From assembly GCA_026003895.1 (NCBI GenBank), contig BPIC01000003.1:49022-113021 (forward strand): a DNA stretch of 64,000 bases, read 5' to 3'. This document shows positions 1 through 64,000 of the stretch, in pieces; the stretch's first letter is position 1; every line of letters starts with the position of its first letter. This DNA is from Dehalococcoidia bacterium (GTDB lineage Bacteria; Chloroflexota; Dehalococcoidia; SpSt-223). The position numbers and the translations under genes are program-made. The notes under the pieces were generated by a model. That model did no database searches. It was not told the origin of the DNA and saw only the letters and a list, made by a program, of their open reading frames with translations.

Positions 1-1409
1 CATCTTCGGCGTCGTCAACGTCGTGCCAATCCGGTACCAGCCGCCCGAGATCTTGCTGCAAGCGTCCCCGCTGACGCCCGCCAGCGATGTGTTCTCGTTC
101 GGTGTCCTCACCTACCAGCTTCTTAGCGGGCGGCTGCCGTTCCCGGCAGAGCGACTGGAAGACGCGATACGCGAGCGCGTGAGCGGTCCGCCTCCGCTCT
201 CGGCTTGGCGCGCCGATATTCCGCCCGTCGTCGACGAGCTGCTGGCGCGAGCGCTCGACCCGGCGCCGGGGCGGCGCTTCCCCAGCTCAGGCGAACTGAC
301 GAGTTCCCTTGCGAGAGCGCTCGGCATCCCGTTTCTGCCGCCTCAGACACCCCTGCCGCGCGTCTGGTCTGGCAATATCCCGCTCGTCGAAGACAGCGTC
401 GCTGCCGACCTGCCACCTCCTGTCATCGACCCGGCGCCGGTCATCGAGTCGGTCGTGCTGCCCGCGCCCACCATCCTCCCGGGCTCACCACCCGGCGCTG
501 GAATACCGTCTGGGGGGACACCACCGACCGTCGTCCCAGCTGCGCAGGTCTCTGTCGCGTCAGCATTCCCCCTACCCGCCGCTACCCCCGCCGCCAAGCG
601 GCCCGATCACGTCGATGACGATCGACGGGGCACCGCGAGCCTGGCGCAGTGCGCTCGCCGCCGTCCTTGCGGTGGCGGGCGGCTTCGTTCTCGCACTCTG
701 CTTCGGCGGAGCAATCGTCGCCGGCGTGCTGGCGAGCGCGGGCGGTGGCCTTCCGTTCATTCCACGCGGCGCGACGACAACGCCGGCTGTCGCCGCCGGC
801 AGCCCAAGCCCCGGGCCGACCGAGACTCCCGCGCTGTTGACCGCCACCCCGAGTGCGAGTGGCGGCGTTGCCGCGACCAATCCGGAGCCGACCGAAACAC
901 CCGAACCTACGCCCGAGCCGACCGAGACGCCGCGGCCCGTCCCGACGAACACGCCGCGGCCGACCAGCACCCCGCCCCCACCGCCGACCAACACTCCACC
1001 TCCACCGCCTACGAACACGCCACGCCCCCAGCCGATCACAGGCTCATTCCAAGAGGTAGGGGCGCAGGTGAACCCGCAGCTTCGGTTCTTCGAGGCGCCC
1101 TGCTCACCATCGGCGACCGGAACCTATGGGACGTCATTCCCGGCAGCAGCGGTTCGCTGCATCCATGCCGAAGTGGCGGTGACCTATCCGTCCTCGGCCG
1201 TCGGCAGCACGGTCATTTTCAGTTGGTCGATGACCGGTCCGCAGAACGTCAGCGGGCAAAGCCAACGGACAATCTCGGCGGCAGGGCCGACGAGTCATAC
1301 CTATCTCTTCAATTTCACCACTCCGGGTTCAGCAGTGCCCGGCCAATACCGCGTCGTCGTTGTGAGCGGCGGCCGACAAGTCGCCTCGGGGACGTTCTCG
1401 TTCTTCTAA
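1..1409 (+). CDS. Ser/Thr protein kinase-like membrane protein (5' partial; +1 frameshift at 568-572 as sequenced)
   Basis: Frame 2 gives kinase C-lobe motifs (RYQPPE, SDVFSFGVLTYQLLSGRLPF). From about 573, frame 3 gives a TM helix, a Pro/Thr linker and a beta-rich C-terminal domain ending at TAA 1407-1409. Removing one C from the C5 run joins them. Confidence 0.75.
880..1030 (+). repeat. Pro/Thr-rich coding repeats (PTETP/PTNTP)
   Basis: EPTETPEPTPEPTETPRPVPTNTPRPTSTPPPPPTNTPPPPPTNTP linker in frame 3. Confidence 0.8.
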
Positions 1410-1662
1410 CGCCCCGAGGTGAGGACATGAAATCACGTATTCTGTCCACAGCATAGTCCATTGGTACCCAGTCATACTCAGTGGATGCGAAGAAAACTCC
1501 GGCTTCCATATCGCGCAAGAGCGTGGTAAAGTTGTGAAGCGTGAAATCTGAGCACCGAGGGAGGTGAAGAACCGAACAGGGTAACGACAGAGTACCCCCC
1601 GGTATCCCCGGGGCGCGGTCGAGCATAGTGGCGCCATGAATCGATCGAGGGAGATTTTTCGC

Positions 1663-2547
1663 ATGACAAGCAGCACCTCGCTCAGAATCCGTCGGCTCTC
1701 CGGAATCGCGCGAGCAGTGTCAGCAGCGCTCGTGGTTGGCGCACTTGTGATGGGCACGGCCGTGCCGAACGCGTCCGCCACTCGTCACGACACGACCAAC
1801 GCCGGCCATTGGGATTACTGTGGCGATCCCTTCAGCAGCGATCACAACCGGCCGGGCCTCTACCTCTACTAGCATCCCAACTTCCAAGGGAAGTGCTCGC
1901 GTCTCGTCTTTAGCGTTCCCAACCTCGAGTTTTCGGCCTATGTCGGTGGCCTAGCCTCGTCGATGCGAGTCGTGGTGCCATTCGGTGCATCGATGGGGAT
2001 CACGCTCTACCCCGGTCCCTTTTATGGCCCGGAACCTTTCCCTGAGTTCGTCGCCGGTTCCTTCGGAGGCGCTTCGACCGCTGGGTTTGTCCGTGTGTAT
2101 AGCTACTCCGATTTCGCTCAATTACCCGTGATCCGCGGCGGCGTCCCGACTACCCGGAACATTTCTGACAAGATCAAGTCAGTTGGGATCGCGCTTCGGT
2201 CGTCGGCGGCTGAGTACTCGCTACCAGTCTTCGGTCCAGAGTGTCCCCCGGTCGGTCGATTCTGCTGGACCTCCAGTTCAAATCCGGTCGTCTACGGCTC
2301 GCGCGGCGCGACGTACGTGAGCAACCGCAACGCATGGACCGGGCCGGTCGATCTCTGCTCCATCTGGAAGGTTGGCTGCGGCCCGAATCCGACCGGCACC
2401 GAGCAAGGCGCACCAGCGTCGGGTAGCGGCGACACGCCCCCAGCTACCGGGAGCGATGGCCGGCTGATCGTCGACTCGATCCGCGACGGAGACCGAGGCA
2501 CCACCGATCGGCTCTTCATCCCGTGGTCGCAGTCCCTCAGCAGCTAA
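1663..2547 (+). CDS. Secreted beta/gamma-crystallin-like protein with in-frame TAG at 1870-1872
   Basis: ATG 1663 with GAGGGAG SD and a signal peptide. ORFs 1636-1872 and 1963-2547 share a frame and the gap reads LYLY*HPNFQGKC...ASSMRV, a crystallin Greek-key motif. A second motif follows (ITLY...SDKIKSV). Confidence 0.65.
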
Positions 2548-2569
2548 GCCGACTCAGCATTTCGCGCAT

Positions 2570-2600
2570 GCCCCCGGCCTCTGGTCGGGGGCTTTTCATT
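2570..2600 (+). terminator. Rho-independent terminator
   Basis: GCCCCCGGCC-TCT-GGTCGGGGGC stem (one G-U pair) followed by TTTTCATT, 22 nt after the stop at 2547. Confidence 0.8.
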
Positions 2601-2769
2601 GCCGCCGCGGTTGCCACATCCACGTTGCTTGGGGGCCCTCGGCACCGGTTTCTGGAACACCTCGGGGCCTGCCACGGCGTGCCACGCTAGGGCATGGTAA
2701 AGGGGGTCAGGCCGGCGCCGGAACCGCGTCCGCCGAGCAAGCGATGGCAACCATGCCAGCTCGCGTGCG

Positions 2770-3750
2770 TTACGGCCGGCCCCGCTCCCGCCAGACCGCG
2801 ATCGTCTGCTGCAGACCGTCTTCGTACGTCGGGAAGCGCGGCGACCACCCCAGACAGGCACGCGCAAGATCGTTCCGGACGGTCGTCGTGGTGGCGAGCA
2901 GCACCTGCTGCGGATGCCAGATGAAATGCCGGAACAAGAGCCGGAGCGCCGGCGGCAGGTGGCCCGGCCGGGGAAACCCGAGCAGCGCAGCGAAGCGGTC
3001 GATCACCGTGCCGAAGTTGACGGGATGACCGTCGACGACGTTCAAGACCGGGGGCGCCGGCCAGGACTCGACGATCCGCAACAGCGCTTCGGCCGCATCC
3101 TCGAAGTGCAGCCAATTGCCGAGGGTGTGCTCCGGTCCAGCGTAGTAGGGCCGGAACAGTTTGAACGAAGTGACATAGCGCGACAGATCTTTCGACTGCG
3201 GCCCGTAAAGGAATCCGAACCGGACACGGCAGGAGGGGACACCTCCGCGCTCGACGATACGCTCGGCCGTGGCGGCAGCGTCGAACACCCGATCGTTCGG
3301 CGGCGCAATCGGGGTTGCTTCCGTGGCGTCGCGCGACTCTCCGTAGAGCGCAGCGTAGCTGCCGGCGACCAAATACCGCACTCCCGCAGCCTGCGCTGCT
3401 TCAACAACAGCGCTCGTCTCACGCGGCAGCCGCCGCGCCCAACCGCGCCAAGCGCGGCCGTCGTGGAGCAGGGTATTCGTCACCTGCTGCGACAGGTGGA
3501 GGACGGCATCCGCGCCGCGAAAGACGTCAACCAGTCCACGTGCGCGCTCGGTGTCGGCCACGACGGGATGGCCGCCAGCCTGCCGGACTCGGTCGGCACG
3601 ACGCCGATTCCCGACAATGGCCGTGACCTCGCATCCGGCACGAACGAACGTTTCGGTGACAACAAGGCCGAGCTCGCTGTCGCCCCCGGTCACGACGACC
3701 CGGCGACCGACCGGCGGCGAATCACCTCGCTGCATGGCTTCTTCCGGCAT
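2770..3750 (-). CDS. NAD-dependent epimerase/dehydratase (extended SDR)
   Basis: N-terminal VVVTGGDSELG Rossmann motif, RFGFLYGP, HFEDAAEA, LGWSPRFPTYEDGL C-terminus. Confidence 0.85.
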   Translation of the reverse strand: MPEEAMQRGDSPPVGRRVVVTGGDSELGLVVTETFVRAGCEVTAIVGNRRRADRVRQAGGHPVVADTERARGLVDVFRGADAVLHLSQQVTNTLLHDGRAWRGWARRLPRETSAVVEAAQAAGVRYLVAGSYAALYGESRDATEATPIAPPNDRVFDAAATAERIVERGGVPSCRVRFGFLYGPQSKDLSRYVTSFKLFRPYYAGPEHTLGNWLHFEDAAEALLRIVESWPAPPVLNVVDGHPVNFGTVIDRFAALLGFPRPGHLPPALRLLFRHFIWHPQQVLLATTTTVRNDLARACLGWSPRFPTYEDGLQQTIAVWRERGRP

Positions 3751-3844
3751 CTCCCCTGCTCATGATCGTACCGCACGCTGTCACGCCGGCCGGACGCGCC
3801 GATACAATGCGACGGTGGGCCCGCACGATCGGGAGAGGATCGAG

Positions 3845-5362
3845 ATGACCGACAACCCCTTGCGTGCAGGGGACGGGAATGAGCGCGTCGCGCCGCCGGC
3901 GGTGCTGGTCATTTTCGGTTCGACCGGCGACCTTGCCCACCGCAAATTGCTGCCGGCGCTCTACAACCTGTTGGTGGACGGTCTCTTGCCGTCCTCCTTC
4001 GCCATCGCCGCCGTCGGCCGGCGGGCAGAGACCGACGACGACGTTCGCGCCCAGGCGCGTCAGTCCGTCGCCAACTTCTCACGGCGTCGGTTGGACGAGG
4101 ATCGATGGCGGCGCTTTGCCGCGATGCTCCGCTACGTCCAAATGCAGCTCGACGCACCGGACGACTACGCACGTCTTGCCCAGTTCCTTGCCGCTCTCGA
4201 TGTGGAATGCGGGACGCGGGGCAACCGCCTCTTCTATCTCTCCGTCCCGCCGAGTCTCTTTCCCGTCATCGTCGAACGGCTGGGCGACGCTGGCCTCGCG
4301 CGTGAGCACGACAATTTCGTCCGCATCATTGTCGAGAAACCGTTCGGTCACGACCTGGCAAGCGCTGTTACCCTGAACGAGCAGATCCACCGTGTCTTTG
4401 CCGAGCGACAGGTGTTTCGGATTGACCATTACCTTGGCAAAGAGACAGTGCAAAACCTTCTGGTGCTACGCTTCGGCAATGGCATCTTGGAGCCAATCTG
4501 GAACCGGCGCTACGTTGACCACTGCCAAATCACCGTCGCGGAGACCCTCGGCATTGGCTCGCGCGCCGCGTATTACGAAGAAGCGGGCGCCCTGCGCGAC
4601 ATGGTCGCCAACCACATGATGCAGTTGGTCTCGTTGGTGGGGATGGAGCCGCCGGTCGACCTGCACGCCGACTCCGTGCGCGACGAGAAGGTCAAGCTGC
4701 TCCGGTCGATTGAGCCGATCGGACCGGCGCAGTTCGCGACGGTGGTGCGCGGTCAGTATACCGCCGGCTGGCTGGGCGGTCAGCCCGTCCCCGGCTATCG
4801 CGAGGAGCCGGGCGTTGCCCCGACCTCCACCACCGAGACCTATTTCGCGGTGCGGCTGACAATCGACAATTGGCGCTGGGCAGGCGTGCCGTTCTATCTG
4901 CGCCACGGCAAGCGGCTGCCGAAACGGGTGACGGAGATCGCGATACAGTTCAAGCAGCCGCCGCGCCAATTCTTTCAAACACCGGGCGAAGAGCCGGCGC
5001 CGAACGTCCTCGTGCTGCGCATTCAGCCAGACGAAGGGATCTCCTTGCGGTTGGTGGCCAAGCAGCCGGGGCCGGCGATACGGCTCCAGAACGTGACGCT
5101 TGACTTTCTCTACCGCACCGCGTTCGACGTCGAGCCGCCGGAGGCGTACGAGCGGTTGCTCCTCGACTGCTTGCTCGGCGATTCCACCTTGTTCGCGCGA
5201 CGAGACGAGATCGAAACGATGTGGCGAATCTACGACGCGGTACTCGCCCGTCAGCACGACGACCCGGCGCTCGCCATCCATCCCTATCCAGCGGGAAGCT
5301 GGGGACCTGCAGCGGCCGACGCGTTGATTGCCGCCGACGGACGCGCGTGGCGGCGACCGTAG
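3845..5362 (+). CDS. zwf: Glucose-6-phosphate 1-dehydrogenase
   Basis: GSTGDLAHRK, RIDHYLGKE and WAGVPFYLRHGK motifs. ATG 3845 with GGGAGAGG SD. Confidence 0.97.
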   Translation: MTDNPLRAGDGNERVAPPAVLVIFGSTGDLAHRKLLPALYNLLVDGLLPSSFAIAAVGRRAETDDDVRAQARQSVANFSRRRLDEDRWRRFAAMLRYVQMQLDAPDDYARLAQFLAALDVECGTRGNRLFYLSVPPSLFPVIVERLGDAGLAREHDNFVRIIVEKPFGHDLASAVTLNEQIHRVFAERQVFRIDHYLGKETVQNLLVLRFGNGILEPIWNRRYVDHCQITVAETLGIGSRAAYYEEAGALRDMVANHMMQLVSLVGMEPPVDLHADSVRDEKVKLLRSIEPIGPAQFATVVRGQYTAGWLGGQPVPGYREEPGVAPTSTTETYFAVRLTIDNWRWAGVPFYLRHGKRLPKRVTEIAIQFKQPPRQFFQTPGEEPAPNVLVLRIQPDEGISLRLVAKQPGPAIRLQNVTLDFLYRTAFDVEPPEAYERLLLDCLLGDSTLFARRDEIETMWRIYDAVLARQHDDPALAIHPYPAGSWGPAAADALIAADGRAWRRP

Positions 5363-5371
5363 GGAGCGCCG

Positions 5372-6439
5372 ATGACCGACTCTTATGCCGCAACGTGGAG
5401 ACAGACCTTCGCTTCGACGGTCGGCGTCGAGGATGCACTGACCGAGCTCAGTTGCGAGGCGGCGCGGGCGCTCGAGGTTGGCCCGGCAGCGACCGCCCGG
5501 ATGCACAATCTCGTCGCCATCTCGACGGACACCGCTTCGCACGCCGCCGTTGATCGCGTGCTGGCGGCCATGGCCGAGGTCCACCCATCGCGCTTGGTGC
5601 GGGTTCGACTCGACCCCGCCGCACCAGACGGCGTGCAGGCGCAGGCATCGGTGCGCTGCCACGTCGAGGGCGACCTTCGCTGCCCGATCGTCTATGAAAC
5701 AGTCGAAATTGCGACCGGCGGCAACGCGGGACGCCACCTTGCGGAAATCGTCGCACCGGTGCTCGAGGCTGATTTGCCGGTGGTCCTCTGGTGGACGGGG
5801 CACCCCCCATTCGGCGATCCTGCGTTCGAGGAGCTGCTTCCCTTGGTCGACCGACTGCTCCTCGACTCAGCCGCGCTCGGCTCGACAGGGTTGCGAGCGC
5901 TCGCCGACGTGCTGCCGACCAGCCCGCCTGTCGTCGATCTCGCCTGGGGGCGGCTCCGGCCGTGGCGGGAGACTATCGCCGCCGCCTTCGACCACCCTCC
6001 GCTCGACAGTGCGATCCGAGAGGTGCGCGCCGTTGAGATTGACGTTGCAGGAGCATCGGTCGAGGGGCGCTTGTTGGCGGGCTGGCTCGCCGTCAAACTC
6101 GGCTGGCAGGTGGCCCGGCCACTGGCCGGCGGCCGCGTCGGGCGCGGCGCCTTTGTACGGTCCGGCGCCGTTATCCCCCTCGTGCTCGCCAAGGAGGATG
6201 GCCCAGCCGCCATCCGGCGCCTCGCCATCGAAGCTGGCGGCTATCATCTTGCGCTTACCGCCCGCGGCGACTGGGCGGACGTTCGGCTGGCGCGGGACGA
6301 CCTCCTGCTCAGCGAACAGCGTCTGCCGCTGGTCATCCCCGACGATGCCACGCTTGTTTCGCGGGCATTGATGCGCGGCGGTCGAGACAGAGATTGGGAG
6401 GCAGCGATGAGCGTCACGGCAATCTTGGTGAGTCCGTGA
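5372..6439 (+). CDS. opcA: G6PDH assembly protein OpcA
   Basis: Directly after zwf. HPSR, DLPVVLWW and DLAWGRLRPWR motifs. Confidence 0.9.
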   Translation: MTDSYAATWRQTFASTVGVEDALTELSCEAARALEVGPAATARMHNLVAISTDTASHAAVDRVLAAMAEVHPSRLVRVRLDPAAPDGVQAQASVRCHVEGDLRCPIVYETVEIATGGNAGRHLAEIVAPVLEADLPVVLWWTGHPPFGDPAFEELLPLVDRLLLDSAALGSTGLRALADVLPTSPPVVDLAWGRLRPWRETIAAAFDHPPLDSAIREVRAVEIDVAGASVEGRLLAGWLAVKLGWQVARPLAGGRVGRGAFVRSGAVIPLVLAKEDGPAAIRRLAIEAGGYHLALTARGDWADVRLARDDLLLSEQRLPLVIPDDATLVSRALMRGGRDRDWEAAMSVTAILVSP

Positions 6440-7215
6440 ACGGCGATCGACGCGGCACGGTCGTCGTCCTCGGGTCGCCGGCGGAGCTGGCGCAGGAAGC
6501 GGCGCAGCGGATCACCCACCTCGCCCAAGCGGCGATCGACGCGATGGGCGTCTTTCGGATCGCGCTGTCCGGCGGCACAACACCGCGCGCCACGCACGAA
6601 GCGCTCGCCAGCGAGCCGTTCCGTTCGCAGATCAACTGGTCGAAGGTCGAGGTGTTTTGGAGCGACGACCGCGCCGTGCCCCCCGACGACCCGGAAAGCA
6701 ACTACCGGATGGCCGTCGAAACGCTCCTTTCCAACGTTCCGATCCCGGAGCAGTCGATCTACCGGATGCCAACCGACCGGCCGGACCTCGCGGCCGCTGC
6801 CGCCGAGTACGAGGCAACCATCCGACGCGTCTTCGGCGAACCATCAGGAATTCCGGTGTTCGACGTGATGATCCTCGGCCTCGGGGACGACGGTCACACC
6901 GCCTCCCTCTTTCCCCACTCGCGCCAGCTCCATTCGGGCGAGAGACTGGTGGTCGATGGCGACCCGCCGCTTCCCGGTACCGCCGGCCCCTCGCCAAGCG
7001 TGCCGCGCCTCACCTTTACCCCGCGGTTGATCAACGCAGCGCGCGAGCGGATCTTCCTCGTCGAAGGAGCACAGAAAGCTGAGCCGGTGCGCAACGTGCT
7101 TTACGGCCCTTGGCAGCCCGAGGTCTGGCCAGCGCAGTTCATCACCGGGGGAGCGACGTTGCCACTCTGGCTGATCGACGAAGCGGCGGCATCGCTCCTC
7201 CCCGACCGCCGGTGA
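6436..7215 (+). CDS. pgl: 6-phosphogluconolactonase
   Basis: ALSGGTTP, FWSDDRAVP..DPESN and LGLGDDGHTASLFP motifs. GTGA overlap with opcA. Confidence 0.95.
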   Translation: MNGDRRGTVVVLGSPAELAQEAAQRITHLAQAAIDAMGVFRIALSGGTTPRATHEALASEPFRSQINWSKVEVFWSDDRAVPPDDPESNYRMAVETLLSNVPIPEQSIYRMPTDRPDLAAAAAEYEATIRRVFGEPSGIPVFDVMILGLGDDGHTASLFPHSRQLHSGERLVVDGDPPLPGTAGPSPSVPRLTFTPRLINAARERIFLVEGAQKAEPVRNVLYGPWQPEVWPAQFITGGATLPLWLIDEAAASLLPDRR

Positions 7216-7269
7216 ACCGGCCGGCGGGCGGGACCTCTGCCGCGCCCTACTGCGATCCTCGCCGACGGC

Positions 7270-7974
7270 ATGGATAGCGAAGGATTCCACCCTGCCGTTC
7301 CGCTCGGCGGCGCCCTCGTGCTGCTGCTCGTGCAGCTCGTGATCGCGCCGATCGCCGCCTTCGTCCTTATCGCGCCGCTGTTCACGCTGCTTGCGGGCGT
7401 GCCGAGTGTCGCCTTCAATCGCGGCGCAGGGCTGGGGCTCGTCAGCATCGTGGGGGGGCTGCTCACGATCGGGGCGCTCTGGGTGTTTGCGCGGCGCTGG
7501 CCGGCGCCGCGCGAGGCGCTGGCGCTCGTGCCGGGGCGGCTGCCATGGTGGGTTGCCCCGCCAGCGGTGCTCGGGCTGGCGATCGCGATCGATATGGTGA
7601 CGGCGTTCGCCGGCCGACCGATCATCCCGGAGCAGCTCGCTCCCCTCTTCAGCGGCGGCGTTGATTCGCTCTTGCTCGCGATTGCCATCGTGGCCGCGGC
7701 ACCGCCGGTCGAGGAATTGGTCTACCGGGGAGCGCTCTATGGTGCGCTTGAGGCGCGTTGGGGCGTCCGGCTGGCTTTCGGTGTGACGACGGTGCTGTTC
7801 GCCCTCGTGCACGTCGGGACGTACGGGGCAGACCTGTGGGCGCTCGGTCAGCTGCTGCTGCTGGGCGGTCTATTGACGTGGCTGCGTGCCGCATCCGGCT
7901 CGCTCGTCCCATCGCTCATCGGCCATGGAGTAGCAAACGCCTATGCAACGGCGCTCATCCTACTGACGCGCTAG
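7270..7974 (+). CDS. CPBP (CAAX/Abi) intramembrane metalloprotease
   Basis: Multi-TM; EELVYRG, FALVH and HGVAN motifs. Confidence 0.9.
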   Translation: MDSEGFHPAVPLGGALVLLLVQLVIAPIAAFVLIAPLFTLLAGVPSVAFNRGAGLGLVSIVGGLLTIGALWVFARRWPAPREALALVPGRLPWWVAPPAVLGLAIAIDMVTAFAGRPIIPEQLAPLFSGGVDSLLLAIAIVAAAPPVEELVYRGALYGALEARWGVRLAFGVTTVLFALVHVGTYGADLWALGQLLLLGGLLTWLRAASGSLVPSLIGHGVANAYATALILLTR

Positions 7975-8057
7975 GGCTGAGCCCAAAACTGATAAAATCG
8001 AACCAGAGGGTACTGTCGGGAACAATGCCGCGCCCGAGTGGCCGGCCGGGAGCGACG

Positions 8058-8744
8058 ATGAGCGACGAAGCGACTGCCGCCGAGTACAAGCGCAAAGGCT
8101 TTAGCAACCTTGTTGGGTTCGGCGAACGGCCCGGCCTCGTGTTGATCGACTGGGTCGTCGGCTTCACCGACCCGGCCTGTCCGCTCGGCGCAAATTTCGA
8201 CCGCGAGGTCGAGGCGACGCGCCAACTTTTGGCGGCGGCGCGCCAAAAGCGCATTCCGATTGCCTACACGACCGTGGTCTATGACCACGGGTTTCAGGAT
8301 GCTGGCTGGTTCATCAAGAAAGTGCCAGCGCTCGCCAATCTGGAATCCGGCTCACGGTGGACCGAAATCGATCCGCGCCTCGCGCCGCTGCCCGGCGAGC
8401 ATGTGCTGGTGAAGAAATTTGCCAGCGGCTTTTTTGGCACTAATCTTGCGTCCCTGCTGACCGGCCAGCGCTGCGACACGCTCATCATCTCGGGTGTCAC
8501 GACCAGCGGCTGTGTCCGGGCGACGGCGATCGACGGCGTTCAGAACGGCTTCCGGACGATCGTCGTCCGCGAGGCAGTGGGAGACCGGGCACCGGGGCCG
8601 CACGAGGCGAATCTCTTCGACATCCATGCCAAGTATGGGGATGTCGTATCGCTCCAAGAGACACTCGACTATCTCGCTGGGTTGCCGGAGTTCCGGTCGC
8701 CCGACGCGCTCGAGCGGCCGGCGGCGGCCGCGGTACAACGTTAA
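8058..8744 (+). CDS. Isochorismatase-family cysteine hydrolase (maleamate/N-carbamoylsarcosine amidase-like)
   Basis: LVLID, KKFASGFFGT and GVTTSGCVRATAID (Asp-Lys-Cys triad). Confidence 0.9.
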   Translation: MSDEATAAEYKRKGFSNLVGFGERPGLVLIDWVVGFTDPACPLGANFDREVEATRQLLAAARQKRIPIAYTTVVYDHGFQDAGWFIKKVPALANLESGSRWTEIDPRLAPLPGEHVLVKKFASGFFGTNLASLLTGQRCDTLIISGVTTSGCVRATAIDGVQNGFRTIVVREAVGDRAPGPHEANLFDIHAKYGDVVSLQETLDYLAGLPEFRSPDALERPAAAAVQR

Positions 8745-8756
8745 GGGGAACGTAGA

Positions 8757-9986
8757 GTGATGAATTCCAACGGGTCTTCCTCGGACTACAAGATGCCCTT
8801 GGAGGGCATCCGCGTTGTCGAGTTCGGCAGCCTGTTGGCTGGCCCATTTAGCACCCGTTTCTTTGCCGATTTTGGCGCGGAAGTGATCAAGGTCGAAGCG
8901 CCCGACGCGCCGGACCCGATGCGCGATTGGGGGCCGGCGAAATATAAGGGCCGGGCGCTCGTTTGGCCGGTCCAGTCGCGCAATAAGAAAGTGGTCACCA
9001 TCAACATGCGAAAGCCGGAGGGGCAAGAGCTGGCCCGTCGCCTGATCGATAAGGCCGACATGGTCGTCGAGAACTTCCGGCCGGGCACACTGGAGCGCTG
9101 GGGCTGCGGCTACGAAGAGCTGAGCAAGCGCAACCCGGGGCTCATTTTGATCCACGTCTCTGGTTACGGTCAGACCGGCCGCTATCGCAACCGGGCTGGT
9201 TTCGGCTCGGCCTCGGGAGCGATGGGCGGCCTGCGCTTCCTGACCGGCTACCCCGACCGCCCGCCAACGCGCGTTGGCCTTTCCCTCGAGGACTCGCTCG
9301 GCTCGTGGCAGGCCGTGATCGGCGGTCTGCTGGCGCTGCGGGCGCGCGACCTGAACGGCGGCAAGGGGCAAGAGGTCGACGTCTCGATCACCGAAGCGGT
9401 CTTCGCCATGACCGAGGGCGCGATCCCGGAATACGCCTTGACCGGTTACATCCGCCAGCGTCAGGGCTCGACCCTGCCCGGCGTCGCCCCGTCCAACATC
9501 TACGAGGCGAAGGACGGTATCTGGATGGTGATTGCCGCCAACGCCGATAACCCGTTCAAGCGACTTTTCGAGTTGATGGGCATGCCCGAGGTCGCGAACA
9601 ACCCGAAGTACATGAGCCACGAGGGGCGGTGGGAGGATCGCGACCAGCTCGATGAATGGATCGGCGCTTGGGCGAAGCAGCACACCTCGGAAGAGATCAC
9701 CAAGCTGTTGGAAGAAGCCGGGGTGCCATCGGCACCGATCTACAGCGCCAAAGAGATCTATGAAGACCCCTATTTCTGGGAACGCGAGTCGATTATCGAG
9801 GTGGAAGACCCCGACCTTGGCAAGATTCCGATGCCCGGCGTGATGCCGAAGCTCCGCGGTACGCCCGGCAAGGTCAAGTGGACCGGCCCCGGCAAGCCGG
9901 GGATGCACAACGACGAGGTGTTCCGCAACGTGGTCGGCCTGACGGACGAGGAACTGGCAGACTACAAAGCCCGAGGCATCATATGA
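8757..9986 (+). CDS. Class III CoA-transferase (CaiB/BaiF)
   Basis: LEGIRVVE, AGPFSTRFFADFGAEVIKVE, ENFRPG and SGYGQTG motifs. Confidence 0.93.
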   Translation: MMNSNGSSSDYKMPLEGIRVVEFGSLLAGPFSTRFFADFGAEVIKVEAPDAPDPMRDWGPAKYKGRALVWPVQSRNKKVVTINMRKPEGQELARRLIDKADMVVENFRPGTLERWGCGYEELSKRNPGLILIHVSGYGQTGRYRNRAGFGSASGAMGGLRFLTGYPDRPPTRVGLSLEDSLGSWQAVIGGLLALRARDLNGGKGQEVDVSITEAVFAMTEGAIPEYALTGYIRQRQGSTLPGVAPSNIYEAKDGIWMVIAANADNPFKRLFELMGMPEVANNPKYMSHEGRWEDRDQLDEWIGAWAKQHTSEEITKLLEEAGVPSAPIYSAKEIYEDPYFWERESIIEVEDPDLGKIPMPGVMPKLRGTPGKVKWTGPGKPGMHNDEVFRNVVGLTDEELADYKARGII

Positions 9987-10927
9987 ACATTCCCCCCAAA
10001 GTGACCCTCATCGACGTCAGCGCCCGCGACGGCCTGCAGAACGAGGCGGAGATCCTCACGCCCGCCCAGCGCGCGGAACTCGTCCAGCGCGTCAGTGCCG
10101 CCGGGCTGCCCGAGCTGGAGTTCGGCTCCTTCGTCTCGCCGAAGGCTGTCCCCCAGATGGCCGGCGCCGATGAAGTGTTCAAGACTGCGGTCCGCAACCC
10201 AGCGGTGCGGTATCACGGCCTCGTCCCGAATATGCGGGGGTACGAAAACGCTGTCGCCGCCGGCGTTACCGATGTTCGCCTCGTCGTCGCGGCGTCCGCA
10301 CCGCTTCACGAGGCAAATTTCCGCCGCACGATCGACGAGTCGCTCGCCGACCATACCCAGATTGTCGCTCGGGCAAAGCAAGATGGCGTCCACATCGAAG
10401 CCGTGATCGGCGGCTCCTTCGGCGATCCGTTTGTCGGGCGGACGCCGGTGAGCGCCGTGATGCACTGTGTCGACCACTACTACGCGATCGGTGTGCGGGA
10501 CATCAGCGTCGCCGATACGGTGGGCATGGGCACGCCGAAGCAGGTCGCCGAGGTCATCACCACCATCCAGCGCACCTACCCCGATGTGACGCTCGGCACG
10601 CACTTCCACGATACCCGCAACACCGGCTTCGCCAACGTCATCACGGCGCTCGATCTTGGCGTCCTGCGCCACGATGCCTCGTTGGGAGGCACGGGGGGCT
10701 GTCCCTTCGCGCCGAAAGCGGGCGGCAACATCTGCCTCGAGGATTTGGTGCAGATGCTCTACGGGATGGGTGTTGACACCGGGATCGACCTCGATGGCCT
10801 GATCGAGAGCGCCCGCTGGCTCCAAGGAGTGCTCGGAAAGCCGCTTCCAAGCCGGATGCTCAAGGCGGGGCCGGTCTACCCGGTATTCAAGCCGGTCAGC
10901 GCCACTCCGGCCGCTGCCTCCTCGTGA
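9983..10927 (+). CDS. HMG-CoA lyase family (DRE-TIM) acyl-CoA lyase
   Basis: RDGLQNE, HFHDTR and GGCPFAPKAGGN motifs. ATGA overlap with the CoA-transferase. Confidence 0.92.
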   Translation: MNIPPKVTLIDVSARDGLQNEAEILTPAQRAELVQRVSAAGLPELEFGSFVSPKAVPQMAGADEVFKTAVRNPAVRYHGLVPNMRGYENAVAAGVTDVRLVVAASAPLHEANFRRTIDESLADHTQIVARAKQDGVHIEAVIGGSFGDPFVGRTPVSAVMHCVDHYYAIGVRDISVADTVGMGTPKQVAEVITTIQRTYPDVTLGTHFHDTRNTGFANVITALDLGVLRHDASLGGTGGCPFAPKAGGNICLEDLVQMLYGMGVDTGIDLDGLIESARWLQGVLGKPLPSRMLKAGPVYPVFKPVSATPAAASS

Positions 10928-11601
10928 ACCGGATCGTCCGCGCCGTGCCACGCCCGGCGCCGGACATCCTCGCGACGCTCGCCAGCGTCCCCACCCAGGC
11001 TCTCGCGGCGAGCCACGCGCTCGGCGCAGAGTGCGTCATCGACCCGGCAATCCGCCCGCTGCGGAGCGGCATGCGCATTTGTGGGCCTGCGCTTACGGTT
11101 CGTCCTGACGTCCCCTCCATCCTGATCCCGCTGTATGCGCTTCGCTTTGCCCAGCCGGGCGATGTCCTCGTGATCGATGCCGACGGGCGGCTGGACGTTG
11201 CCGTCTGGGGCGCCGGGATGACGCGGGCTGCCCACGCGGCCGGCATCGCCGGTGTCATTGTCGATGGCGCAGCCGTCGACCGCGAAGCGCTCGCCACCGC
11301 GGATGTTGCCGTCTACGCCCGGGGAGTCTCGCCGGCAATCAACTTCGACCCCCGTCCCGGATCGATCAACGTCGGAGTGCTGTGCGGCGGCCGGCCGGTT
11401 GATCCGGGCGACCTGATTCATGCGGACGGTGATGGCGCTCTCGTCATTCCCCGCGACCGCATCGAGGAGGCGATCGAGGCGGCTCGCTGGTGGCGAGAGC
11501 ACGTCGCCGCTTGGAGCGAGGCGATTCGCAGCGGCCGCACGCTCTTCGAGGCGCTCGGCTTCGACCGTGAGGTTGAGCGGCTGGGCATCCCAGAAGAGTG
11601 A
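10924..11601 (+). CDS. RraA / HMG aldolase family protein
   Basis: GPALTV, GDVLVID, AVWG and PGDLIHADGDG motifs. GTGA overlap. Confidence 0.88.
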   Translation: MNRIVRAVPRPAPDILATLASVPTQALAASHALGAECVIDPAIRPLRSGMRICGPALTVRPDVPSILIPLYALRFAQPGDVLVIDADGRLDVAVWGAGMTRAAHAAGIAGVIVDGAAVDREALATADVAVYARGVSPAINFDPRPGSINVGVLCGGRPVDPGDLIHADGDGALVIPRDRIEEAIEAARWWREHVAAWSEAIRSGRTLFEALGFDREVERLGIPEE

Positions 11602-13700
11602 CCGACCAGCGGCGACGCGCTAGCGGGCCGGACGACTCGGTCGCTGCGCGAGCGCAGCAAGCGCCTCGCCTTTCCCGGAGCGGACACCGCAGTGCCGCCG
11701 TTCCTTCGCCTGCCGCCGGTGCGTCCCCCGCTTCACCCGCCACCGCTTCGACCCCCCAGCACTGGCTGCCCGCGGCCGAGGCCGCCGCAGTCATCCTGCT
11801 TACCATCGTCGCACTGGCGGTTCGGCTGCTCTGGTTGGACGAGATCCCGCCCGGACTGTTCTACGACGAAGCGTACAAAGGGCTGGATGCGCTTCAGATG
11901 CTGCGAGAACGCAGCTTGCCGATGTTCTTTCCCGGCAATTTTGGACGTGAACCGCTGTTCATCTGGATCCTCGCCGGGGCCCAGGCACTATTCGGCGCAG
12001 AGCCGATCGTCCTTCGGACGACCATCGTGGTGCTGGCAGCCCTCACGGTGCCGGCCCTCTATTTGGCGACGCGCGAGCTGCTTGGCCGACTGCCAGCGCT
12101 GTTCGCAGCTGCGGTGCTTCCCTTCACCCTCTGGCATCTCGTGGTGTCGCGCGTCGCGCTGCGATTTGTGCTGTTGCCGCTCGTCGAATGCTTGGCAATC
12201 TGGTTGCTGGCGCGAGGGATGCGCACCGGTCGACGACGCGATTTTGCGTTCGCTGGCTTGTTCGTCGCCGCCTGCCTCTACACCTATACCGCGGCACGAA
12301 TGCTGCCGCTGCTCCTTGCTGTCGGCGCGCTCGGGGCGCTAATCCTTCGACCGAAGCTTGCACTGGCGCGCTGGCGACCTGCCCTCCTCACACCGGCCGT
12401 CGCCATACTCGCTCTTCTGCCGCTTGGGCTGTACTTTGTCCAGAATCCGCTCGCCTTCGGCGGGCGGGTCGATCAGGTCGTCGCCGGCTGGGAGCCGGTT
12501 GTCGATCCACGGTTTGGGCCCGGCGATCCTGGGACGATTCGCGAGAACCCCGTCCGGACAGCCCTGATGTTTTGGGTTGCGGGAGACCAGAATTTGCGGA
12601 CGAACGTGCCGGGCCGACCGGTCTTCGACCCGGTGCTGGGCATCGCCTTCGCGATTGGCATCGGCGCGGCGCTCGCCGGCAGCCGCCGACCGGCAGGACT
12701 CTTCACGCTCGCTTGGCTCGGAGTCATGCTGCTCCCCTCAGCGCTGAGCACCTACGCGCCGCACTATGCCCGCGCCATCGGGGCACTTCCGCCAGCCGCC
12801 GCGCTGGCAGGGCTTGGTCTGGCAACGGTGGCGCAGGCCGGAGCGCGGTTCGGACGCGCCGGGGCCATCGCCGGTCTCGCGGTTGCGCTCGCGGCATTGC
12901 TCTTCTCGGCGCGACTGGCGCTCGCCGACTATTTCGACGTCTGGGCCAACGACCTCGGCACCTATCGGGCCTTCGATACCGGCATCTGGGAACTTGGCCT
13001 CGCGATGCGCGCTCTGCCCAGTGAGACGACCCTGTACGTCTCGCCAATCCCCGGCGACCACCCGACACTCGCCTATGCGAGCCGCCGCAGCGACATCCGC
13101 GGCTACGACGGCCGCGCCGGCATCGTCCTCTCACCACGCGGCTCGGCGGCCTACGGCGTGATCGTCGACGTCGATCGGACGACGGAGCCGATGCTCGGGG
13201 ACGCCTATCCCGGATCGAGCCCGCGATTCATCGCGCTCGACCCGGGGGCGCAGCCATGGGCCGTGCTGACCCCGGTCGACGGCGCACCACAGATCGCTCC
13301 ACGACGCCGCCTCGACGCTCGATTTGCCGTCGCCGGACAGCTCATCGGCGTCACGCTTCCCGATCGGCTTGAAGGGCGAACGCTTGACCTCACGCTCTAC
13401 TGGCAGGCGAACGGACCAACCGCGCAGCCGCTCACCGTTTTCGTCCAGCTCTTGGATGGGACCAACCGAGTCGTTGCCCAGCACGACGCTCAGCCCCTCG
13501 CCGGGAGCTACCCGACAGTGCGATGGCACCGCGATGAAATCGTGGTCGAGCGAATTCAGCTGGCCCTGCCCCGTGATCTGCCGGCCGGGGAGTATCGGCT
13601 CATCGCCGGGCTTTATGACCTTGCGACCGGCGAGCGAACCGGCGCGGTGGGCGCTGACGCGATCGGCGACGCCGTGCTGCTCGATCGGTTGCGCCACTGA
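11598..13700 (+). CDS. GT39/ArnT/PMT-like membrane glycosyltransferase with extracellular C-terminal domain
   Basis: PPGLFYDEA motif in loop 1, many TM helices, and a C-terminal LYW...VFVQLLD...YPT..W...GEYRLIAGLY domain. Confidence 0.85.
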   Translation: MTDQRRRASGPDDSVAARAQQAPRLSRSGHRSAAVPSPAAGASPASPATASTPQHWLPAAEAAAVILLTIVALAVRLLWLDEIPPGLFYDEAYKGLDALQMLRERSLPMFFPGNFGREPLFIWILAGAQALFGAEPIVLRTTIVVLAALTVPALYLATRELLGRLPALFAAAVLPFTLWHLVVSRVALRFVLLPLVECLAIWLLARGMRTGRRRDFAFAGLFVAACLYTYTAARMLPLLLAVGALGALILRPKLALARWRPALLTPAVAILALLPLGLYFVQNPLAFGGRVDQVVAGWEPVVDPRFGPGDPGTIRENPVRTALMFWVAGDQNLRTNVPGRPVFDPVLGIAFAIGIGAALAGSRRPAGLFTLAWLGVMLLPSALSTYAPHYARAIGALPPAAALAGLGLATVAQAGARFGRAGAIAGLAVALAALLFSARLALADYFDVWANDLGTYRAFDTGIWELGLAMRALPSETTLYVSPIPGDHPTLAYASRRSDIRGYDGRAGIVLSPRGSAAYGVIVDVDRTTEPMLGDAYPGSSPRFIALDPGAQPWAVLTPVDGAPQIAPRRRLDARFAVAGQLIGVTLPDRLEGRTLDLTLYWQANGPTAQPLTVFVQLLDGTNRVVAQHDAQPLAGSYPTVRWHRDEIVVERIQLALPRDLPAGEYRLIAGLYDLATGERTGAVGADAIGDAVLLDRLRH

Positions 13701-13893
13701 CTCGGACACGACCTGCCCGGACGCCCGGCCAGCGCAACGAAGGTGCACCGTCCGACAGCACCCGCGCTGACGTCGCTGCGGAGCAGCCGTTGTAGCGCCC
13801 CACTCTTGGGTTCGGGACTCAGGGAGGGGCACAGGCGCGAAGAGCCACCGGGACAGGCGAGGTTGCCCGGCGGCTCAACTGAATTGGAGCGCC

Positions 13894-14373
13894 CTAGTAC
13901 GGCCGGTAGGGCGCGTATGGCTGAGGCAGGCCGTAGGACGGGTGGCCTGGATGGCCGAAATACGGCTGTTGTGGGACGAAGGGGCCCCACGGCACGAGAG
14001 GCGGCGGGACAGTGCCCGGCTTGATCGGCACCACGCCATAGGGGCAGCTCCACGGCACGCCCGTGAAGACGCCGTCTGCCCAGAGCGAGACAAACCACAG
14101 GCAGCCTTCGCGTCCGCGCTCTTGATAAGAGCGGATCAGCGGCACCGGAGCATCGTGACGCAGCGGAATAACCGGGTAGGGGCAAATCCAGGGGACGACC
14201 ATATACGAGCCGTCGGACCATTGGGAGACATAGGTAAAACAGCCATTGCGGGCGACTTCGGAATAGACGCGGGTAACGACGATAAGCCCTTGCGCGTTCG
14301 ATGGGGCCGGCGAAATGGCCATGGCCGAAAGCCCCACGATCGCGGCGAGGGCAGCCGAGACGAGACGCCGCAT
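13894..14373 (-). CDS. Secreted protein with two ~45-aa Cys-containing repeats and a Pro-rich tail
   Basis: ATG 14373 with AGGAGG SD, a signal peptide and an internal duplication. Confidence 0.75.
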   Translation of the reverse strand: MRRLVSAALAAIVGLSAMAISPAPSNAQGLIVVTRVYSEVARNGCFTYVSQWSDGSYMVVPWICPYPVIPLRHDAPVPLIRSYQERGREGCLWFVSLWADGVFTGVPWSCPYGVVPIKPGTVPPPLVPWGPFVPQQPYFGHPGHPSYGLPQPYAPYRPY

Positions 14374-14484
14374 ACTTCCTCCTCGGCCGGGGCAACCAGC
14401 ACCCCGGCTCTGCCAGCATGTCTGCTTGGCTACTGTATCAGCAGGCCCGCCTTCCCGGCAAGGCGCCGGTCGCATCACCTGCCG

Positions 14485-15483
14485 TTAGAGCCACTCGACC
14501 TTCCGGAACCAGAAGAACACCCCCGCCGCCACACCGACCATTACACCAAACACGACAGACGCCCCCCACGGCTCGTGCAGGAGCGGAAGGTTCTCAAAGT
14601 TCATCCCGTAAATGCCGGTGATCAAGGTGACAAGCATCAAGATGGTGGCATACGCCGTCATCCGCTTCATTACGTCATTCAGGTTGTTCGAGACAATCGT
14701 GAGCGAGACATCGGCAATCGTGACGATCAGATCGCGCTGGGCGTCGATCGAATCCAGCACGCGTTGCATATGGTCGTAGACATCCTGGAAGAAAATGGAA
14801 GTCTGAGCGCCGAAGGCGGGCGCCTCGTGACGAATGATCTGCAGCAGGACATCGCGGCAAGGGCCAGCAAAGCGGCGGAGCCGCTGCAGATCGATGCGAA
14901 CCGCCAAAGAGATGTGCAGGTCGCGCATCGCTCGCCCGCGGAACACGGCAGATTCGATCCGCTCGATCTGTTCAGCGAGGACATCCAATACCGGGAAATA
15001 GCCGTCGACGATCGTATCGAGCAAGGAATAGAGCATCACGCCGATTCCGCTTGATCCGATGATCGACTCATTCCTCTTCCAGCGTTGAATCGCCTCGTCG
15101 ATCTCGGGCATCTCTTGCTCGTGGATCGTCACCAGATAGTTCGGACCGGTGAGGATGCGCAGCTCGCGCAAGAAGACGCGCCCACCCACGATCGTCGCAG
15201 CATAGAAGACGATAAGCAGCAAGCCCTCGTATTCCGATACCTTCGGCCGCTGAAGCGAGTGACGGATATCATCGACAATCAACGGATGGCAGGCAAAGGA
15301 GCGCTGAAGGACGTCAATATCGGCAACGGTCGGGTGCTGCATGTCGAGCCACGTCAGAGCGGCGGTGGCACCGTCGGCGATCTGATCGTCTTCTTGGCGG
15401 ATTTCGCCATCGCGGTAGACGAATCGCCGCACGATCCGCGGCGCGACCAAACCCTCGTGGCGCGTATGGTTCGATCCGCCCAT
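14485..15483 (-). CDS. corA: CorA Mg2+/Co2+ transporter (start approximate)
   Basis: GIYGMNF signature before two C-terminal TM helices; HSLQRPKV motif. Confidence 0.93.
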   Translation of the reverse strand: MGGSNHTRHEGLVAPRIVRRFVYRDGEIRQEDDQIADGATAALTWLDMQHPTVADIDVLQRSFACHPLIVDDIRHSLQRPKVSEYEGLLLIVFYAATIVGGRVFLRELRILTGPNYLVTIHEQEMPEIDEAIQRWKRNESIIGSSGIGVMLYSLLDTIVDGYFPVLDVLAEQIERIESAVFRGRAMRDLHISLAVRIDLQRLRRFAGPCRDVLLQIIRHEAPAFGAQTSIFFQDVYDHMQRVLDSIDAQRDLIVTIADVSLTIVSNNLNDVMKRMTAYATILMLVTLITGIYGMNFENLPLLHEPWGASVVFGVMVGVAAGVFFWFRKVEWL

Positions 15484-15671
15484 CACGCGAACGGGGCGAG
15501 CCTCCACTGCGCGACTCTTGCGGTCCATCCGTCCAACCCTTCGAGTAGTCGCTCACCCAGCGCACGCAGAGCAGGGCCACTCCGGCGCGTCGGCATCCTC
15601 TGCGACACCTGCCTCTCCCCGGCGGCGCTCCTGCTACCATCTTAGGGGAACCTGCGCCTTCGGAGTAGACC

Positions 15672-16616
15672 GTGCGCGTAGCGGTCATCGACATCGGCAG
15701 CAACACGATTCACCTGTTGATCGCGGACTCCGACGGCGACCGGCTCACACCGATCGCGGATCCAAGCCGGGCCCTCTTTCTGGGCCAAGACGTCGCCCGA
15801 CAGGGCCGGATTTCGCCGGCTCGACTGGGCAAGGCGGTCGCGACGGTTTCCGAATTTTCCGAGCGGGCCCGACGCGCCGGGGCGCAGCGCATCATCGCGC
15901 TGGCCACCGAGGCGATCCGGGCCGCCGAGAATGGTGACGAGGTGCTGCGGACGCTGCAGGCGACCGGGCTCCGCGTCGAACGAATCTCTTCCCGGCGGGA
16001 GGGCGAGCTCGCTGTGATTGGCGCATCGCTCGACTCCCCGACGCGGGCGCCGGCATTGCTGGCGGACATCGGCGGCGCCAGCACTCAGCTCGTCTGGCTC
16101 CACGGGGGGCAGCCGCGAGCGCTGGCGTCGGTGCCGCTTGGTTCGGGCACTCTCGCCGCCGGGCTGCCCGGCGACCCGCCGGGACCAGTCGCGATCGCCG
16201 CGCTCGGCGGTCAGATCGTGCCCGAGCTTCAAGCGGCACTCGCCAACTTCGGACCGCTCCCGGTCATTCATCGCCTCGTCGGCGTCGGCGGAACGATCCG
16301 CCGCCTCGGCCGACTGGCCGCCAAGGCGGCGCCCCCCGTTGAGACAAGCCGGACGGCGCTGGTGGAGGTGGTGGAATCGCTCTTTCGCGCCCCAGCCGAC
16401 CAAGTGAGCCGCCGGCTGGACTTGGATGCCCGTCGGGTTGGCACGCTGCGCGTCGGTGGGCTGATCCTGCTCAGCCTGCTCCACCAGCTTGGCAATCCCC
16501 GCTTACGGGTCAGCGCCGCTGGCATTCGCGAGGGCGCTGCGCTGTTGTTAGCGCGCGGTGTCGATCCCGCGAGCGACGAGCAGATCGTGCCCTTCGCCAC
16601 CGCGGGCGCAGCGTAA
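15672..16616 (+). CDS. Ppx/GppA family phosphatase (short form)
   Basis: IDIGSNT, ATEAIR, DIGGAST and GVGGT motifs. Confidence 0.88.
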   Translation: MRVAVIDIGSNTIHLLIADSDGDRLTPIADPSRALFLGQDVARQGRISPARLGKAVATVSEFSERARRAGAQRIIALATEAIRAAENGDEVLRTLQATGLRVERISSRREGELAVIGASLDSPTRAPALLADIGGASTQLVWLHGGQPRALASVPLGSGTLAAGLPGDPPGPVAIAALGGQIVPELQAALANFGPLPVIHRLVGVGGTIRRLGRLAAKAAPPVETSRTALVEVVESLFRAPADQVSRRLDLDARRVGTLRVGGLILLSLLHQLGNPRLRVSAAGIREGAALLLARGVDPASDEQIVPFATAGAA

Positions 16617-16621
16617 CGCTG

Positions 16622-16849
16622 CTAGCCGTAGCGTTCGAACAGATCGCCGATCGTTGTGTCGGTGGTTTCGAGCGCGCCGCCCATGAACTCTTCGTGCAGC
16701 AGGATCGCGCGGCGGACGCGCCGACGATGAGCGAGAAGACGAGCCAACAGCTCCCAGCGTTTCCGTCGCCGCGCTGCGATCACCCGGTCTTCGATCTCGC
16801 GCTCCAGCGCGAGCAGCCGGGCCTGCTCGGACTTGCTAGCCAAGAACAT
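16622..16849 (-). CDS. Small hypothetical protein (75 aa, basic, helical)
   Basis: ATG 16849 with GGGAGAG SD; fills the gap between ppx and the glycoside hydrolase. Confidence 0.55.
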   Translation of the reverse strand: MFLASKSEQARLLALEREIEDRVIAARRRKRWELLARLLAHRRRVRRAILLHEEFMGGALETTDTTIGDLFERYG

Positions 16850-16998
16850 CACGACTCTCCCTTGAGCCGGCGTCGTCGGCGCCGGATAACCCGGCGTGAC
16901 CTTGACAGCGCCTGACCGACAGCGGCGCATCAGTGCGCCCTGATCCTCGTCCCTCAGTATGGCGTCGGGCAGCACGCTCGTCAAGCGAGCGTGCTGCC

Positions 16999-19437
16999 TC
17001 AGTTGCTGGGCACCCGGCTCGGGAACCACCGGCGGTAATCGGTGCCGACGTTGGCGCGCTCGACTTGCCAGTCTGCGGGATTGGCGGGATCGTAGGTCAG
17101 GATCGCCCGTTGGAACGCCTGCACAACGATCTTGCGCCCCGTGATGCTTCCCTTCGACACCGTTGCTTCAACCGGCTCGGTGATCGGCAGGCCGACGTCG
17201 TGCAACCATCCGCCGGGAAAGAGATCGCTGCGCGTGATGTATTTCCAGAAGTACGCCGGGACCGTGTGGCCGGGTGCGCTGCGGAGATCCGTCGAGAACG
17301 GGATAAACACCGAACCGTCGGGACGCTCGGCGACGTTGCCCGTGTGGCCAGCGGGCGGCGGCACGCGCTTGTCTGCCGTCGAAAGGTCGGCGATGCTCTT
17401 GTAGGTCAAGGTCGACGTGTCCCCGCCGATCGGTTGCGTTGCCCCCGCCTGTTGCAGCTCATCGACGAGGAGACCGTACTGGAATTTCCACGCGGGATCC
17501 GACTGAGTCGCCGAATGATCTTCGAGACGGCCTTTCTCGAAATATTGCACCTTGCCGCCCACGCCGCCCGGGGCAAAAGCCGGCGAGATTGCACGGCCCA
17601 AGAGGCGCGGTCCGTCGTACTTGCTGTAATAGGCCGCAAATTCGCTCGCCGTCGGATGGAAGACGATCGGGGCCGGCGCGGGCGCGGGCGTCGGCCCGGT
17701 CGACACTTTGCCGCCGAGCACTGTGGTCGACGCGAGGGGATTCGGCGGATAGCCCATCCCGATCACTTTGCCGTCGCGGTCCTTAGCGCGGACACGGAAT
17801 TGGTAGGTCTTCTCGAACTGCGCGGGAAAGTCCGGTCGCTCGCCGTAGACCGCCGAGGTCTGCGGCGAGCCAACGATCCAATCGCGCCACTCCCCGCCGT
17901 CCTCTTTCACCTGCACGTCGTAGGTCCAGCCGCTGCCTGAGCCGCCGATCGGCGACCATGAGATGGTGAACGGGGCGAGGCTGCCCGGGCCGATCGGGGT
18001 GATCGCCACTGCCGGCACACTCTTATCGTCCTCGACGAGGATCTGCACCTCCCCGCCGATGATGAAATCCTCGGGCGCGCACTCGCCGCTAATGCAGCCG
18101 AAGTTGTTGTTGTTGGTCGCCGCCGGCAGCTTGAGAAGGTAGCCGCCATTGCTGGCCGTGATTTCGCGGCTCTTCCCAAACTTGTCCATCAGCTTCGCCC
18201 GCTGCGTCGACGCCGGGATGAAGATCTCCGCCGGTTGCCCAATGTTGCTCCACGCGATCGTGACCTTGCCTTCCTGAGTGCCCCAGAAGGTGATAGCGTC
18301 CCAACCCTTGGCGCCCATCTTGTACTTGCGGCCCAGATTGACGCGGGTCACCAGCTTCGCGCCCGTCAAGTAGTCGACTGCGGTCTGGTAGGCACGATAG
18401 GCCGGGCGGATATCCCCGCTGTTGGAAACCAGACCGAAATAATCGGCCGGCTGCTTGGTCGCTGGATCGATGCTACTTGCCCCGTCGTCGTAGAGCTGAA
18501 AGATGAAGATCCGCTCGATGCCGGCAGCAAAGCCGTAGGCAAACGCCTGCCAAATAAAGTTCGCGGCCTCGTCGGCGGTCGCCCGGCCCGGGCCGTTCTG
18601 ACCGGTGCCAACGTTCCAGATCGGCACACCGACTTCGTTCGCCCAAATCGGCTTGGCGAACCCCTTTTGCGCCATCAGCCCATGGAAGCCGTCGAAGCTC
18701 GGCTTGCCCACGTAGCCAATCGGCAGGTCAAACAGCGTCGAGGGCCGGCCATACTGGTGGAGCGCCAGCGCGTCGAAGTAGTAATTGTTCTCCTTCGCCG
18801 TCGGGTCTTTCGCCAGCACGTCGAGGAAGCGCGGGAACCAATCTTGGTTATTCCAGGTGAACGAGAGTCCGCCCAACAGGACCGTGATCGTCGGGTCGAC
18901 GCTCTTGAGCGTGCGGTAACTCACCTTCAGGAGGTCGTAGTAGTCAGCCGGGCTTCCTTTCCAGAAGACACCTTCGCCATTGTCCGCTTTCAAGTCCGGC
19001 TCGTTCCACACTTCCCAGACCTTGATTTTGCCCTTGTAGCGGGTGGCAGCCTCACGGACGAACACTTCCCAGTCCTTCAGCCAATCGCCGTGTGGGCCCC
19101 ACTTTGGGTAGCCGAGCAGGATGCCTTGGCTATTGATACCGGCGGCGAGGTTGGCGTTCACCGTGGCATCGTAGCGATCCCATTTGAACGGGCCGCCCTT
19201 CGTCTCTTGAACCTCAGAGAAATAGACCGGGAACCGGTCCCACGCGGCGCCCATCTCGACTGCTTGACGAACGCGCTTCGGGTCGGGCAGCAAGCCCGGC
19301 GTCGTGATGTGGGCCACCCCAAACGAATCTTCCCGGACACCCATGCGCAGCGCGGGCGGGGGCGCAGCGCTTCCCGCCGGGGGGAGGATGGTCAACCCAA
19401 TGGCGACCAGCAGGAGTCCGGCGATGAGGCGCGTCAT
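16999..19437 (-). CDS. Secreted clan GH-A glycoside hydrolase with FN3-like and C-terminal accessory domains
   Basis: Signal peptide, WEVWNEPD acid/base motif, IWANEVG nucleophile, and FN3-like YDVQVKE...YQFRVRAKD. AGGAGG SD. Confidence 0.82.
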   Translation of the reverse strand: MTRLIAGLLLVAIGLTILPPAGSAAPPPALRMGVREDSFGVAHITTPGLLPDPKRVRQAVEMGAAWDRFPVYFSEVQETKGGPFKWDRYDATVNANLAAGINSQGILLGYPKWGPHGDWLKDWEVFVREAATRYKGKIKVWEVWNEPDLKADNGEGVFWKGSPADYYDLLKVSYRTLKSVDPTITVLLGGLSFTWNNQDWFPRFLDVLAKDPTAKENNYYFDALALHQYGRPSTLFDLPIGYVGKPSFDGFHGLMAQKGFAKPIWANEVGVPIWNVGTGQNGPGRATADEAANFIWQAFAYGFAAGIERIFIFQLYDDGASSIDPATKQPADYFGLVSNSGDIRPAYRAYQTAVDYLTGAKLVTRVNLGRKYKMGAKGWDAITFWGTQEGKVTIAWSNIGQPAEIFIPASTQRAKLMDKFGKSREITASNGGYLLKLPAATNNNNFGCISGECAPEDFIIGGEVQILVEDDKSVPAVAITPIGPGSLAPFTISWSPIGGSGSGWTYDVQVKEDGGEWRDWIVGSPQTSAVYGERPDFPAQFEKTYQFRVRAKDRDGKVIGMGYPPNPLASTTVLGGKVSTGPTPAPAPAPIVFHPTASEFAAYYSKYDGPRLLGRAISPAFAPGGVGGKVQYFEKGRLEDHSATQSDPAWKFQYGLLVDELQQAGATQPIGGDTSTLTYKSIADLSTADKRVPPPAGHTGNVAERPDGSVFIPFSTDLRSAPGHTVPAYFWKYITRSDLFPGGWLHDVGLPITEPVEATVSKGSITGRKIVVQAFQRAILTYDPANPADWQVERANVGTDYRRWFPSRVPSN

Positions 19438-19585
19438 GAGGAACCCTCCTTGGCTTGCCGGGCAAAAGTAACCAACCGAGTTAGCGGATTCAAGGGCTAC
19501 TCGGGGTGGTAGGACGGATGGGCCACGCCGCCCGGACGTCATCGGGACGCCACACCCTCGTCGAACCGAGTATCATGAGAGCGCG

Positions 19586-20293
19586 ATGCTCAGTCCGGCC
19601 AAGCTCACCCAGCGGCTCCCAGTCGCCATCGTCTCGAGCGACCACCGCGCCGTCGACCAACTGCTCCGCGCCCTTCAGCGCTGCGCGGATATCGTGGTGG
19701 TCGGCGTCTATGCCGACTCGTGGCAAGCATCGCGCGGCGGCGGCCCGCTTCAGCCACGGGTCTATATCATCGACATCGAGAAAGGCACCGATCAGCAAGG
19801 CCTCGATATCGGCCTCCAGCTCCGTCGCCGCTCGCCGAACGCCGGCATTGTGCTGCTCACTGCGCAGGGTGACCCGCGCTTTCTCACGTCGCTGCCGCCA
19901 GCGGCGACCCATGGCTGGGCCTACTTGGTCAAGAGTCTGGCGGGGGACAGTCTGACGATGGAGCGTGCGGTCCAAAGCGTCGCTTCGGGCCTCGTGGTCG
20001 TCGATCCCTCCATCGTGGCACGAATGCGGCCAAAACGCGACGGGCTGCTTGCCGCGTTGACCGAGCGCGAGCAGGAGATTCTGTCGCTTGTCGCTCAGGG
20101 GCTCAGTAACGCCGGCATTGCCCAGCGGCTGGTGCTCGCCGAAAAGTCCGTCGAGAACCGGCTGGTGGAGATCTACCGCAAGCTCGAACTCGATGGCGGT
20201 CACGCCGACCACAATCCGCGCGTGCAGGCCGTTCTCCTCTATTTGCAGCATAGCGTGCTCCATCACGACTCGCCCGCTGAGCCGCGTCCGTGA
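19586..20293 (+). CDS. NarL/LuxR-family response regulator
   Basis: Receiver domain (IIDI, LLT, YLVK) and LuxR HTH (LTEREQEILSLVAQGLSNAGIA). Confidence 0.9.
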   Translation: MLSPAKLTQRLPVAIVSSDHRAVDQLLRALQRCADIVVVGVYADSWQASRGGGPLQPRVYIIDIEKGTDQQGLDIGLQLRRRSPNAGIVLLTAQGDPRFLTSLPPAATHGWAYLVKSLAGDSLTMERAVQSVASGLVVVDPSIVARMRPKRDGLLAALTEREQEILSLVAQGLSNAGIAQRLVLAEKSVENRLVEIYRKLELDGGHADHNPRVQAVLLYLQHSVLHHDSPAEPRP

Positions 20294-21462
20294 CCCTCCC
20301 CCTCGATGCGGCAAAGCTCGCTGCTCTCCGCGCGGAACTGCCCGCGACCACCGCAACGATCTATCTCAACGCTGGCACGAACGGTCCCCTGCCGCGCCGC
20401 ACCGTGCACGCCATGGCCGAGTGGAGCGAGTGGGAACTGCACCACGGCCGTGTGGGGCCAGACAGTCTCGCGCGCTTCCTCGAAATCAAAGAGCAGCTCA
20501 AGAGCGCCTTTGCCGCCTTCACCGGTTGCCAGCCCGATCAGATCGCGATCACCGAGAGCACAACCGCCGGCGTAACGGCCGTGCTTGGCGACTTCCGCTT
20601 CACGCCCGATGACGAGATCGTCACGACCGACGGTGAGCACGGCGGCGTGTTGCTACCGCTCTATTTCGTGGAGCGGCGAACGGGCGCCCGCGTCCGCCTC
20701 GCGCCGGTCGGCGCACGTGGCGGCGACATCACCGACGCGATTGCCGCTGAGGTGACGGACCGCACTCGGCTGGTCGTCGTTTCCCACGTTTGTTGGTCGA
20801 CCGGCGCACGCTATGACCTTGCCGCGCTCGCCGCTTGGTGTCGTTCGCGTGACATCCCATTGCTGGTCGATGGTGCCCAGTCGGTCGGCGCCATCCCAGT
20901 CGACTTCACGGCGCTGGACGTCGACTACTACGCCTTTTCGGGTCAGAAATGGCTGCTCGGGCCAAACGGCGTCGGCGGCCTCTTCGTTCACCCGCGCCGG
21001 ATCGCGCCGCGTCAGCCCGCCGCGCCACGCACCCTCACCCGCTATGACGACTCGCTCATCATGCAAGGGACGCGCCGATTTGAAATCGGTGGCAAGGTGA
21101 GCGCCGCCGCGATGGCCGGGGCGCTGGCAGCGGTGCGCTGGCTCCTCGACGATGTGGGCAAGGACTGGATGTTCGAACGCGCCGGCCAGTTGGCGCGGCG
21201 CACCGCCGAGCGACTCCGAGCGATCCCGGGTGTGGAGGTGATCACGCCGCCCGAGATGGGCACGATGGTCTGCTTTCGTATCGGTGACGGCGAACAGCAG
21301 ACCTATCTCGAACGGTGCTTCGCCTCAAACATCCGTGTCCGCATCGTCCCCGAAGGCAGCGCTGCGGTCGGACCGCAGTTTCTTCGGCTCTCGATCGGTT
21401 TCTGGAACAGCGAAGACGATCTCGAGACCGTGGTCGACCTCGTCCGGCGGTTCGCCGGCTGA
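20290..21462 (+). CDS. Aminotransferase class V PLP enzyme (cysteine desulfurase / C-S lyase / epimerase-like)
   Basis: YLNAG, VDGAQSVG and FSGQKWLLGP (PLP lysine) motifs. GTGA overlap with the regulator. Confidence 0.9.
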   Translation: MTLPLDAAKLAALRAELPATTATIYLNAGTNGPLPRRTVHAMAEWSEWELHHGRVGPDSLARFLEIKEQLKSAFAAFTGCQPDQIAITESTTAGVTAVLGDFRFTPDDEIVTTDGEHGGVLLPLYFVERRTGARVRLAPVGARGGDITDAIAAEVTDRTRLVVVSHVCWSTGARYDLAALAAWCRSRDIPLLVDGAQSVGAIPVDFTALDVDYYAFSGQKWLLGPNGVGGLFVHPRRIAPRQPAAPRTLTRYDDSLIMQGTRRFEIGGKVSAAAMAGALAAVRWLLDDVGKDWMFERAGQLARRTAERLRAIPGVEVITPPEMGTMVCFRIGDGEQQTYLERCFASNIRVRIVPEGSAAVGPQFLRLSIGFWNSEDDLETVVDLVRRFAG

Positions 21463-21636
21463 CCACCCGCACCGGCGGCGCCGAATTCGCTGAATCTTCC
21501 TTTATCTGTCTCGGGGACTCGGCGTCCAGCCTCGATTGAGCACGAGGCGCGGCGCACTCCACCGGCTCGCAACGAGGGCACGAGCGAGCGGGAACGCGCG
21601 ATTGGGGTACAACGTCGCCGGATGACGAAGCCGGGA

Positions 21637-23097
21637 CTAGCGCTCGCGTACGCCGCGCAGCGCCTCGCGCACCCCGCCCAGCAGGGTGAAGGTCACGAGA
21701 TAGATCGCCCCGGCGACGACGGCGGCGAGCGGCCAAGCCAAGAACAGCAGAAGGGCGACGAGCACGAGCGCCATCAGGCCGGTAGCAGCGACTGCCGGCA
21801 ACAGCGACCGCACGACAGGCGGCGGACCGACCACGCGGCTAACAAGCCACCAGCCACCGACAAGCACCACGAGTTCCGAACAGACGGTGACCACCGCTGC
21901 GCCACCAAGGCCGAAGCGCGGCGTCACGAGCACGTTGAGCGCGACGTTGAACACTGCCGCCGCCGTCACCAGCCAAAGGTCATCGCGTTGGCGATTGCAG
22001 CCGATCAGCACATTGCGAAACGCGCCACCCAGCACCGTGACAGCAACCGTCGCCATCAGAATGCGGAGCGGAAGCACCGCCGCCTCGTAACCGGGACCAG
22101 CCGTGAGCACCACGGCCTGCTCGGCAAGAACGGCGACACCCACCGCCGCGGGGATGACGATCGCGCCGGTGAGCGCCAGCGAATTGCCGACGAAGCGCGG
22201 CAGCGCAGCCAGATCGTTCGGATAATGGCGGGCCACTGCCGGTAGCAGCGTCATACTGTAGAGCGCCCCGAACCCCAGAAAGAGCAGGACGATCTTGTAC
22301 GCCGCCAAATAGGCGCCGTTCGCCGCGTCGCCAAGCACGAAATAGATGAGCAGAACGTCGAAGTTGTAGCCAAGGATGCGCATCCCCTGCGCCCAAGCGA
22401 AGGGAAGGGCTTGGCGAACAGTGCCAAGCAGCGACTGGCCGATCTGCCCGCCGGCGCGCAGCACCGGCAGCAGGGCGAACAGGACGACGATCCCTTGCGC
22501 GAGGTCGGCGACGGTTTGCACCGCCGGAACTCGCCACGTGTCGGCCGGGCCGCTCACAATCGCCACGCAGCCAACACCAAAAACCAGTTGCCCCACCACT
22601 TGGGCCGCCGCCCAGGGCCGGCGGCGTTCCAAGCCGAGCAGGACCCCCTTCGGCGTTAGCGCATAGGGAATGAACAGCAGACCATAGAGCGCAATCGTCA
22701 GCCTCGCCGCCGGGTCATTGGGGATCGCCGCCGCTAGCGCCACGTAGAGAACCGTTGCCGCCAGCGCTGCCGCCAGCCGAATGGCAATGATCCGGCGAGC
22801 ATAGGCCCCCGCCAACTGCGGCCGGCGGGCGATCTCGCGCGTGGCGAGAAAGTCGAGGCCAAGGTCGACGGCGAGGACGAAATAGGTCGCGAGCGCGGTC
22901 GCAAAGCCGATGAGCCCGAAGCCGGCGACCTCCAGCGTCCGCGCGAGGTAGATCGAGACAACCGCCGCGATCAGCTTGTTGATCAGCTCGCCACTCGCCA
23001 GCGCCGCGAAGCCGCCGAGCACTCGAGAAAACGGGTTCCCGACGTGATGCAGCGGGACCGCGCTCGCAGGCGACGGCGACACGGTCTCGGGTTCCAT
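21637..23097 (-). CDS. Wzx-type flippase
   Basis: About 12-14 TM helices; YLARTL..GFG, DLGLD..ATREIAR and D.LLI..VLG....G.Y patterns. Confidence 0.9.
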   Translation of the reverse strand: MEPETVSPSPASAVPLHHVGNPFSRVLGGFAALASGELINKLIAAVVSIYLARTLEVAGFGLIGFATALATYFVLAVDLGLDFLATREIARRPQLAGAYARRIIAIRLAAALAATVLYVALAAAIPNDPAARLTIALYGLLFIPYALTPKGVLLGLERRRPWAAAQVVGQLVFGVGCVAIVSGPADTWRVPAVQTVADLAQGIVVLFALLPVLRAGGQIGQSLLGTVRQALPFAWAQGMRILGYNFDVLLIYFVLGDAANGAYLAAYKIVLLFLGFGALYSMTLLPAVARHYPNDLAALPRFVGNSLALTGAIVIPAAVGVAVLAEQAVVLTAGPGYEAAVLPLRILMATVAVTVLGGAFRNVLIGCNRQRDDLWLVTAAAVFNVALNVLVTPRFGLGGAAVVTVCSELVVLVGGWWLVSRVVGPPPVVRSLLPAVAATGLMALVLVALLLFLAWPLAAVVAGAIYLVTFTLLGGVREALRGVRER

Positions 23098-23099
23098 CG

Positions 23100-24095
23100 C
23101 TAGCGTCCGGCGCGGACGACGGCGTGGAAGAGCGGCCCAACGACATACAGCGGCCAGCGGAGCGCCGGCCGCTCGACGATCCGATGGTAAATGGCGATCA
23201 AGGCGCGCTCACGCGGCCCGTAGCGCACCAGTTCGGCAGCCGGAATCTGCGGCAGGGTAATCACGTAGTCGGTCGCGCCGGCGCGCTTCAGGATATCGCG
23301 CAGTTCGAAGTACGAGATGGTCCGGATGTTGCGGTAATCGAGGCCGCGCACCAGCTTGACATAGGGGGCCATCAGCCGCCGCGGCAGCCAGCCAACCCCC
23401 CAGACGCGCACGTGCGGTTCCGGCGAAAGCGACAGCCGGTTCGGCGTTGCGAGGAAGAAGCGGCCGCCTGAGGCGAGGGCGCGCAGCGCCTGCTTGACGA
23501 GGCCGACCTGATCGCTGGTGTGCTCGATGACGTCGCTCGCAACCGCGAGATCGAAGCTGCCATCGGGGAAGGGCAAATACTCCCCACAACAGCAGACGAG
23601 CGTGACGTCATCGATGCCGGCCTCCTCCAGCCGCTTTCGGGCCAGCACCAGCCAGCGAAAGGCAATGTCGTTCCCGACGACCGTCCCGAAGCGGCCACGC
23701 GCCGCAATCAAAAAGCCGCCGGTGCCGCAGCCGAATTCGAGAAACCGGTCGCCGGCAATCGGGCCGGTGAGCCGCTCGATCTCCGCCAGCGACGCGATTC
23801 CACGATCGACGCCCCCCAGCACGTGCCGGGTGTACCGTTCGGCCAGATGCGCCGGCGTGTTCGGCGTGATCAGCCAGTAATAACGGACCAGCTCCTCGAA
23901 GGAAAGATCGTTGAACCGTTCGACCAGCCGGCGCGCCTTGGCCCAATCGTCCTCGATCTCGATCCAAGGGTCGGGGAAGACGCGAAAGTCCGGGATGCCG
24001 AGCACGATCGGATAGGTCCGGTCGCAGGCAGCACAGCGATAGGCAACCTCCGACCGGTCGAGCGGTCCTTTGCAGATCGGGCAGACGAACGTCAT
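23100..24095 (-). CDS. Class I SAM methyltransferase with N-terminal Trm112-like Zn finger
   Basis: CPIC...CAAC..YPIVLGIPDF; LEFGCGTGG; LPFPDGSFD. Confidence 0.88.
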   Translation of the reverse strand: MTFVCPICKGPLDRSEVAYRCAACDRTYPIVLGIPDFRVFPDPWIEIEDDWAKARRLVERFNDLSFEELVRYYWLITPNTPAHLAERYTRHVLGGVDRGIASLAEIERLTGPIAGDRFLEFGCGTGGFLIAARGRFGTVVGNDIAFRWLVLARKRLEEAGIDDVTLVCCCGEYLPFPDGSFDLAVASDVIEHTSDQVGLVKQALRALASGGRFFLATPNRLSLSPEPHVRVWGVGWLPRRLMAPYVKLVRGLDYRNIRTISYFELRDILKRAGATDYVITLPQIPAAELVRYGPRERALIAIYHRIVERPALRWPLYVVGPLFHAVVRAGR

Positions 24096-24892
24096 CGATC
24101 TCGCAGCAGCGTCCGGCGAACGCCACGCCCAGCGCGCCGCAGCGCGAGGTAGGCGCCAACCGCTGGAGAGTAGATCGCGCCAGCAAGGAGCGCTGGCGCG
24201 AGATAGGTCGCGTCGATCCGAGGCAAGCGATACCGGTCATCAGCCGGGACGGCGATGCGGAGCTCGGTCGTCACTGCCGCACTGTAATACTCCGCCACCT
24301 GGAAGCGTAGCGCAGCGTTCAACGCGCCGTAGGGATAGGCGAAAAGTCGGCAGGGGGCGCCGGTCGCCGCTTCGATGGCCTGACGGGAGAGCGCCAACTC
24401 GGTTGCGGCGACGTCTGGCGCGACCGTCGGCAGCCACGGGTGCGACACGGAATGCGAACCGAACTCCACTCCCTCGCGCGCGAGGCGGCGCACCTCGCCG
24501 CGCGAGAGCAGCGGCAGTCGCGGCGCCCAGCCCGGCTGACCGGGCCAATCGTTGTCCTTGCCAAGCCGCCCGGTCACGAGGAAGACGGTTGCCGAGAATC
24601 CCGCCTCACGCAGGACCGGCCACGCCTCGGTGGCGAAGTCGGCAAACCCATCGTCGAAGGTGAGCGCGACCACCCGCCGGCCACCAGCACGCCGCCGGCT
24701 CGTGAGCGCCTCGCCCAGCGAGACACCGCGGATGCCCGCCCGCTGGAGCGCCGCGATCTGGCCGCGGAACCGCTCGCGCGTCATCGTGATCGGCGAGGCA
24801 CCCCGGCCGATCGAGTGATAGACGAGGATGGCAAGTGGCCGTATGTGGCCAGCCGGCGGCGGCGCAGGACGGGCGGTGTTCTCTCTCAGCAT
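24092..24892 (-). CDS. Polysaccharide deacetylase (CE4)
   Basis: ILVYH, LTFDDG, GSHSVSH and FAYPYG motifs. Confidence 0.92.
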   Translation of the reverse strand: MLRENTARPAPPPAGHIRPLAILVYHSIGRGASPITMTRERFRGQIAALQRAGIRGVSLGEALTSRRRAGGRRVVALTFDDGFADFATEAWPVLREAGFSATVFLVTGRLGKDNDWPGQPGWAPRLPLLSRGEVRRLAREGVEFGSHSVSHPWLPTVAPDVAATELALSRQAIEAATGAPCRLFAYPYGALNAALRFQVAEYYSAAVTTELRIAVPADDRYRLPRIDATYLAPALLAGAIYSPAVGAYLALRRAGRGVRRTLLRDR

Positions 24893-24898
24893 CAGCCC

Positions 24899-26122
24899 TC
24901 AGGTGGGCAGACCGGCGACGATGGCGTAATACTGCGCGAGGTGCGGCTGGGTCGTCCAGCGTCTCAGCAGCGTGGACCGGCCATTCTCCCCCAACTGGTC
25001 GCGCAGGGCTCGGTCATCCAGCAGCCGCTCCATCACCTCCACCAGTTCCGCTTCCCGGCGATAGACGAAGCCCCCTTCGCTCTCGGCGATCACTTCCGGC
25101 AGTGCGCCCAAATCCCGGACGATCGCCGGCGTCCCGGCCGCGAACGCTTCCAAGATGACGATACCAAACACTTCGTAGCAGACCGACGGAACGATCAGCG
25201 CCGTCGCGCCACGGTAGAGGCGGGCGAGCGTTTCGTGATCCAACCGGCCGAGAAAACGAATCCGTTCGCAGCCCGCCGCTTGGCGGCGCAGCACGTCGCC
25301 ATACTCGCCGTCGCCGGCGACGAGCAGGTCGGCGCGGCCCCACCGCCGAAAGAGCGGAATGAGCGTTTGGAGCCCCTTAATCCGCTCGAGGCGGCCGACG
25401 AAGAGAAAGTAGGGACGGGCGGCCGGCGACGGTTCGGGAAGCGATTCGGGCATCGGGACAAAATAGGGCAAATGCTCGAACGGCCGGCCCGCCAGCCCCC
25501 GCTCGAGGTGCATCCGCATCGTAAATCGGCTCGGCGCGAGAAAGCGATCGACCCGGTCGAGCGCCCGCTTGAGCAAGCCGCCGTAGCGCCAAAGCTGCGG
25601 CGGCCGCTTTCCCCGAATTTGGCAGGCGAGGCAGCTCGGGCGTTCGCACGGCTCGCGTCCGTTTTTCCAAAGAACGTGCATCGGGCAGATCAGCCAGTGC
25701 TCGTGAGTGGTGTAGAGCGTCGGCGCGTCGCCGAGCAGAAGCGCCGCCGGACCAATCAGCGACGTGTTATGAAAATGAATGACATCGGGCTTCGCCTCGA
25801 CAAGCGCCTCCCGAAGCGGGCCGCGCTTCAGCCACGGATGGCCGGTCTGCTGGGTGAGCAGCGGCGACAGCGGGCCGAACGGACTGCGCAGAGTGCGCAC
25901 CCGCACATTGGGGTGGTGTGGCGGACCGGGCGGCGGCTCGCGGCGAGCGAGCAGCCGGTAGGAATCGGCGCAGTGGATCACCTCGACCTGATGGCCGTCG
26001 GCAGCGAGCGCGTTCACCAGCCGGTACAGGTAGGTCGCATCCCCGCCGAAGGAGTACGGCGGATAGAACGTCGTCACCATCGCGAAGCGGCGTGGCGTCG
26101 CCACCCACGCTTCACCGTTCAC
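24899..26122 (-). CDS. Glycosyltransferase family 4
   Basis: PDVIHFHN, GRLERIKG and EVFGIVILEAF motifs. Confidence 0.92.
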   Translation of the reverse strand: MNGEAWVATPRRFAMVTTFYPPYSFGGDATYLYRLVNALAADGHQVEVIHCADSYRLLARREPPPGPPHHPNVRVRTLRSPFGPLSPLLTQQTGHPWLKRGPLREALVEAKPDVIHFHNTSLIGPAALLLGDAPTLYTTHEHWLICPMHVLWKNGREPCERPSCLACQIRGKRPPQLWRYGGLLKRALDRVDRFLAPSRFTMRMHLERGLAGRPFEHLPYFVPMPESLPEPSPAARPYFLFVGRLERIKGLQTLIPLFRRWGRADLLVAGDGEYGDVLRRQAAGCERIRFLGRLDHETLARLYRGATALIVPSVCYEVFGIVILEAFAAGTPAIVRDLGALPEVIAESEGGFVYRREAELVEVMERLLDDRALRDQLGENGRSTLLRRWTTQPHLAQYYAIVAGLPT

Positions 26123-27360
26123 CGCCGCACCTCGTGGAAGACGGCCGCGGCGCGCGCCGCGGCCGCGTCCCAGCGGTAGGCGGCAGCCTGTTCCCGTCCC
26201 CGGGCGCCAATCTCGCGGCGCGTCGCCGCGTCGAACAATGGCCGGACGGCGGCCGCGAGCGCCGCATCATCCCCGGCGGGAAAGACGCGCACCGCCGCGA
26301 TGACCTCGGCGGCGTGACTCCGATCGCTCGCCACCACGGGCGTCGCGCAGGCCGCCGCCTCGACCACCGGCAGCCCGAATCCTTCGGCCAGCGACGGGAG
26401 CACGACCGCCGTTGCGCCGCTGTAGAGTGCCGCGAGGTCACGGTCCGGGACGTAACCAAGCCAGTGCAGCCGCTCGGCAATCCCGAGGGCCTCGGCGAGT
26501 GAACGCAGCCGCAGCGGCTCGGTGTAAAAGCGGTCCCCCTCGACCTCGCCGGCGAGGGCAAGCTGGAGATCGGGCTGATCACCAAGCAACCGGTAGGTGG
26601 CCCGCAAGAGCGTCGGCAGATCCTTGTGCGGGCTGAGGCCACCGACGAACAGGAGGTACGGCGGACGAAGGTCGTATTTCTCCAGGACTGCGCCGACTAC
26701 CTCTTGTGGAGCCGGGCCGAAGACCGGGTCGGGCGCTTCGCCGACGACCGTCACTCGGTGCGCCGGCAACCGAAACTGTTCGCGCAGTTGACGGGCAGCA
26801 AAGGGCGAGACGGTCAACACGCGTCGCGCAGCGTGGATCGCCCACCGGACCTTCAGCGTCCAGAACAGCCGCAAGCGGCGCTGCGGGAAGACGAGCGCCG
26901 GGAGCCGCTCTGGAATGGCGTCGTGGATCGTGACGACCTGAGGCGTCCGGGACACTAGCGGGAAGTACGTCGAGACCGACGGGTAGAAGAACAGATCGAA
27001 ACCTGCCCGCGCGGCGGCGAGCCCACAGCGGAGCAGGTCGAGCGCGGCGCGCCGGCCGGTCGCGGACGCCGCTTCGCCAGCAGCCACCGATGCGTCGACA
27101 CTCAGCAGACGCACGCCAGCCGGCGGGGTGATCTGGACCGCAGTCGGCCGGTCGGCGACCAGCGTCAGGCGCAGATCGTCACGCTCGGCGAGCGCTGTCA
27201 CCAGCCCGCGGGTGAAGCGGCCATAGCCGCGCCGGTTTGGCCAGCAGGCAGCGTCCACGCCGACCTCGAGCAGCGGCAGCGAACCTTCCCGCCGAGCAGC
27301 GACCGTCGTTATTCCACCTTTCTGCTGGAGTCGCCCTCGCCGAACAGGTAGCCCACGCAT
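26119..27360 (-). CDS. Glycosyltransferase family 4 (true start probably ~60-100 nt downstream of 27360)
   Basis: VVTIHD, LLFVG..SPHKD and EGFGLPVVEAAAC motifs. Confidence 0.9.
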   Translation of the reverse strand: MRGLPVRRGRLQQKGGITTVAARREGSLPLLEVGVDAACWPNRRGYGRFTRGLVTALAERDDLRLTLVADRPTAVQITPPAGVRLLSVDASVAAGEAASATGRRAALDLLRCGLAAARAGFDLFFYPSVSTYFPLVSRTPQVVTIHDAIPERLPALVFPQRRLRLFWTLKVRWAIHAARRVLTVSPFAARQLREQFRLPAHRVTVVGEAPDPVFGPAPQEVVGAVLEKYDLRPPYLLFVGGLSPHKDLPTLLRATYRLLGDQPDLQLALAGEVEGDRFYTEPLRLRSLAEALGIAERLHWLGYVPDRDLAALYSGATAVVLPSLAEGFGLPVVEAAACATPVVASDRSHAAEVIAAVRVFPAGDDAALAAAVRPLFDAATRREIGARGREQAAAYRWDAAAARAAAVFHEVRR

Positions 27361-28241
27361 TCGCCGGCGGCCCAGCTCGCGAAAAAGCTGACAAGAATCG
27401 GCGCCGAGAGCAGCAGCTCACGCCGGTGCCGGCCTTTCCGCCAGATACGCGTCAACGTTCGATAGGGCAAGATGACGAGGAGCGCCGGCGCGGCGAGACC
27501 GTAGGCTATCCGCTTCGGCAGCGGCGCACCGCGCAGACGCATCCCGGCAAACGAACGCGCTAGATGAAAGCGCTGACCGAGGAACTCGCGGTAACCGAAC
27601 GACTTGCAGTGATCGATCACGACATCAGATGCCGAGTACAGCCGTGCGCCGGCCTCCCGCAGCCGAGTGTGAAGAAAGGTCTCCCAAAGGCTGGCCTCGA
27701 TCAGGCCGGGTACGGCGTCGAGCGCGGCGCGCCGGTAGGCGGTGTTCATCCCTGGCAGGTCGGGGGTCTCTCCCGAGGGTCGCGGCGCCATGTACTCGCT
27801 ATACTCGGTGAAGAAGGCTGCCCAATCGACGAGCCGGTCGCGCCGACCGTTCTCGACCGCGCCAGCGATCACGTCCCACGGCCCGGAAGCAGCAGCGGCA
27901 AACTGCCGTAACCAGTCCGGGCGTGGTTCGCAGTGGTCCTCGGTCACGATGACCCACTCGCCCCGCGAGGCACGGATGCCGAGGCTTCGCATCTCGGGGA
28001 TCGTCATCGCCGGCGAAACGATCACCACGGTGGTTTCCGGAAACTCGCGCTTGATCCGGCCGCCGACATTGCAGCGGTCGACAACGATCACCTCGGCGCG
28101 ATCACGCTCCGGAATGCGCTCGATAGCGGCGAGGCAGCCAGCGAGCGGCGCATAACCGTTCACCGCCGCGATCACGATCGAAAAGGCTGGCTGGCCAGGT
28201 CGCGCCGCGAGAGCAGCCGCCGGGAGCTCTTGAGTCGTCAT
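27309..28241 (-). CDS. Glycosyltransferase family 2
   Basis: FSIVIA, EVIVVD, GIRASRGEWVIVTEDHC; hydrophobic C-terminus. Confidence 0.85.
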   Translation of the reverse strand: MTTQELPAAALAARPGQPAFSIVIAAVNGYAPLAGCLAAIERIPERDRAEVIVVDRCNVGGRIKREFPETTVVIVSPAMTIPEMRSLGIRASRGEWVIVTEDHCEPRPDWLRQFAAAASGPWDVIAGAVENGRRDRLVDWAAFFTEYSEYMAPRPSGETPDLPGMNTAYRRAALDAVPGLIEASLWETFLHTRLREAGARLYSASDVVIDHCKSFGYREFLGQRFHLARSFAGMRLRGAPLPKRIAYGLAAPALLVILPYRTLTRIWRKGRHRRELLLSAPILVSFFASWAAGECVGYLFGEGDSSRKVE

Positions 28242-28259
28242 CGGCGTCCCTCCTTGGCC

Positions 28260-29099
28260 TCAGGTCTGGCGACAGCTCTCACCGGGGCCAAGAAGATAGC
28301 CGATCGCCTCGCCGAATGCCCACGCTAGCAGAAAGGCGATGGTCCACGGTGCGGCGAGCGCGAAAGCGACTCGCCAGCGCCGCTTCGGCAAGAAAGCGCG
28401 GACAAGCCGGACGAACAGCACGAGGCCAGTCGCGGGGGCGGCGACAGCGCGCCCGAGGCGTTCAATCGGAGCGAGGCGGCCGCGCCGTCGACCGGCGTAA
28501 CAGCGGCCATGGTGGAATCGATCACGCAGGAAGGGAAGCGTTCGCCAACGCCGGCGGTGGACAACGACGAGATCGGGCACGTACGCGACGGCGTGCCCCG
28601 CTGCGACCAGCCGCTCGACGACCTCGTCCTTCCAAAAGGCGCCGCCCGCCTCGAGCAACGCGCGGACGACGATGAGGTTCGTCCCCGCCACGCCCGCTGC
28701 CGAGGAGGCAGGCGGGAGGAACGCGCCGTATTCGGCAAGGAACGCCGCCCACGTCGCCGGCGACCGTCCACCGGCATACTCGACTGGGCCGCTCGCGGCC
28801 GGGGCAACCGCGAGGGCGCGGCGGGCCGCCGCCAGCCAGCCGGTCGACAATTGGCAAGCAGGATCGACGAACGCAACGAAGTCACTCGTTGCTGCCGCGA
28901 GCCCCGCGCCGCGCAGCTCGGCGAGCGTCCGACCGGGCAGCGAAAGGACCCGTACGTTCGGCCGGTCGATCGTCAGCCCGCCGACGCCGTCGGCGATGAC
29001 CGCTTCGACCTCCTCTGGGAGCGAGCGGAGCAGGCGAGCGACATCGTCCTGAGGATAGCACCGTCCGACGACGATGGTGAGCGACTGCATCGCGCTCAC
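28260..29099 (-). CDS. GT2-like protein, paralogue of the adjacent GT2
   Basis: GLAAATSDFVAFVD; shares RFH..R.YAG.R and the C-terminal W..GE..GYL.G pattern with 27309-28241. Confidence 0.78.
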   Translation of the reverse strand: MSAMQSLTIVVGRCYPQDDVARLLRSLPEEVEAVIADGVGGLTIDRPNVRVLSLPGRTLAELRGAGLAAATSDFVAFVDPACQLSTGWLAAARRALAVAPAASGPVEYAGGRSPATWAAFLAEYGAFLPPASSAAGVAGTNLIVVRALLEAGGAFWKDEVVERLVAAGHAVAYVPDLVVVHRRRWRTLPFLRDRFHHGRCYAGRRRGRLAPIERLGRAVAAPATGLVLFVRLVRAFLPKRRWRVAFALAAPWTIAFLLAWAFGEAIGYLLGPGESCRQT

Positions 29100-29122
29100 T
29101 CGTAGCAGAGCGTGGGGGCGGA

Positions 29123-30748
29123 TTACGAGAGCCAGGCGTCGGGCAGGCCGTACGGCGTGGCGAGGCCGGAAGCGCGGTAGTTCTGAATGGTGCGGCTGCG
29201 CCCCTCGACGTAGCGGGCGGTGACAACTTGGATTTGGCCCAAGATCTGCAAATCGCGTTCCTGCACGGCGCGCCAGGCCGCTTGTGCCTCGGAGTCCGGC
29301 ACGCTGATCGCGCGCTCCAGCAGACGGTCCATCTCGGCATCGGTCGACTTGTTAAAGTTGTTGCCCGATTTCGAGTAATAGCCGTTGTAGACATAGTCTG
29401 GCGCGAAGCCCGAGGAGCTTCCGGTCCCGGCGATCACCATGATCAGATCAAAGTCGCCTCCGAAGAGCTTGTCCGTGTAGGCGCCGCCCTCGTCGGCAAT
29501 GATCTTGACGTTCACGCCGATCGCCCGGAGGTTCGCTTGGACGATGGTTGCGATGTCGTTGGCCGCGGGTGAGTTGTTGATCACGTAGTTGAGCTCGCGC
29601 ACTGGTGGGCCTCCCGCCCGTTGCAGGGCGGCGCGCGCCTTCGCGAGGTCAGGCCGGTTGCCGAAAAACGTGCCGAGCTTTTCGTCGAAATACTGCGTGC
29701 CGGACGAGAGATAGGTTGCGGCCGGAACCGCTGCGCCGTTGTAGACATTGTCGATAATCGCCTGTCGATCAAGCGCCCACGCGATCGCCTCGCGCATCGC
29801 GACGGTCGCGGTCGGGTCACCGGCCTTGAGCGACGGATAGAGCGCCACACGAATCGTACTGTTCTGCGCCACGTCGACGATCGCGCCGCGTCCCGTCATC
29901 ACGTCCCGCTGGGTCATCGGCGCGTCTGGCACAAGTTGAGTCTGGCCATTGATCAGGTTGGTCACCCGCGCCGCATCTTCTTTGACGGTACGGATTATCA
30001 GCCGTTGGACATACGGCTTGCCTTGCTCGAAATAGTCGGGATTGCGTTCCAGCACGATCTGCACGCCGGTTTGCCACTCGACAAAGCGGAAGGGGCCGGT
30101 GCCGATGTTCCGGCGGGCGTAGGTGTCGTTCGGCGTGTACGGGATCTTCGAACTGATGATCGGCACGAGGGCGAACTTCGCCATCATCGCATTGAAGCGG
30201 CTCTTCATCCGAAAGACGACCGTTTGGGCATCCGGCGCCTCCACGCTGTCGAGAAAGACGAGCGCCGCCTTCCAGATCGACGGCACATCGGGTTTCAGGA
30301 TCGTCTCATAGGTGAACTTGACATCGGCCGCGTCGAAGGGCTGGCCATCGTGCCACTTGACACCGGGCTTCAACCGGAAGGTATAGGTCAACAGATCGGG
30401 GCTGACGGTCGGCAGCGCGGCCGCCAGATCCGGCACGACGCTGCCATCCTCGCGCCATTTCAACAATTGGTTGGTCGTCATCCGGTAAACGCGCAGGCTG
30501 TCCGTGCCGTTGAAGCGCAGCGGGTCGATCGAGATCGGGTCGGCGGTGGCATCGATGCGGATCTCGCCGCCGACGCGCGGGGCACTCGTTGGCTGGGCGC
30601 CAGCACCGGTCGCCGGTGCTGCGGGAGCCGCGGACGGTGAGGCGCAGGCAGCAAGGGCGCTTGCCCCGACCGCGCCAACGCTCGCCGCGCCGATCCCTCG
30701 CAAGAGCTGACGCCGGGTCCAAGGTCGATTCCAGCGCAGTGTGCTCAT
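29123..30748 (-). CDS. ABC transporter substrate-binding protein, family 5 (Tat lipoprotein)
   Basis: TRRQLL twin-arginine, LAAC lipobox, LKPGVKWHDG and GTGPFRFVEW motifs. Confidence 0.93.
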   Translation of the reverse strand: MSTLRWNRPWTRRQLLRGIGAASVGAVGASALAACASPSAAPAAPATGAGAQPTSAPRVGGEIRIDATADPISIDPLRFNGTDSLRVYRMTTNQLLKWREDGSVVPDLAAALPTVSPDLLTYTFRLKPGVKWHDGQPFDAADVKFTYETILKPDVPSIWKAALVFLDSVEAPDAQTVVFRMKSRFNAMMAKFALVPIISSKIPYTPNDTYARRNIGTGPFRFVEWQTGVQIVLERNPDYFEQGKPYVQRLIIRTVKEDAARVTNLINGQTQLVPDAPMTQRDVMTGRGAIVDVAQNSTIRVALYPSLKAGDPTATVAMREAIAWALDRQAIIDNVYNGAAVPAATYLSSGTQYFDEKLGTFFGNRPDLAKARAALQRAGGPPVRELNYVINNSPAANDIATIVQANLRAIGVNVKIIADEGGAYTDKLFGGDFDLIMVIAGTGSSSGFAPDYVYNGYYSKSGNNFNKSTDAEMDRLLERAISVPDSEAQAAWRAVQERDLQILGQIQVVTARYVEGRSRTIQNYRASGLATPYGLPDAWLS

Positions 30749-30777
30749 GCGAATGCTCTCCCATGCACGGTAATGCG

Positions 30778-30793
30778 CGCACTATAGAGTGCG
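30778..30793 (-). promoter_or_regulatory. Inverted repeat overlapping a -10-like TATAGT upstream of the SBP gene
   Basis: CGCACT-ATAG-AGTGCG perfect 6-bp arms about 30 nt upstream of ATG 30748. Confidence 0.4.
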
Positions 30794-31225
30794 ATCGTCC
30801 ATCGAGCAACCATTCATTGTCGAAGGGAACGTCCGGGCCGGACCAGCGATACCGCCGGAGCAAGGCCCCTGCAACCGCCGCGCCGCCTTGATCACCGATC
30901 GCGCGCTCTCGGCTAGGGGCACGGTTCAACGCTCGCGACCGCTAGGCGGGACGGCAGCGACGCACGAAATGCCCTTCCTGGCCGTCGTTGCGAGCCGGGC
31001 GCAAGACCGACCACGCACCACCGCCGACCGGATACCGCCCTCGATGCCTTTCCTTTGGAGACAAGCGGCGCCGAGATCGGGAGTTCCGCCGGCCGCGGAC
31101 AGTGGCCTTGCGCTGCCCCTGACGGCCGCCCCGCTGGCGTGTGAGCACCCGCGGAAAGGCGGAAAGGCACGCAACGCCGAGACGAGGGTCAGCGGCGTTT
31201 CCGGCGCGTGCGTCGTTCGGAGCGG

Positions 31226-32231
31226 TTAGCGGAACTTCGGAATCACCTTGTCTACCAGCACGCGCAGCCCGGCGAGGTCATAGGGCGCGAAGACTGAGAA
31301 CATGAAATGGGTGATGCCGGCGTCGACATATTCCTGCAATCGCTCGACGGCTGCCTCGGGCGGTCCGGTCAGAACGCGGGGCGCGAGGTTGTCGAACGGC
31401 TGGCGAAAAATCGTCGTCAGCTTGTCTTTGGCGGCCTGTTCCCCGGCCGGGCTGGCTGCGATCGTCTGCAAGACGATCGCCGTGCGCTCCAGCGTGGCGG
31501 GGGTCACGCCCGATCTCGCGACAGCGATCGTCCAAGATGGGAGTCATGCGGCGGATGTCCTCGACCGCGGCAGCGGTGTTCCACTGGTCGGCGTGCTTGG
31601 CGACGACCTTGAACGCAAGCTGCTCGCCGCGCGCTCCGACGAGGATCGGTGGGTAGGGCTGCTGGACAGGCGGTGGATTGGTGAGCGCCTCCTTCAACGT
31701 GTAGAAGCGCCCCTCGAAGCTGGCCGGCTGTTGGGTCCACATCGTTCGAATGACGGCGAGCGCTTCGTCTTCCATCCGAACGCGATCCGCCTTCGACGGC
31801 AACGTCCCGCCATACATTTCGTGCTCGTATTGGTTGTAGCCAGCGCCCATGCCGAGGACGAATCGCCCTCCCGAGATCTGATCGACCATCGCACCCATCT
31901 TGCCGACCAGCCCCGGGTTGCGATAGGCGACCGCCAGCACCAACGTGCCGAGGAGGATCCGATCGGTGATGCTGGCAAGCGCTGAAATCGTCGTGAAGCA
32001 TTCGAGGCAAGGGCCATTCGCATCCACTGGGCCGGGAACGAAATGGTCGAACACCCAGAACGAGTCAAATCCCATCGCTTCGGCTTCGGTGCAGAGCGTC
32101 CGATACTCTTGCCACGTCGTATGCATCGGCGTGGCGTTCAGCCCGAAGCGAATGCGGTCGCCGGTCTTGCGAGTGGGTGGGGACAGCGTGGCATTCGACA
32201 CGGCAGGCTCCTTCGGCGAGAGTGCAGCCAT
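31226..32231 (-). CDS. LLM-class (probably F420-dependent) oxidoreductase (+1 frameshift at 31499-31503 as sequenced)
   Basis: FWVFDHF, YRNPGLVGKM..VDQISGGR and HADQWN motifs. The C-terminus (IGRD-PATLERT...VIPKFR) continues in ORF 31226-31507. Confidence 0.88.
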
Positions 32232-32247
32232 GATAGACCAGCGCCGT

Positions 32248-32736
32248 TCAGCGGCGTCGGTTCCGCTCTTCCGCGGCCACTTGACGCAAGACAAGGTAGA
32301 GCGACCAGATCACGACCGCAATCCCGACGCCAAACGCCGCGATCTCCCATCCTGCTTCCCACGTGACGGCTTTCCCCAGAAAGGTGATTCCCAGCAGAAC
32401 GATGACGACACTGATGATTTGCCCTTTCAATTGTTCGAGGTCGGCGACCTTCATCCACTCAGGAAGCGGGACACCAGGCGCGACGAACAGCTCGCAGAGC
32501 CCCGCCGCGATCAGAAAGAGGATGATACCGAGCAGATAGAGATCGATCAGCTCCAGCATCGCCACCGCCAGCTTTTTGCCGCCGGAAGCACCGCCATACT
32601 CGACAAAGATGACCATCAAGACATTCGAGATACATGACACGCCGGCAAACAGCATCGTTGTGACCGATGCGACGAACGTCCCAATGACGGCGAAGATGAC
32701 CAAAAAACGGCTTGCCGCGAGCATTTGCCGGACCAT
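32248..32736 (-). CDS. YqhA/UPF0114 family membrane protein
   Basis: LELIDLYLLG..L...GL.ELF; L.QLK..IISV.IV pattern. ATG 32736 with GAGGG SD. Confidence 0.82.
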   Translation of the reverse strand: MVRQMLAASRFLVIFAVIGTFVASVTTMLFAGVSCISNVLMVIFVEYGGASGGKKLAVAMLELIDLYLLGIILFLIAAGLCELFVAPGVPLPEWMKVADLEQLKGQIISVVIVLLGITFLGKAVTWEAGWEIAAFGVGIAVVIWSLYLVLRQVAAEERNRRR

Positions 32737-32889
32737 AATCGCCCTCACGCCAAACGAGGCCCTGGGCTGCGTACCACGAACAGCGGCAGGCGTGAACTCC
32801 GCCGACCACGACACGTGACCCTGTTCGAATTCCTGTCCTATACTGTTCGCGAACACGACGTTTCATCGTGATTCGCGGGTTTCTGCAGC

Positions 32890-35136
32890 GTGATGCCTCT
32901 CCACGACTCTGCCTATCGGAGCCTGTTCGCGGCGAACCCGCTTGCGACGTGGGTCGTCGCCGGCGACACGTTGCAAATCGTCGAGGCGAACCCTGCCGCA
33001 GCGGGCCTTGCCGGCCTCCCGCTCGAAGACCTCATAGGTCGGTCAGCCCTCGACTTCCTGGTTCCGGCCGACGACGTTGCCTTCCTCGCCCCGCCTGGCA
33101 GCGCCGAGACCCTTTCGGCGAGCATGAGGCGCTTCCGGTCGCCGTCGGGCGAGGATCGTATCGTTGCGGTGCATGCTCAGCCGTTCGACGACGCTGGCAC
33201 GAAGCGTTTCATCATCGTGTTGCACGACATCACCGCTCAAGTCACACGAGCCGTCGATCGGTCGCGAGCCATCGAGCGGCATCGGCTGATTGCCCAAGTC
33301 GTAGGAGACGCCAGTTGGGATTGGGACATCCAGCATGGCACGGTGTGGTGGGATGACACCGTCGACCGGGTGTTCGGCTATCAGCGCACGGAGATCGAAG
33401 AGAGCATCACGTGGTGGACCGAGCGTATTCACCCAGACGACCGCGAGCGCATCCTGAGCTCGCTTGACGACGCGTTTGCCGGCGACGCGGAGGTCTGGGA
33501 AGGTGTCTACCGATTTCGCCGAGGGGATGGTCAATATGCCGACGTCCGCGACCGGGGCGCGATAGTCCGAGATGCCGCCGGCCGTGCGATACGCATGGTC
33601 GGCGCAATGGTGGATATCAGCGAATTCCGCCAAATCGCTCGCGCCCTTGAACAGAGCGAAGCGCGCTTTCGCGCACTCTTCGATCAGGCGCCGATCGGGG
33701 TCGCAGAACTCGCCTTTGACGGGACCATTCTCCGCTCGAATGCCGCCTTCACCCAATTGATTGGTGCGTCACTCATGGAGGGCGAAACGATCAATGTGCT
33801 TTCGGTCATCGCTCCCGAAGATCAGCACCGCTTACTTCGCTCCGTGAAACGCCTCTACGAGACTGGCAAGGGGGTCGTGCGTGAGGAAGTCCGCTGTCAG
33901 CGCCGAAATGGGTCACCATTCTGGGCCGAGGCAACCGTCTCGCTCTTCCTTGGCGAGGACGCCGACACGCACGTCGGCATATTGTTGCTTCAGGACATTA
34001 CATCGCGAAAAGCGGCCGAACAGCGGGCCCAAGACATGGCGCAGGCTGAGAAGCTGCGCGCCCTTGGCCAGATGGCGAGCGGGGTCGCTCACAACCTGAA
34101 CCAAAGTCTTGGTCTGATCAGCGGCCATAGTCAATTGGCCCTCGCTGAACTCGACCGGCTGACGCCCAACCTAGAACTGCTGCGAGAATCGGTGCAACTC
34201 ATCCGACAGGCAGTCGACGACGGTGCAGCGACGGTCAAACGGTTGCAAACGTTTGCCCGGCCGGGATCGGAAGGAAGTCCCCAAATTGTCGACCTCGCCA
34301 CGTTGTTGGAGGATGTCGCCCGCCTCACCGCACCACAGTGGCGAGACATTCCTCAGCAGGAAGGGCGCCCGATCCGACTCACCGTGGGCGCCGAGCCGGG
34401 GTTAGTCGTGCAGGGATGGCCCGAGGCGCTCCACGAAGCGCTCTTCAATCTCGTCTTCAACGCCGTCGACGCCCTCCCAGCGGGAGGCGAGATCGTACTG
34501 AGCGCTCACCGGGAAGGAGACGACGCGATCATCGAGGTGATCGATACCGGCGTTGGCATGCCTGAAGAGATGGTGTCGATGATCTTCGAGCCATTCTTTA
34601 CTACAAAGGGAGAGCGCGGTACCGGCATCGGGCTGCCGACCGTTTTCCGGATCGTCGACCGTCATCGCGGCACGATCGCCGTGCGCTCGAAACCGGGCGC
34701 GGGCACGACGTTCACGATCCGCCTCCCCGCGCCTCCGATCGGAACCCCGGCCCGCACCGGTCCGCGCACGGCGACACGCGGTCCAATCCGCAGGGTGCTC
34801 GTCGTCGACGACGATCTCCGTATCGCCGAGATGGCGCGCCGGATGCTCGAACTCGATCAGCATCAGGTGGAGGTGGCAGGCAGCGCCGAGGAGGCGCTCA
34901 CGCGCCTCGCAGCCGCCCCATTCGACGTGATCATCTCGGATCTCGGGCTCGGGACAGGGATGAACGGCTGGGACCTCGCCGAGACCGTGCGCCAGCGCTG
35001 GCCCCAGACGCATTTTGTGCTGGCCACCGGCTGGGGCGCCGAGCTTGATGCCGCCGAGGCGCGCGCCCGCGGCGTCAACGCCATCATCGCCAAGCCCTAC
35101 ACCGTCGCCGACCTGCGCCGCCAGCTTGCGGATTGA
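32890..35136 (+). CDS. Hybrid sensor histidine kinase (3 PAS + HisKA/HATPase + receiver)
   Basis: GVAHNLN H-box, NLVFNAVDA, DTGVGM, FFTTK and GTGIGL boxes; receiver VLVVDDD...SDLGL...KPY. Confidence 0.95.
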   Translation: MMPLHDSAYRSLFAANPLATWVVAGDTLQIVEANPAAAGLAGLPLEDLIGRSALDFLVPADDVAFLAPPGSAETLSASMRRFRSPSGEDRIVAVHAQPFDDAGTKRFIIVLHDITAQVTRAVDRSRAIERHRLIAQVVGDASWDWDIQHGTVWWDDTVDRVFGYQRTEIEESITWWTERIHPDDRERILSSLDDAFAGDAEVWEGVYRFRRGDGQYADVRDRGAIVRDAAGRAIRMVGAMVDISEFRQIARALEQSEARFRALFDQAPIGVAELAFDGTILRSNAAFTQLIGASLMEGETINVLSVIAPEDQHRLLRSVKRLYETGKGVVREEVRCQRRNGSPFWAEATVSLFLGEDADTHVGILLLQDITSRKAAEQRAQDMAQAEKLRALGQMASGVAHNLNQSLGLISGHSQLALAELDRLTPNLELLRESVQLIRQAVDDGAATVKRLQTFARPGSEGSPQIVDLATLLEDVARLTAPQWRDIPQQEGRPIRLTVGAEPGLVVQGWPEALHEALFNLVFNAVDALPAGGEIVLSAHREGDDAIIEVIDTGVGMPEEMVSMIFEPFFTTKGERGTGIGLPTVFRIVDRHRGTIAVRSKPGAGTTFTIRLPAPPIGTPARTGPRTATRGPIRRVLVVDDDLRIAEMARRMLELDQHQVEVAGSAEEALTRLAAAPFDVIISDLGLGTGMNGWDLAETVRQRWPQTHFVLATGWGAELDAAEARARGVNAIIAKPYTVADLRRQLAD

Positions 35137-35336
35137 TCTGGTCGTCGCACCGCCGGCTCGCCCGCCGTCATCGCGAACTCTCCCCCAATGCAGGCGGCGC
35201 TCCAGCCCCGATCGCCTCCCGGCGCGGCCTTCGGGCAAGCTAGGCGCCGGTTCGAGCCAAGTCGAGCCGGCGTCGGCGAAAGAGCCAATCGTGCGGCACG
35301 CCACGCCGCACGTGCTCGGGGAGCCGGGGCCGGCGA

Positions 35337-35579
35337 TCAGCGATGGCTGGGCGATGTATGTGCGAACCAGCCGAGATCGCGGAGGAGCCGGGCGACGAGG
35401 AGCGAGGCGGACCGCCGAGACCGGCGGACTGCCGCGGTCGTCCAGCCTGCGACAGAGGAAACAGTCCTTGGGCGGTCGCCGGTGGCCTCCTTCGCCAGCC
35501 GCCAGCGCCCCGCTTCCTCGAGCGCAGCGGCACGCCGCTCGGACGCGAACTGGGCGATCTCAAACGAATTGGACAGCAT
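35337..35579 (-). CDS. Small hypothetical protein (80 aa)
   Basis: AAAGGAGAG SD before ATG 35579. MLSNSFEIAQFASERRAAALEEAGRWRLAKEA helical motif. Confidence 0.6.
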   Translation of the reverse strand: MLSNSFEIAQFASERRAAALEEAGRWRLAKEATGDRPRTVSSVAGWTTAAVRRSRRSASLLVARLLRDLGWFAHTSPSHR

Positions 35580-36198
35580 GACTCTCCTTTGCACGGCCTG
35601 CCCGGGTCTCGCTCCGCCCGCTCCCGCGGAAAAGGAGTGGTCCATCGTCGCGCCGCCCGCGACGACCGGGACGAGGCGGTGGTGGCGCCTCCAACCAGCA
35701 GGACCGGAACCAACCACCAAGGAGAGCGTATCGCCCTGGCTTCGCCTCCACATCGCGAAGTCACGTGATTCTGACACGCTATTGTGCGCCGGAGCGTGGG
35801 ATAGCGCATTCATGCGATGCGGACGACTGCCGTCCCTCGGACGACCTCGTTCGGACCCAGCGAGGAGTTTCGCCGTCGAACCAGTATCACGAACGACCGT
35901 CGCCGTCATCTGGGAAGCGGGTGTCTCGCGAGCCGATCCGGTGCCAATTGAGTGCCAGAACGGGACGCGAGCCCAGCCGGCTTCGGGATCAGGGAGGACC
36001 GCCAGTGATGGCGATTGGCGTGGCGATGGTACCGGACGATGGGCAAGGAACCGTAGGTAGAGCAGGAGCGTCCGATCCGGCCACCCTTCGATCCAAGCGG
36101 TGGAATCGAGCTCGATCGCTTCGTGCCCGCGGTCGCAGAGCAGCCGAGGCGCGCGCTCGACCTTTGGACCGCGGCAGCGATCCATCCGCCCGAGCAGG

Positions 36199-38637
36199 CT
36201 AGCGCTTGCCGGCGAGTGCGGCGAGCACACCCCGATAATAGTCCAGCCGAGCGGCCCCAAGATGAGCGACGAGGAACGGCTCGCGATCGGGCCGGAGGAA
36301 CTGCCGCGCCGCGATGGCATGACCAGGAGACTCCGGCGGCGCAACGGCAGGACCAAGGATCGGCGCGGCGTCCGCCGCCGCGACCGGCAGGACGATCGCG
36401 CCCGCAACGCGCGGGATCAGCCCGCGGATCGGCTGGGGAATGCGCGAGAGCGAGCGAAAGGCCATCACCACTTGGACGCCGCCGTCGCCGGGAGCCGACA
36501 GCAGCGCTGACAGCAGTTTGGTGATCTCTCCGCTCGCCGCGGGACCACCACGAATGAACAACTCGTCCAGCCCGTCGAAGGCGACCACCACCCGGGGAAG
36601 CGATACGCCGGAGCGCCGCCGGAACGCCGCCAGCGATCCGAGCTCACCGGTTCGCCGCAGTCCCGCTCGGCGATCGAGCTCGGCGCGAACGGGCTGGAAC
36701 AGCTTCAACGGCAGTTCTTGGGACGTTGCCAAGAGCTCCACGCTCAGGTGAGGACCCGCGCCAGCGAGCCCCGCCAGATCGCCGCCGTCGCAGTCGTACA
36801 GCAGGATCTCCAATTCCTTCGGGCTGTAGCTGAGCGCCAAGCTGAGCACCAGCGTGCGCAGGAGCGACGTCTTACCGCTTGCCGGACCCCCGACAACCGC
36901 GAGATGCTGCGCCGCCTCGCCGCCGAAGACCGCCTTCACCAGCTCGCCGTCTTCACGGGCGCCGATCGGCGCGGCGATCGGGCCGCCCGCATCGCCCGTC
37001 CACCACTCCTCCGATGAGGGAACGATCTGGTCAAAGAGCAGCGTATAGCGGCTGACAGCCCCACCAACCCGCTGCACGATCCGCGTCGCTTGCGCCGGGG
37101 TCGGCGGCGCATCCGGCCGTAGCTCGCAGTCGGCAAAGCCGTCCTCTTCGAGCACAAAGCCCTGCTTGCCGATACCGACGACCGTCGCCGACGCCTCAAG
37201 GTCGGCGAGCCGCACGCCAATTGGCGCCGGCCGCGTCAGATCGACCAGCACGATCGGGCAGACACCCACTGCCGGCCCTTCCTGCACTAGCCGCCAGAGT
37301 CGAACGGCCGCCGTCTCGCCGAACGCCTCGGGAAAATCGAAGACGACGAGCGCATGACAGCCCACTGCACCGTCGCCACCCCGCTGGCGAGCCATCACCT
37401 CATCGAGCAGCGTCCCCAGCTCGTCCTCGATCTCGGCAGCGCCAATCCAAACCCGGCCGCGCACGAATCGCTCGTCGTAGTCCGCTAATTGGAGCGCCTG
37501 CGCAAGCGCTGCGCCTCGCCCCAGCGGATCAATGAAGGTAAAGCTGATCCGATCCGGCGGCAGGCTCGTGAGGAGACGGAAGATGAGCGAGACGACAAGG
37601 CCGACAGCGTCGTTCCGCCGGGCGGGGCTCGCCTTGACGAGAAGCGCTTGCGCCAGCGGCAACGGCAGAAAGGCGGGGGCATCGAGGCGGTGGGCGCCGA
37701 CACCAGCGAGCAGCGTGCCGAGCCGTAGCACCGGCGCGAGTTCGTTCGGCGGCTTCCACTCCGCCCATGCGTCATCGTTCCAGTCGAGCAACCACGGCCG
37801 CAGCTCCCGCCGGAGGGCTGTCAGCCCCGGGTCGACTTCCGCCCGTGCCTGCTCGAAGACTGGCTTCAGGATGTCCATCGCTTGCTGGTAGGCGGCATCA
37901 GCCTCGCGGACGGACCGGGCGTAAGCGGCGTCGACCTCTTCCCTCCAGCGTCGGTAGGCCCGCCGCGCTCCCGCCAGCGAGCGCGACAGCTGTTCCACCG
38001 CGCCGGCCGGGGACGAGAATCGCGGCACGCCCGGATCCACAAATGCCGGCAACGCCACCACGCCGACCCCGCCCATGCCGCCGACAACAAGCCCGATCAG
38101 CATCGCCACGCCGGATCCGCCAAGCAGCAACGAGGTCGCTGCCACCGAGATCCCGAGCATCGCGACGATCCCGCTGACCAGCCGGACCGCGACGCCCGCC
38201 CCGCCGGCATCGTCCACGCCGAGCGCCGCCTGAATGTAGCGAAGCGCCCGCTCGGCATCAGCGGCATGCGCAGCGATTTCCTTGGCGTGGTCGCCGGCGG
38301 CGGATGTGGGAGCCGGGTCGCCAAGCCCAGAGAATCCGCCGAGGAGTAGCTCGAGCCGGGTTGTCCGGTCGGCGCGGCTCAGCCGGCTCGTTTCGGTGAG
38401 CGTCACCCGGGCGCGTTCGTAGATCTCTTCGACCCGGCGGAACGCGCGATCCGCCGCGGCGTGGCCAGTGCGCCGCGCCGCCTCTGCCTGCTGGAGAGCC
38501 TGCTTGCGCCGCTCTCTCGCGAAGACCACTTCCTGGCGGACGCTTGCCGACGCGCCGCGAAACGCGCTGAGCAGCGCTTGCAGCTCGTCGCGCGCCCCGG
38601 AAGCCGATTTGTCGAGCGCCTGCACCATCGAATTCAC
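36199..38637 (-). CDS. FtsK/SpoIIIE-domain ATPase, EssC/EccC-like
   Basis: N-terminal coiled coil, two TM helices, a degenerate first FtsK domain (FIDPLGRG) and a second with Walker A GGPASGKT plus LSLALSYSPKEL..LLYD and PRVVVAFD. Confidence 0.8.
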   Translation of the reverse strand: MNSMVQALDKSASGARDELQALLSAFRGASASVRQEVVFARERRKQALQQAEAARRTGHAAADRAFRRVEEIYERARVTLTETSRLSRADRTTRLELLLGGFSGLGDPAPTSAAGDHAKEIAAHAADAERALRYIQAALGVDDAGGAGVAVRLVSGIVAMLGISVAATSLLLGGSGVAMLIGLVVGGMGGVGVVALPAFVDPGVPRFSSPAGAVEQLSRSLAGARRAYRRWREEVDAAYARSVREADAAYQQAMDILKPVFEQARAEVDPGLTALRRELRPWLLDWNDDAWAEWKPPNELAPVLRLGTLLAGVGAHRLDAPAFLPLPLAQALLVKASPARRNDAVGLVVSLIFRLLTSLPPDRISFTFIDPLGRGAALAQALQLADYDERFVRGRVWIGAAEIEDELGTLLDEVMARQRGGDGAVGCHALVVFDFPEAFGETAAVRLWRLVQEGPAVGVCPIVLVDLTRPAPIGVRLADLEASATVVGIGKQGFVLEEDGFADCELRPDAPPTPAQATRIVQRVGGAVSRYTLLFDQIVPSSEEWWTGDAGGPIAAPIGAREDGELVKAVFGGEAAQHLAVVGGPASGKTSLLRTLVLSLALSYSPKELEILLYDCDGGDLAGLAGAGPHLSVELLATSQELPLKLFQPVRAELDRRAGLRRTGELGSLAAFRRRSGVSLPRVVVAFDGLDELFIRGGPAASGEITKLLSALLSAPGDGGVQVVMAFRSLSRIPQPIRGLIPRVAGAIVLPVAAADAAPILGPAVAPPESPGHAIAARQFLRPDREPFLVAHLGAARLDYYRGVLAALAGKR

Positions 38638-38723
38638 GACGCGGCGTCACCACCGCGCCCTCCAGTGAACTCTTCGGATCAACCGCCGCTCGACTCAGCC
38701 TCCGGACGGATGGCTCATTGGTC

Positions 38724-39419
38724 CTAGCGCGCCGCCGCCGTCTTCAGCCGGTTGTTGCGCGCCATCCCAGGAACGCGCTCGACCTCAGTGATGTAGAGAC
38801 TCGTCTCAGCCGGCGCGTCATACCACGTCGGATCACCGGGCGGGACGAGCCGATCCAGCGCCGCTTGGGCAGCGGCGACGTCCGGAAAATAGGTAACGAC
38901 CGCCAACTCATTGTTGCCGACGACTCGGCGGAGGTCCCACCAGATCCAACCCTCCACTGCTGGACCACCCCGTGCGGCATAGGCAGCGATGACGTCATCG
39001 ATGTGTTCCGCCTTGGGCATCAGCTTCTGAAAGACATAGCTGCGCCCTGCCCCCAGCTCGCGTCGCGGGCGCGGCTCACCAACCTTCGGCGCCCGGCCCG
39101 GTTCAGCGTTCATCACCACCTCGGAAGCGATGAAGATCGGGTGGCGGGTGAAGAAGTCACCCCGCCGGTTGTCTTGCCGCGCCGAGGTGTGGCTTCGTTC
39201 AAAGTCCTCGCTGTTGCGCCACGCGTCGAACGCCGCCTTGTTTGGCCAATGCGAGGTGCTGTGGAAGGTGTTGCCTTGGAGCGGACGAGCGATCTCAAAC
39301 AGGAGCGCGTTCCACCGCTCGGTGATCGGCCGTTCGTCGTCGTTTTCGGCGAAGGAAAGGACCATCGCGTCGAAATTCTGCTCGGCGGGGAAGAGCTGGT
39401 TCGTTCCGACGAAGAACAT
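38724..39419 (-). CDS. Antibiotic-biosynthesis-monooxygenase / IsdG-HmoB-like two-domain protein
   Basis: WPNKAAFDAWRNSEDFERSH motif. AAAGGAG SD before ATG 39419. Confidence 0.7.
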   Translation of the reverse strand: MFFVGTNQLFPAEQNFDAMVLSFAENDDERPITERWNALLFEIARPLQGNTFHSTSHWPNKAAFDAWRNSEDFERSHTSARQDNRRGDFFTRHPIFIASEVVMNAEPGRAPKVGEPRPRRELGAGRSYVFQKLMPKAEHIDDVIAAYAARGGPAVEGWIWWDLRRVVGNNELAVVTYFPDVAAAQAALDRLVPPGDPTWYDAPAETSLYITEVERVPGMARNNRLKTAAAR

Positions 39420-39504
39420 CTCACTCCTTTCAGCGCCGACGGCGCCCGACGATCCTGCCACGGCCTGCGAGAAATGTCAATCCTGACATCGGGAGCTGCC
39501 CAAG

Positions 39505-40464
39505 CTACACCTTGCCGGCGGCGTCGAGCCGCTGCATCGCCGTCTCGTCCAGCGTCACGTCGAGTGCGCCGAGCAGCTCGCGCAACTGTTCGGTTGAGGT
39601 TGCCGAGACGATCGGCGCGGTGATACCGGGTCGGTGCAACAGCCACGCGATCGCCACTTGGGCGGGCGTCGCACCCGTCATCTGGGCGACGGCGTCGACC
39701 GCGTCGAGCACGGCGAAGCCGCGGTCATGGAGATAACGGCGTTGGATCCCGGCGGCGCGCGGCGTCGACGGCAGGTCTTGACCGCGGCGGTATTTGCCCG
39801 AAAGGAAGCCGCTCGCCAGTGAGGAATAGGGGATGACCCCGAGCTGCTGATCGAGACAGAGCGGCAGCAGCTCGCGCTCGAAGCCCTCGCGGTCGATCAG
39901 GTTGTAGAGCGGCTGGAGCGTCTCGAAGCGGACGTAGCCGTGCTTGTCGCTGACCCAGAGCGCCTTTGTCAGCCGCCACGCCAAATAGTTCGACGCACCG
40001 ATGTAGCGCACTTTGCCTTGCGAGACGAGGTCATCGAGGGCACGGAGCGTCTCCTCGAGGGGCGTCTCCGGCGAATCGTAGTGAATCTGGTAGAGGTCGA
40101 TGAAATCCGTCTGGAGCCGGCGCAAACTTGCTTCGACCGCCGCCATGATGTGATGGCGCGACGTACCGCTCTCGTTTGGCCCGGCGCCCATTTGACCGCC
40201 GACTTTCGTGGCAATGATCAGCTGGTCGCGATTGCCGCGCGCCTGCATCCAACGCCCGAGGATTGTCTCAGATTCGCCGCCCTTGTTCCCCGGGGCAAAG
40301 CGCGAATAGGTGTTGGCAGTGTCGATGAAGTTGCCGCCCGCTTCGACGTACGCATCCAGCACCTGAAACGAGGTTGGCTCGTCGGCGGTCCAGCCGAAGA
40401 CATTGCCGCCAAGACAGATCGGCGCGACTTTCAGGCCGGTCCGGCCCAGCTTGCGATAGTGCAC
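39505..40464 (-). CDS. Aldo/keto reductase
   Basis: GNFIDTANTY, IIATK, IDLYQIH and PYSSLASGFLSGKY motifs. GTG 40464 with GGAGGAGG SD. Confidence 0.95.
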   Translation of the reverse strand: MHYRKLGRTGLKVAPICLGGNVFGWTADEPTSFQVLDAYVEAGGNFIDTANTYSRFAPGNKGGESETILGRWMQARGNRDQLIIATKVGGQMGAGPNESGTSRHHIMAAVEASLRRLQTDFIDLYQIHYDSPETPLEETLRALDDLVSQGKVRYIGASNYLAWRLTKALWVSDKHGYVRFETLQPLYNLIDREGFERELLPLCLDQQLGVIPYSSLASGFLSGKYRRGQDLPSTPRAAGIQRRYLHDRGFAVLDAVDAVAQMTGATPAQVAIAWLLHRPGITAPIVSATSTEQLRELLGALDVTLDETAMQRLDAAGKV

Positions 40465-40621
40465 GACCCTCCTCCAACAGTTCGCTGACGGCAAGCGTAG
40501 CAAACCGGTCGAACCATTCACGCGATCACTGGCCCAAGCCCTGTGAGCAGCGCAGCGCATATCCTATGCTCGTCAGGTGCGGCCGCGCACCGGCATGAGG
40601 AGGTTGGAGACGGCCCGCTTG

Positions 40622-43600
40622 ATGTCGGCCCCGCGCCTCGTCGTCGGTTCGCCACCTGCGCTTGAAGCGGCTTTCGTTGCCGAAGCGCGGCGCGGACTGG
40701 CAACCATCCTGATTGGCCACCGCTTGCTCCGGCCCTACCTGCGGCGATTAATCGGCCGCCACGGTGGCTTTCTCGGCGGGACAATCGTCACCGCCGACGA
40801 GCTGGCTTGGCGTCTGCGCCCGAGGGCGCAGGCGGATCGCGAACCGATCGGCCGCCTTGTGCTCCGGGCGATCGTCGAGGATGCCGCCCTCGCCGGGCCC
40901 CTCGGCACCCCCGACGGCGCCGGGTACTTTGCGCCGGTCGCCTCGACACCCGGGTTCGTGGAAGCGTTGGCACGGCTAGCGAGCGAGCTGCGGCGGGCGG
41001 GAGTGACGCCGGAGGCACTGGCCCAGCCGGTCGACGGTGTCGCACCCGCCAAGCTGGTTCACCTCGCCGGAATGCTCGCCGCCATCCGCGAAAAGACCGC
41101 CGGCGCCCTACTTACCGACGATCTCTTCTTCCACGCCGACCCGAGTGCGCTGCCCGATGACCGGTTGCTCGTCTACGGCGTCTGGACGCTCGACACCGCC
41201 GAGCGCGCATTGCTCGATCGGCTGGTCAGCGCCGGCGTCGAGGTGGTGGTGTTCCTCCCCGACGCCCACGATCCGGCCTTCGCCACCGTGGTTGAATGGG
41301 TCACGATGTGGAGCCAGAGGCGAGCACCCCAACCCGTGCCCCTGCTCGCCGATCATCACGAAGCGGAGAACGACGGGGACAGCTATGCAACCGACGATCG
41401 GCGGTCCGCTCTCCGCCACCTGCAAGCGAGGCTGTTCCGACCACCGGAACTGGCGGTTGAGGATGACGGGTCGGTGGCGATCGTCTCCGCGCCGGACCCC
41501 GTGCGCGAGGTGCGCGAGGCGGCGCGCGCCTGCCTACGCTGGGCAGAAGAGGGGATCGCATTTCATCACATGGCGGTCGTCTACCGCACCGCCCAGCCGT
41601 ATCGGGCGCTCGTGGAAGAGGTGTTTGACGAGGCAGGAATTCCAGTCTATCTGCACGACGGGCGGCCGCTGACGCAGCATCCAAGCGGCCGGCAACTCCT
41701 CGCACTCCTCGACTTGCTCGGCACCGGGCTCAGCCGTGCGGCAGTGATGGCCTTTCTCGCTGAGGCAGCGCTGCCGGAGGATTCGGCGGCCGCCGTGGAG
41801 CCCGCGGCTTGGGACTCGCTGTCCAAGCGCGCCGGGATCGTCGCAGGGCGCGACGAATGGCGCCGGCGCCTCGCGATCCTCCACGACGAGATTGCCGCGC
41901 GGATGCCCGATCATCCCGACCTCGAACGGATCGACGCCCTCAGCGCCTGGATCGACGCGCTCGCCGACCGGCTCGAGCGTGTGCCCACGCGGGCCAGCTG
42001 GGCCGGCTATCTCGATCGGTTTGGGGAGTTGCTCTCACGCTACGTTCAGGGGGGAGATCGGCTCGCTCGGCGGCTGCGGCCGCTCGTGGACCTCGACGCT
42101 ATCACCGGTGAGGTGCCGCTCGCCCGCTTTCAGGCGACGGTGCGCGCCTTCGTCGCCACGCTCGATGCCCACGAAACGGGCGGCGGTGGCTTCGGTCGAG
42201 AGGGCGTCGCCGTGCTCGACATATTCTCAACACGTGGGCTGCGCTTCGACGCACTCGCGATTCTCGGGCTCGTTGAGCGACAATTCCCGGCCGCACCAGC
42301 GCAGGACGCCCTCTTGCTCGACCACGAGCGGGCCGCGTTGAACGCGGCGCATGGCTGGGCAATCCCCTTGCGCACCGCCGGGCTGAGCAGCGAGCCGGCA
42401 CAGTTCGCCGCGGCCGTGCGCGCTACCGGACGCCGGTTGCAGTTGTCGTTCCCGCGCACCGAGAGCGGAACCGCCCGCCCCGCGCTGCCATCGGTCTTCC
42501 TCCGAGCCGCCGCCGAAGCGCTCCTCGGCCGGTCCGTTTCCGCAACAGCGTTCGACCGGCTGGGCGCGTTCTACCGGCGCGTCCCAGCCAGCCGCTTTGG
42601 TGCTGAGACCCCCGACCTCGCGCTCGATGAGCAGGAGTATGACCGCTCGCTCCTCGAATGCAATCCCGCCCTGGCGGCCGCTCTTCCTTGGCCCACGTTC
42701 GCACGCGCCACCGCCGCATACCGCGCCCGGTGGACCGAGCGAACCCTGACTCCCTATGACGGAATCGTCACCGCCCCACCGGAGATCGTCCTCTCGCCGA
42801 CCAAGCTGGAAACCTACGCGACCTGCCCGTACCAGTTCTTCGCCCGTCACGTCATTCGCGCCTCTCGCGAGGAGGAGCCGGAGCTGGTTGACCGGATCAA
42901 CGCCCTCGACCGCGGCTCGCTGATCCATCGGGTGCTCGAGCGATTCTTCCGAGGAGGCGATCGCTCGCTCAAGGCGCTGTTCACGATCGCCGAACAAACG
43001 TTCAGCGAGTTCGCGGAGAGCGGTCGCACTGGCCGCCGGCTGCTCTGGGAGCTCGACCGTCGCCAGATCACCGAAGACCTGCACGATTGGTGGCGAACCT
43101 TCGGCTCACCGGACGAACTTGAGCCGACCTGGTTCGAAGTGCGGATTCCGCAAGGGGAATTCGTTCGCGAGGTCGCCGGCCGCCCCATTGAATTCACCGG
43201 TACGATCGATCGGATCGACTGTGCACCGGATGGGCGCTTCCGCGTCGTCGATTACAAGACTGGCAAGATCAGGGCGAAGGACAACGACCTCGCCGGCGGC
43301 CGGGCATTGCAGCTCCCCTTTTATATTGAGGCGGCAGCAAAGCTGATCGGTGCCCCGGTCGAGCGTGGCGAGGCGGTGTACGAATCGGTGACGCGTGTCG
43401 GCGGGTTCAAGCGCGTCAAGGTCGACCGCGGGCTCGACCGCGCCGCCTTCGAATCGCTGCTCGCCAAGCTCGTTCGCGCAATTCACGAGGGCGACTTTCA
43501 TCCCGTGCCCGGCGACGTCTGCACGCGTTGCCCAGTGCAGCCGATCTGCGGCCCACAGATCACCGAGATCATGAATCGCAAAGCCGAGGATCCACAGGTC

Positions 43601-43630
43601 CAACGCCTGCAGCGGCGGCAGAGACCGTGA
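40622..43630 (+). CDS. addB: AddB-like subunit with PD-(D/E)XK nuclease and Fe-S staple
   Basis: CPYQFF, RGSLIH, GTIDRID, VVDYKTG, QLPFY and C-terminal CTRCPVQPIC. Confidence 0.85.
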   Translation: MSAPRLVVGSPPALEAAFVAEARRGLATILIGHRLLRPYLRRLIGRHGGFLGGTIVTADELAWRLRPRAQADREPIGRLVLRAIVEDAALAGPLGTPDGAGYFAPVASTPGFVEALARLASELRRAGVTPEALAQPVDGVAPAKLVHLAGMLAAIREKTAGALLTDDLFFHADPSALPDDRLLVYGVWTLDTAERALLDRLVSAGVEVVVFLPDAHDPAFATVVEWVTMWSQRRAPQPVPLLADHHEAENDGDSYATDDRRSALRHLQARLFRPPELAVEDDGSVAIVSAPDPVREVREAARACLRWAEEGIAFHHMAVVYRTAQPYRALVEEVFDEAGIPVYLHDGRPLTQHPSGRQLLALLDLLGTGLSRAAVMAFLAEAALPEDSAAAVEPAAWDSLSKRAGIVAGRDEWRRRLAILHDEIAARMPDHPDLERIDALSAWIDALADRLERVPTRASWAGYLDRFGELLSRYVQGGDRLARRLRPLVDLDAITGEVPLARFQATVRAFVATLDAHETGGGGFGREGVAVLDIFSTRGLRFDALAILGLVERQFPAAPAQDALLLDHERAALNAAHGWAIPLRTAGLSSEPAQFAAAVRATGRRLQLSFPRTESGTARPALPSVFLRAAAEALLGRSVSATAFDRLGAFYRRVPASRFGAETPDLALDEQEYDRSLLECNPALAAALPWPTFARATAAYRARWTERTLTPYDGIVTAPPEIVLSPTKLETYATCPYQFFARHVIRASREEEPELVDRINALDRGSLIHRVLERFFRGGDRSLKALFTIAEQTFSEFAESGRTGRRLLWELDRRQITEDLHDWWRTFGSPDELEPTWFEVRIPQGEFVREVAGRPIEFTGTIDRIDCAPDGRFRVVDYKTGKIRAKDNDLAGGRALQLPFYIEAAAKLIGAPVERGEAVYESVTRVGGFKRVKVDRGLDRAAFESLLAKLVRAIHEGDFHPVPGDVCTRCPVQPICGPQITEIMNRKAEDPQVQRLQRRQRP

Positions 43631-46600
43631 ACGCGCCGATCGATGCCGCGGTCCGCGAGGAGATCCGCTCGCAGCTCGATATCAGCCTGTGCGTCGAGGC
43701 CGGCGCCGGCGTCGGAAAGACAACCGCGCTGGTGAGCCGGATCATCGAGCTGATCCGGAGCGGCCGCGCCACCGTGGACAGCCTCGCTGTCATCACGTTC
43801 ACCGAGAAGGCCGCCGCCGAACTGGCGAGCCGGGTACGAGAGGGGCTGGAAGCCGCGGCACGCTGCGCCTCGGCTGAGGAGGCCAGCCGGCTGACGGCCG
43901 CCATCGACGGGCTTGCCCGCGCCCGCATCGAGACGATCCACGCCTTTTGCCGCCATTTGCTGACCGAGCGGCCGGTCGAAGCAGGGCTCGACCCGGCATT
44001 CCGGGCGCTGAACGATCTCGAACAGCGGATCGCCTTCGACGCCGCCTACTCGGCCTGGGCGCGTGAGCGGCTCGATAGCGACGACCCCGTCCTGCGCCGT
44101 GCCTTCAATCGGGGGCTCGACAGCAGCCACCTTCGCAAGGTCGTCGAGGAAGTGCATCGCTTTCGGGCGCTCATGCCGTTCGAACGATACGACCCGGAGC
44201 CGGGGCGCCTGACCGACTTTCTCGATGCGCTTGCCGACGCCGTCAACGAGCTCGAGGAAATCGCTCCGGCCTGTGTCGCGCCCGATGACAAGGGGCTGGC
44301 CCAGATCACGGCAGCGCGCCGTCTGCTCGACGATTGCCGGCTCGCCGCTGGTGACGACGAACGAGTCGAACGCATCGTGCTGCGGACGCCAACGATCAAG
44401 GCGGAAGGCAACCAGAAAAACTGGAGAAGGGCCGATGCTTGCCGGCGCCAGAAGGAGATCTGCAAGGCGCTTGGCCAACGGCTCGACGCGCTGCGCAAGG
44501 CGCTGCGCTGCGAGGCGCTCTGCTCGCTGATTCCGCTCGCCGAATCCTTCGTGCGCGACTATGCCGAGCAACGACGGGCGCGCGGCGTCGCCGAGTTCGA
44601 CGACCTGCTCATCTGGGCGCGCGACGTTCTGCGCGACAATCCCGAAGTCCGCCGTTATTTTCAATCCCGCTTTTCGGCGGTGCTCGTCGACGAGTTTCAG
44701 GACACCGACGCCCTCCAAGTCGAGATTGTCCTGCTGCTGACCAGCCCGGACGAGACAGCGCGAGGCGAGCGGCGGCCAGCGCCGGGTGCCCTCTTCGTCG
44801 TCGGCGATCCAAAGCAGTCGATCTACCGCTTCCGCCGCGCCGACGTCGCAACCTACGTCCGCGTCCGCGACGAGGTGTTGGCGGAAGGGCGGCGCTGGAT
44901 CGTTCAAAACTTTCGCTCCGTGCCCGGCGTGGTCGCGTGGGTCAATCGGGTCTTCTCGACACTGCTCAACGAGGAGGGACAGGTCGGCTACACGGAGCTC
45001 TGCGCCTACCGCGAGGGCGGCGCATGGCCCGCAGTGGCGATCGTGCCGTTTGACGCTGCCGGAAAGACCGAGCAGCGCCGTGCCGCCGAGGCCGCCGCCA
45101 TCGCCGGAGCGATCCGCACCGTCCTTGCGGAAGGCTGGCCGGTCCACGACGAGGAGATCGGCGACTGGCGACCTGCACGCGCCGGCGACATTGTCGTCCT
45201 GTTGCCAACGCGGCGGGCGCTACCGGCGTTCGAGCGAGCGTTCGGCGCGGCCGGCCTCGCGTTTCGCCACGAAGGCGGCCGCGCCTTCTTCGACCGGCAA
45301 GAAGTGCACGAGCTGGTGGCGGTCCTGCGGGCGATCGATGACCCAACCGATGGGGTGTGGCTCGTCGCGGCACTGCGCTCAAGCGCCTTTGGCTGCTCGG
45401 ACGACGCGATCGCCCGCGCCGTCGCCGCCGGCTGGCCATTGGACTATCGCGCCCCGGTTCCCGACGACGTGCCTGAGGTTGCCGATGCCTGCCGCATCCT
45501 CCGCTCGCTTCACGCTTCGCGATCATCGCTCTCGCTCGTTCCGCTGCTGCGCGCTGTGCTCCGCGAGACGCGCCTCGTCGAGTTTGCCCAGACCACGCCG
45601 CACGGCGAGCAAGCGGCGGCGAACCTGCTGAAAGTACTGGACCAAGCGCGTGCCTTCGCCGAAAGCGGCAGCGCGGCGCTGCGTCCCTTTCTTCACTGGA
45701 TCGAGCAACAGACATCGGTGCGCGCCGATGAGTCCGACGCACCGGTCGCCGATCTCGGCGATGACGTGGTCCGGTTGTTGACCATCCATGCGGCGAAGGG
45801 GCTGGAATTTCCGATCGTCATCCTCTCTGGGCTGGCCGAAGAACGAGGAACGAGGAACCCGCCGGCCTTCGCCGAGATCGACTCCAAAACCGGGGCGCGC
45901 CGCCTGCATCTCCGTCTTGGCAACGACAAGGATGGGTACTACCAGACGCCCGGGTACGAGGCCGCGCTTGCCCGCGAAGGCCAGCAGGAGGAGGCCGAGT
46001 GGCGCCGCCTGCTCTATGTCGCGGCCACGCGGGCGCGCGACCGGCTGATCCTCCCGATCGGGCTCGTGGGCGACGAGCCACGGGCCGACAGGCTGGCGCC
46101 CTCAGTTTGGCCAAAGGAGACACCGCTCTTCCCCGATCAGGAGGTGCTCACGGTTGCGCCAATTGTCCCTGCTCACGAGTCCGCGAAGTCGCCTCCCGAG
46201 CCAGCAACGCTGGAAACCGTCCGCGCCAAGCGCGAGGAATGGCGGGCGCGCCGCAGGGCACTGCTCGCCCGAGCCAAGCAGACTCACCCGCTCATCGTTG
46301 TCGGAGCGGAGGGACCGCTCGCCCACGCCTTCCACACCGCGCTCGCCGAGTCGCTGCGCCACAGCGACGCCATGCTCCCGACGCTCGCCGCGCACGCGGC
46401 ACGCCAAGCGGATATCGAAGAACGCGCGAGCGAGGTGATCGAGCTGGTCGAGGTGTTCCGTGCCAGCGAAGCGTTCGCCCGCGCGAGATCCGCCACCGAC
46501 GCGCGCTGGAACGAGACGGTTGTCCTTCCGTTGGAAGAGGACCGGCTGGTCGAGGCCCGGCTGACGGCCTGGTACGGTGCGACGGTCGTCGTCGCGCTGA

Positions 46601-46746
46601 TCGAGCCGGTCGAGCAAGCGGCGCTCGAGAAATGGCGCAGCGCACTGCACACTGGTTTCGCGGCGGCAGGCCGGCCGTTGACCGACGTCGTCTTCGTCGC
46701 CTGCTTTTCGAACGGCAGAGACGACCCTAGGACGCGCCCCGCCTGA
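43627..46746 (+). CDS. addA: AddA-like UvrD/SF1 helicase subunit (nuclease motifs degenerate)
   Basis: AGAGVGKT, DEFQD, VGDPKQSIYRFR, TIHAAKGLEF and RRLLYVAATRA motifs. GTGA overlap with addB. Confidence 0.9.
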   Translation: MNAPIDAAVREEIRSQLDISLCVEAGAGVGKTTALVSRIIELIRSGRATVDSLAVITFTEKAAAELASRVREGLEAAARCASAEEASRLTAAIDGLARARIETIHAFCRHLLTERPVEAGLDPAFRALNDLEQRIAFDAAYSAWARERLDSDDPVLRRAFNRGLDSSHLRKVVEEVHRFRALMPFERYDPEPGRLTDFLDALADAVNELEEIAPACVAPDDKGLAQITAARRLLDDCRLAAGDDERVERIVLRTPTIKAEGNQKNWRRADACRRQKEICKALGQRLDALRKALRCEALCSLIPLAESFVRDYAEQRRARGVAEFDDLLIWARDVLRDNPEVRRYFQSRFSAVLVDEFQDTDALQVEIVLLLTSPDETARGERRPAPGALFVVGDPKQSIYRFRRADVATYVRVRDEVLAEGRRWIVQNFRSVPGVVAWVNRVFSTLLNEEGQVGYTELCAYREGGAWPAVAIVPFDAAGKTEQRRAAEAAAIAGAIRTVLAEGWPVHDEEIGDWRPARAGDIVVLLPTRRALPAFERAFGAAGLAFRHEGGRAFFDRQEVHELVAVLRAIDDPTDGVWLVAALRSSAFGCSDDAIARAVAAGWPLDYRAPVPDDVPEVADACRILRSLHASRSSLSLVPLLRAVLRETRLVEFAQTTPHGEQAAANLLKVLDQARAFAESGSAALRPFLHWIEQQTSVRADESDAPVADLGDDVVRLLTIHAAKGLEFPIVILSGLAEERGTRNPPAFAEIDSKTGARRLHLRLGNDKDGYYQTPGYEAALAREGQQEEAEWRRLLYVAATRARDRLILPIGLVGDEPRADRLAPSVWPKETPLFPDQEVLTVAPIVPAHESAKSPPEPATLETVRAKREEWRARRRALLARAKQTHPLIVVGAEGPLAHAFHTALAESLRHSDAMLPTLAAHAARQADIEERASEVIELVEVFRASEAFARARSATDARWNETVVLPLEEDRLVEARLTAWYGATVVVALIEPVEQAALEKWRSALHTGFAAAGRPLTDVVFVACFSNGRDDPRTRPA

Positions 46747-46849
46747 GCCTCCAGCCGGGCCAGCCCTGCACACAACGCGGCATTCGCAGCGGCAGCAGCA
46801 GGTACACTACCGACCGCACGCCGCAGGGGCGTCGCCCGAGGAGGAAAAG

Positions 46850-47383
46850 GTGGGCAGCAACGCAGCCGGGCCGCTGCTCGCAGTGGGTGGCCTGCTCTGG
46901 ATGCTCTGGCCGATTGTCAGCGTGCTCGGCCTGCCGCCCGCAACTGGCCGGGCGGTGTTGGCGCTCGTCGTCCTCGTGCTCCTCGCTGGCTTCGTGATGT
47001 ATGCCCGTGGCCAGAAGAGCAACCTCGCCGTCGGCGGTGCGCTGCTCGCGGTGGCGGGGCTGACGATCGTGCTTGCAGCCGCGACGGTGCAGTTTTGGCT
47101 GTTGCCGAATGAGGCGGCAAGCCCTGGCCTACGACGGGTTGTCGGTGCAGCCGATTTCGCCGGGCTGCTCGGGCTCTACCTCGGCGGGCTGCTGATCGGG
47201 CTCGACCTCCGGCGACGACCGGGCGCCCCAGCTCAGACAGCCGGCTTGCTCATGTTCGCCCTGCCAGCAGCGATCGTCCTGCTCGTCCTCGTCGCGCTCG
47301 CTGGGCTGCCGTTCGGCGACGCCTTTGCGACCCATTGGCCAATCGGCGCGGCGCTGCTGCTGCTCGGCCTCTCGCCTCGTTAG
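46850..47383 (+). CDS. Hypothetical integral membrane protein
   Basis: GAGGAGG SD, TACACT -10-like box near 46803, about 5-6 hydrophobic segments. Confidence 0.7.
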   Translation: MGSNAAGPLLAVGGLLWMLWPIVSVLGLPPATGRAVLALVVLVLLAGFVMYARGQKSNLAVGGALLAVAGLTIVLAAATVQFWLLPNEAASPGLRRVVGAADFAGLLGLYLGGLLIGLDLRRRPGAPAQTAGLLMFALPAAIVLLVLVALAGLPFGDAFATHWPIGAALLLLGLSPR

Positions 47384-48327
47384 CGGAAAATTGGGATCAC
47401 CTCGGTCGCGAATCGCTCGATGTTCTCTGCCTGCGCCGCCGGATCCGGTTCCCAGAAGTAGGTGATAAACCAACTCGCACCGAGGTCGAGATAGGGACTC
47501 ATCCGCTCGGCGACTTCCTCCGGCGTGCCGGCGATGGTGGTCGCCCGGAGATGGGGTTGCGCCCTGCGAGCGGCGATCATGCGGTCAAGCCGCTCGATCG
47601 CCCGATCATGACTGCTGTCGATAATTGCATACACATTGACAGCGCGCCGCAGGCTGTCCGGATCGCGGCCATTCGCCTCGCACAACCGATTAATGCGCTC
47701 AACCTTCTCGCGATAGACCTCGATCGCACCTCCCGCCGCGCCGAGCGACCAGATGTCGGCGTGCTTGGCGGCGACAGGAAGTCCGACCCGGTCGCCGAAC
47801 GCGCCGATCAGGATCAGCGGTGGCGAAGTCGGGCGCGGCTCGCAGATCGCCTCATCGATCTCGAAATAGCGGCCGGTGAACGACGGCGCATGTTCGGTCC
47901 ACATACGGCGCATCACTTGGGCTGCTTCGCCGACCATCCGCGCCCGGTCGGCGGGGGAGGCAACGGGCCAGCCATAGCGGCGGAACTCGCGCTCGCCGCC
48001 GCCCGCGCCAAGTCCGAGCACCAGCCAGCCACCGCTCATATCGCTGAGCGTGGCCGCCATCTTCGCCACCAGAGCCGGATTCCGCCACGGCACCGCCACG
48101 ACCAGCGTCCCGAGGCGGACCCGTTCCACCTCCCGCGCCAGCCCACTTAGCGTCGTGAAGCACTCGAGCCACTCGTCCGTGCCTACGACTTCCGGCAGCG
48201 CGACGTGGTCGTTCACCCAAATCGAGTCGTAGCCCTGCCGTTCAGCAAGCCGCGCATGCTCGAGGATGGCAGCGTAGCGTCCGAGGCCGGGGTCGAGCCG
48301 CGCCCCGAAATGGAGATCCCGAGTCAT
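47380..48327 (-). CDS. LLM-class (probably F420-dependent) oxidoreductase
   Basis: IWVNDH, WRNPALVAKMAATL..MSGG and HADIW motifs. Confidence 0.9.
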   Translation of the reverse strand: MTRDLHFGARLDPGLGRYAAILEHARLAERQGYDSIWVNDHVALPEVVGTDEWLECFTTLSGLAREVERVRLGTLVVAVPWRNPALVAKMAATLSDMSGGWLVLGLGAGGGEREFRRYGWPVASPADRARMVGEAAQVMRRMWTEHAPSFTGRYFEIDEAICEPRPTSPPLILIGAFGDRVGLPVAAKHADIWSLGAAGGAIEVYREKVERINRLCEANGRDPDSLRRAVNVYAIIDSSHDRAIERLDRMIAARRAQPHLRATTIAGTPEEVAERMSPYLDLGASWFITYFWEPDPAAQAENIERFATEVIPIFR

Positions 48328-48356
48328 CGCGGCCTCCCCAACCGACCGTATGGAGC

Positions 48357-48974
48357 CTACCGACGGCGGTCGCGAAGCACGGCGAGCACATCCTCGGGGG
48401 TCAGACCGCAAGCGGCGAGGAGCACGAGAGAGTGATACCACAAGTCAGCGACTTCGCCGGCGAGCGGAGCGGGGTCGCCATTCTTGGCAGCGATGATCAC
48501 CTCGGCCGCCTCTTCTCCAATCTTTTTGCCGATTTTGTCGATGCCTTGCTCGAATAGGTAGGTGGTGTAGCTCCCTGCGGGACGGGCCCGTCGGCGCTCT
48601 TCGATCACCGCGAACAGTTCCGCGAAGGGCGTGCCGGGGGTAACGGGCGGCAGCACGGTCTCGTCGTCGAGCCGGCGAGAGAAGCAACTTGGCTCGTTGG
48701 TGTGGCACGTCGGGCCAGCCGGGTCGGCGAGGACCAGCAGTACATCGTCGTCGCAGTCGCGCCGGATCTCGACGACGCGGAGCACGTTGCCGCTGGTTTC
48801 ACCCTTTTGCCAGAGCACGCCACGGCTGCGGCTCCAGAACCAGACAAGACCGCTCTCCCGGGTGCGGCGCAGCGCCTCTTCGTTCATCCAGCCGACCATC
48901 AGCACCGCGCCGCTGCCGGCGTGCTGGACAACCGCCGGGATCAAGCCATCGGCGTTGAAGCGAAGTTCGCTCAT
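48357..48974 (-). CDS. hisIE: Bifunctional phosphoribosyl-AMP cyclohydrolase / phosphoribosyl-ATP pyrophosphatase
   Basis: WQKGETSGN, DCDDD, GPTCHT..SCF and KIGEEAAEV motifs. Confidence 0.96.
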   Translation of the reverse strand: MSELRFNADGLIPAVVQHAGSGAVLMVGWMNEEALRRTRESGLVWFWSRSRGVLWQKGETSGNVLRVVEIRRDCDDDVLLVLADPAGPTCHTNEPSCFSRRLDDETVLPPVTPGTPFAELFAVIEERRRARPAGSYTTYLFEQGIDKIGKKIGEEAAEVIIAAKNGDPAPLAGEVADLWYHSLVLLAACGLTPEDVLAVLRDRRR

Positions 48975-49327
48975 GCGTCGTCCTCTTCGAGAAAGGCCGG
49001 GCTGCAATCGGTTTGGCGGTCGAAGGCGAGCGGCGAAAACGGCCGCCGCCCACCGAGCAGGCGGTCGATCTCGGCGCAGCGGGCCAGCAGCCGTTCCGCG
49101 TCGCGGTCGGCGAGGGCCTCCAGCCGGCGCAGGACGGCCACACCGTTTTCGAGACTGATCAGCGCGTCACGGGCGCGCGCGTCGTGGCCGGCGCGCAACC
49201 GGTCAGCGAGGTCGAGCGCGACGTCGACCGTCCGGCTCGCGACGCGCGCCAAGCCGCCACGCGCCGGCAAGACGACCATCGTTGCTACATCGGCCGCCAG
49301 ATCAAGCGCCAGTTCGAGGGCCGTCAT
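48971..49327 (-). CDS. Hypothetical helical protein inside the his operon
   Basis: ATGA start/stop overlaps with both hisF and hisIE; 118 aa. Confidence 0.7.
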
Positions 49328-50082
49328 GTCAGCCGGACCGGAATGCCGTGGTCTGCGAGATCCCGCTTGACGTCGCAGATCCGCAGTTGGCCGAAGTGGA
49401 AGACGCTCGCCGCCAAGACGGCATCGGCCTTGCCCTCGATCACGGCCTGACGAAAGTGCTCAAGCGTTCCCGCGCCGCCGCTCGCCACCACCGGCACCGA
49501 GACAACCTCCGAAATCCAGCGGGTGATTCGCAGTTCGTAGCCGTTCTTCGCCCCGTCGGCATCGACACTGTTCAGAACGATCTCTCCCGCACCGAGCGCC
49601 ACGCCGCGCCGGGCCCATTCGACAGCGTCCATCCCGGTGCGCCGGCGGTTGCCGTGGGTAGTCACCTCGTAGAAGTCGCCATTCCACCACGCATCGATCG
49701 AAAGGACGATGCATTGAGAGCCAAAGCGATCTGCACCGCGCGCGAGCAGCGTCGGATCGGCCACCGCGCTTGAGTTGAGTGATACCTTGTCGGCGCCGGC
49801 GAGCAGCATCCGCCGCATATCGTCGGTCGTCCGGAGCCCGCCGCCGACGGTGAGCGGGATAAACACCTGATCGGCCGTCCGCTCGACGACGCTCAGCATG
49901 ATGCCGCGCTCTTCGGCGGAGGCGGTGATGTCGTAGAACACCAGTTCATCTGCGCCTTCGTCGTTGTAGAAGCGCGCCAGCTCCACGGGGTCGCCGGCGT
50001 CGCGGTTGTCGGCGAACCGGACTCCTTTCGTCACCCGGCCGGCATCAACATCAAGACAGGGAATGACCCGCACCGTCAGCAT
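49324..50082 (-). CDS. hisF: Imidazole glycerol phosphate synthase, cyclase subunit
   Basis: [25 protein letters not shown] and ASGGAG motifs. Confidence 0.97.
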
Positions 50083-50795
50083 TGGAGTGCCAGCGCCGCC
50101 CGGAGGTCGAGCGTCCCATCGTAAATAGCGCGACCGACAATCGCGCCCGAGGCGCCGGCGTCGCGTACCGCTCGGACGTGATCGAGCGTCGCGATGCCGC
50201 CTGCCGCGATGACGGGGAGTCCAGATTCGCGAGCTGCCGCTTGGAGCGTTGCGAGGTTCGTGCCGCCGTGGGTACCGTCGTGAAGGATGTCAGTGACGAC
50301 CAGCCACCCGATCCCCGCTTCCCGGGCCGACCGCGCCAGTTCCTCAACCGTCCGGCTGCTCGATTCGCGCCACCCGCGCACTGCCACCACGCCGTCGCGG
50401 GCGTCGATGCCGAGTGCGACCCGCGACCCGAAGCGGGCGCCCGCCTCATGCAAGAACGTCGGATCCTCGATGGCGGCAGTGCCGATGATCGCCCGATCGA
50501 CTCCCTCGCCAAGTACGTCCTCCAACGTCTCGAGAGAGCGCAGGCCGCCGCCGAGCTGGATTGGGACTCCGACCGCCGCTCGGATCGCCCGCACGGCCGC
50601 GAGGTTGCGTGGACAGCCGGCGGCGGCGCCATCGAGATCGACGAGGTGCAGTCGTGTTGCGCCGGCGGCAACCCAGCGCTCAGCGGTCGCCACGGGATCG
50701 TCGGAAAAGACCGTCTCGCGGTTGTAATCCCCCTGAACGAGCCGGACGACCTTTCCACCGCGCAAATCGATCGCCGGAACTACCTCGAACTTCAT
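50076..50795 (-). CDS. hisA: ProFAR isomerase
   Basis: [26 protein letters not shown] and QLGGGLR motifs. Confidence 0.96.
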
Positions 50796-51403
50796 CGCTG
50801 ACCGGCCATCCGACAGAAATTCTCGTAGATCCGGAGACCGCGCAGCCCGCTCTTCTCGGGATGGAACTGAGTCGCCACAACATTGTCGGCAGCCAGCACC
50901 GCCGGGAAACGGACAGCATACTCCGTCTCGCCGATCACCACCTCCGGATCGGCGGGGTCAGCGTAGTAGCTGTGCACGAAGTAGAAATAGCTGTCGTTCG
51001 GAATGCCCTCGAACAGCGGGTGATCCTTGCGCAGGTGCACGTGGTTCCAGCCCATATGCGGCACTTTGACGCCGGGCGGGATTCGCCGGACCCGGCCCGG
51101 CACGATGTCGAGGCAGGCCGCACCGCCATCCTCATCACTTTCGGTGAGCAACACCTGCAAGCCGATGCACACGCCGAAAAATGGCTTGCCAGCGCGCACC
51201 GCCGCCCGCAGCGGCTCGATGAGCCCTGCCTCACGCAACCCGCTCATTGTGTCGGCGGCTGCCCCGACGCCGGGCAAAATGACGGCGTCCGCCCGTTCGA
51301 CAACGCAGGGGTCGCTGGTGACGACGATCGGCGCTCCGACCTGCTCGAGCGCCTTGGCGACGCTCCGCAGGTTGCCGGCTCCGTAATTCACGACTGCAAT
51401 CAT
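50792..51403 (-). CDS. hisH: Imidazole glycerol phosphate synthase, glutaminase subunit
   Basis: YGAGNLRSV, LPGVG, GVCIGLQ, YFVHSY and QFHPEKS motifs. Confidence 0.97.
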   Translation of the reverse strand: MIAVVNYGAGNLRSVAKALEQVGAPIVVTSDPCVVERADAVILPGVGAAADTMSGLREAGLIEPLRAAVRAGKPFFGVCIGLQVLLTESDEDGGAACLDIVPGRVRRIPPGVKVPHMGWNHVHLRKDHPLFEGIPNDSYFYFVHSYYADPADPEVVIGETEYAVRFPAVLAADNVVATQFHPEKSGLRGLRIYENFCRMAGQR

Positions 51404-51632
51404 GATCCACGTCGGGAGAGAGGCTGGGAAAGACGCGCCTGTCTCCGGAGGTCTACAGCAATTCGCGGCAGGAGGAAGCCCGCCTGCAGCCGAGCGCCGA
51501 TGGATCCGGTCGGACAGCCTTGCGGCGGGGGGTGCTCAACTCCGCGGGCCAGGCACGATCGATAGCAAGCAAGCAGGTTGAACCGGCAGCCCAGCCAATG
51601 GTAGCATCGGGTCATCACCGAGACGCTGGAGC

Positions 51633-52325
51633 ATGGTGTCTCCGTCCGTCCGCTGGCCAATCCCGTTGTTGTTTGCCGTCACGACACTTGTCGCGCTCGG
51701 CGCCGCGTGCTCGCGTCCCGCGCCGGAGTGGGACGAGCCGACCCCGATCCCCGGGCTGGATCAGGTGCTGCGACCGAACGCCTCGCCCGCGCCGCTACGG
51801 CCGCAGTTTGTGATCCCGACGATGGCGCCTGTTCCGGCGACTCGCAACCCAGTTGGGTTGCCACCTGTGAAGGTGGCGACAGCGGTCGCGAACCCGCTGC
51901 ATTTGCGCATCCAAGCGATCGGGGTTGACCTGCCGATCCAGCCGAGCGCCCTGACACCGAACCGGGAGCTTGCCGCACCGAGCGATACGTTGGGCGTCGT
52001 CTGGTACAAGGACGGCGCCAAGCCGGGGATGCGCGGCAATGCCGTCCTCACGGGCCACGTCGATTGGCAAGGGCAGCCCGGCGCCTTCTACCGCCTGAAA
52101 GAGCTGCTGCCCGGTGACATCATTCAGATCTTCACCGCCGACGGACAGCAGTTCCTCTACACCGTCGACACCACGCAACTGTATAAGGCGGACGACGCAC
52201 CCGTCTCCGAGATCATGGGCGCCAAGGACATTCCGCTCTTGACGCTGATCACCTGCGAAGGCACGTGGGATCCCATCCGGCAGGACTACTCGCATCGCCG
52301 AGTCGTGCGGGCGATGTGGTATTGA
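51633..52325 (+). CDS. Class F sortase (predicted lipoprotein)
   Basis: LGAAC lipobox; NAVLTGHVD, LTLITC and RRVVRA catalytic His/Cys/Arg. Confidence 0.9.
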   Translation: MVSPSVRWPIPLLFAVTTLVALGAACSRPAPEWDEPTPIPGLDQVLRPNASPAPLRPQFVIPTMAPVPATRNPVGLPPVKVATAVANPLHLRIQAIGVDLPIQPSALTPNRELAAPSDTLGVVWYKDGAKPGMRGNAVLTGHVDWQGQPGAFYRLKELLPGDIIQIFTADGQQFLYTVDTTQLYKADDAPVSEIMGAKDIPLLTLITCEGTWDPIRQDYSHRRVVRAMWY

Positions 52326-53245
52326 TGGGCTTGCCCCCGACCGAACGGACGTCAGAAAACCTCCTGCTCGCTGGTGCACGGCAAGCGCGTCTGCCGCGGA
52401 ACCCGCTGCTTGCGACGCTCGTTCTGCTCGGCGGCGTGGTGGTCGCTCTGCTCGGCAGCGTTGTTGGGGCACTCGCTAGCGCCACGGTCCTCCTCGCGCC
52501 GGTTCCTCTAGGAGTGCGATCGGCGCTCTCCATCGCAGGCGCCTTCGCGGGCATTTGGTTCGGCCTGTTCCTGTGGGTGCGGCTCGTCGAGCGGCGACCG
52601 TTTCGCAGTGCCGGGTTCGTGGCGCGGCAGCCGTTGCTCCGCTACCTCCGCGGCGTTGCGATCGGAATAGCGATGTTCACGGCGGTCGTCGGATTGATGG
52701 TTCTCGCAGGAGCGGCCAGTGTCGATGGGGTCCGGTTGGACGGCGGTACGATCGCGACCCTCGCCGCGGCGGCGATTGGGTACAGCGTGCAGGGCTCGGC
52801 AGAGGAAGCGCTCCTGCGCGGCTGGCTGCTGCCGGTGGCCGCCGTTCGCTTTGGCCTCGTCGCCGCCTTGATCGTCCAAGCCGTGCTCTTCACGCTGCTC
52901 CACGGCCTCAACCCCGGCATCACGCTGATCGCCATCGTGAACCTCGCCCTTGTTTCGCTCTTCCTCGGCGTCTGGGCGCTGCGGGAGGAAAGCATCTGGG
53001 CGGTGATGGGCTGGCACGCCGCCTGGAACTGGACGCAAAGCACCGTCTTCGGGATAGCAGTGAGCGGGCTCCCGCCGAGTGAGTCCCTCCTTCAGGTGAA
53101 GGTGGTCGGCCCAGATTGGCTCACTGGGGGGATCTTCGGCGCGGAGTCGACAATTCTCGCCAGCCTCGTCCTCACCGCAGGACTGCTGACAGCGCTCCTG
53201 TTGCGGCGGCCCGCCGCGTCGACCGAGTCACCGTTGGATCGGTAG
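52325..53245 (+). CDS. CPBP intramembrane metalloprotease
   Basis: EEALLRG, FTLLH and HAAWN motifs. TGATG overlap with the sortase. Confidence 0.9.
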   Translation: MGLPPTERTSENLLLAGARQARLPRNPLLATLVLLGGVVVALLGSVVGALASATVLLAPVPLGVRSALSIAGAFAGIWFGLFLWVRLVERRPFRSAGFVARQPLLRYLRGVAIGIAMFTAVVGLMVLAGAASVDGVRLDGGTIATLAAAAIGYSVQGSAEEALLRGWLLPVAAVRFGLVAALIVQAVLFTLLHGLNPGITLIAIVNLALVSLFLGVWALREESIWAVMGWHAAWNWTQSTVFGIAVSGLPPSESLLQVKVVGPDWLTGGIFGAESTILASLVLTAGLLTALLLRRPAASTESPLDR

Positions 53246-53317
53246 CGGCGGCACTTCCGAAGCTGCACGGCCCGAGGCGTTCTGGCGCGCTCGGCCTCAC
53301 CGCTGCGGATGGACAAA

Positions 53318-53746
53318 TCAGGGCTGGGATCCGCCGACCCAATCGTTCTGGGCCGGCACGGACGCCACCTCGACGTCGGCGAAGACCAGCCGGAGCGTAT
53401 AGGCGGTCGTCTCAAGGATCGCTTCGTACATTGGAAGACCGAGAGCTTCCGACCACCGCGCCGCCTTCGCGGACTGGTCGACGAGCGTAATATCGCTCGT
53501 GGCGACGGCGTTTGTCACCGCGGAGTCGTCCTCTCGGATCGCCTCCGGCCGGGCGGCGTAGGCCACTTCGACGCAGTGGGTGAAGATCAAGGTCGTTGTC
53601 GCGAGTTGAACCGGCTGCCCACCTTCGGGCGACGCACCGTCAATTTCGAGGACGACTTCGTAGTGGCGGGCGCCGGCGGCGAAGCCGTGCCCGGTTACCA
53701 ATTGTCCGGCAACGCCAACCTGATCGAGTGTCTCGCGCAGCGGCAT
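53318..53746 (-). CDS. YxiG-like hypothetical protein
   Basis: GGAGG SD. The pattern GHGF...R.Y.V..E...IF..CVE and AARWSEALGLPMYEAILET..YTLRLVF.D resembles YxiG-like proteins (from recall, not a search). Confidence 0.6.
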   Translation of the reverse strand: MPLRETLDQVGVAGQLVTGHGFAAGARHYEVVLEIDGASPEGGQPVQLATTTLIFTHCVEVAYAARPEAIREDDSAVTNAVATSDITLVDQSAKAARWSEALGLPMYEAILETTAYTLRLVFADVEVASVPAQNDWVGGSQP

Positions 53747-54041
53747 CGTCCCCTCCTGCCGTCCCGGACGGGAAGCTCGTTAAAGCGAACAACCCGCTCG
53801 CCGGAAGTGAGCGGGTTGCCGGGAGAAGAACGATCCAGTCGCGTCTACTGGCAGGGTCATCGCTGTTCGGCGCGCTGACACCTGGCTTGCGGGCAACACC
53901 CACGCCGGACGTGAAGTGCAGCCGCCGCATCAGGCGGTCCACCGACTGGCGACGTGCATCTTTGCCCACCTTGATCAGCCGCCCATTGGCGACCACCGCG
54001 TAGGGGTGCGAGGCCTGGTCGCGCAGAATCTTCACCGTCAT
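53640..54041 (-). CDS. Hypothetical basic protein (3' end uncertain)
   Basis: Perfect AAAGGAGGTGA SD before ATG 54041; the frame runs 107 nt into the next gene. Confidence 0.45.
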   Translation of the reverse strand: MTVKILRDQASHPYAVVANGRLIKVGKDARRQSVDRLMRRLHFTSGVGVARKPGVSAPNSDDPASRRDWIVLLPATRSLPASGLFALTSFPSGTAGGDDAAARDTRSGWRCRTIGNRARLRRRRPPLRSRPRN

Positions 54042-54339
54042 CCCACTCACCTCCTTTCCATCGTTCTCGCTCGTTCGCAGCCCAGGCAACGGTCGGGGTG
54101 TTCTGCAACGGCGTCGACCGAGTATAGCCCAGTTAGGCTGCTGCCGCCACCGTTTCGCTGCGTTTTCCCCGCCGTTTTTACCCGAGTCTCAGAGGCCGCT
54201 CGTTCGTTAATTCGGCGCAGCAGTCGTCTCGCGTCAGTACCTCCGTCGCAGGTTCCCCTGAACCTCGGCGGTGCTGGGGCGGATCCCCACTGGCGCACCG
54301 CGAGAAGGGAGGGCGGCGTACAATCAGAGGAAAGCGCAG

Positions 54340-55662
54340 ATGTCCTCCATCTTCTCAGCCGAGATTCTGATCATCGTGTTGTTGATCCTGCTCAATGGGA
54401 TCTTCGCGATGTCAGAGATCGCGGTCGTCTCTGCCCGGCGTGTCCGGCTGCAACAGCGGGCCGAGCGCGGCGACCGATCGGCACAGGCCGCGCTTGCGTT
54501 GGCGGAAGCGCCCGGCCCCTTCCTCTCAACGGTTCAGATCGGCATCACGCTCATCGGGATTCTCGCCGGCGCCTACGGCGGCGCGTCCATCGCCGAGCAG
54601 ATTGGCGCAGCGATTGCCGCCATCGAGCCGCTTGCGCCCTACGCCGAGCTCATCGGCGTTGGGGTGGTGGTGCTGGCCATCACCTACTTGTCGCTCGTCC
54701 TTGGCGAACTCGTTCCGAAGCGGTTGGCGCTCGGGAACCCAGAGGGCATCGCCCGCGCCGTTGCCCGGCCGATGACGGTCCTTTCACGCCTCGCCAGTCC
54801 CGGTGTCCGTCTGCTTGACGCTTCCCAGAATATCGTCCTAACTCTGTTGCGCATTCGTCCTACCCAAGAGCCCCCCGTGACCGAGGACGAAATTCGCATC
54901 CTGATTCGGCAGGGAGCGGCAGCGGGCGTCTTCGTCCAAGAGGAACGGGAGATGGTAGAAGCCGTCTTCCGGCTCGCCGACGCCCGCGCCGAGCAGTTGA
55001 TGGTGCCGCGCAGTCAGATCGTCTGGTTGCGTGCCGGCGACCCCCCCCGAACGGCACTGGCAAACCATCGTCCGCAGCGGTCACACGTGGTACCCTCGTT
55101 CGCGGGGAGAGCGTCGACGATGTGCTCGGCATCGTCTCGTTGAAACAGATCTTCGCCCGGGTCGCCGCTGGCACCCCGCTCGCTTCCATCGACATTACCG
55201 CGCTCGTCACGCCGCCGCTCTACATCCCGAAGACCTCTTCGGGCCTTCGAGATCCTCGATCGGTTTCGCGAACAGAAGACCCATCTCGCCGTTGTGCTGG
55301 ATGAGTTCGGCGGCGTCGACGGGCTGATCACGCTGAACGACATCGCCGAAGGCATCTTCGGGTCGGTCGCAACCGTCGAGCCGGAGCCGGCGATCATCCG
55401 GCGGGACGACGGGACCTATCTCGTCGACGGGCTCGTGGAACTCGACCGGTTTTTCGAGACGTTTCACGTTGACGAACCGCTCAGCGACGCCGGCGAGGAG
55501 ATCGAGACCGTCGCCGGGCTGGCGCTCGCGGCATTCGGCCGGCTCCCACGGGTTGGTGAACGGGCGACTTGGAACGGACTGGAATTTGAAATCGTCCAAA
55601 TGGATGGACACCGCATCGCTCGCCTCGCAATACGGCCCGCGGCGAAGGACGCTACACCATGA
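54340..55662 (+). pseudogene. Hemolysin-family (TlyC/CorC: CNNM + CBS + CorC) protein, three +1 frameshifts as sequenced
   Basis: NGIFAMSEIAVVS, TVQIGIT, GELVPK and DEFGGVDGLITLNDI motifs. Homologous CBS sequence passes through frames 1, 2, 3 and back to 1 between 55041 and about 55240. Confidence 0.85.
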
Positions 55663-57527
55663 AGAAGCTCACCGTACTCCTGCTTGCCCTCTTGGCTGGG
55701 CTCGCGCTCCTTCCGCTCGCTGCACACGCCCAAACACGCTCGGTAACCATGCCGCGGCGGGATGCCGAGATCACGATCTTGCCGAATGGCGATGTGCAGT
55801 TCGTCGAAACGTGGGTCGTCCAATTCATAGGCGGACCGTTTCAGCAGGCGTTTCGCAACATCCCCACCGCGCAGACAACGGGAATCACGGACATCGCCAT
55901 CAGTGAGGGGACGACCATCTACCGCCGAACGACGGGCTCCGGCACGCCAAACACCTACAGCGTGACCGAAACGGGCGGCGAGGTGCGAATCCAATGGTAT
56001 TTCCCCGCAACGACCAACGCGACACGCACATGGACGCTGCGCTACACCGTGCACGGCTCGCTCTACATCTACCCAGCAGGAGATCAGTTCTACTGGAAGT
56101 TCATCGAAAGCGACCGCCAATACACGATCGAGGCATCGCGGGTGCGGCTGACGCTGCCTGCCGAAACCAGCCCGGACCAAATTCGGGCGACGACCTACAC
56201 CAACGTCCGCGAGACCGGCGGCGCCCAAGTGATCGACGGGCGGACGGTCGAATTTAGCGGTGGGCCCTTTCCCTCGGGCGTCGAGTGGGAGCTGCGCGCT
56301 CAGTTCCCCTCTGACCTCGTGGATGCCAGCCCTGCGCCGTGGCAAGTCGATCGTGACCGCGAGCCAATCTACACGCTGATTGGACTCTTCTTCGCGTTGG
56401 TGGTCGGGATTGCCGGTCCGGTTGGCGTGGTGCTGCTCTGGTTCCTGCGCGGCCGTGACGAGCGGCCAGCGATGGTGGCCGAGTTCCTCGCCACGCCGCC
56501 GGACGATTTGCGGCCGGGCGTGGCCGGCGTTCTGCTCGATGAGCGCGCCGATCTGCAAGATATCATCGCCACGCTGGTTGACCTCGCGCGACGCGGGTAC
56601 ATCCGAATCATCGAGCGGGACGACAACGGCTCGAACCGATTCCGGTTCGTCCGCGAGCAAGGTGATCAAGGGGCGCTGCTCCCCCACGAGCGGCTGCTGC
56701 TGGATGCCGTCTTCGGCAATGACACGGAAAAGGACCTTCGCGAGCTACGCAACAAGTTTTACTTGCAGATTCCTTCGCTCCAAAAGGCGCTGACGCGCGC
56801 GGCGGTGGAGGCCGGTTTCTTCCCCCGCAGTCCCGCTTCGACACGGGCGATCTACGCCGCGCTCGGCGTGCTTGTTTTGCTCGGCGGGATTGGCGCGTTT
56901 GTGCTTGGGGCGCTGTTGCCCTCAGCGCTGCTGTCGCGAATCATCGGGTTCCCAAGCATCTCGGTGATGCTCACCGGGCTCCTGCTGCTGATCTTCAGCC
57001 CGGCGATGCCGCGCCGAACGGTGAAGGGCTCGCAGGCGGCTGCCAAGTGGCGCGCCTTTCGACGCTACCTCGAACACGTCGAGCGCTACACCAACGTCGC
57101 CGAGGCGAAGGACCAGTTCGAGCGCTACCTGCCATATGCGATCGCCTTCGGCGTCGAGCGACGTTGGGTCGACCGGTTCGCTCGAGCGGGCGCCCCGGCG
57201 CCAGTCTGGTACGTGCCGTATCCGGTGTACCAATCGGGCGGCTGGGAACGCGGCCGTCAGACAAGCGGTGACTGGGCCGGCTCGGCCGACAGCGCCGGCG
57301 CTGTCGGCCGCGGCAGCAGCGGCGGCCTGCCGTCGCTCGACAGCGCGGCAGCGCGCTCGCTGGGTGGGCTCAACGCGATGAGCGCCGGTTTGTTCTCGAT
57401 GCTTAACTCCACGTCCTCGGTTTTCACCAGTGCGCCGCGGTCCTCGGGTAGCAGCGGAGGAGGCTGGTCCGGTGGTGGCGGCGGCGGCGGCGGTGGTGGC
57501 GGCGGCGGTTCGAGCGGCTTCGGCTAG
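55659..57527 (+). CDS. DUF2207 membrane protein
   Basis: Signal peptide, ITILPNGDVQFVET, QFYWKFI, LVDLARRGYI, W.AFRRYL, YLPYAIAFG and a Gly/Ser-rich C-terminus. ATGA overlap. Confidence 0.9.
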   Translation: MKKLTVLLLALLAGLALLPLAAHAQTRSVTMPRRDAEITILPNGDVQFVETWVVQFIGGPFQQAFRNIPTAQTTGITDIAISEGTTIYRRTTGSGTPNTYSVTETGGEVRIQWYFPATTNATRTWTLRYTVHGSLYIYPAGDQFYWKFIESDRQYTIEASRVRLTLPAETSPDQIRATTYTNVRETGGAQVIDGRTVEFSGGPFPSGVEWELRAQFPSDLVDASPAPWQVDRDREPIYTLIGLFFALVVGIAGPVGVVLLWFLRGRDERPAMVAEFLATPPDDLRPGVAGVLLDERADLQDIIATLVDLARRGYIRIIERDDNGSNRFRFVREQGDQGALLPHERLLLDAVFGNDTEKDLRELRNKFYLQIPSLQKALTRAAVEAGFFPRSPASTRAIYAALGVLVLLGGIGAFVLGALLPSALLSRIIGFPSISVMLTGLLLLIFSPAMPRRTVKGSQAAAKWRAFRRYLEHVERYTNVAEAKDQFERYLPYAIAFGVERRWVDRFARAGAPAPVWYVPYPVYQSGGWERGRQTSGDWAGSADSAGAVGRGSSGGLPSLDSAAARSLGGLNAMSAGLFSMLNSTSSVFTSAPRSSGSSGGGWSGGGGGGGGGGGGGSSGFG

Positions 57528-57700
57528 GGGAGCGATTGCTCGTGGCGGCCGCTGCAAAGCGCGCGGGGCTGCCTCGGCACCGTCGTTGGGCGGGTGCGGT
57601 CGACGACCGGACGCCGAGGGCGCTGCGAGAACCGGTCGAGTGAGGCTCCGGCGGTTTCGAAGATCTCCGCCCCTCGACGGGGCGCGAATGGACAAGGCGA

Positions 57701-58216
57701 ATGGGACGAGTGCTCGGCATCATCTTGATCGCGGTCGGCGTCGGGATCTGCGCCCTCGTGTCGCTGTTCCTCGGCTCCGGTCTCATCACGAACCAACTCA
57801 CTCTCGCCGGCGCAGTGCTGGGCGTCGCCCTGTTCGGTGGCGTACCGCTCATTCTGTTGGGAGGGGTCGGCGGTTTCATCTTCATGCGGGGCCGCGCCGA
57901 AGAAAAAGAACTGGCCGAGATCCGCAAAAAGGAGCGGTTGCTGGGCATGATCTCGGCGCAGGGCCAGGTGTCGCTCGGCTCGGCAATGATCGAAATGAAG
58001 ATGACGCGCGACGAGGTGCAAAACGCGATCTACGATCTCGTCAATCAGGGCCTCTTCGCCGGCTACATCGACTGGACCACGCAAACGTTCTACTCGAAGG
58101 ACGCTGCTCAAGTCGGCAGCACCAAGTGCCCAAACTGCGGAGGCGTTCGGGAGGTCGCCGGCAAAGGGATCGTGCGCTGCCCCTATTGCGGGGTGACGCT
58201 CTTCATCCCCGCGTGA
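57701..58216 (+). CDS. Membrane-anchored PCI/winged-helix-like protein with C-terminal Zn ribbon
   Basis: Two TM helices, an HTH-like QGQVSL...EMKM..DEV...IYDLV..GLF.GYIDW segment, and CPNC...CPYC. Confidence 0.78.
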   Translation: MGRVLGIILIAVGVGICALVSLFLGSGLITNQLTLAGAVLGVALFGGVPLILLGGVGGFIFMRGRAEEKELAEIRKKERLLGMISAQGQVSLGSAMIEMKMTRDEVQNAIYDLVNQGLFAGYIDWTTQTFYSKDAAQVGSTKCPNCGGVREVAGKGIVRCPYCGVTLFIPA

Positions 58217-58292
58217 GCACCTCGCGCGATTCGGCGCACGAGGCGGCCGAACGAGGCGACGCTTCGAGAGGGCAGAACCTGAGGAGGGCGGC

Positions 58293-58931
58293 ATGAACCG
58301 AGATCCGTTGCCAATCACCGTCTGGAGCGACTTCGTCTGACCCTGGTGCTTTATGGCGGTGTCCGGTCTGGACGCCTTGAGCCGAACCGAGCCGATCGTC
58401 GTCACGTGGAAGGCCTTCGAGCTGCGCCCGCCGGAAGCGCCGCCCCTGCCCCCGCAGGTGGTCGAACAGTACCGGCAACGCATCGCCGCGAGCAGCGAGC
58501 GAATGCGCCAGCACGCCCGGGCGGTGTTCGGCCTCGAGATGCGCCAGCCCGAGCGCCCCTCCTCGAGCCGGCTGGCGCATCAGGCCGCCAAATGGGCGGA
58601 GGATCGCGGCGCAGGTGACTGCTACCGCCGGGCGCTCTTTGCCGCCTATTGGCAGGAGGGACGCGACATCGGCGACCCCGCCGTTCTCCAAGCGCTCGCC
58701 GAGGCCTGTGGGTTGGATGCGTCTGCATTGGCGGCAGACCTTGCCGCCGGCCGCTACGTCGAGGAGGTCCGCGCCGACAGCGCCGAAGCGCATGAAGCGG
58801 GGCTTTCTGGCGTCCCCGCCTTCGTCTTCGCCGGCAAATACCTTGTCACCGGAGCCCAGCCGCCCGACACCCTGCGCCGTATCGCCGAGCTCGTTCGCGA
58901 GAAACTCGCCAACGAGTCTGCCTCCTCCTGA
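58293..58931 (+). CDS. DsbA/FrnE-family oxidoreductase, predicted selenoprotein (Sec16, UPWC)
   Basis: ATG 58293 with GAGGAGGG SD. Reads ITVWSDFV-TGA(58338-58340)-PWCF in frame with ORF 58353-58931. AFEL.P, GVPAFVF and GAQP motifs follow. Confidence 0.9.
58355..58376 (+). promoter_or_regulatory. Bacterial SECIS-like hairpin
   Basis: GGC-(GGT bulge)-GTCC-[GGTCT]-GGAC-GCC starting 15 nt after the TGA; the apical loop GGUCU matches E. coli fdhF SECIS. Confidence 0.75.
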
Positions 58932-59298
58932 GGCGACCTTCGCGCGGCGACGCCCTTTGGCGCCGCCCCTGCGTACCACGGAGGGCTGCCGGCGGCTCGT
59001 CTGAACCGCCGGGCGCGATCGACAGCCACGAACGGATGTGATGGTCAGGCTGCGGACGTTGAGCGGTTGCGACAAACCGCGCCGAGGTTCGAACCGGAAC
59101 GTCCCGGACATCAGCCTTGTCGATGTGGTGGCCGATTGGCCGGCCTCTCGGAGCCGATGACGATGACCGTCGGAACACGCGGACTTGCCACACGGTCAAC
59201 GACATTCGATGGTAGCCTCAACGCGCTCACGAGGACGTGCGGCATGCTGGGCCTTCGACCGATGGGCGAGCCCAGTCGCTTGAAACCCGCGCGGTGTG

Positions 59299-59310
59299 AT
59301 ACATTTGTTC
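59299..59310 (+). promoter_or_regulatory. Possible LexA (GAAC-N4-GTTC type) operator
   Basis: ATAC-ATTT-GTTC 20 nt upstream of radA; 2 mismatches in the left arm. Confidence 0.4.
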
Positions 59311-59330
59311 TATTCAGCGGCGAGGCGAGC

Positions 59331-60698
59331 ATGGCCAAGGCGCGCACACGCACCGTCTTTTTCTGTCAACAGTGCGGCGGCGAGCAGTCCCGATGGCTCG
59401 GGCGCTGCCCGGATTGCGGCACGTGGAACAGCCTGGTCGAAGCGCAGGTGGAGCGGAACCCTGCTCCTGCGGCGCTCCCTGCGCTGCCGAAGGCGGAGCC
59501 ACAGTCGCTGCCAACGATTACGGCCGATCGGTTTGAGCGCATCACCGTCGAGTACGACGAGTTCAATCGCGTGCTCGGCGGCGGGATCGTTCCGGGGTCG
59601 CTCGTGCTCATCGGTGGCGAGCCGGGCGTCGGCAAGAGCACGCTGCTTGCGCAAGTCTCGGGGGCGCTCGTTCAAAAAATTGGCAAAGTGCTCTACATCT
59701 CCGGCGAGGAGTCCGTTCAGCAAATCAAGCTGCGTGCCGACCGGCTGGGGATCCGCGAGGCCGACCTGTATCTGCTTGCCGAAACGTCGCTCGACGACGC
59801 CCTCGCCGCCATGGAGAGCTTACAGCCGCGCGCTGTCGTGGTTGACTCAATTCAGACGATGTACCTTGAATCGCTTGAATCGGCAGCGGGCTCGGTGAGT
59901 CAGGTGCGCGAGTGCGCCGTGCGGCTGCAGCGTTGGGCAAAGGCGCGGCACGTGCCGATCTTCCTCGTGGGCCATGTCACCAAGGAGGGCGCGATCGCCG
60001 GGCCTCGCGTGCTCGAGCACATCGTCGACTGCGTGCTCTACCTCGAAGGGGAGCGGTTTCAGAGCTACCGTCTGTTGCGCAGCACCAAGAATCGGTTCGG
60101 CTCGACTCATGAGATCGGCGTCTTTGAAATGCAAGGTGACGGCCTCGTCGAAGTCTTGAACCCCTCGGCCGCGTTCTTGGCCGAGCGCTCCGAGACGGCG
60201 ACCGGATCGGCCGTGACCGTCACGATGGAGGGCACCCGGCCCATCCTCGTCGAGATCCAAGCGCTCACCAGTCCGAGCGCGTACGGGATGGCACGACGCA
60301 CGGCCAACGGCATCGACATGAACCGACTGCACCTTCTGACCGCAGTCCTCACCAAGCGCGTCGGTCTCGACCTCGGTGCGCAAGACATCTTCGTCAACGT
60401 GGTTGGCGGCCTGAAAATCGGTGAGCCGGCGGCGGACCTCGCCATCGCCCTCGCGGTTGCGTCCTCGTTTCGCGATCTGGCGCTCGATCACGAGATGGTC
60501 TATCTCGGTGAGGTTGGGCTCGGCGGAGAGCTTCGCTCCACCGGCCAGATCGAACGTCGGCTGCTCGAAGCGTCCAAGCTCGGGTTCAGCCGGGCGCTCA
60601 TCCCTGCCGCCATCAAGCGCGATCGTATCAATGTCGAGGGAATGCGCCTGATCGCGGCGGCGGACCTTGCCTCGGCGATTGAACTGTTCGCTGACTAA
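59331..60698 (+). CDS. radA: DNA repair protein RadA/Sms
   Basis: CQQCG...CPDC Zn finger, GEPGVGKST Walker A, KNRFG motif and Lon-like C-terminal domain. Confidence 0.97.
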   Translation: MAKARTRTVFFCQQCGGEQSRWLGRCPDCGTWNSLVEAQVERNPAPAALPALPKAEPQSLPTITADRFERITVEYDEFNRVLGGGIVPGSLVLIGGEPGVGKSTLLAQVSGALVQKIGKVLYISGEESVQQIKLRADRLGIREADLYLLAETSLDDALAAMESLQPRAVVVDSIQTMYLESLESAAGSVSQVRECAVRLQRWAKARHVPIFLVGHVTKEGAIAGPRVLEHIVDCVLYLEGERFQSYRLLRSTKNRFGSTHEIGVFEMQGDGLVEVLNPSAAFLAERSETATGSAVTVTMEGTRPILVEIQALTSPSAYGMARRTANGIDMNRLHLLTAVLTKRVGLDLGAQDIFVNVVGGLKIGEPAADLAIALAVASSFRDLALDHEMVYLGEVGLGGELRSTGQIERRLLEASKLGFSRALIPAAIKRDRINVEGMRLIAAADLASAIELFAD

Positions 60699-60724
60699 GG
60701 TACGATGATCCGGCAGGAGGACAC

Positions 60725-61498
60725 ATGCGTCGGGGCTACGCGACCACTTCGCACGGGCAGATTCACTTTCGCGAGTTGGGGGCAGGCGCCCCGCTCGTGC
60801 TCCTCCACCATTCGACGCGATCATCGGACGTTTGGCGAGAGATCGCGCCCTCGTTGGCCGAACGGTTTCGGGTTGTGGCGCTCGATACACCTGGCTTCGG
60901 GAATTCGTCACCACCCGCTGCGCCGCCCGGCCTCGCCGGCTACACGCAGGCGTTCCTCGAGGCGCTTGGCGCCCTTGGGATTGGGCGCTTTGCGCTCTTC
61001 GGCTTTCTGACTGGGGCGGCGCTCGCGCTCGAGCTTGCGGCACGCCACCCCGACCGCGTGACGAAGCTGATCCTTGGCGCTTGCCCAGTGATCGACGACC
61101 GCGAGGCTTGGCTGCGCGCCGCAACGGTCACTCCGCTCCAGCCAACTGGCAGCCACTTGACGACGCTGTGGCGCGGCTACGCCGATGGGGCGTATCGCGG
61201 CTGGGGCACGCTTGAGCAGGTGCAGCGCGCGACGATCGACAGCGCCACCGCCGGACCGGTTCAGGCGCACTACGCGCATCAAGCAGTCGCCGAGCTGGAC
61301 GTTCGGATGCGTATCCCCGCGGTTGCCGCGCCAACCCTGCTGGTGTACGGCGCCCGCGGGCCGTTCGCCGGACGTCAGACCGAAATCACACCGCTCTTCC
61401 GCACCGCCGAGCGCATGGAACTTGACTGCGGCCCACTGATCATGCAGGAACGGCCGGATGAGCTCTGCCGGATTGTTACCGACTTCTTGACCCGCTGA
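60725..61498 (+). CDS. Alpha/beta hydrolase fold protein (catalytic residues atypical)
   Basis: PLVLLH, VVALDTPGFGNS and PTLLVYG motifs; elbow GFLTG. CAGGAGG SD. Confidence 0.85.
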   Translation: MRRGYATTSHGQIHFRELGAGAPLVLLHHSTRSSDVWREIAPSLAERFRVVALDTPGFGNSSPPAAPPGLAGYTQAFLEALGALGIGRFALFGFLTGAALALELAARHPDRVTKLILGACPVIDDREAWLRAATVTPLQPTGSHLTTLWRGYADGAYRGWGTLEQVQRATIDSATAGPVQAHYAHQAVAELDVRMRIPAVAAPTLLVYGARGPFAGRQTEITPLFRTAERMELDCGPLIMQERPDELCRIVTDFLTR

Positions 61499-61572
61499 GG
61501 GGAACACGCGCGACCGTAAAGCCCGTCACGCTGCGAGGGGTCGGGCGAGGTGAGACGGATGCCCTCGGGAGG

Positions 61573-62049
61573 CTACGGCGCCCGTTCAACGAGTGCGACG
61601 GCCTGCGCCGCGATTCCTTCGCCCCGACCAGTGAAGCCGAGTCCATCGGTCGTCGTCGCCTTGACACTCACTGCAGTTACCGGCAAGCTGAGATCCGCTG
61701 CGATGGCCGCGCTCATCGCCTCGCGATAGGGAGCGAGTTTCGGCCGCTCGGCGATGATGACGAGATCGAGGTTGACGACCTGCCAGCCCTCGCTGGCCAG
61801 CGTTGCCGCAACGTCGCGCAGCAGCGAACGGCTGGAGACCCCGCGGTAGCGCTCGTCCGACGACGGGAAGCGTTCACCGATATCGCCCAATCCGGCTGCG
61901 CCAAGCAGCGCATCGATCGCGGCGTGAAGGGCGGCGTCGCCGTCGGAGTGACCCTCGAGACCGCGATCGTGCGGGATCTCGATCCCGCCGAGCACGAGGC
62001 GCCGGCCCGGCACCAGTCGGTGGGCGTCGAATCCGATTCCTATCCGCAC
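61573..62049 (-). CDS. ispF: 2-C-methyl-D-erythritol 2,4-cyclodiphosphate synthase
   Basis: RIGIGFDAH, GHSDGD, GDIG..FP and KATTTDGLGF.GRGEG motifs. Confidence 0.97.
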   Translation of the reverse strand: MRIGIGFDAHRLVPGRRLVLGGIEIPHDRGLEGHSDGDAALHAAIDALLGAAGLGDIGERFPSSDERYRGVSSRSLLRDVAATLASEGWQVVNLDLVIIAERPKLAPYREAMSAAIAADLSLPVTAVSVKATTTDGLGFTGRGEGIAAQAVALVERAP

Positions 62050-62696
62050 CGCAGGATCGCCTCCGCGAGCGCCAAGTCGGCCGCGGTCGTCACTTTCAGG
62101 TTGCGTTCCGAACCGAGGAAGACGCGCACCGGCACGCCGAGGGCCTCGACCGCCGCAGCGTCGTCCGTCACGTCGCGGTCGCTCTCCAATGCCAACTCGA
62201 TCAGCTCGGTGCGAAAGACTTGTGGCGTTTGGGCTGCCCAGAGCCGGGCGCGGTCGACGGTGGCGATGATCCGGTCGTTCTCGACGCGCTTGATGGTGTC
62301 GCGGACGGGAAGCGCGGCGATCGCCGCGCCGGTTTCGCGGGCGGCTTCGAGCCCGCGCTCGATGATCTCCGGCGTGACCAGCGGCCGGGCGGCATCGTGA
62401 ATCAGCACCCAGTCCGCCTCGGCACGGCGCACTCCGGCAAGCACCGAATCCTGCCGCCGTGCCCCGCCGACCGTCACGGCGCGTAGCTTCTTCCAGCCCC
62501 GCTCTGCGGCAAGCGCCTCGCCGCGCGTCGCCGTCTCAGAGCGCAGCACGAGGACAATCCCGTCGATCACTGGCGACGCCTCGAACGCCGCGACGGTGTG
62601 GGCGAGCAGCGGCGCCCCGGCGAGGTCCGCAAAGATCTTGTCCCCGCCAAAGCGACTGCCGCTCCCCGCTCCAACGATGACGGCGACGGCACTCAT
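62040..62696 (-). CDS. ispD: 2-C-methyl-D-erythritol 4-phosphate cytidylyltransferase
   Basis: AGSGSRFG..K, GGARRQDSV, IHDAARP, QTPQVF and NLKVTT motifs. Confidence 0.96.
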   Translation of the reverse strand: MSAVAVIVGAGSGSRFGGDKIFADLAGAPLLAHTVAAFEASPVIDGIVLVLRSETATRGEALAAERGWKKLRAVTVGGARRQDSVLAGVRRAEADWVLIHDAARPLVTPEIIERGLEAARETGAAIAALPVRDTIKRVENDRIIATVDRARLWAAQTPQVFRTELIELALESDRDVTDDAAAVEALGVPVRVFLGSERNLKVTTAADLALAEAILRCG

Positions 62697-63319
62697 GGCG
62701 CCCGCTCGCGCGTGGGGGCTTCCAGTTCGGCCGGAGCGTGGCCATTGGGGTGCGGCGTGACCTCGGGAAGGAGAGCGACGCGGGGCGAGGTAGCCGGCCG
62801 CGCCGCCGAGACCTGGCGAACGAGCAGCCGGCGCAGCAACGCCGGTCGGCCAGCAAAAGCAAGCGCACCCGCGAGGCCGCAGCCGGCGGTCACGAAGAAG
62901 GGGAGCCAAGCGCCGAGGCCCGCCTCCGGCCGAGGGAGCGGCTGGACGAGCAAGAGGCCGATCGTCAGCCCGAGGATCGCGCCGAGCGCCGCGCCGGCCA
63001 GTTGGAACGGGCCGAGACGGCTAAGCAATTCCGCCGCCCAGAGCGCCGGTCGCGTCGTGAGAATCGGCGCAGCGACCGCAGCCAAGGCCGCTGCGCCGCC
63101 GACCGCCAGCACGAGGAAACGCGATTCGAGGAGATCGACGTACACCACGCCCTCACCTTCCAACCAGCCCCAGACGAGACCGCCCGCCCACAGTGCGGCA
63201 GCAACCCGGATCGGCAGCTCGATGAGAGGGAGGAGCACACTCCGAGCCCACAGCCACGGCCGGACGGGCCGCAAGCGAGCGTGTGCAAGGGAAGGACGAT
63301 GGCGCACGGTGCGTCGCAC
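62693..63319 (-). CDS. YacL-like membrane protein lacking PIN and TRAM domains (start uncertain: 63319 or 63238)
   Basis: APILTTRPA.W...L......QL.G...G.I.GL TM pattern of the YacL N-terminus; overlaps the ispD start. Confidence 0.65.
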   Translation of the reverse strand: MRRTVRHRPSLAHARLRPVRPWLWARSVLLPLIELPIRVAAALWAGGLVWGWLEGEGVVYVDLLESRFLVLAVGGAAALAAVAAPILTTRPALWAAELLSRLGPFQLAGAALGAILGLTIGLLLVQPLPRPEAGLGAWLPFFVTAGCGLAGALAFAGRPALLRRLLVRQVSAARPATSPRVALLPEVTPHPNGHAPAELEAPTRERAP

Positions 63320-63608
63320 GTCATAGATCCTAGTCGATAGTGCGCACACACAGGGATCGCCGTCGAATGCGGACTGCGTCGGCATCAGCGGCACGAAGCC
63401 GAGGCTCCTCAGCGCGAAGACGAACACCCCGACGGGCTGCGCCCGGCCGCCACCGGGATTCTGAACGACCCGCGGGGGCACGCCGACCGAGATGCGAATG
63501 GTCATTCCGGCTGTCGTAGCCGACGGAGACGCGGACTCGACCGCTCGTTGGACCGACACCGTCGCGGATCGGCCGAACCCGCAGGCGGAGACCGAAGAAG
63601 AAATCGGC

Positions 63609-64000
63609 TTAGTTTTCGGCGCTCACTCGACGCGAGAAGCGTCGCCGGACGAGGCCGAACGCTTGGTGGCGGTAGTCCTGCCAGATGTGCACAAGCGTTG
63701 GCAGCGCCGAGACGAGGATGATCAGCGCGATGATCGGCAGAAGATACTTATCGACGTCGGGGATCAAGCTGCCGAGGAAATACCCTGCGAGAGTCACCCC
63801 CACTGCCCAGAGCAGCGCCCCGAAGATGTTGTAGAAAACGAAATCCCGATAGCGCATTGAGCCGATCCCGGCGACGATCGGCGCGAACGTCCGGATCGCT
63901 GGAAGAAAGCGCGCCAGTACGATCGTTTTGCCGCCATGCTTGCGGTAGAAGGCTTCCGTGCGCTCGATATTCTTCCGGTGAAAGAAGAAGGACTCCTCGC
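63609..64000 (-). CDS. DedA/VTT family membrane protein (5' partial)
   Basis: FY.KHGGKTIVLARFLPAIRTFAPIVAG and F..YNIFGALLW motifs. Confidence 0.93.
   Translation of the reverse strand, partial: EESFFFHRKNIERTEAFYRKHGGKTIVLARFLPAIRTFAPIVAGIGSMRYRDFVFYNIFGALLWAVGVTLAGYFLGSLIPDVDKYLLPIIALIILVSALPTLVHIWQDYRHQAFGLVRRRFSRRVSAEN

What the first reader, a model, noticed from the sequence alone, without database searches (positions are those of the whole stretch)
58293..58931. Hidden selenoprotein: DsbA/FrnE oxidoreductase with a UxxC active site and fdhF-like SECIS
The ORF track starts at 58353, after the active site. An SD and ATG at 58293 give MNRDPLPITVWSDFV-TGA-PWCF, where the family has SDxxCPWC. 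A hairpin 15-36 nt downstream (GTCC-GGTCT-GGAC with a U-containing bulge) has the GGUCU loop of E. coli fdhF SECIS, within the usual spacing. The true stop is also TGA, so decoding is context-dependent. There is no signal peptide, implying a cytoplasmic enzyme, and the organism must encode selA, selB, selC and selD. DsbA-like selenoproteins are known from metagenomes but are rarely characterised and routinely mis-annotated.
Basis: partly seen in the sequence, partly recalled or inferred. Interest (0 to 1): 0.85.

Follow-up and report, generated by a model that had tools for sequence, protein, structure and literature searches.

The report
Selenocysteine FrnE/DsbA-like oxidoreductase, mis-annotated as truncated
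This gene encodes a cytoplasmic DsbA/FrnE-type redox enzyme whose first active-site cysteine is replaced by selenocysteine (an in-frame UGA), so gene callers cut off its active site; the reading is correct, but this selenoprotein family has been known since 2005.

Summary
There is an ATG at 58293 with a GGAGG 5 nt upstream, an in-frame TGA at 58338 and a terminal TGA at 58929. The read-through product, MNRDPLPITVWSDFV-U-PWC..., matches Pfam DSBA from residue 8. Its closest solved structure is D. radiodurans FrnE, with U on the first Cys of CPWC.

In 60 genomes of the same class, 22 of 27 homologous loci have TGA at exactly this codon and 5 have Cys. Six more metagenomic or Anaerolineae homologues also have TGA.

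A 7-bp hairpin with a GGUCU loop (58358-58376) follows the TGA. It is kept in 8 of 9 closer homologues, with two compensatory pair changes.

The genome has selA, a tRNA-Sec(UCA) and a selD that itself carries Sec. selB is missing from this 80.5%-complete MAG, but so is its whole syntenic neighbourhood, including ligA. All three congeners have selB. Of the genomes with the TGA form, 19 of 20 have selB. Of the genomes with only a Cys form, 0 of 4 do.

Verdict: this is a real selenoprotein gene and a member of the known "DsbA-like form 1 (PF01323/COG2761, UxxC)" family. Public records truncate it routinely.

The parts
58283..58287 (+). Shine-Dalgarno GGAGG, 5 nt upstream of the true start
   Evidence: Read directly from the sequence. 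The annotated start at 58353 has no such motif upstream.
58293..58931 (+). Full coding sequence of the FrnE/DsbA-like selenoprotein (212 residues plus stop)
   Evidence: Translation with TGA=U. Pfam DSBA PF01323, E 5.7e-36, covers residues 8-195 and profile positions 2-187 of 191. D. radiodurans FrnE 5cnw, E 1.2e-34, aligns from residue 2.
58338..58340 (+). UGA selenocysteine codon (residue 16), first position of the U-P-W-C redox motif
   Evidence: TGA is at the same aligned codon in 22 of 27 relatives' loci and Cys in 5. It is invariant in 9 of 9 closer homologues. It aligns with the first Cys of FrnE's CPWC.
58347..58349 (+). TGC, resolving cysteine C19 of the UxxC motif
   Evidence: Nearly invariant in the alignments (C19 in at least 90%).
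58358..58376 (+). SECIS-type hairpin: stem 58358-58364 paired with 58370-58376, apical loop GGUCU at 58365-58369. A 17-nt spacer separates it from the UGA.
   Evidence: Present in both the MFE and centroid folds. On 9 homologues 90.5% of cells pair, against 25-52% in slid registers. Two pairs change on both sides (G-C to C-G; U-A or U.G to A-U). Only 2 of 500 shuffles reach the covariation score. The hexamer GGUCUG is shared with the E. coli fdhF SECIS.
58353..58355 (+). Internal ATG (Met21) that gene callers wrongly use as the start
   Evidence: ORF list. Database entries P0002-P0006, P0008 and P0030 all begin here, at 'MAVSGLD' or 'MAESGLD'.
58929..58931 (+). Terminal UGA that works as a stop
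   Evidence: Homology to DSBA and FrnE ends before this codon.

Best explanation
Window 58293-58931 (+) is one gene for a 212-residue cytoplasmic thiol/selenol-disulfide oxidoreductase. It belongs to the FrnE branch of the DsbA fold, and selenocysteine replaces the first, nucleophilic active-site cysteine (U16-P-W-C19).

Proposed mechanism:
1. Ribosomes start at ATG 58293, which has a GGAGG 5 nt upstream.
2. At UGA 58338, SelB-GTP-Sec-tRNA(Sec) is recruited by the mRNA hairpin 58358-58376 (7-bp stem, GGUCU loop) and inserts Sec.
3. Translation continues to UGA 58929, which has no such hairpin and terminates.
4. The enzyme cycles between a selenolate/thiol state and a selenenylsulfide (U16-C19). 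It most likely reduces or isomerises disulfides in cytoplasmic proteins, as D. radiodurans FrnE does.
5. Because it lacks FrnE's C-terminal CxxxxC tail, it must be recycled by another route, probably a thioredoxin system.

Shown here: the TGA is conserved, Sec and Cys alternate at that codon, the hairpin shows covariation, and the Sec machinery is present.

Inferred: Sec is actually incorporated, the direction of catalysis, the substrates and the recycling partner.
For: - The region upstream of the TGA belongs to the DSBA domain and aligns with FrnE from residue 2, with U on the first Cys of CPWC.
- The motif SD(F/Y)(V/I)-X-P(W/F)C is conserved across the TGA in 22 relatives' loci. Five loci have Cys at that codon.
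- Cys-type database homologues read 'VWSDFVCPWCF', which is nearly identical around the site.
- TGA is invariant in 9 closer loci, including two Anaerolineae-type genomes.
- The hairpin is conserved with two compensatory pairs. Over the same 38 nt the Sec group folds to a mean of -10.5 kcal/mol and the Cys group to -7.2.
- Sec machinery is present in this genome. selD scores 402 bits with U in 'GAG-U-ACK'. selA scores 557 bits. The tRNA-Sec(UCA) is 98 nt with an 8-bp acceptor stem and a long variable arm.
- selB is in all 3 congeners, in 19 of 20 genomes with the TGA form, and in 0 of 4 genomes with only a Cys form. By my own hypergeometric arithmetic, p is about 5e-4.
- The family is published: 'DsbA-like protein, COG2761, UxxC' (PMC1088965) and 'DsbA-like form 1, PF01323, UxxC' (PMC13188914).
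Against: - selB is absent from this assembly. The best TIGR00475 hits are EF-Tu, IF-2, LepA and TypA, no SelB-type P-loop was found, and there is no SelB-wing domain.
- No Rfam family matches the hairpin, even at E up to 10.
- RNAalifold found no single consensus structure over 23 class-wide loci, because the hairpin register differs between subgroups.
- Folding-energy z-scores are modest: -0.5 to -2 for this gene's own clade.
Sec incorporation is therefore inferred and not observed.
Confidence: 0.93

Rival explanations
1. The annotated 192-residue ORF (58353-58931) is the real product: a DsbA-fold protein without a redox centre. On this view the sequence upstream of the TGA is untranslated, or is only a 15-codon leader ORF.
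For: This is what the gene callers produced for this genome and its relatives (P0002-P0008). selB was not found in this assembly.
Against: - ATG 58353 has no SD, whereas 58293 does.
- The 15 codons upstream are conserved at the protein level across loci of about 30-40% identity, and they complete strand 1 and the active site of the DSBA domain.
- Cys-type homologues are continuous through this point.
- A truncated protein would lack the first beta-strand and the CxxC motif.
Confidence: 0.03
2. The TGA is a nonsense mutation or an assembly or sequencing error in a Cys-type frnE, which would make the gene a pseudogene or an artefact.
For: TGA differs from TGC and TGT by one base. Reads could not be inspected.
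Against: The same TGA is found in 22 independent relatives' loci in 20 genomes, and in 6 further contigs from different samples. It co-occurs with selB. The downstream hairpin shows compensatory changes.
Confidence: 0.02
3. The UGA is read through by something other than the Sec system, for example lineage-wide UGA reassignment or near-cognate suppression, and inserts Trp, Gly or Cys.
For: None specific. Sec was not observed directly.
Against: - The gene's own terminal codon is UGA, and homology ends there.
- The position is a catalytic Cys in homologues, which is the signature of Sec and not of Trp or Gly.
- tRNA-Sec, selA and a Sec-containing selD are present.
- The TGA form tracks selB.
Confidence: 0.02

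Closest known systems
DsbA-like selenoprotein family, form 1 (PF01323 / COG2761, UxxC). First described from the Sargasso Sea metagenome (PMC1088965), then in Anaeromyxobacter dehalogenans, Desulfovibrio desulfuricans and Desulfotomaculum reducens (PMC1794560). Listed in the 2026 review PMC13188914.
   Same: DSBA-like thioredoxin domain. Sec at the first position of the UxxC redox motif. Widespread Cys homologues. A bacterial SECIS hairpin directly downstream of the UGA with G in the apical loop.
   Different: Nothing essential differs. This is a further member, from a Dehalococcoidia-class MAG. In the sampled class the Sec form is the majority state: 20 genomes have it and 4 have only a Cys form. 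I could not compare directly with the published reference sequences (for example NIP15863.1), so identity to them is unknown.
Deinococcus radiodurans FrnE (DR_0659; PDB 5cnw, 5cp1). A cytoplasmic disulfide reductase/isomerase of the DsbA family, FrnE subfamily (cd03024; PMC8945050).
   Same: It is the best solved-structure match (E 1.2e-34, residues 2-195 against 8-212). It has the same CP(W/F)C-type motif at the same place, no signal peptide, and the same helical insertion domain.
   Different: The window's protein has Sec in place of Cys22. It lacks the C-terminal CxxxxC tail that regenerates drFrnE, and ends ...REKLANESASS. FrnE of D. maricopensis and of S. roseofulvus lack that tail too (PMC8945050). 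Overall identity to drFrnE is only moderate.
E. coli fdhF SECIS (formate dehydrogenase H)
   Same: A hairpin immediately 3' of the UGA inside the coding sequence. The apical sequence GGUCUG is shared.
   Different: The loop G's lie at +28/+29 from the U of UGA, against +22/+23 in fdhF. The loop is the pentaloop GGUCU closed by C-G, against GGUC closed by A-U. There is no bulged U. No Rfam SECIS model matched. Other subgroups of this family use hairpins of different sequence and register.

Membership tests
DsbA-like selenoprotein form 1 (PF01323/COG2761, UxxC) | DSBA-like thioredoxin domain | tested here: met
   PF01323, E 5.7e-36, 124.5 bits against a cut-off of 25.6. Covers residues 8-195 and profile positions 2-187 of 191.
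DsbA-like selenoprotein form 1 (PF01323/COG2761, UxxC) | In-frame UGA aligned with the first Cys of the CxxC motif of Cys-containing homologues | tested here: met
   U-P-W-C. 22 of 27 relatives' loci have TGA and 5 have Cys at the same column. FrnE has CPWC. Cys-type proteins P0009, P0010, P0013, P0024 and P0056 read 'SDFVCPWCF'.
DsbA-like selenoprotein form 1 (PF01323/COG2761, UxxC) | Bacterial SECIS: a stem-loop shortly downstream of the UGA with G in the apical loop | tested here: met
   Hairpin 58358-58376 with loop GGUCU. 90.5% of cells pair, with two compensatory pairs, and 2 of 500 shuffles reach the covariation score. Caveats: only 9 sequences, no Rfam match, and no class-wide consensus.
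DsbA-like selenoprotein form 1 (PF01323/COG2761, UxxC) | Host genome encodes the Sec-decoding machinery (selA, selB, selC, selD) | tested here: inconclusive
   selA, selD(U) and tRNA-Sec were found. selB is not in this 80.5%-complete assembly. However, its whole syntenic block, including proB and ligA, is also missing. selB is present in all 3 congeners and in 19 of 20 genomes with the TGA form.
DsbA-like selenoprotein form 1 (PF01323/COG2761, UxxC) | Selenium actually incorporated at the UGA | not testable with these tools
   This needs 75Se labelling or mass spectrometry.
FrnE subfamily of the DsbA family (cd03024), cytoplasmic | Closest relatives are FrnE proteins, with a CP(W/F)C-type motif near the N-terminus | tested here: met
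   The top PDB hits are drFrnE 5cnw and 5cp1 (E 1.2e-34). The next is SCO1869 (2.2e-19). Classical DsbA scores only 1e-6, and over the C-terminal half alone. The CDD model itself could not be run.
FrnE subfamily of the DsbA family (cd03024), cytoplasmic | No signal peptide or membrane anchor | tested here: met
   Only 7 residues (MNRDPLP) precede the first conserved strand, and the alignment to FrnE starts at residue 2. No dedicated signal-peptide predictor was run.
FrnE subfamily of the DsbA family (cd03024), cytoplasmic | C-terminal CxxxxC regeneration motif (present in many members, not all) | tested here: not met
   The C-terminus is ...VREKLANESASS, with no Cys after C139. According to PMC8945050 this motif is also absent from D. 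maricopensis and S. roseofulvus FrnE, so it is not strictly defining.
Classical periplasmic DsbA (CPHC, Sec signal peptide, DsbB partner) | Signal peptide and CPHC motif | tested here: not met
   No N-terminal hydrophobic segment. The motif is U-P-W-C. Similarity to solved DsbA structures is weak and partial.
E. coli fdhF-type SECIS | GGUC apical loop about 22-25 nt from the U of UGA, with a bulged U in the upper stem | tested here: not met
   GGUCUG is shared, but the loop is 6 nt further downstream and no bulge is supported. The hairpin works like a bacterial SECIS but is not of the fdhF type.

The most novel reading that the evidence does not exclude
In the Dehalococcoidia class the selenocysteine form of cytoplasmic FrnE may be the default state rather than a rarity: 20 genomes carry it and 4 carry only a Cys form. 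At least three unrelated SECIS hairpin sequences and registers (loop start at +21 to +28) serve the same codon. That would imply either a SelB with unusually relaxed spacing and sequence requirements, or repeated re-invention of the SECIS inside one conserved coding segment. A tail-less Sec-FrnE may also use a different recycling partner from the characterised Deinococcus enzyme.
Probability: 0.3. Interest if true: 0.4.

Novelty: new member of a known kind. Interest (0 to 1): 0.25.

Why it matters
The practical value is in annotation. The gene and its close relatives stand in public databases as 'DsbA family protein' entries of 187-196 residues that lack the catalytic motif. Their function and the organism's selenium dependence are therefore invisible.

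The finding adds one confirmed member to the selenoproteome of a Dehalococcoidia lineage already known to be rich in selenoproteins (PMC13326102). It shows that the Sec form dominates this family in the class. No DsbA-like selenoprotein appears to have been characterised biochemically in the papers I read, so the gene is a reasonable candidate for a Sec-versus-Cys comparison in a DsbA fold. It does not open a new kind of biology.

Tried and rejected
- Rfam cmscan at E up to 10 over 57800-59400 gave no SECIS or other credible family.
- RNAalifold on 23 class-wide loci returned no consensus structure, because hairpin registers differ between subgroups. I switched to 9 closer homologues with a named structure.
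- Folding-energy z-scores are weak discriminators. The authentic E. coli fdhF SECIS scores z = +0.32 in the same test, so I gave the modest z-scores little weight either way.
- The synonymous-recoding control drew its codon usage from the same sequences, so it is conservative. It gave z = -1.96 for the window's own sequence.
- A genome-wide UxxC/CxxU scan for other selenoproteins gave 823 hits in this 66% GC genome and is useless as a census (the first attempt timed out).
- The first alignment of relatives' loci was partly garbage, because the genome search does not reorient loci that match on the minus strand. This was fixed.
- selB was sought by TIGR00475, by a P-loop scan, by PF09107 and by tblastn with the congener's SelB. 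All four were negative in this assembly.

Full report
**1. What is in the sequence**

The + strand reads GGAGG (58283-58287), then 5 nt, then ATG (58293). Fifteen sense codons follow, then TGA (58338-58340), CCC TGG TGC, and an open frame down to TGA 58929-58931.

A mechanical ORF list gives only the 192-residue frame that starts at ATG 58353. That ATG has no Shine-Dalgarno motif upstream.

With TGA read as U, the product is MNRDPLPITVWSDFV-U-PWCFMAVSGLD... (212 residues).

**2. The N-terminal extension belongs to the protein**

Pfam DSBA (PF01323) matches residues 8-195 against profile positions 2-187 of 191 (E 5.7e-36). The domain therefore begins upstream of the TGA.

The closest solved structure is Deinococcus radiodurans FrnE (5cnw and 5cp1, E 1.2e-34). 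It aligns from residue 2, with 'WSDFV-U-PWCF' lying on 'WSDIACPWCY'. The UGA therefore sits on the first, nucleophilic Cys of the CP(W/F)C redox motif. Classical periplasmic DsbA matches only weakly, and only over the C-terminal half.

Just seven residues precede the first strand, so there is no room for a signal peptide.

**3. Sec/Cys alternation**

I searched 60 genomes of the same class with stop codons read through. I then aligned the N-terminal parts of the matches with TGA marked. Loci matching on the minus strand had to be reverse-complemented by hand.

- Of 27 relatives' loci, 22 (in 20 genomes) have TGA at exactly the first position of X-P-(W/F)-C.
- Five have Cys there: L017, L025, L029, L030 and L035. 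L035 is a CPYS variant.
- The flanking SD(Y/F)(I/V) and P(W/F)C(Y/F) are conserved on both sides of the TGA down to about 30% identity. That conservation is only expected if the ribosome reads through.

Full-length Cys-type proteins in the large protein database read 'VWSDFVCPWCFLAS' (P0009, P0010, P0013, P0024, P0056). The closest database entries are 187-196 residues long (P0003, P0004, P0006, P0008, P0030) and all begin at 'MAVSGLD' or 'MAESGLD'. They were truncated by the gene callers at the same internal Met.

I fetched DNA for six such entries. All six have the in-frame TGA and an in-frame start upstream. Two of them come from Anaerolineae-labelled genomes at about 50% identity.

A sequencing error or a private nonsense mutation is thereby excluded.

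**4. The SECIS**

In the window the minimum-free-energy and centroid folds both contain a 7-bp stem, 58358-58364 paired with 58370-58376. It closes the loop GGUCU, and 17 nt separate it from the UGA.

On the 9-sequence alignment A5 this helix behaves as follows:
- 90.5% of cells are paired, against 25-52% when the 3' arm is slid by 1-3 columns.
- Two of the seven pairs change on both sides: G-C to C-G at 58358/58376, and U.G or U-A to A-U at 58360/58374.
- Only 2 of 500 shuffles reach the observed covariation score.

The sample is small and the sequences are related, so I count this as good support rather than proof.

That U is paired.

The ninth sequence (L052) has a different hairpin, but its apical loop is GGUC at +21 to +24. 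More distant Sec-type loci have hairpins of other sequence in roughly the same place, with loops starting at about +23 to +28. This is why RNAalifold found no class-wide consensus.

Over the same 38 nt, Sec-type loci fold to a mean of -10.5 kcal/mol and the five Cys-type loci to -7.2.

I checked the fdhF comparison on E. coli K-12 itself. fdhF has UGA CAC GGC CCA UCG GUU GCA GGU CUG CAC C, so the hexamer GGUCUG is shared. The fdhF loop lies 6 nt closer to the UGA. The authentic fdhF element scores z = +0.32 in the shuffle test, so low energy z-scores say nothing against a SECIS.

No Rfam model matched.

**5. Sec machinery**

The assembly that contains the window is a 3.98-Mb, 10-contig, 66% GC MAG rated 80.5% complete. 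It contains:
- selD (402.6 bits, cut-off 125), with an in-frame TGA that reads 'SHGAG-U-ACKLG', the canonical catalytic Sec/Cys position;
- selA (557 bits, cut-off 268);
- a 98-nt tRNA-Sec with anticodon UCA, an 8-bp acceptor stem and a long variable arm.

selB was not found. The best TIGR00475 hits are EF-Tu, IF-2, LepA and TypA. There is no SelB-type P-loop and no SelB winged-helix domain.

I tested whether this absence is real.
- All three genomes of the same genus have selB above the cut-off.
- In congener G003, selB (658 residues, L046:6995-8971) lies between proB, two acyl-CoA dehydrogenases, a serine protease and ligA.
- tblastn of all of these against the window's assembly finds no hit at all for proB or ligA, and only 33-45% paralogues for the others. 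By comparison, the DsbA orthologue is 85% identical between the two genomes.
- The whole block of at least 16 kb, including an essential gene, is therefore simply unassembled.

Across the class, 19 of the 20 genomes with the TGA form have selB. The exception is a 470-contig MAG. None of the 4 genomes whose only aligned homologue has Cys has selB. By my own hypergeometric arithmetic, p is about 5e-4.

**6. What it does**

[quoted passage not shown] It is proposed to be a cytoplasmic disulfide reductase whose C-terminal CxxxxC regenerates the active site. Some FrnE proteins lack that tail (PMC8945050).

The window's protein also lacks it, ending ...REKLANESASS. By inference it is a cytoplasmic disulfide reductase/isomerase that cycles through a U16-C19 selenenylsulfide and is recycled by another partner, probably a thioredoxin system.

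Gene context gives no further clue. In the genus the neighbours are a small membrane/zinc-ribbon protein upstream and radA downstream. In the Anaerolineae-type genomes they are queF and an aldehyde:ferredoxin oxidoreductase.

**7. Comparison with what is known**

- 'DsbA-like protein, COG2761, UxxC' was one of the new selenoprotein families reported from the Sargasso Sea in 2005, with SECIS elements drawn (PMC1088965).
- It was then found in Anaeromyxobacter dehalogenans, Desulfovibrio desulfuricans and Desulfotomaculum reducens (PMC1794560).
- The 2026 review lists 'DsbA-like protein form 1, PF01323, UxxC' (PMC13188914).
- Dehalococcoidia MAGs with 46-49 selenoproteins are recorded in BSepDB (PMC13326102).
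- Earlier notes of this scan report two other Trx-fold selenoproteins in this same genome. I saw one of them, 'VFVTPT-U-PHCP' at C5:324707, in my own scan.

**8. Verdict**

The thing is a further member of a known selenoprotein family whose truncated annotation is routine. Confidence in the selenoprotein reading is about 0.93. Interest is 0.25.

The only mildly new points are these:
- the Sec form predominates in this class;
- several different SECIS hairpins serve the same codon;
- the protein lacks the FrnE C-terminal tail.

Noticed in passing
own genome C3:276238-277164 (-), outside the window: selD is itself a selenoprotein. An in-frame TGA gives 'SHGAG-U-ACKLG' at the canonical catalytic position.
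   Followed up: partly
own genome C5:324707 (+), about 9 kb downstream of selA (C5:314097-315419): A second Trx-fold selenoprotein candidate, 'DVQVFVTPT-U-PHCPRTASLALKLA'. It matches an earlier scan note about a PDO-like U-P-H-C protein.
   Followed up: no
own genome versus G003:C1:36000-52000 (L046): The assembly lacks a block of at least 16 kb that in the congener carries proB, selB, two acyl-CoA dehydrogenases, a protease and the essential ligA. This is a concrete example of what the missing roughly 20% of this MAG contains.
   Followed up: yes
L052:338-392 (metagenomic homologue P0007, 60% identity): It has the same TGA but a different SECIS: a 6-bp stem CCUCGC/GCGGGG with a GGUC tetraloop at +21 to +24, which is almost the E. 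coli fdhF spacing. SECIS turnover has therefore happened within one protein family.
   Followed up: partly
L035 (G037:C38:4047-4586, -): This paralogue has C-P-Y-S in place of CxxC, so it has a single-Cys active site. The same genome also has selB and two further TGA-containing partial matches that I did not inspect.
   Followed up: no
G021 (C2:30831-31925 and C1:941-2032): One genome shows two selB matches above the cut-off, at 304.7 and 304.3 bits. This could be a duplication or a contig-end assembly duplicate.
   Followed up: no
window 55659-57527 (+): A 622-residue ORF with a signal-peptide-like N-terminus, internal hydrophobic segments, and a C-terminal tail that ends in a run of 13 glycines (...GGGWSGGGGGGGGGGGGGSSGFG). 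Its family was not checked.
   Followed up: no
window 57701-58216 (+) and 59067-60698 (+): The flanking genes are a 171-residue protein with two N-terminal hydrophobic helices and a C-terminal CxxC...CxxC zinc-ribbon, and a RadA/Sms-like ATPase whose real start is probably the internal 'MAKARTRTVFFCQQCG'. The same neighbours flank the orthologue in L047 and L048.
   Followed up: no
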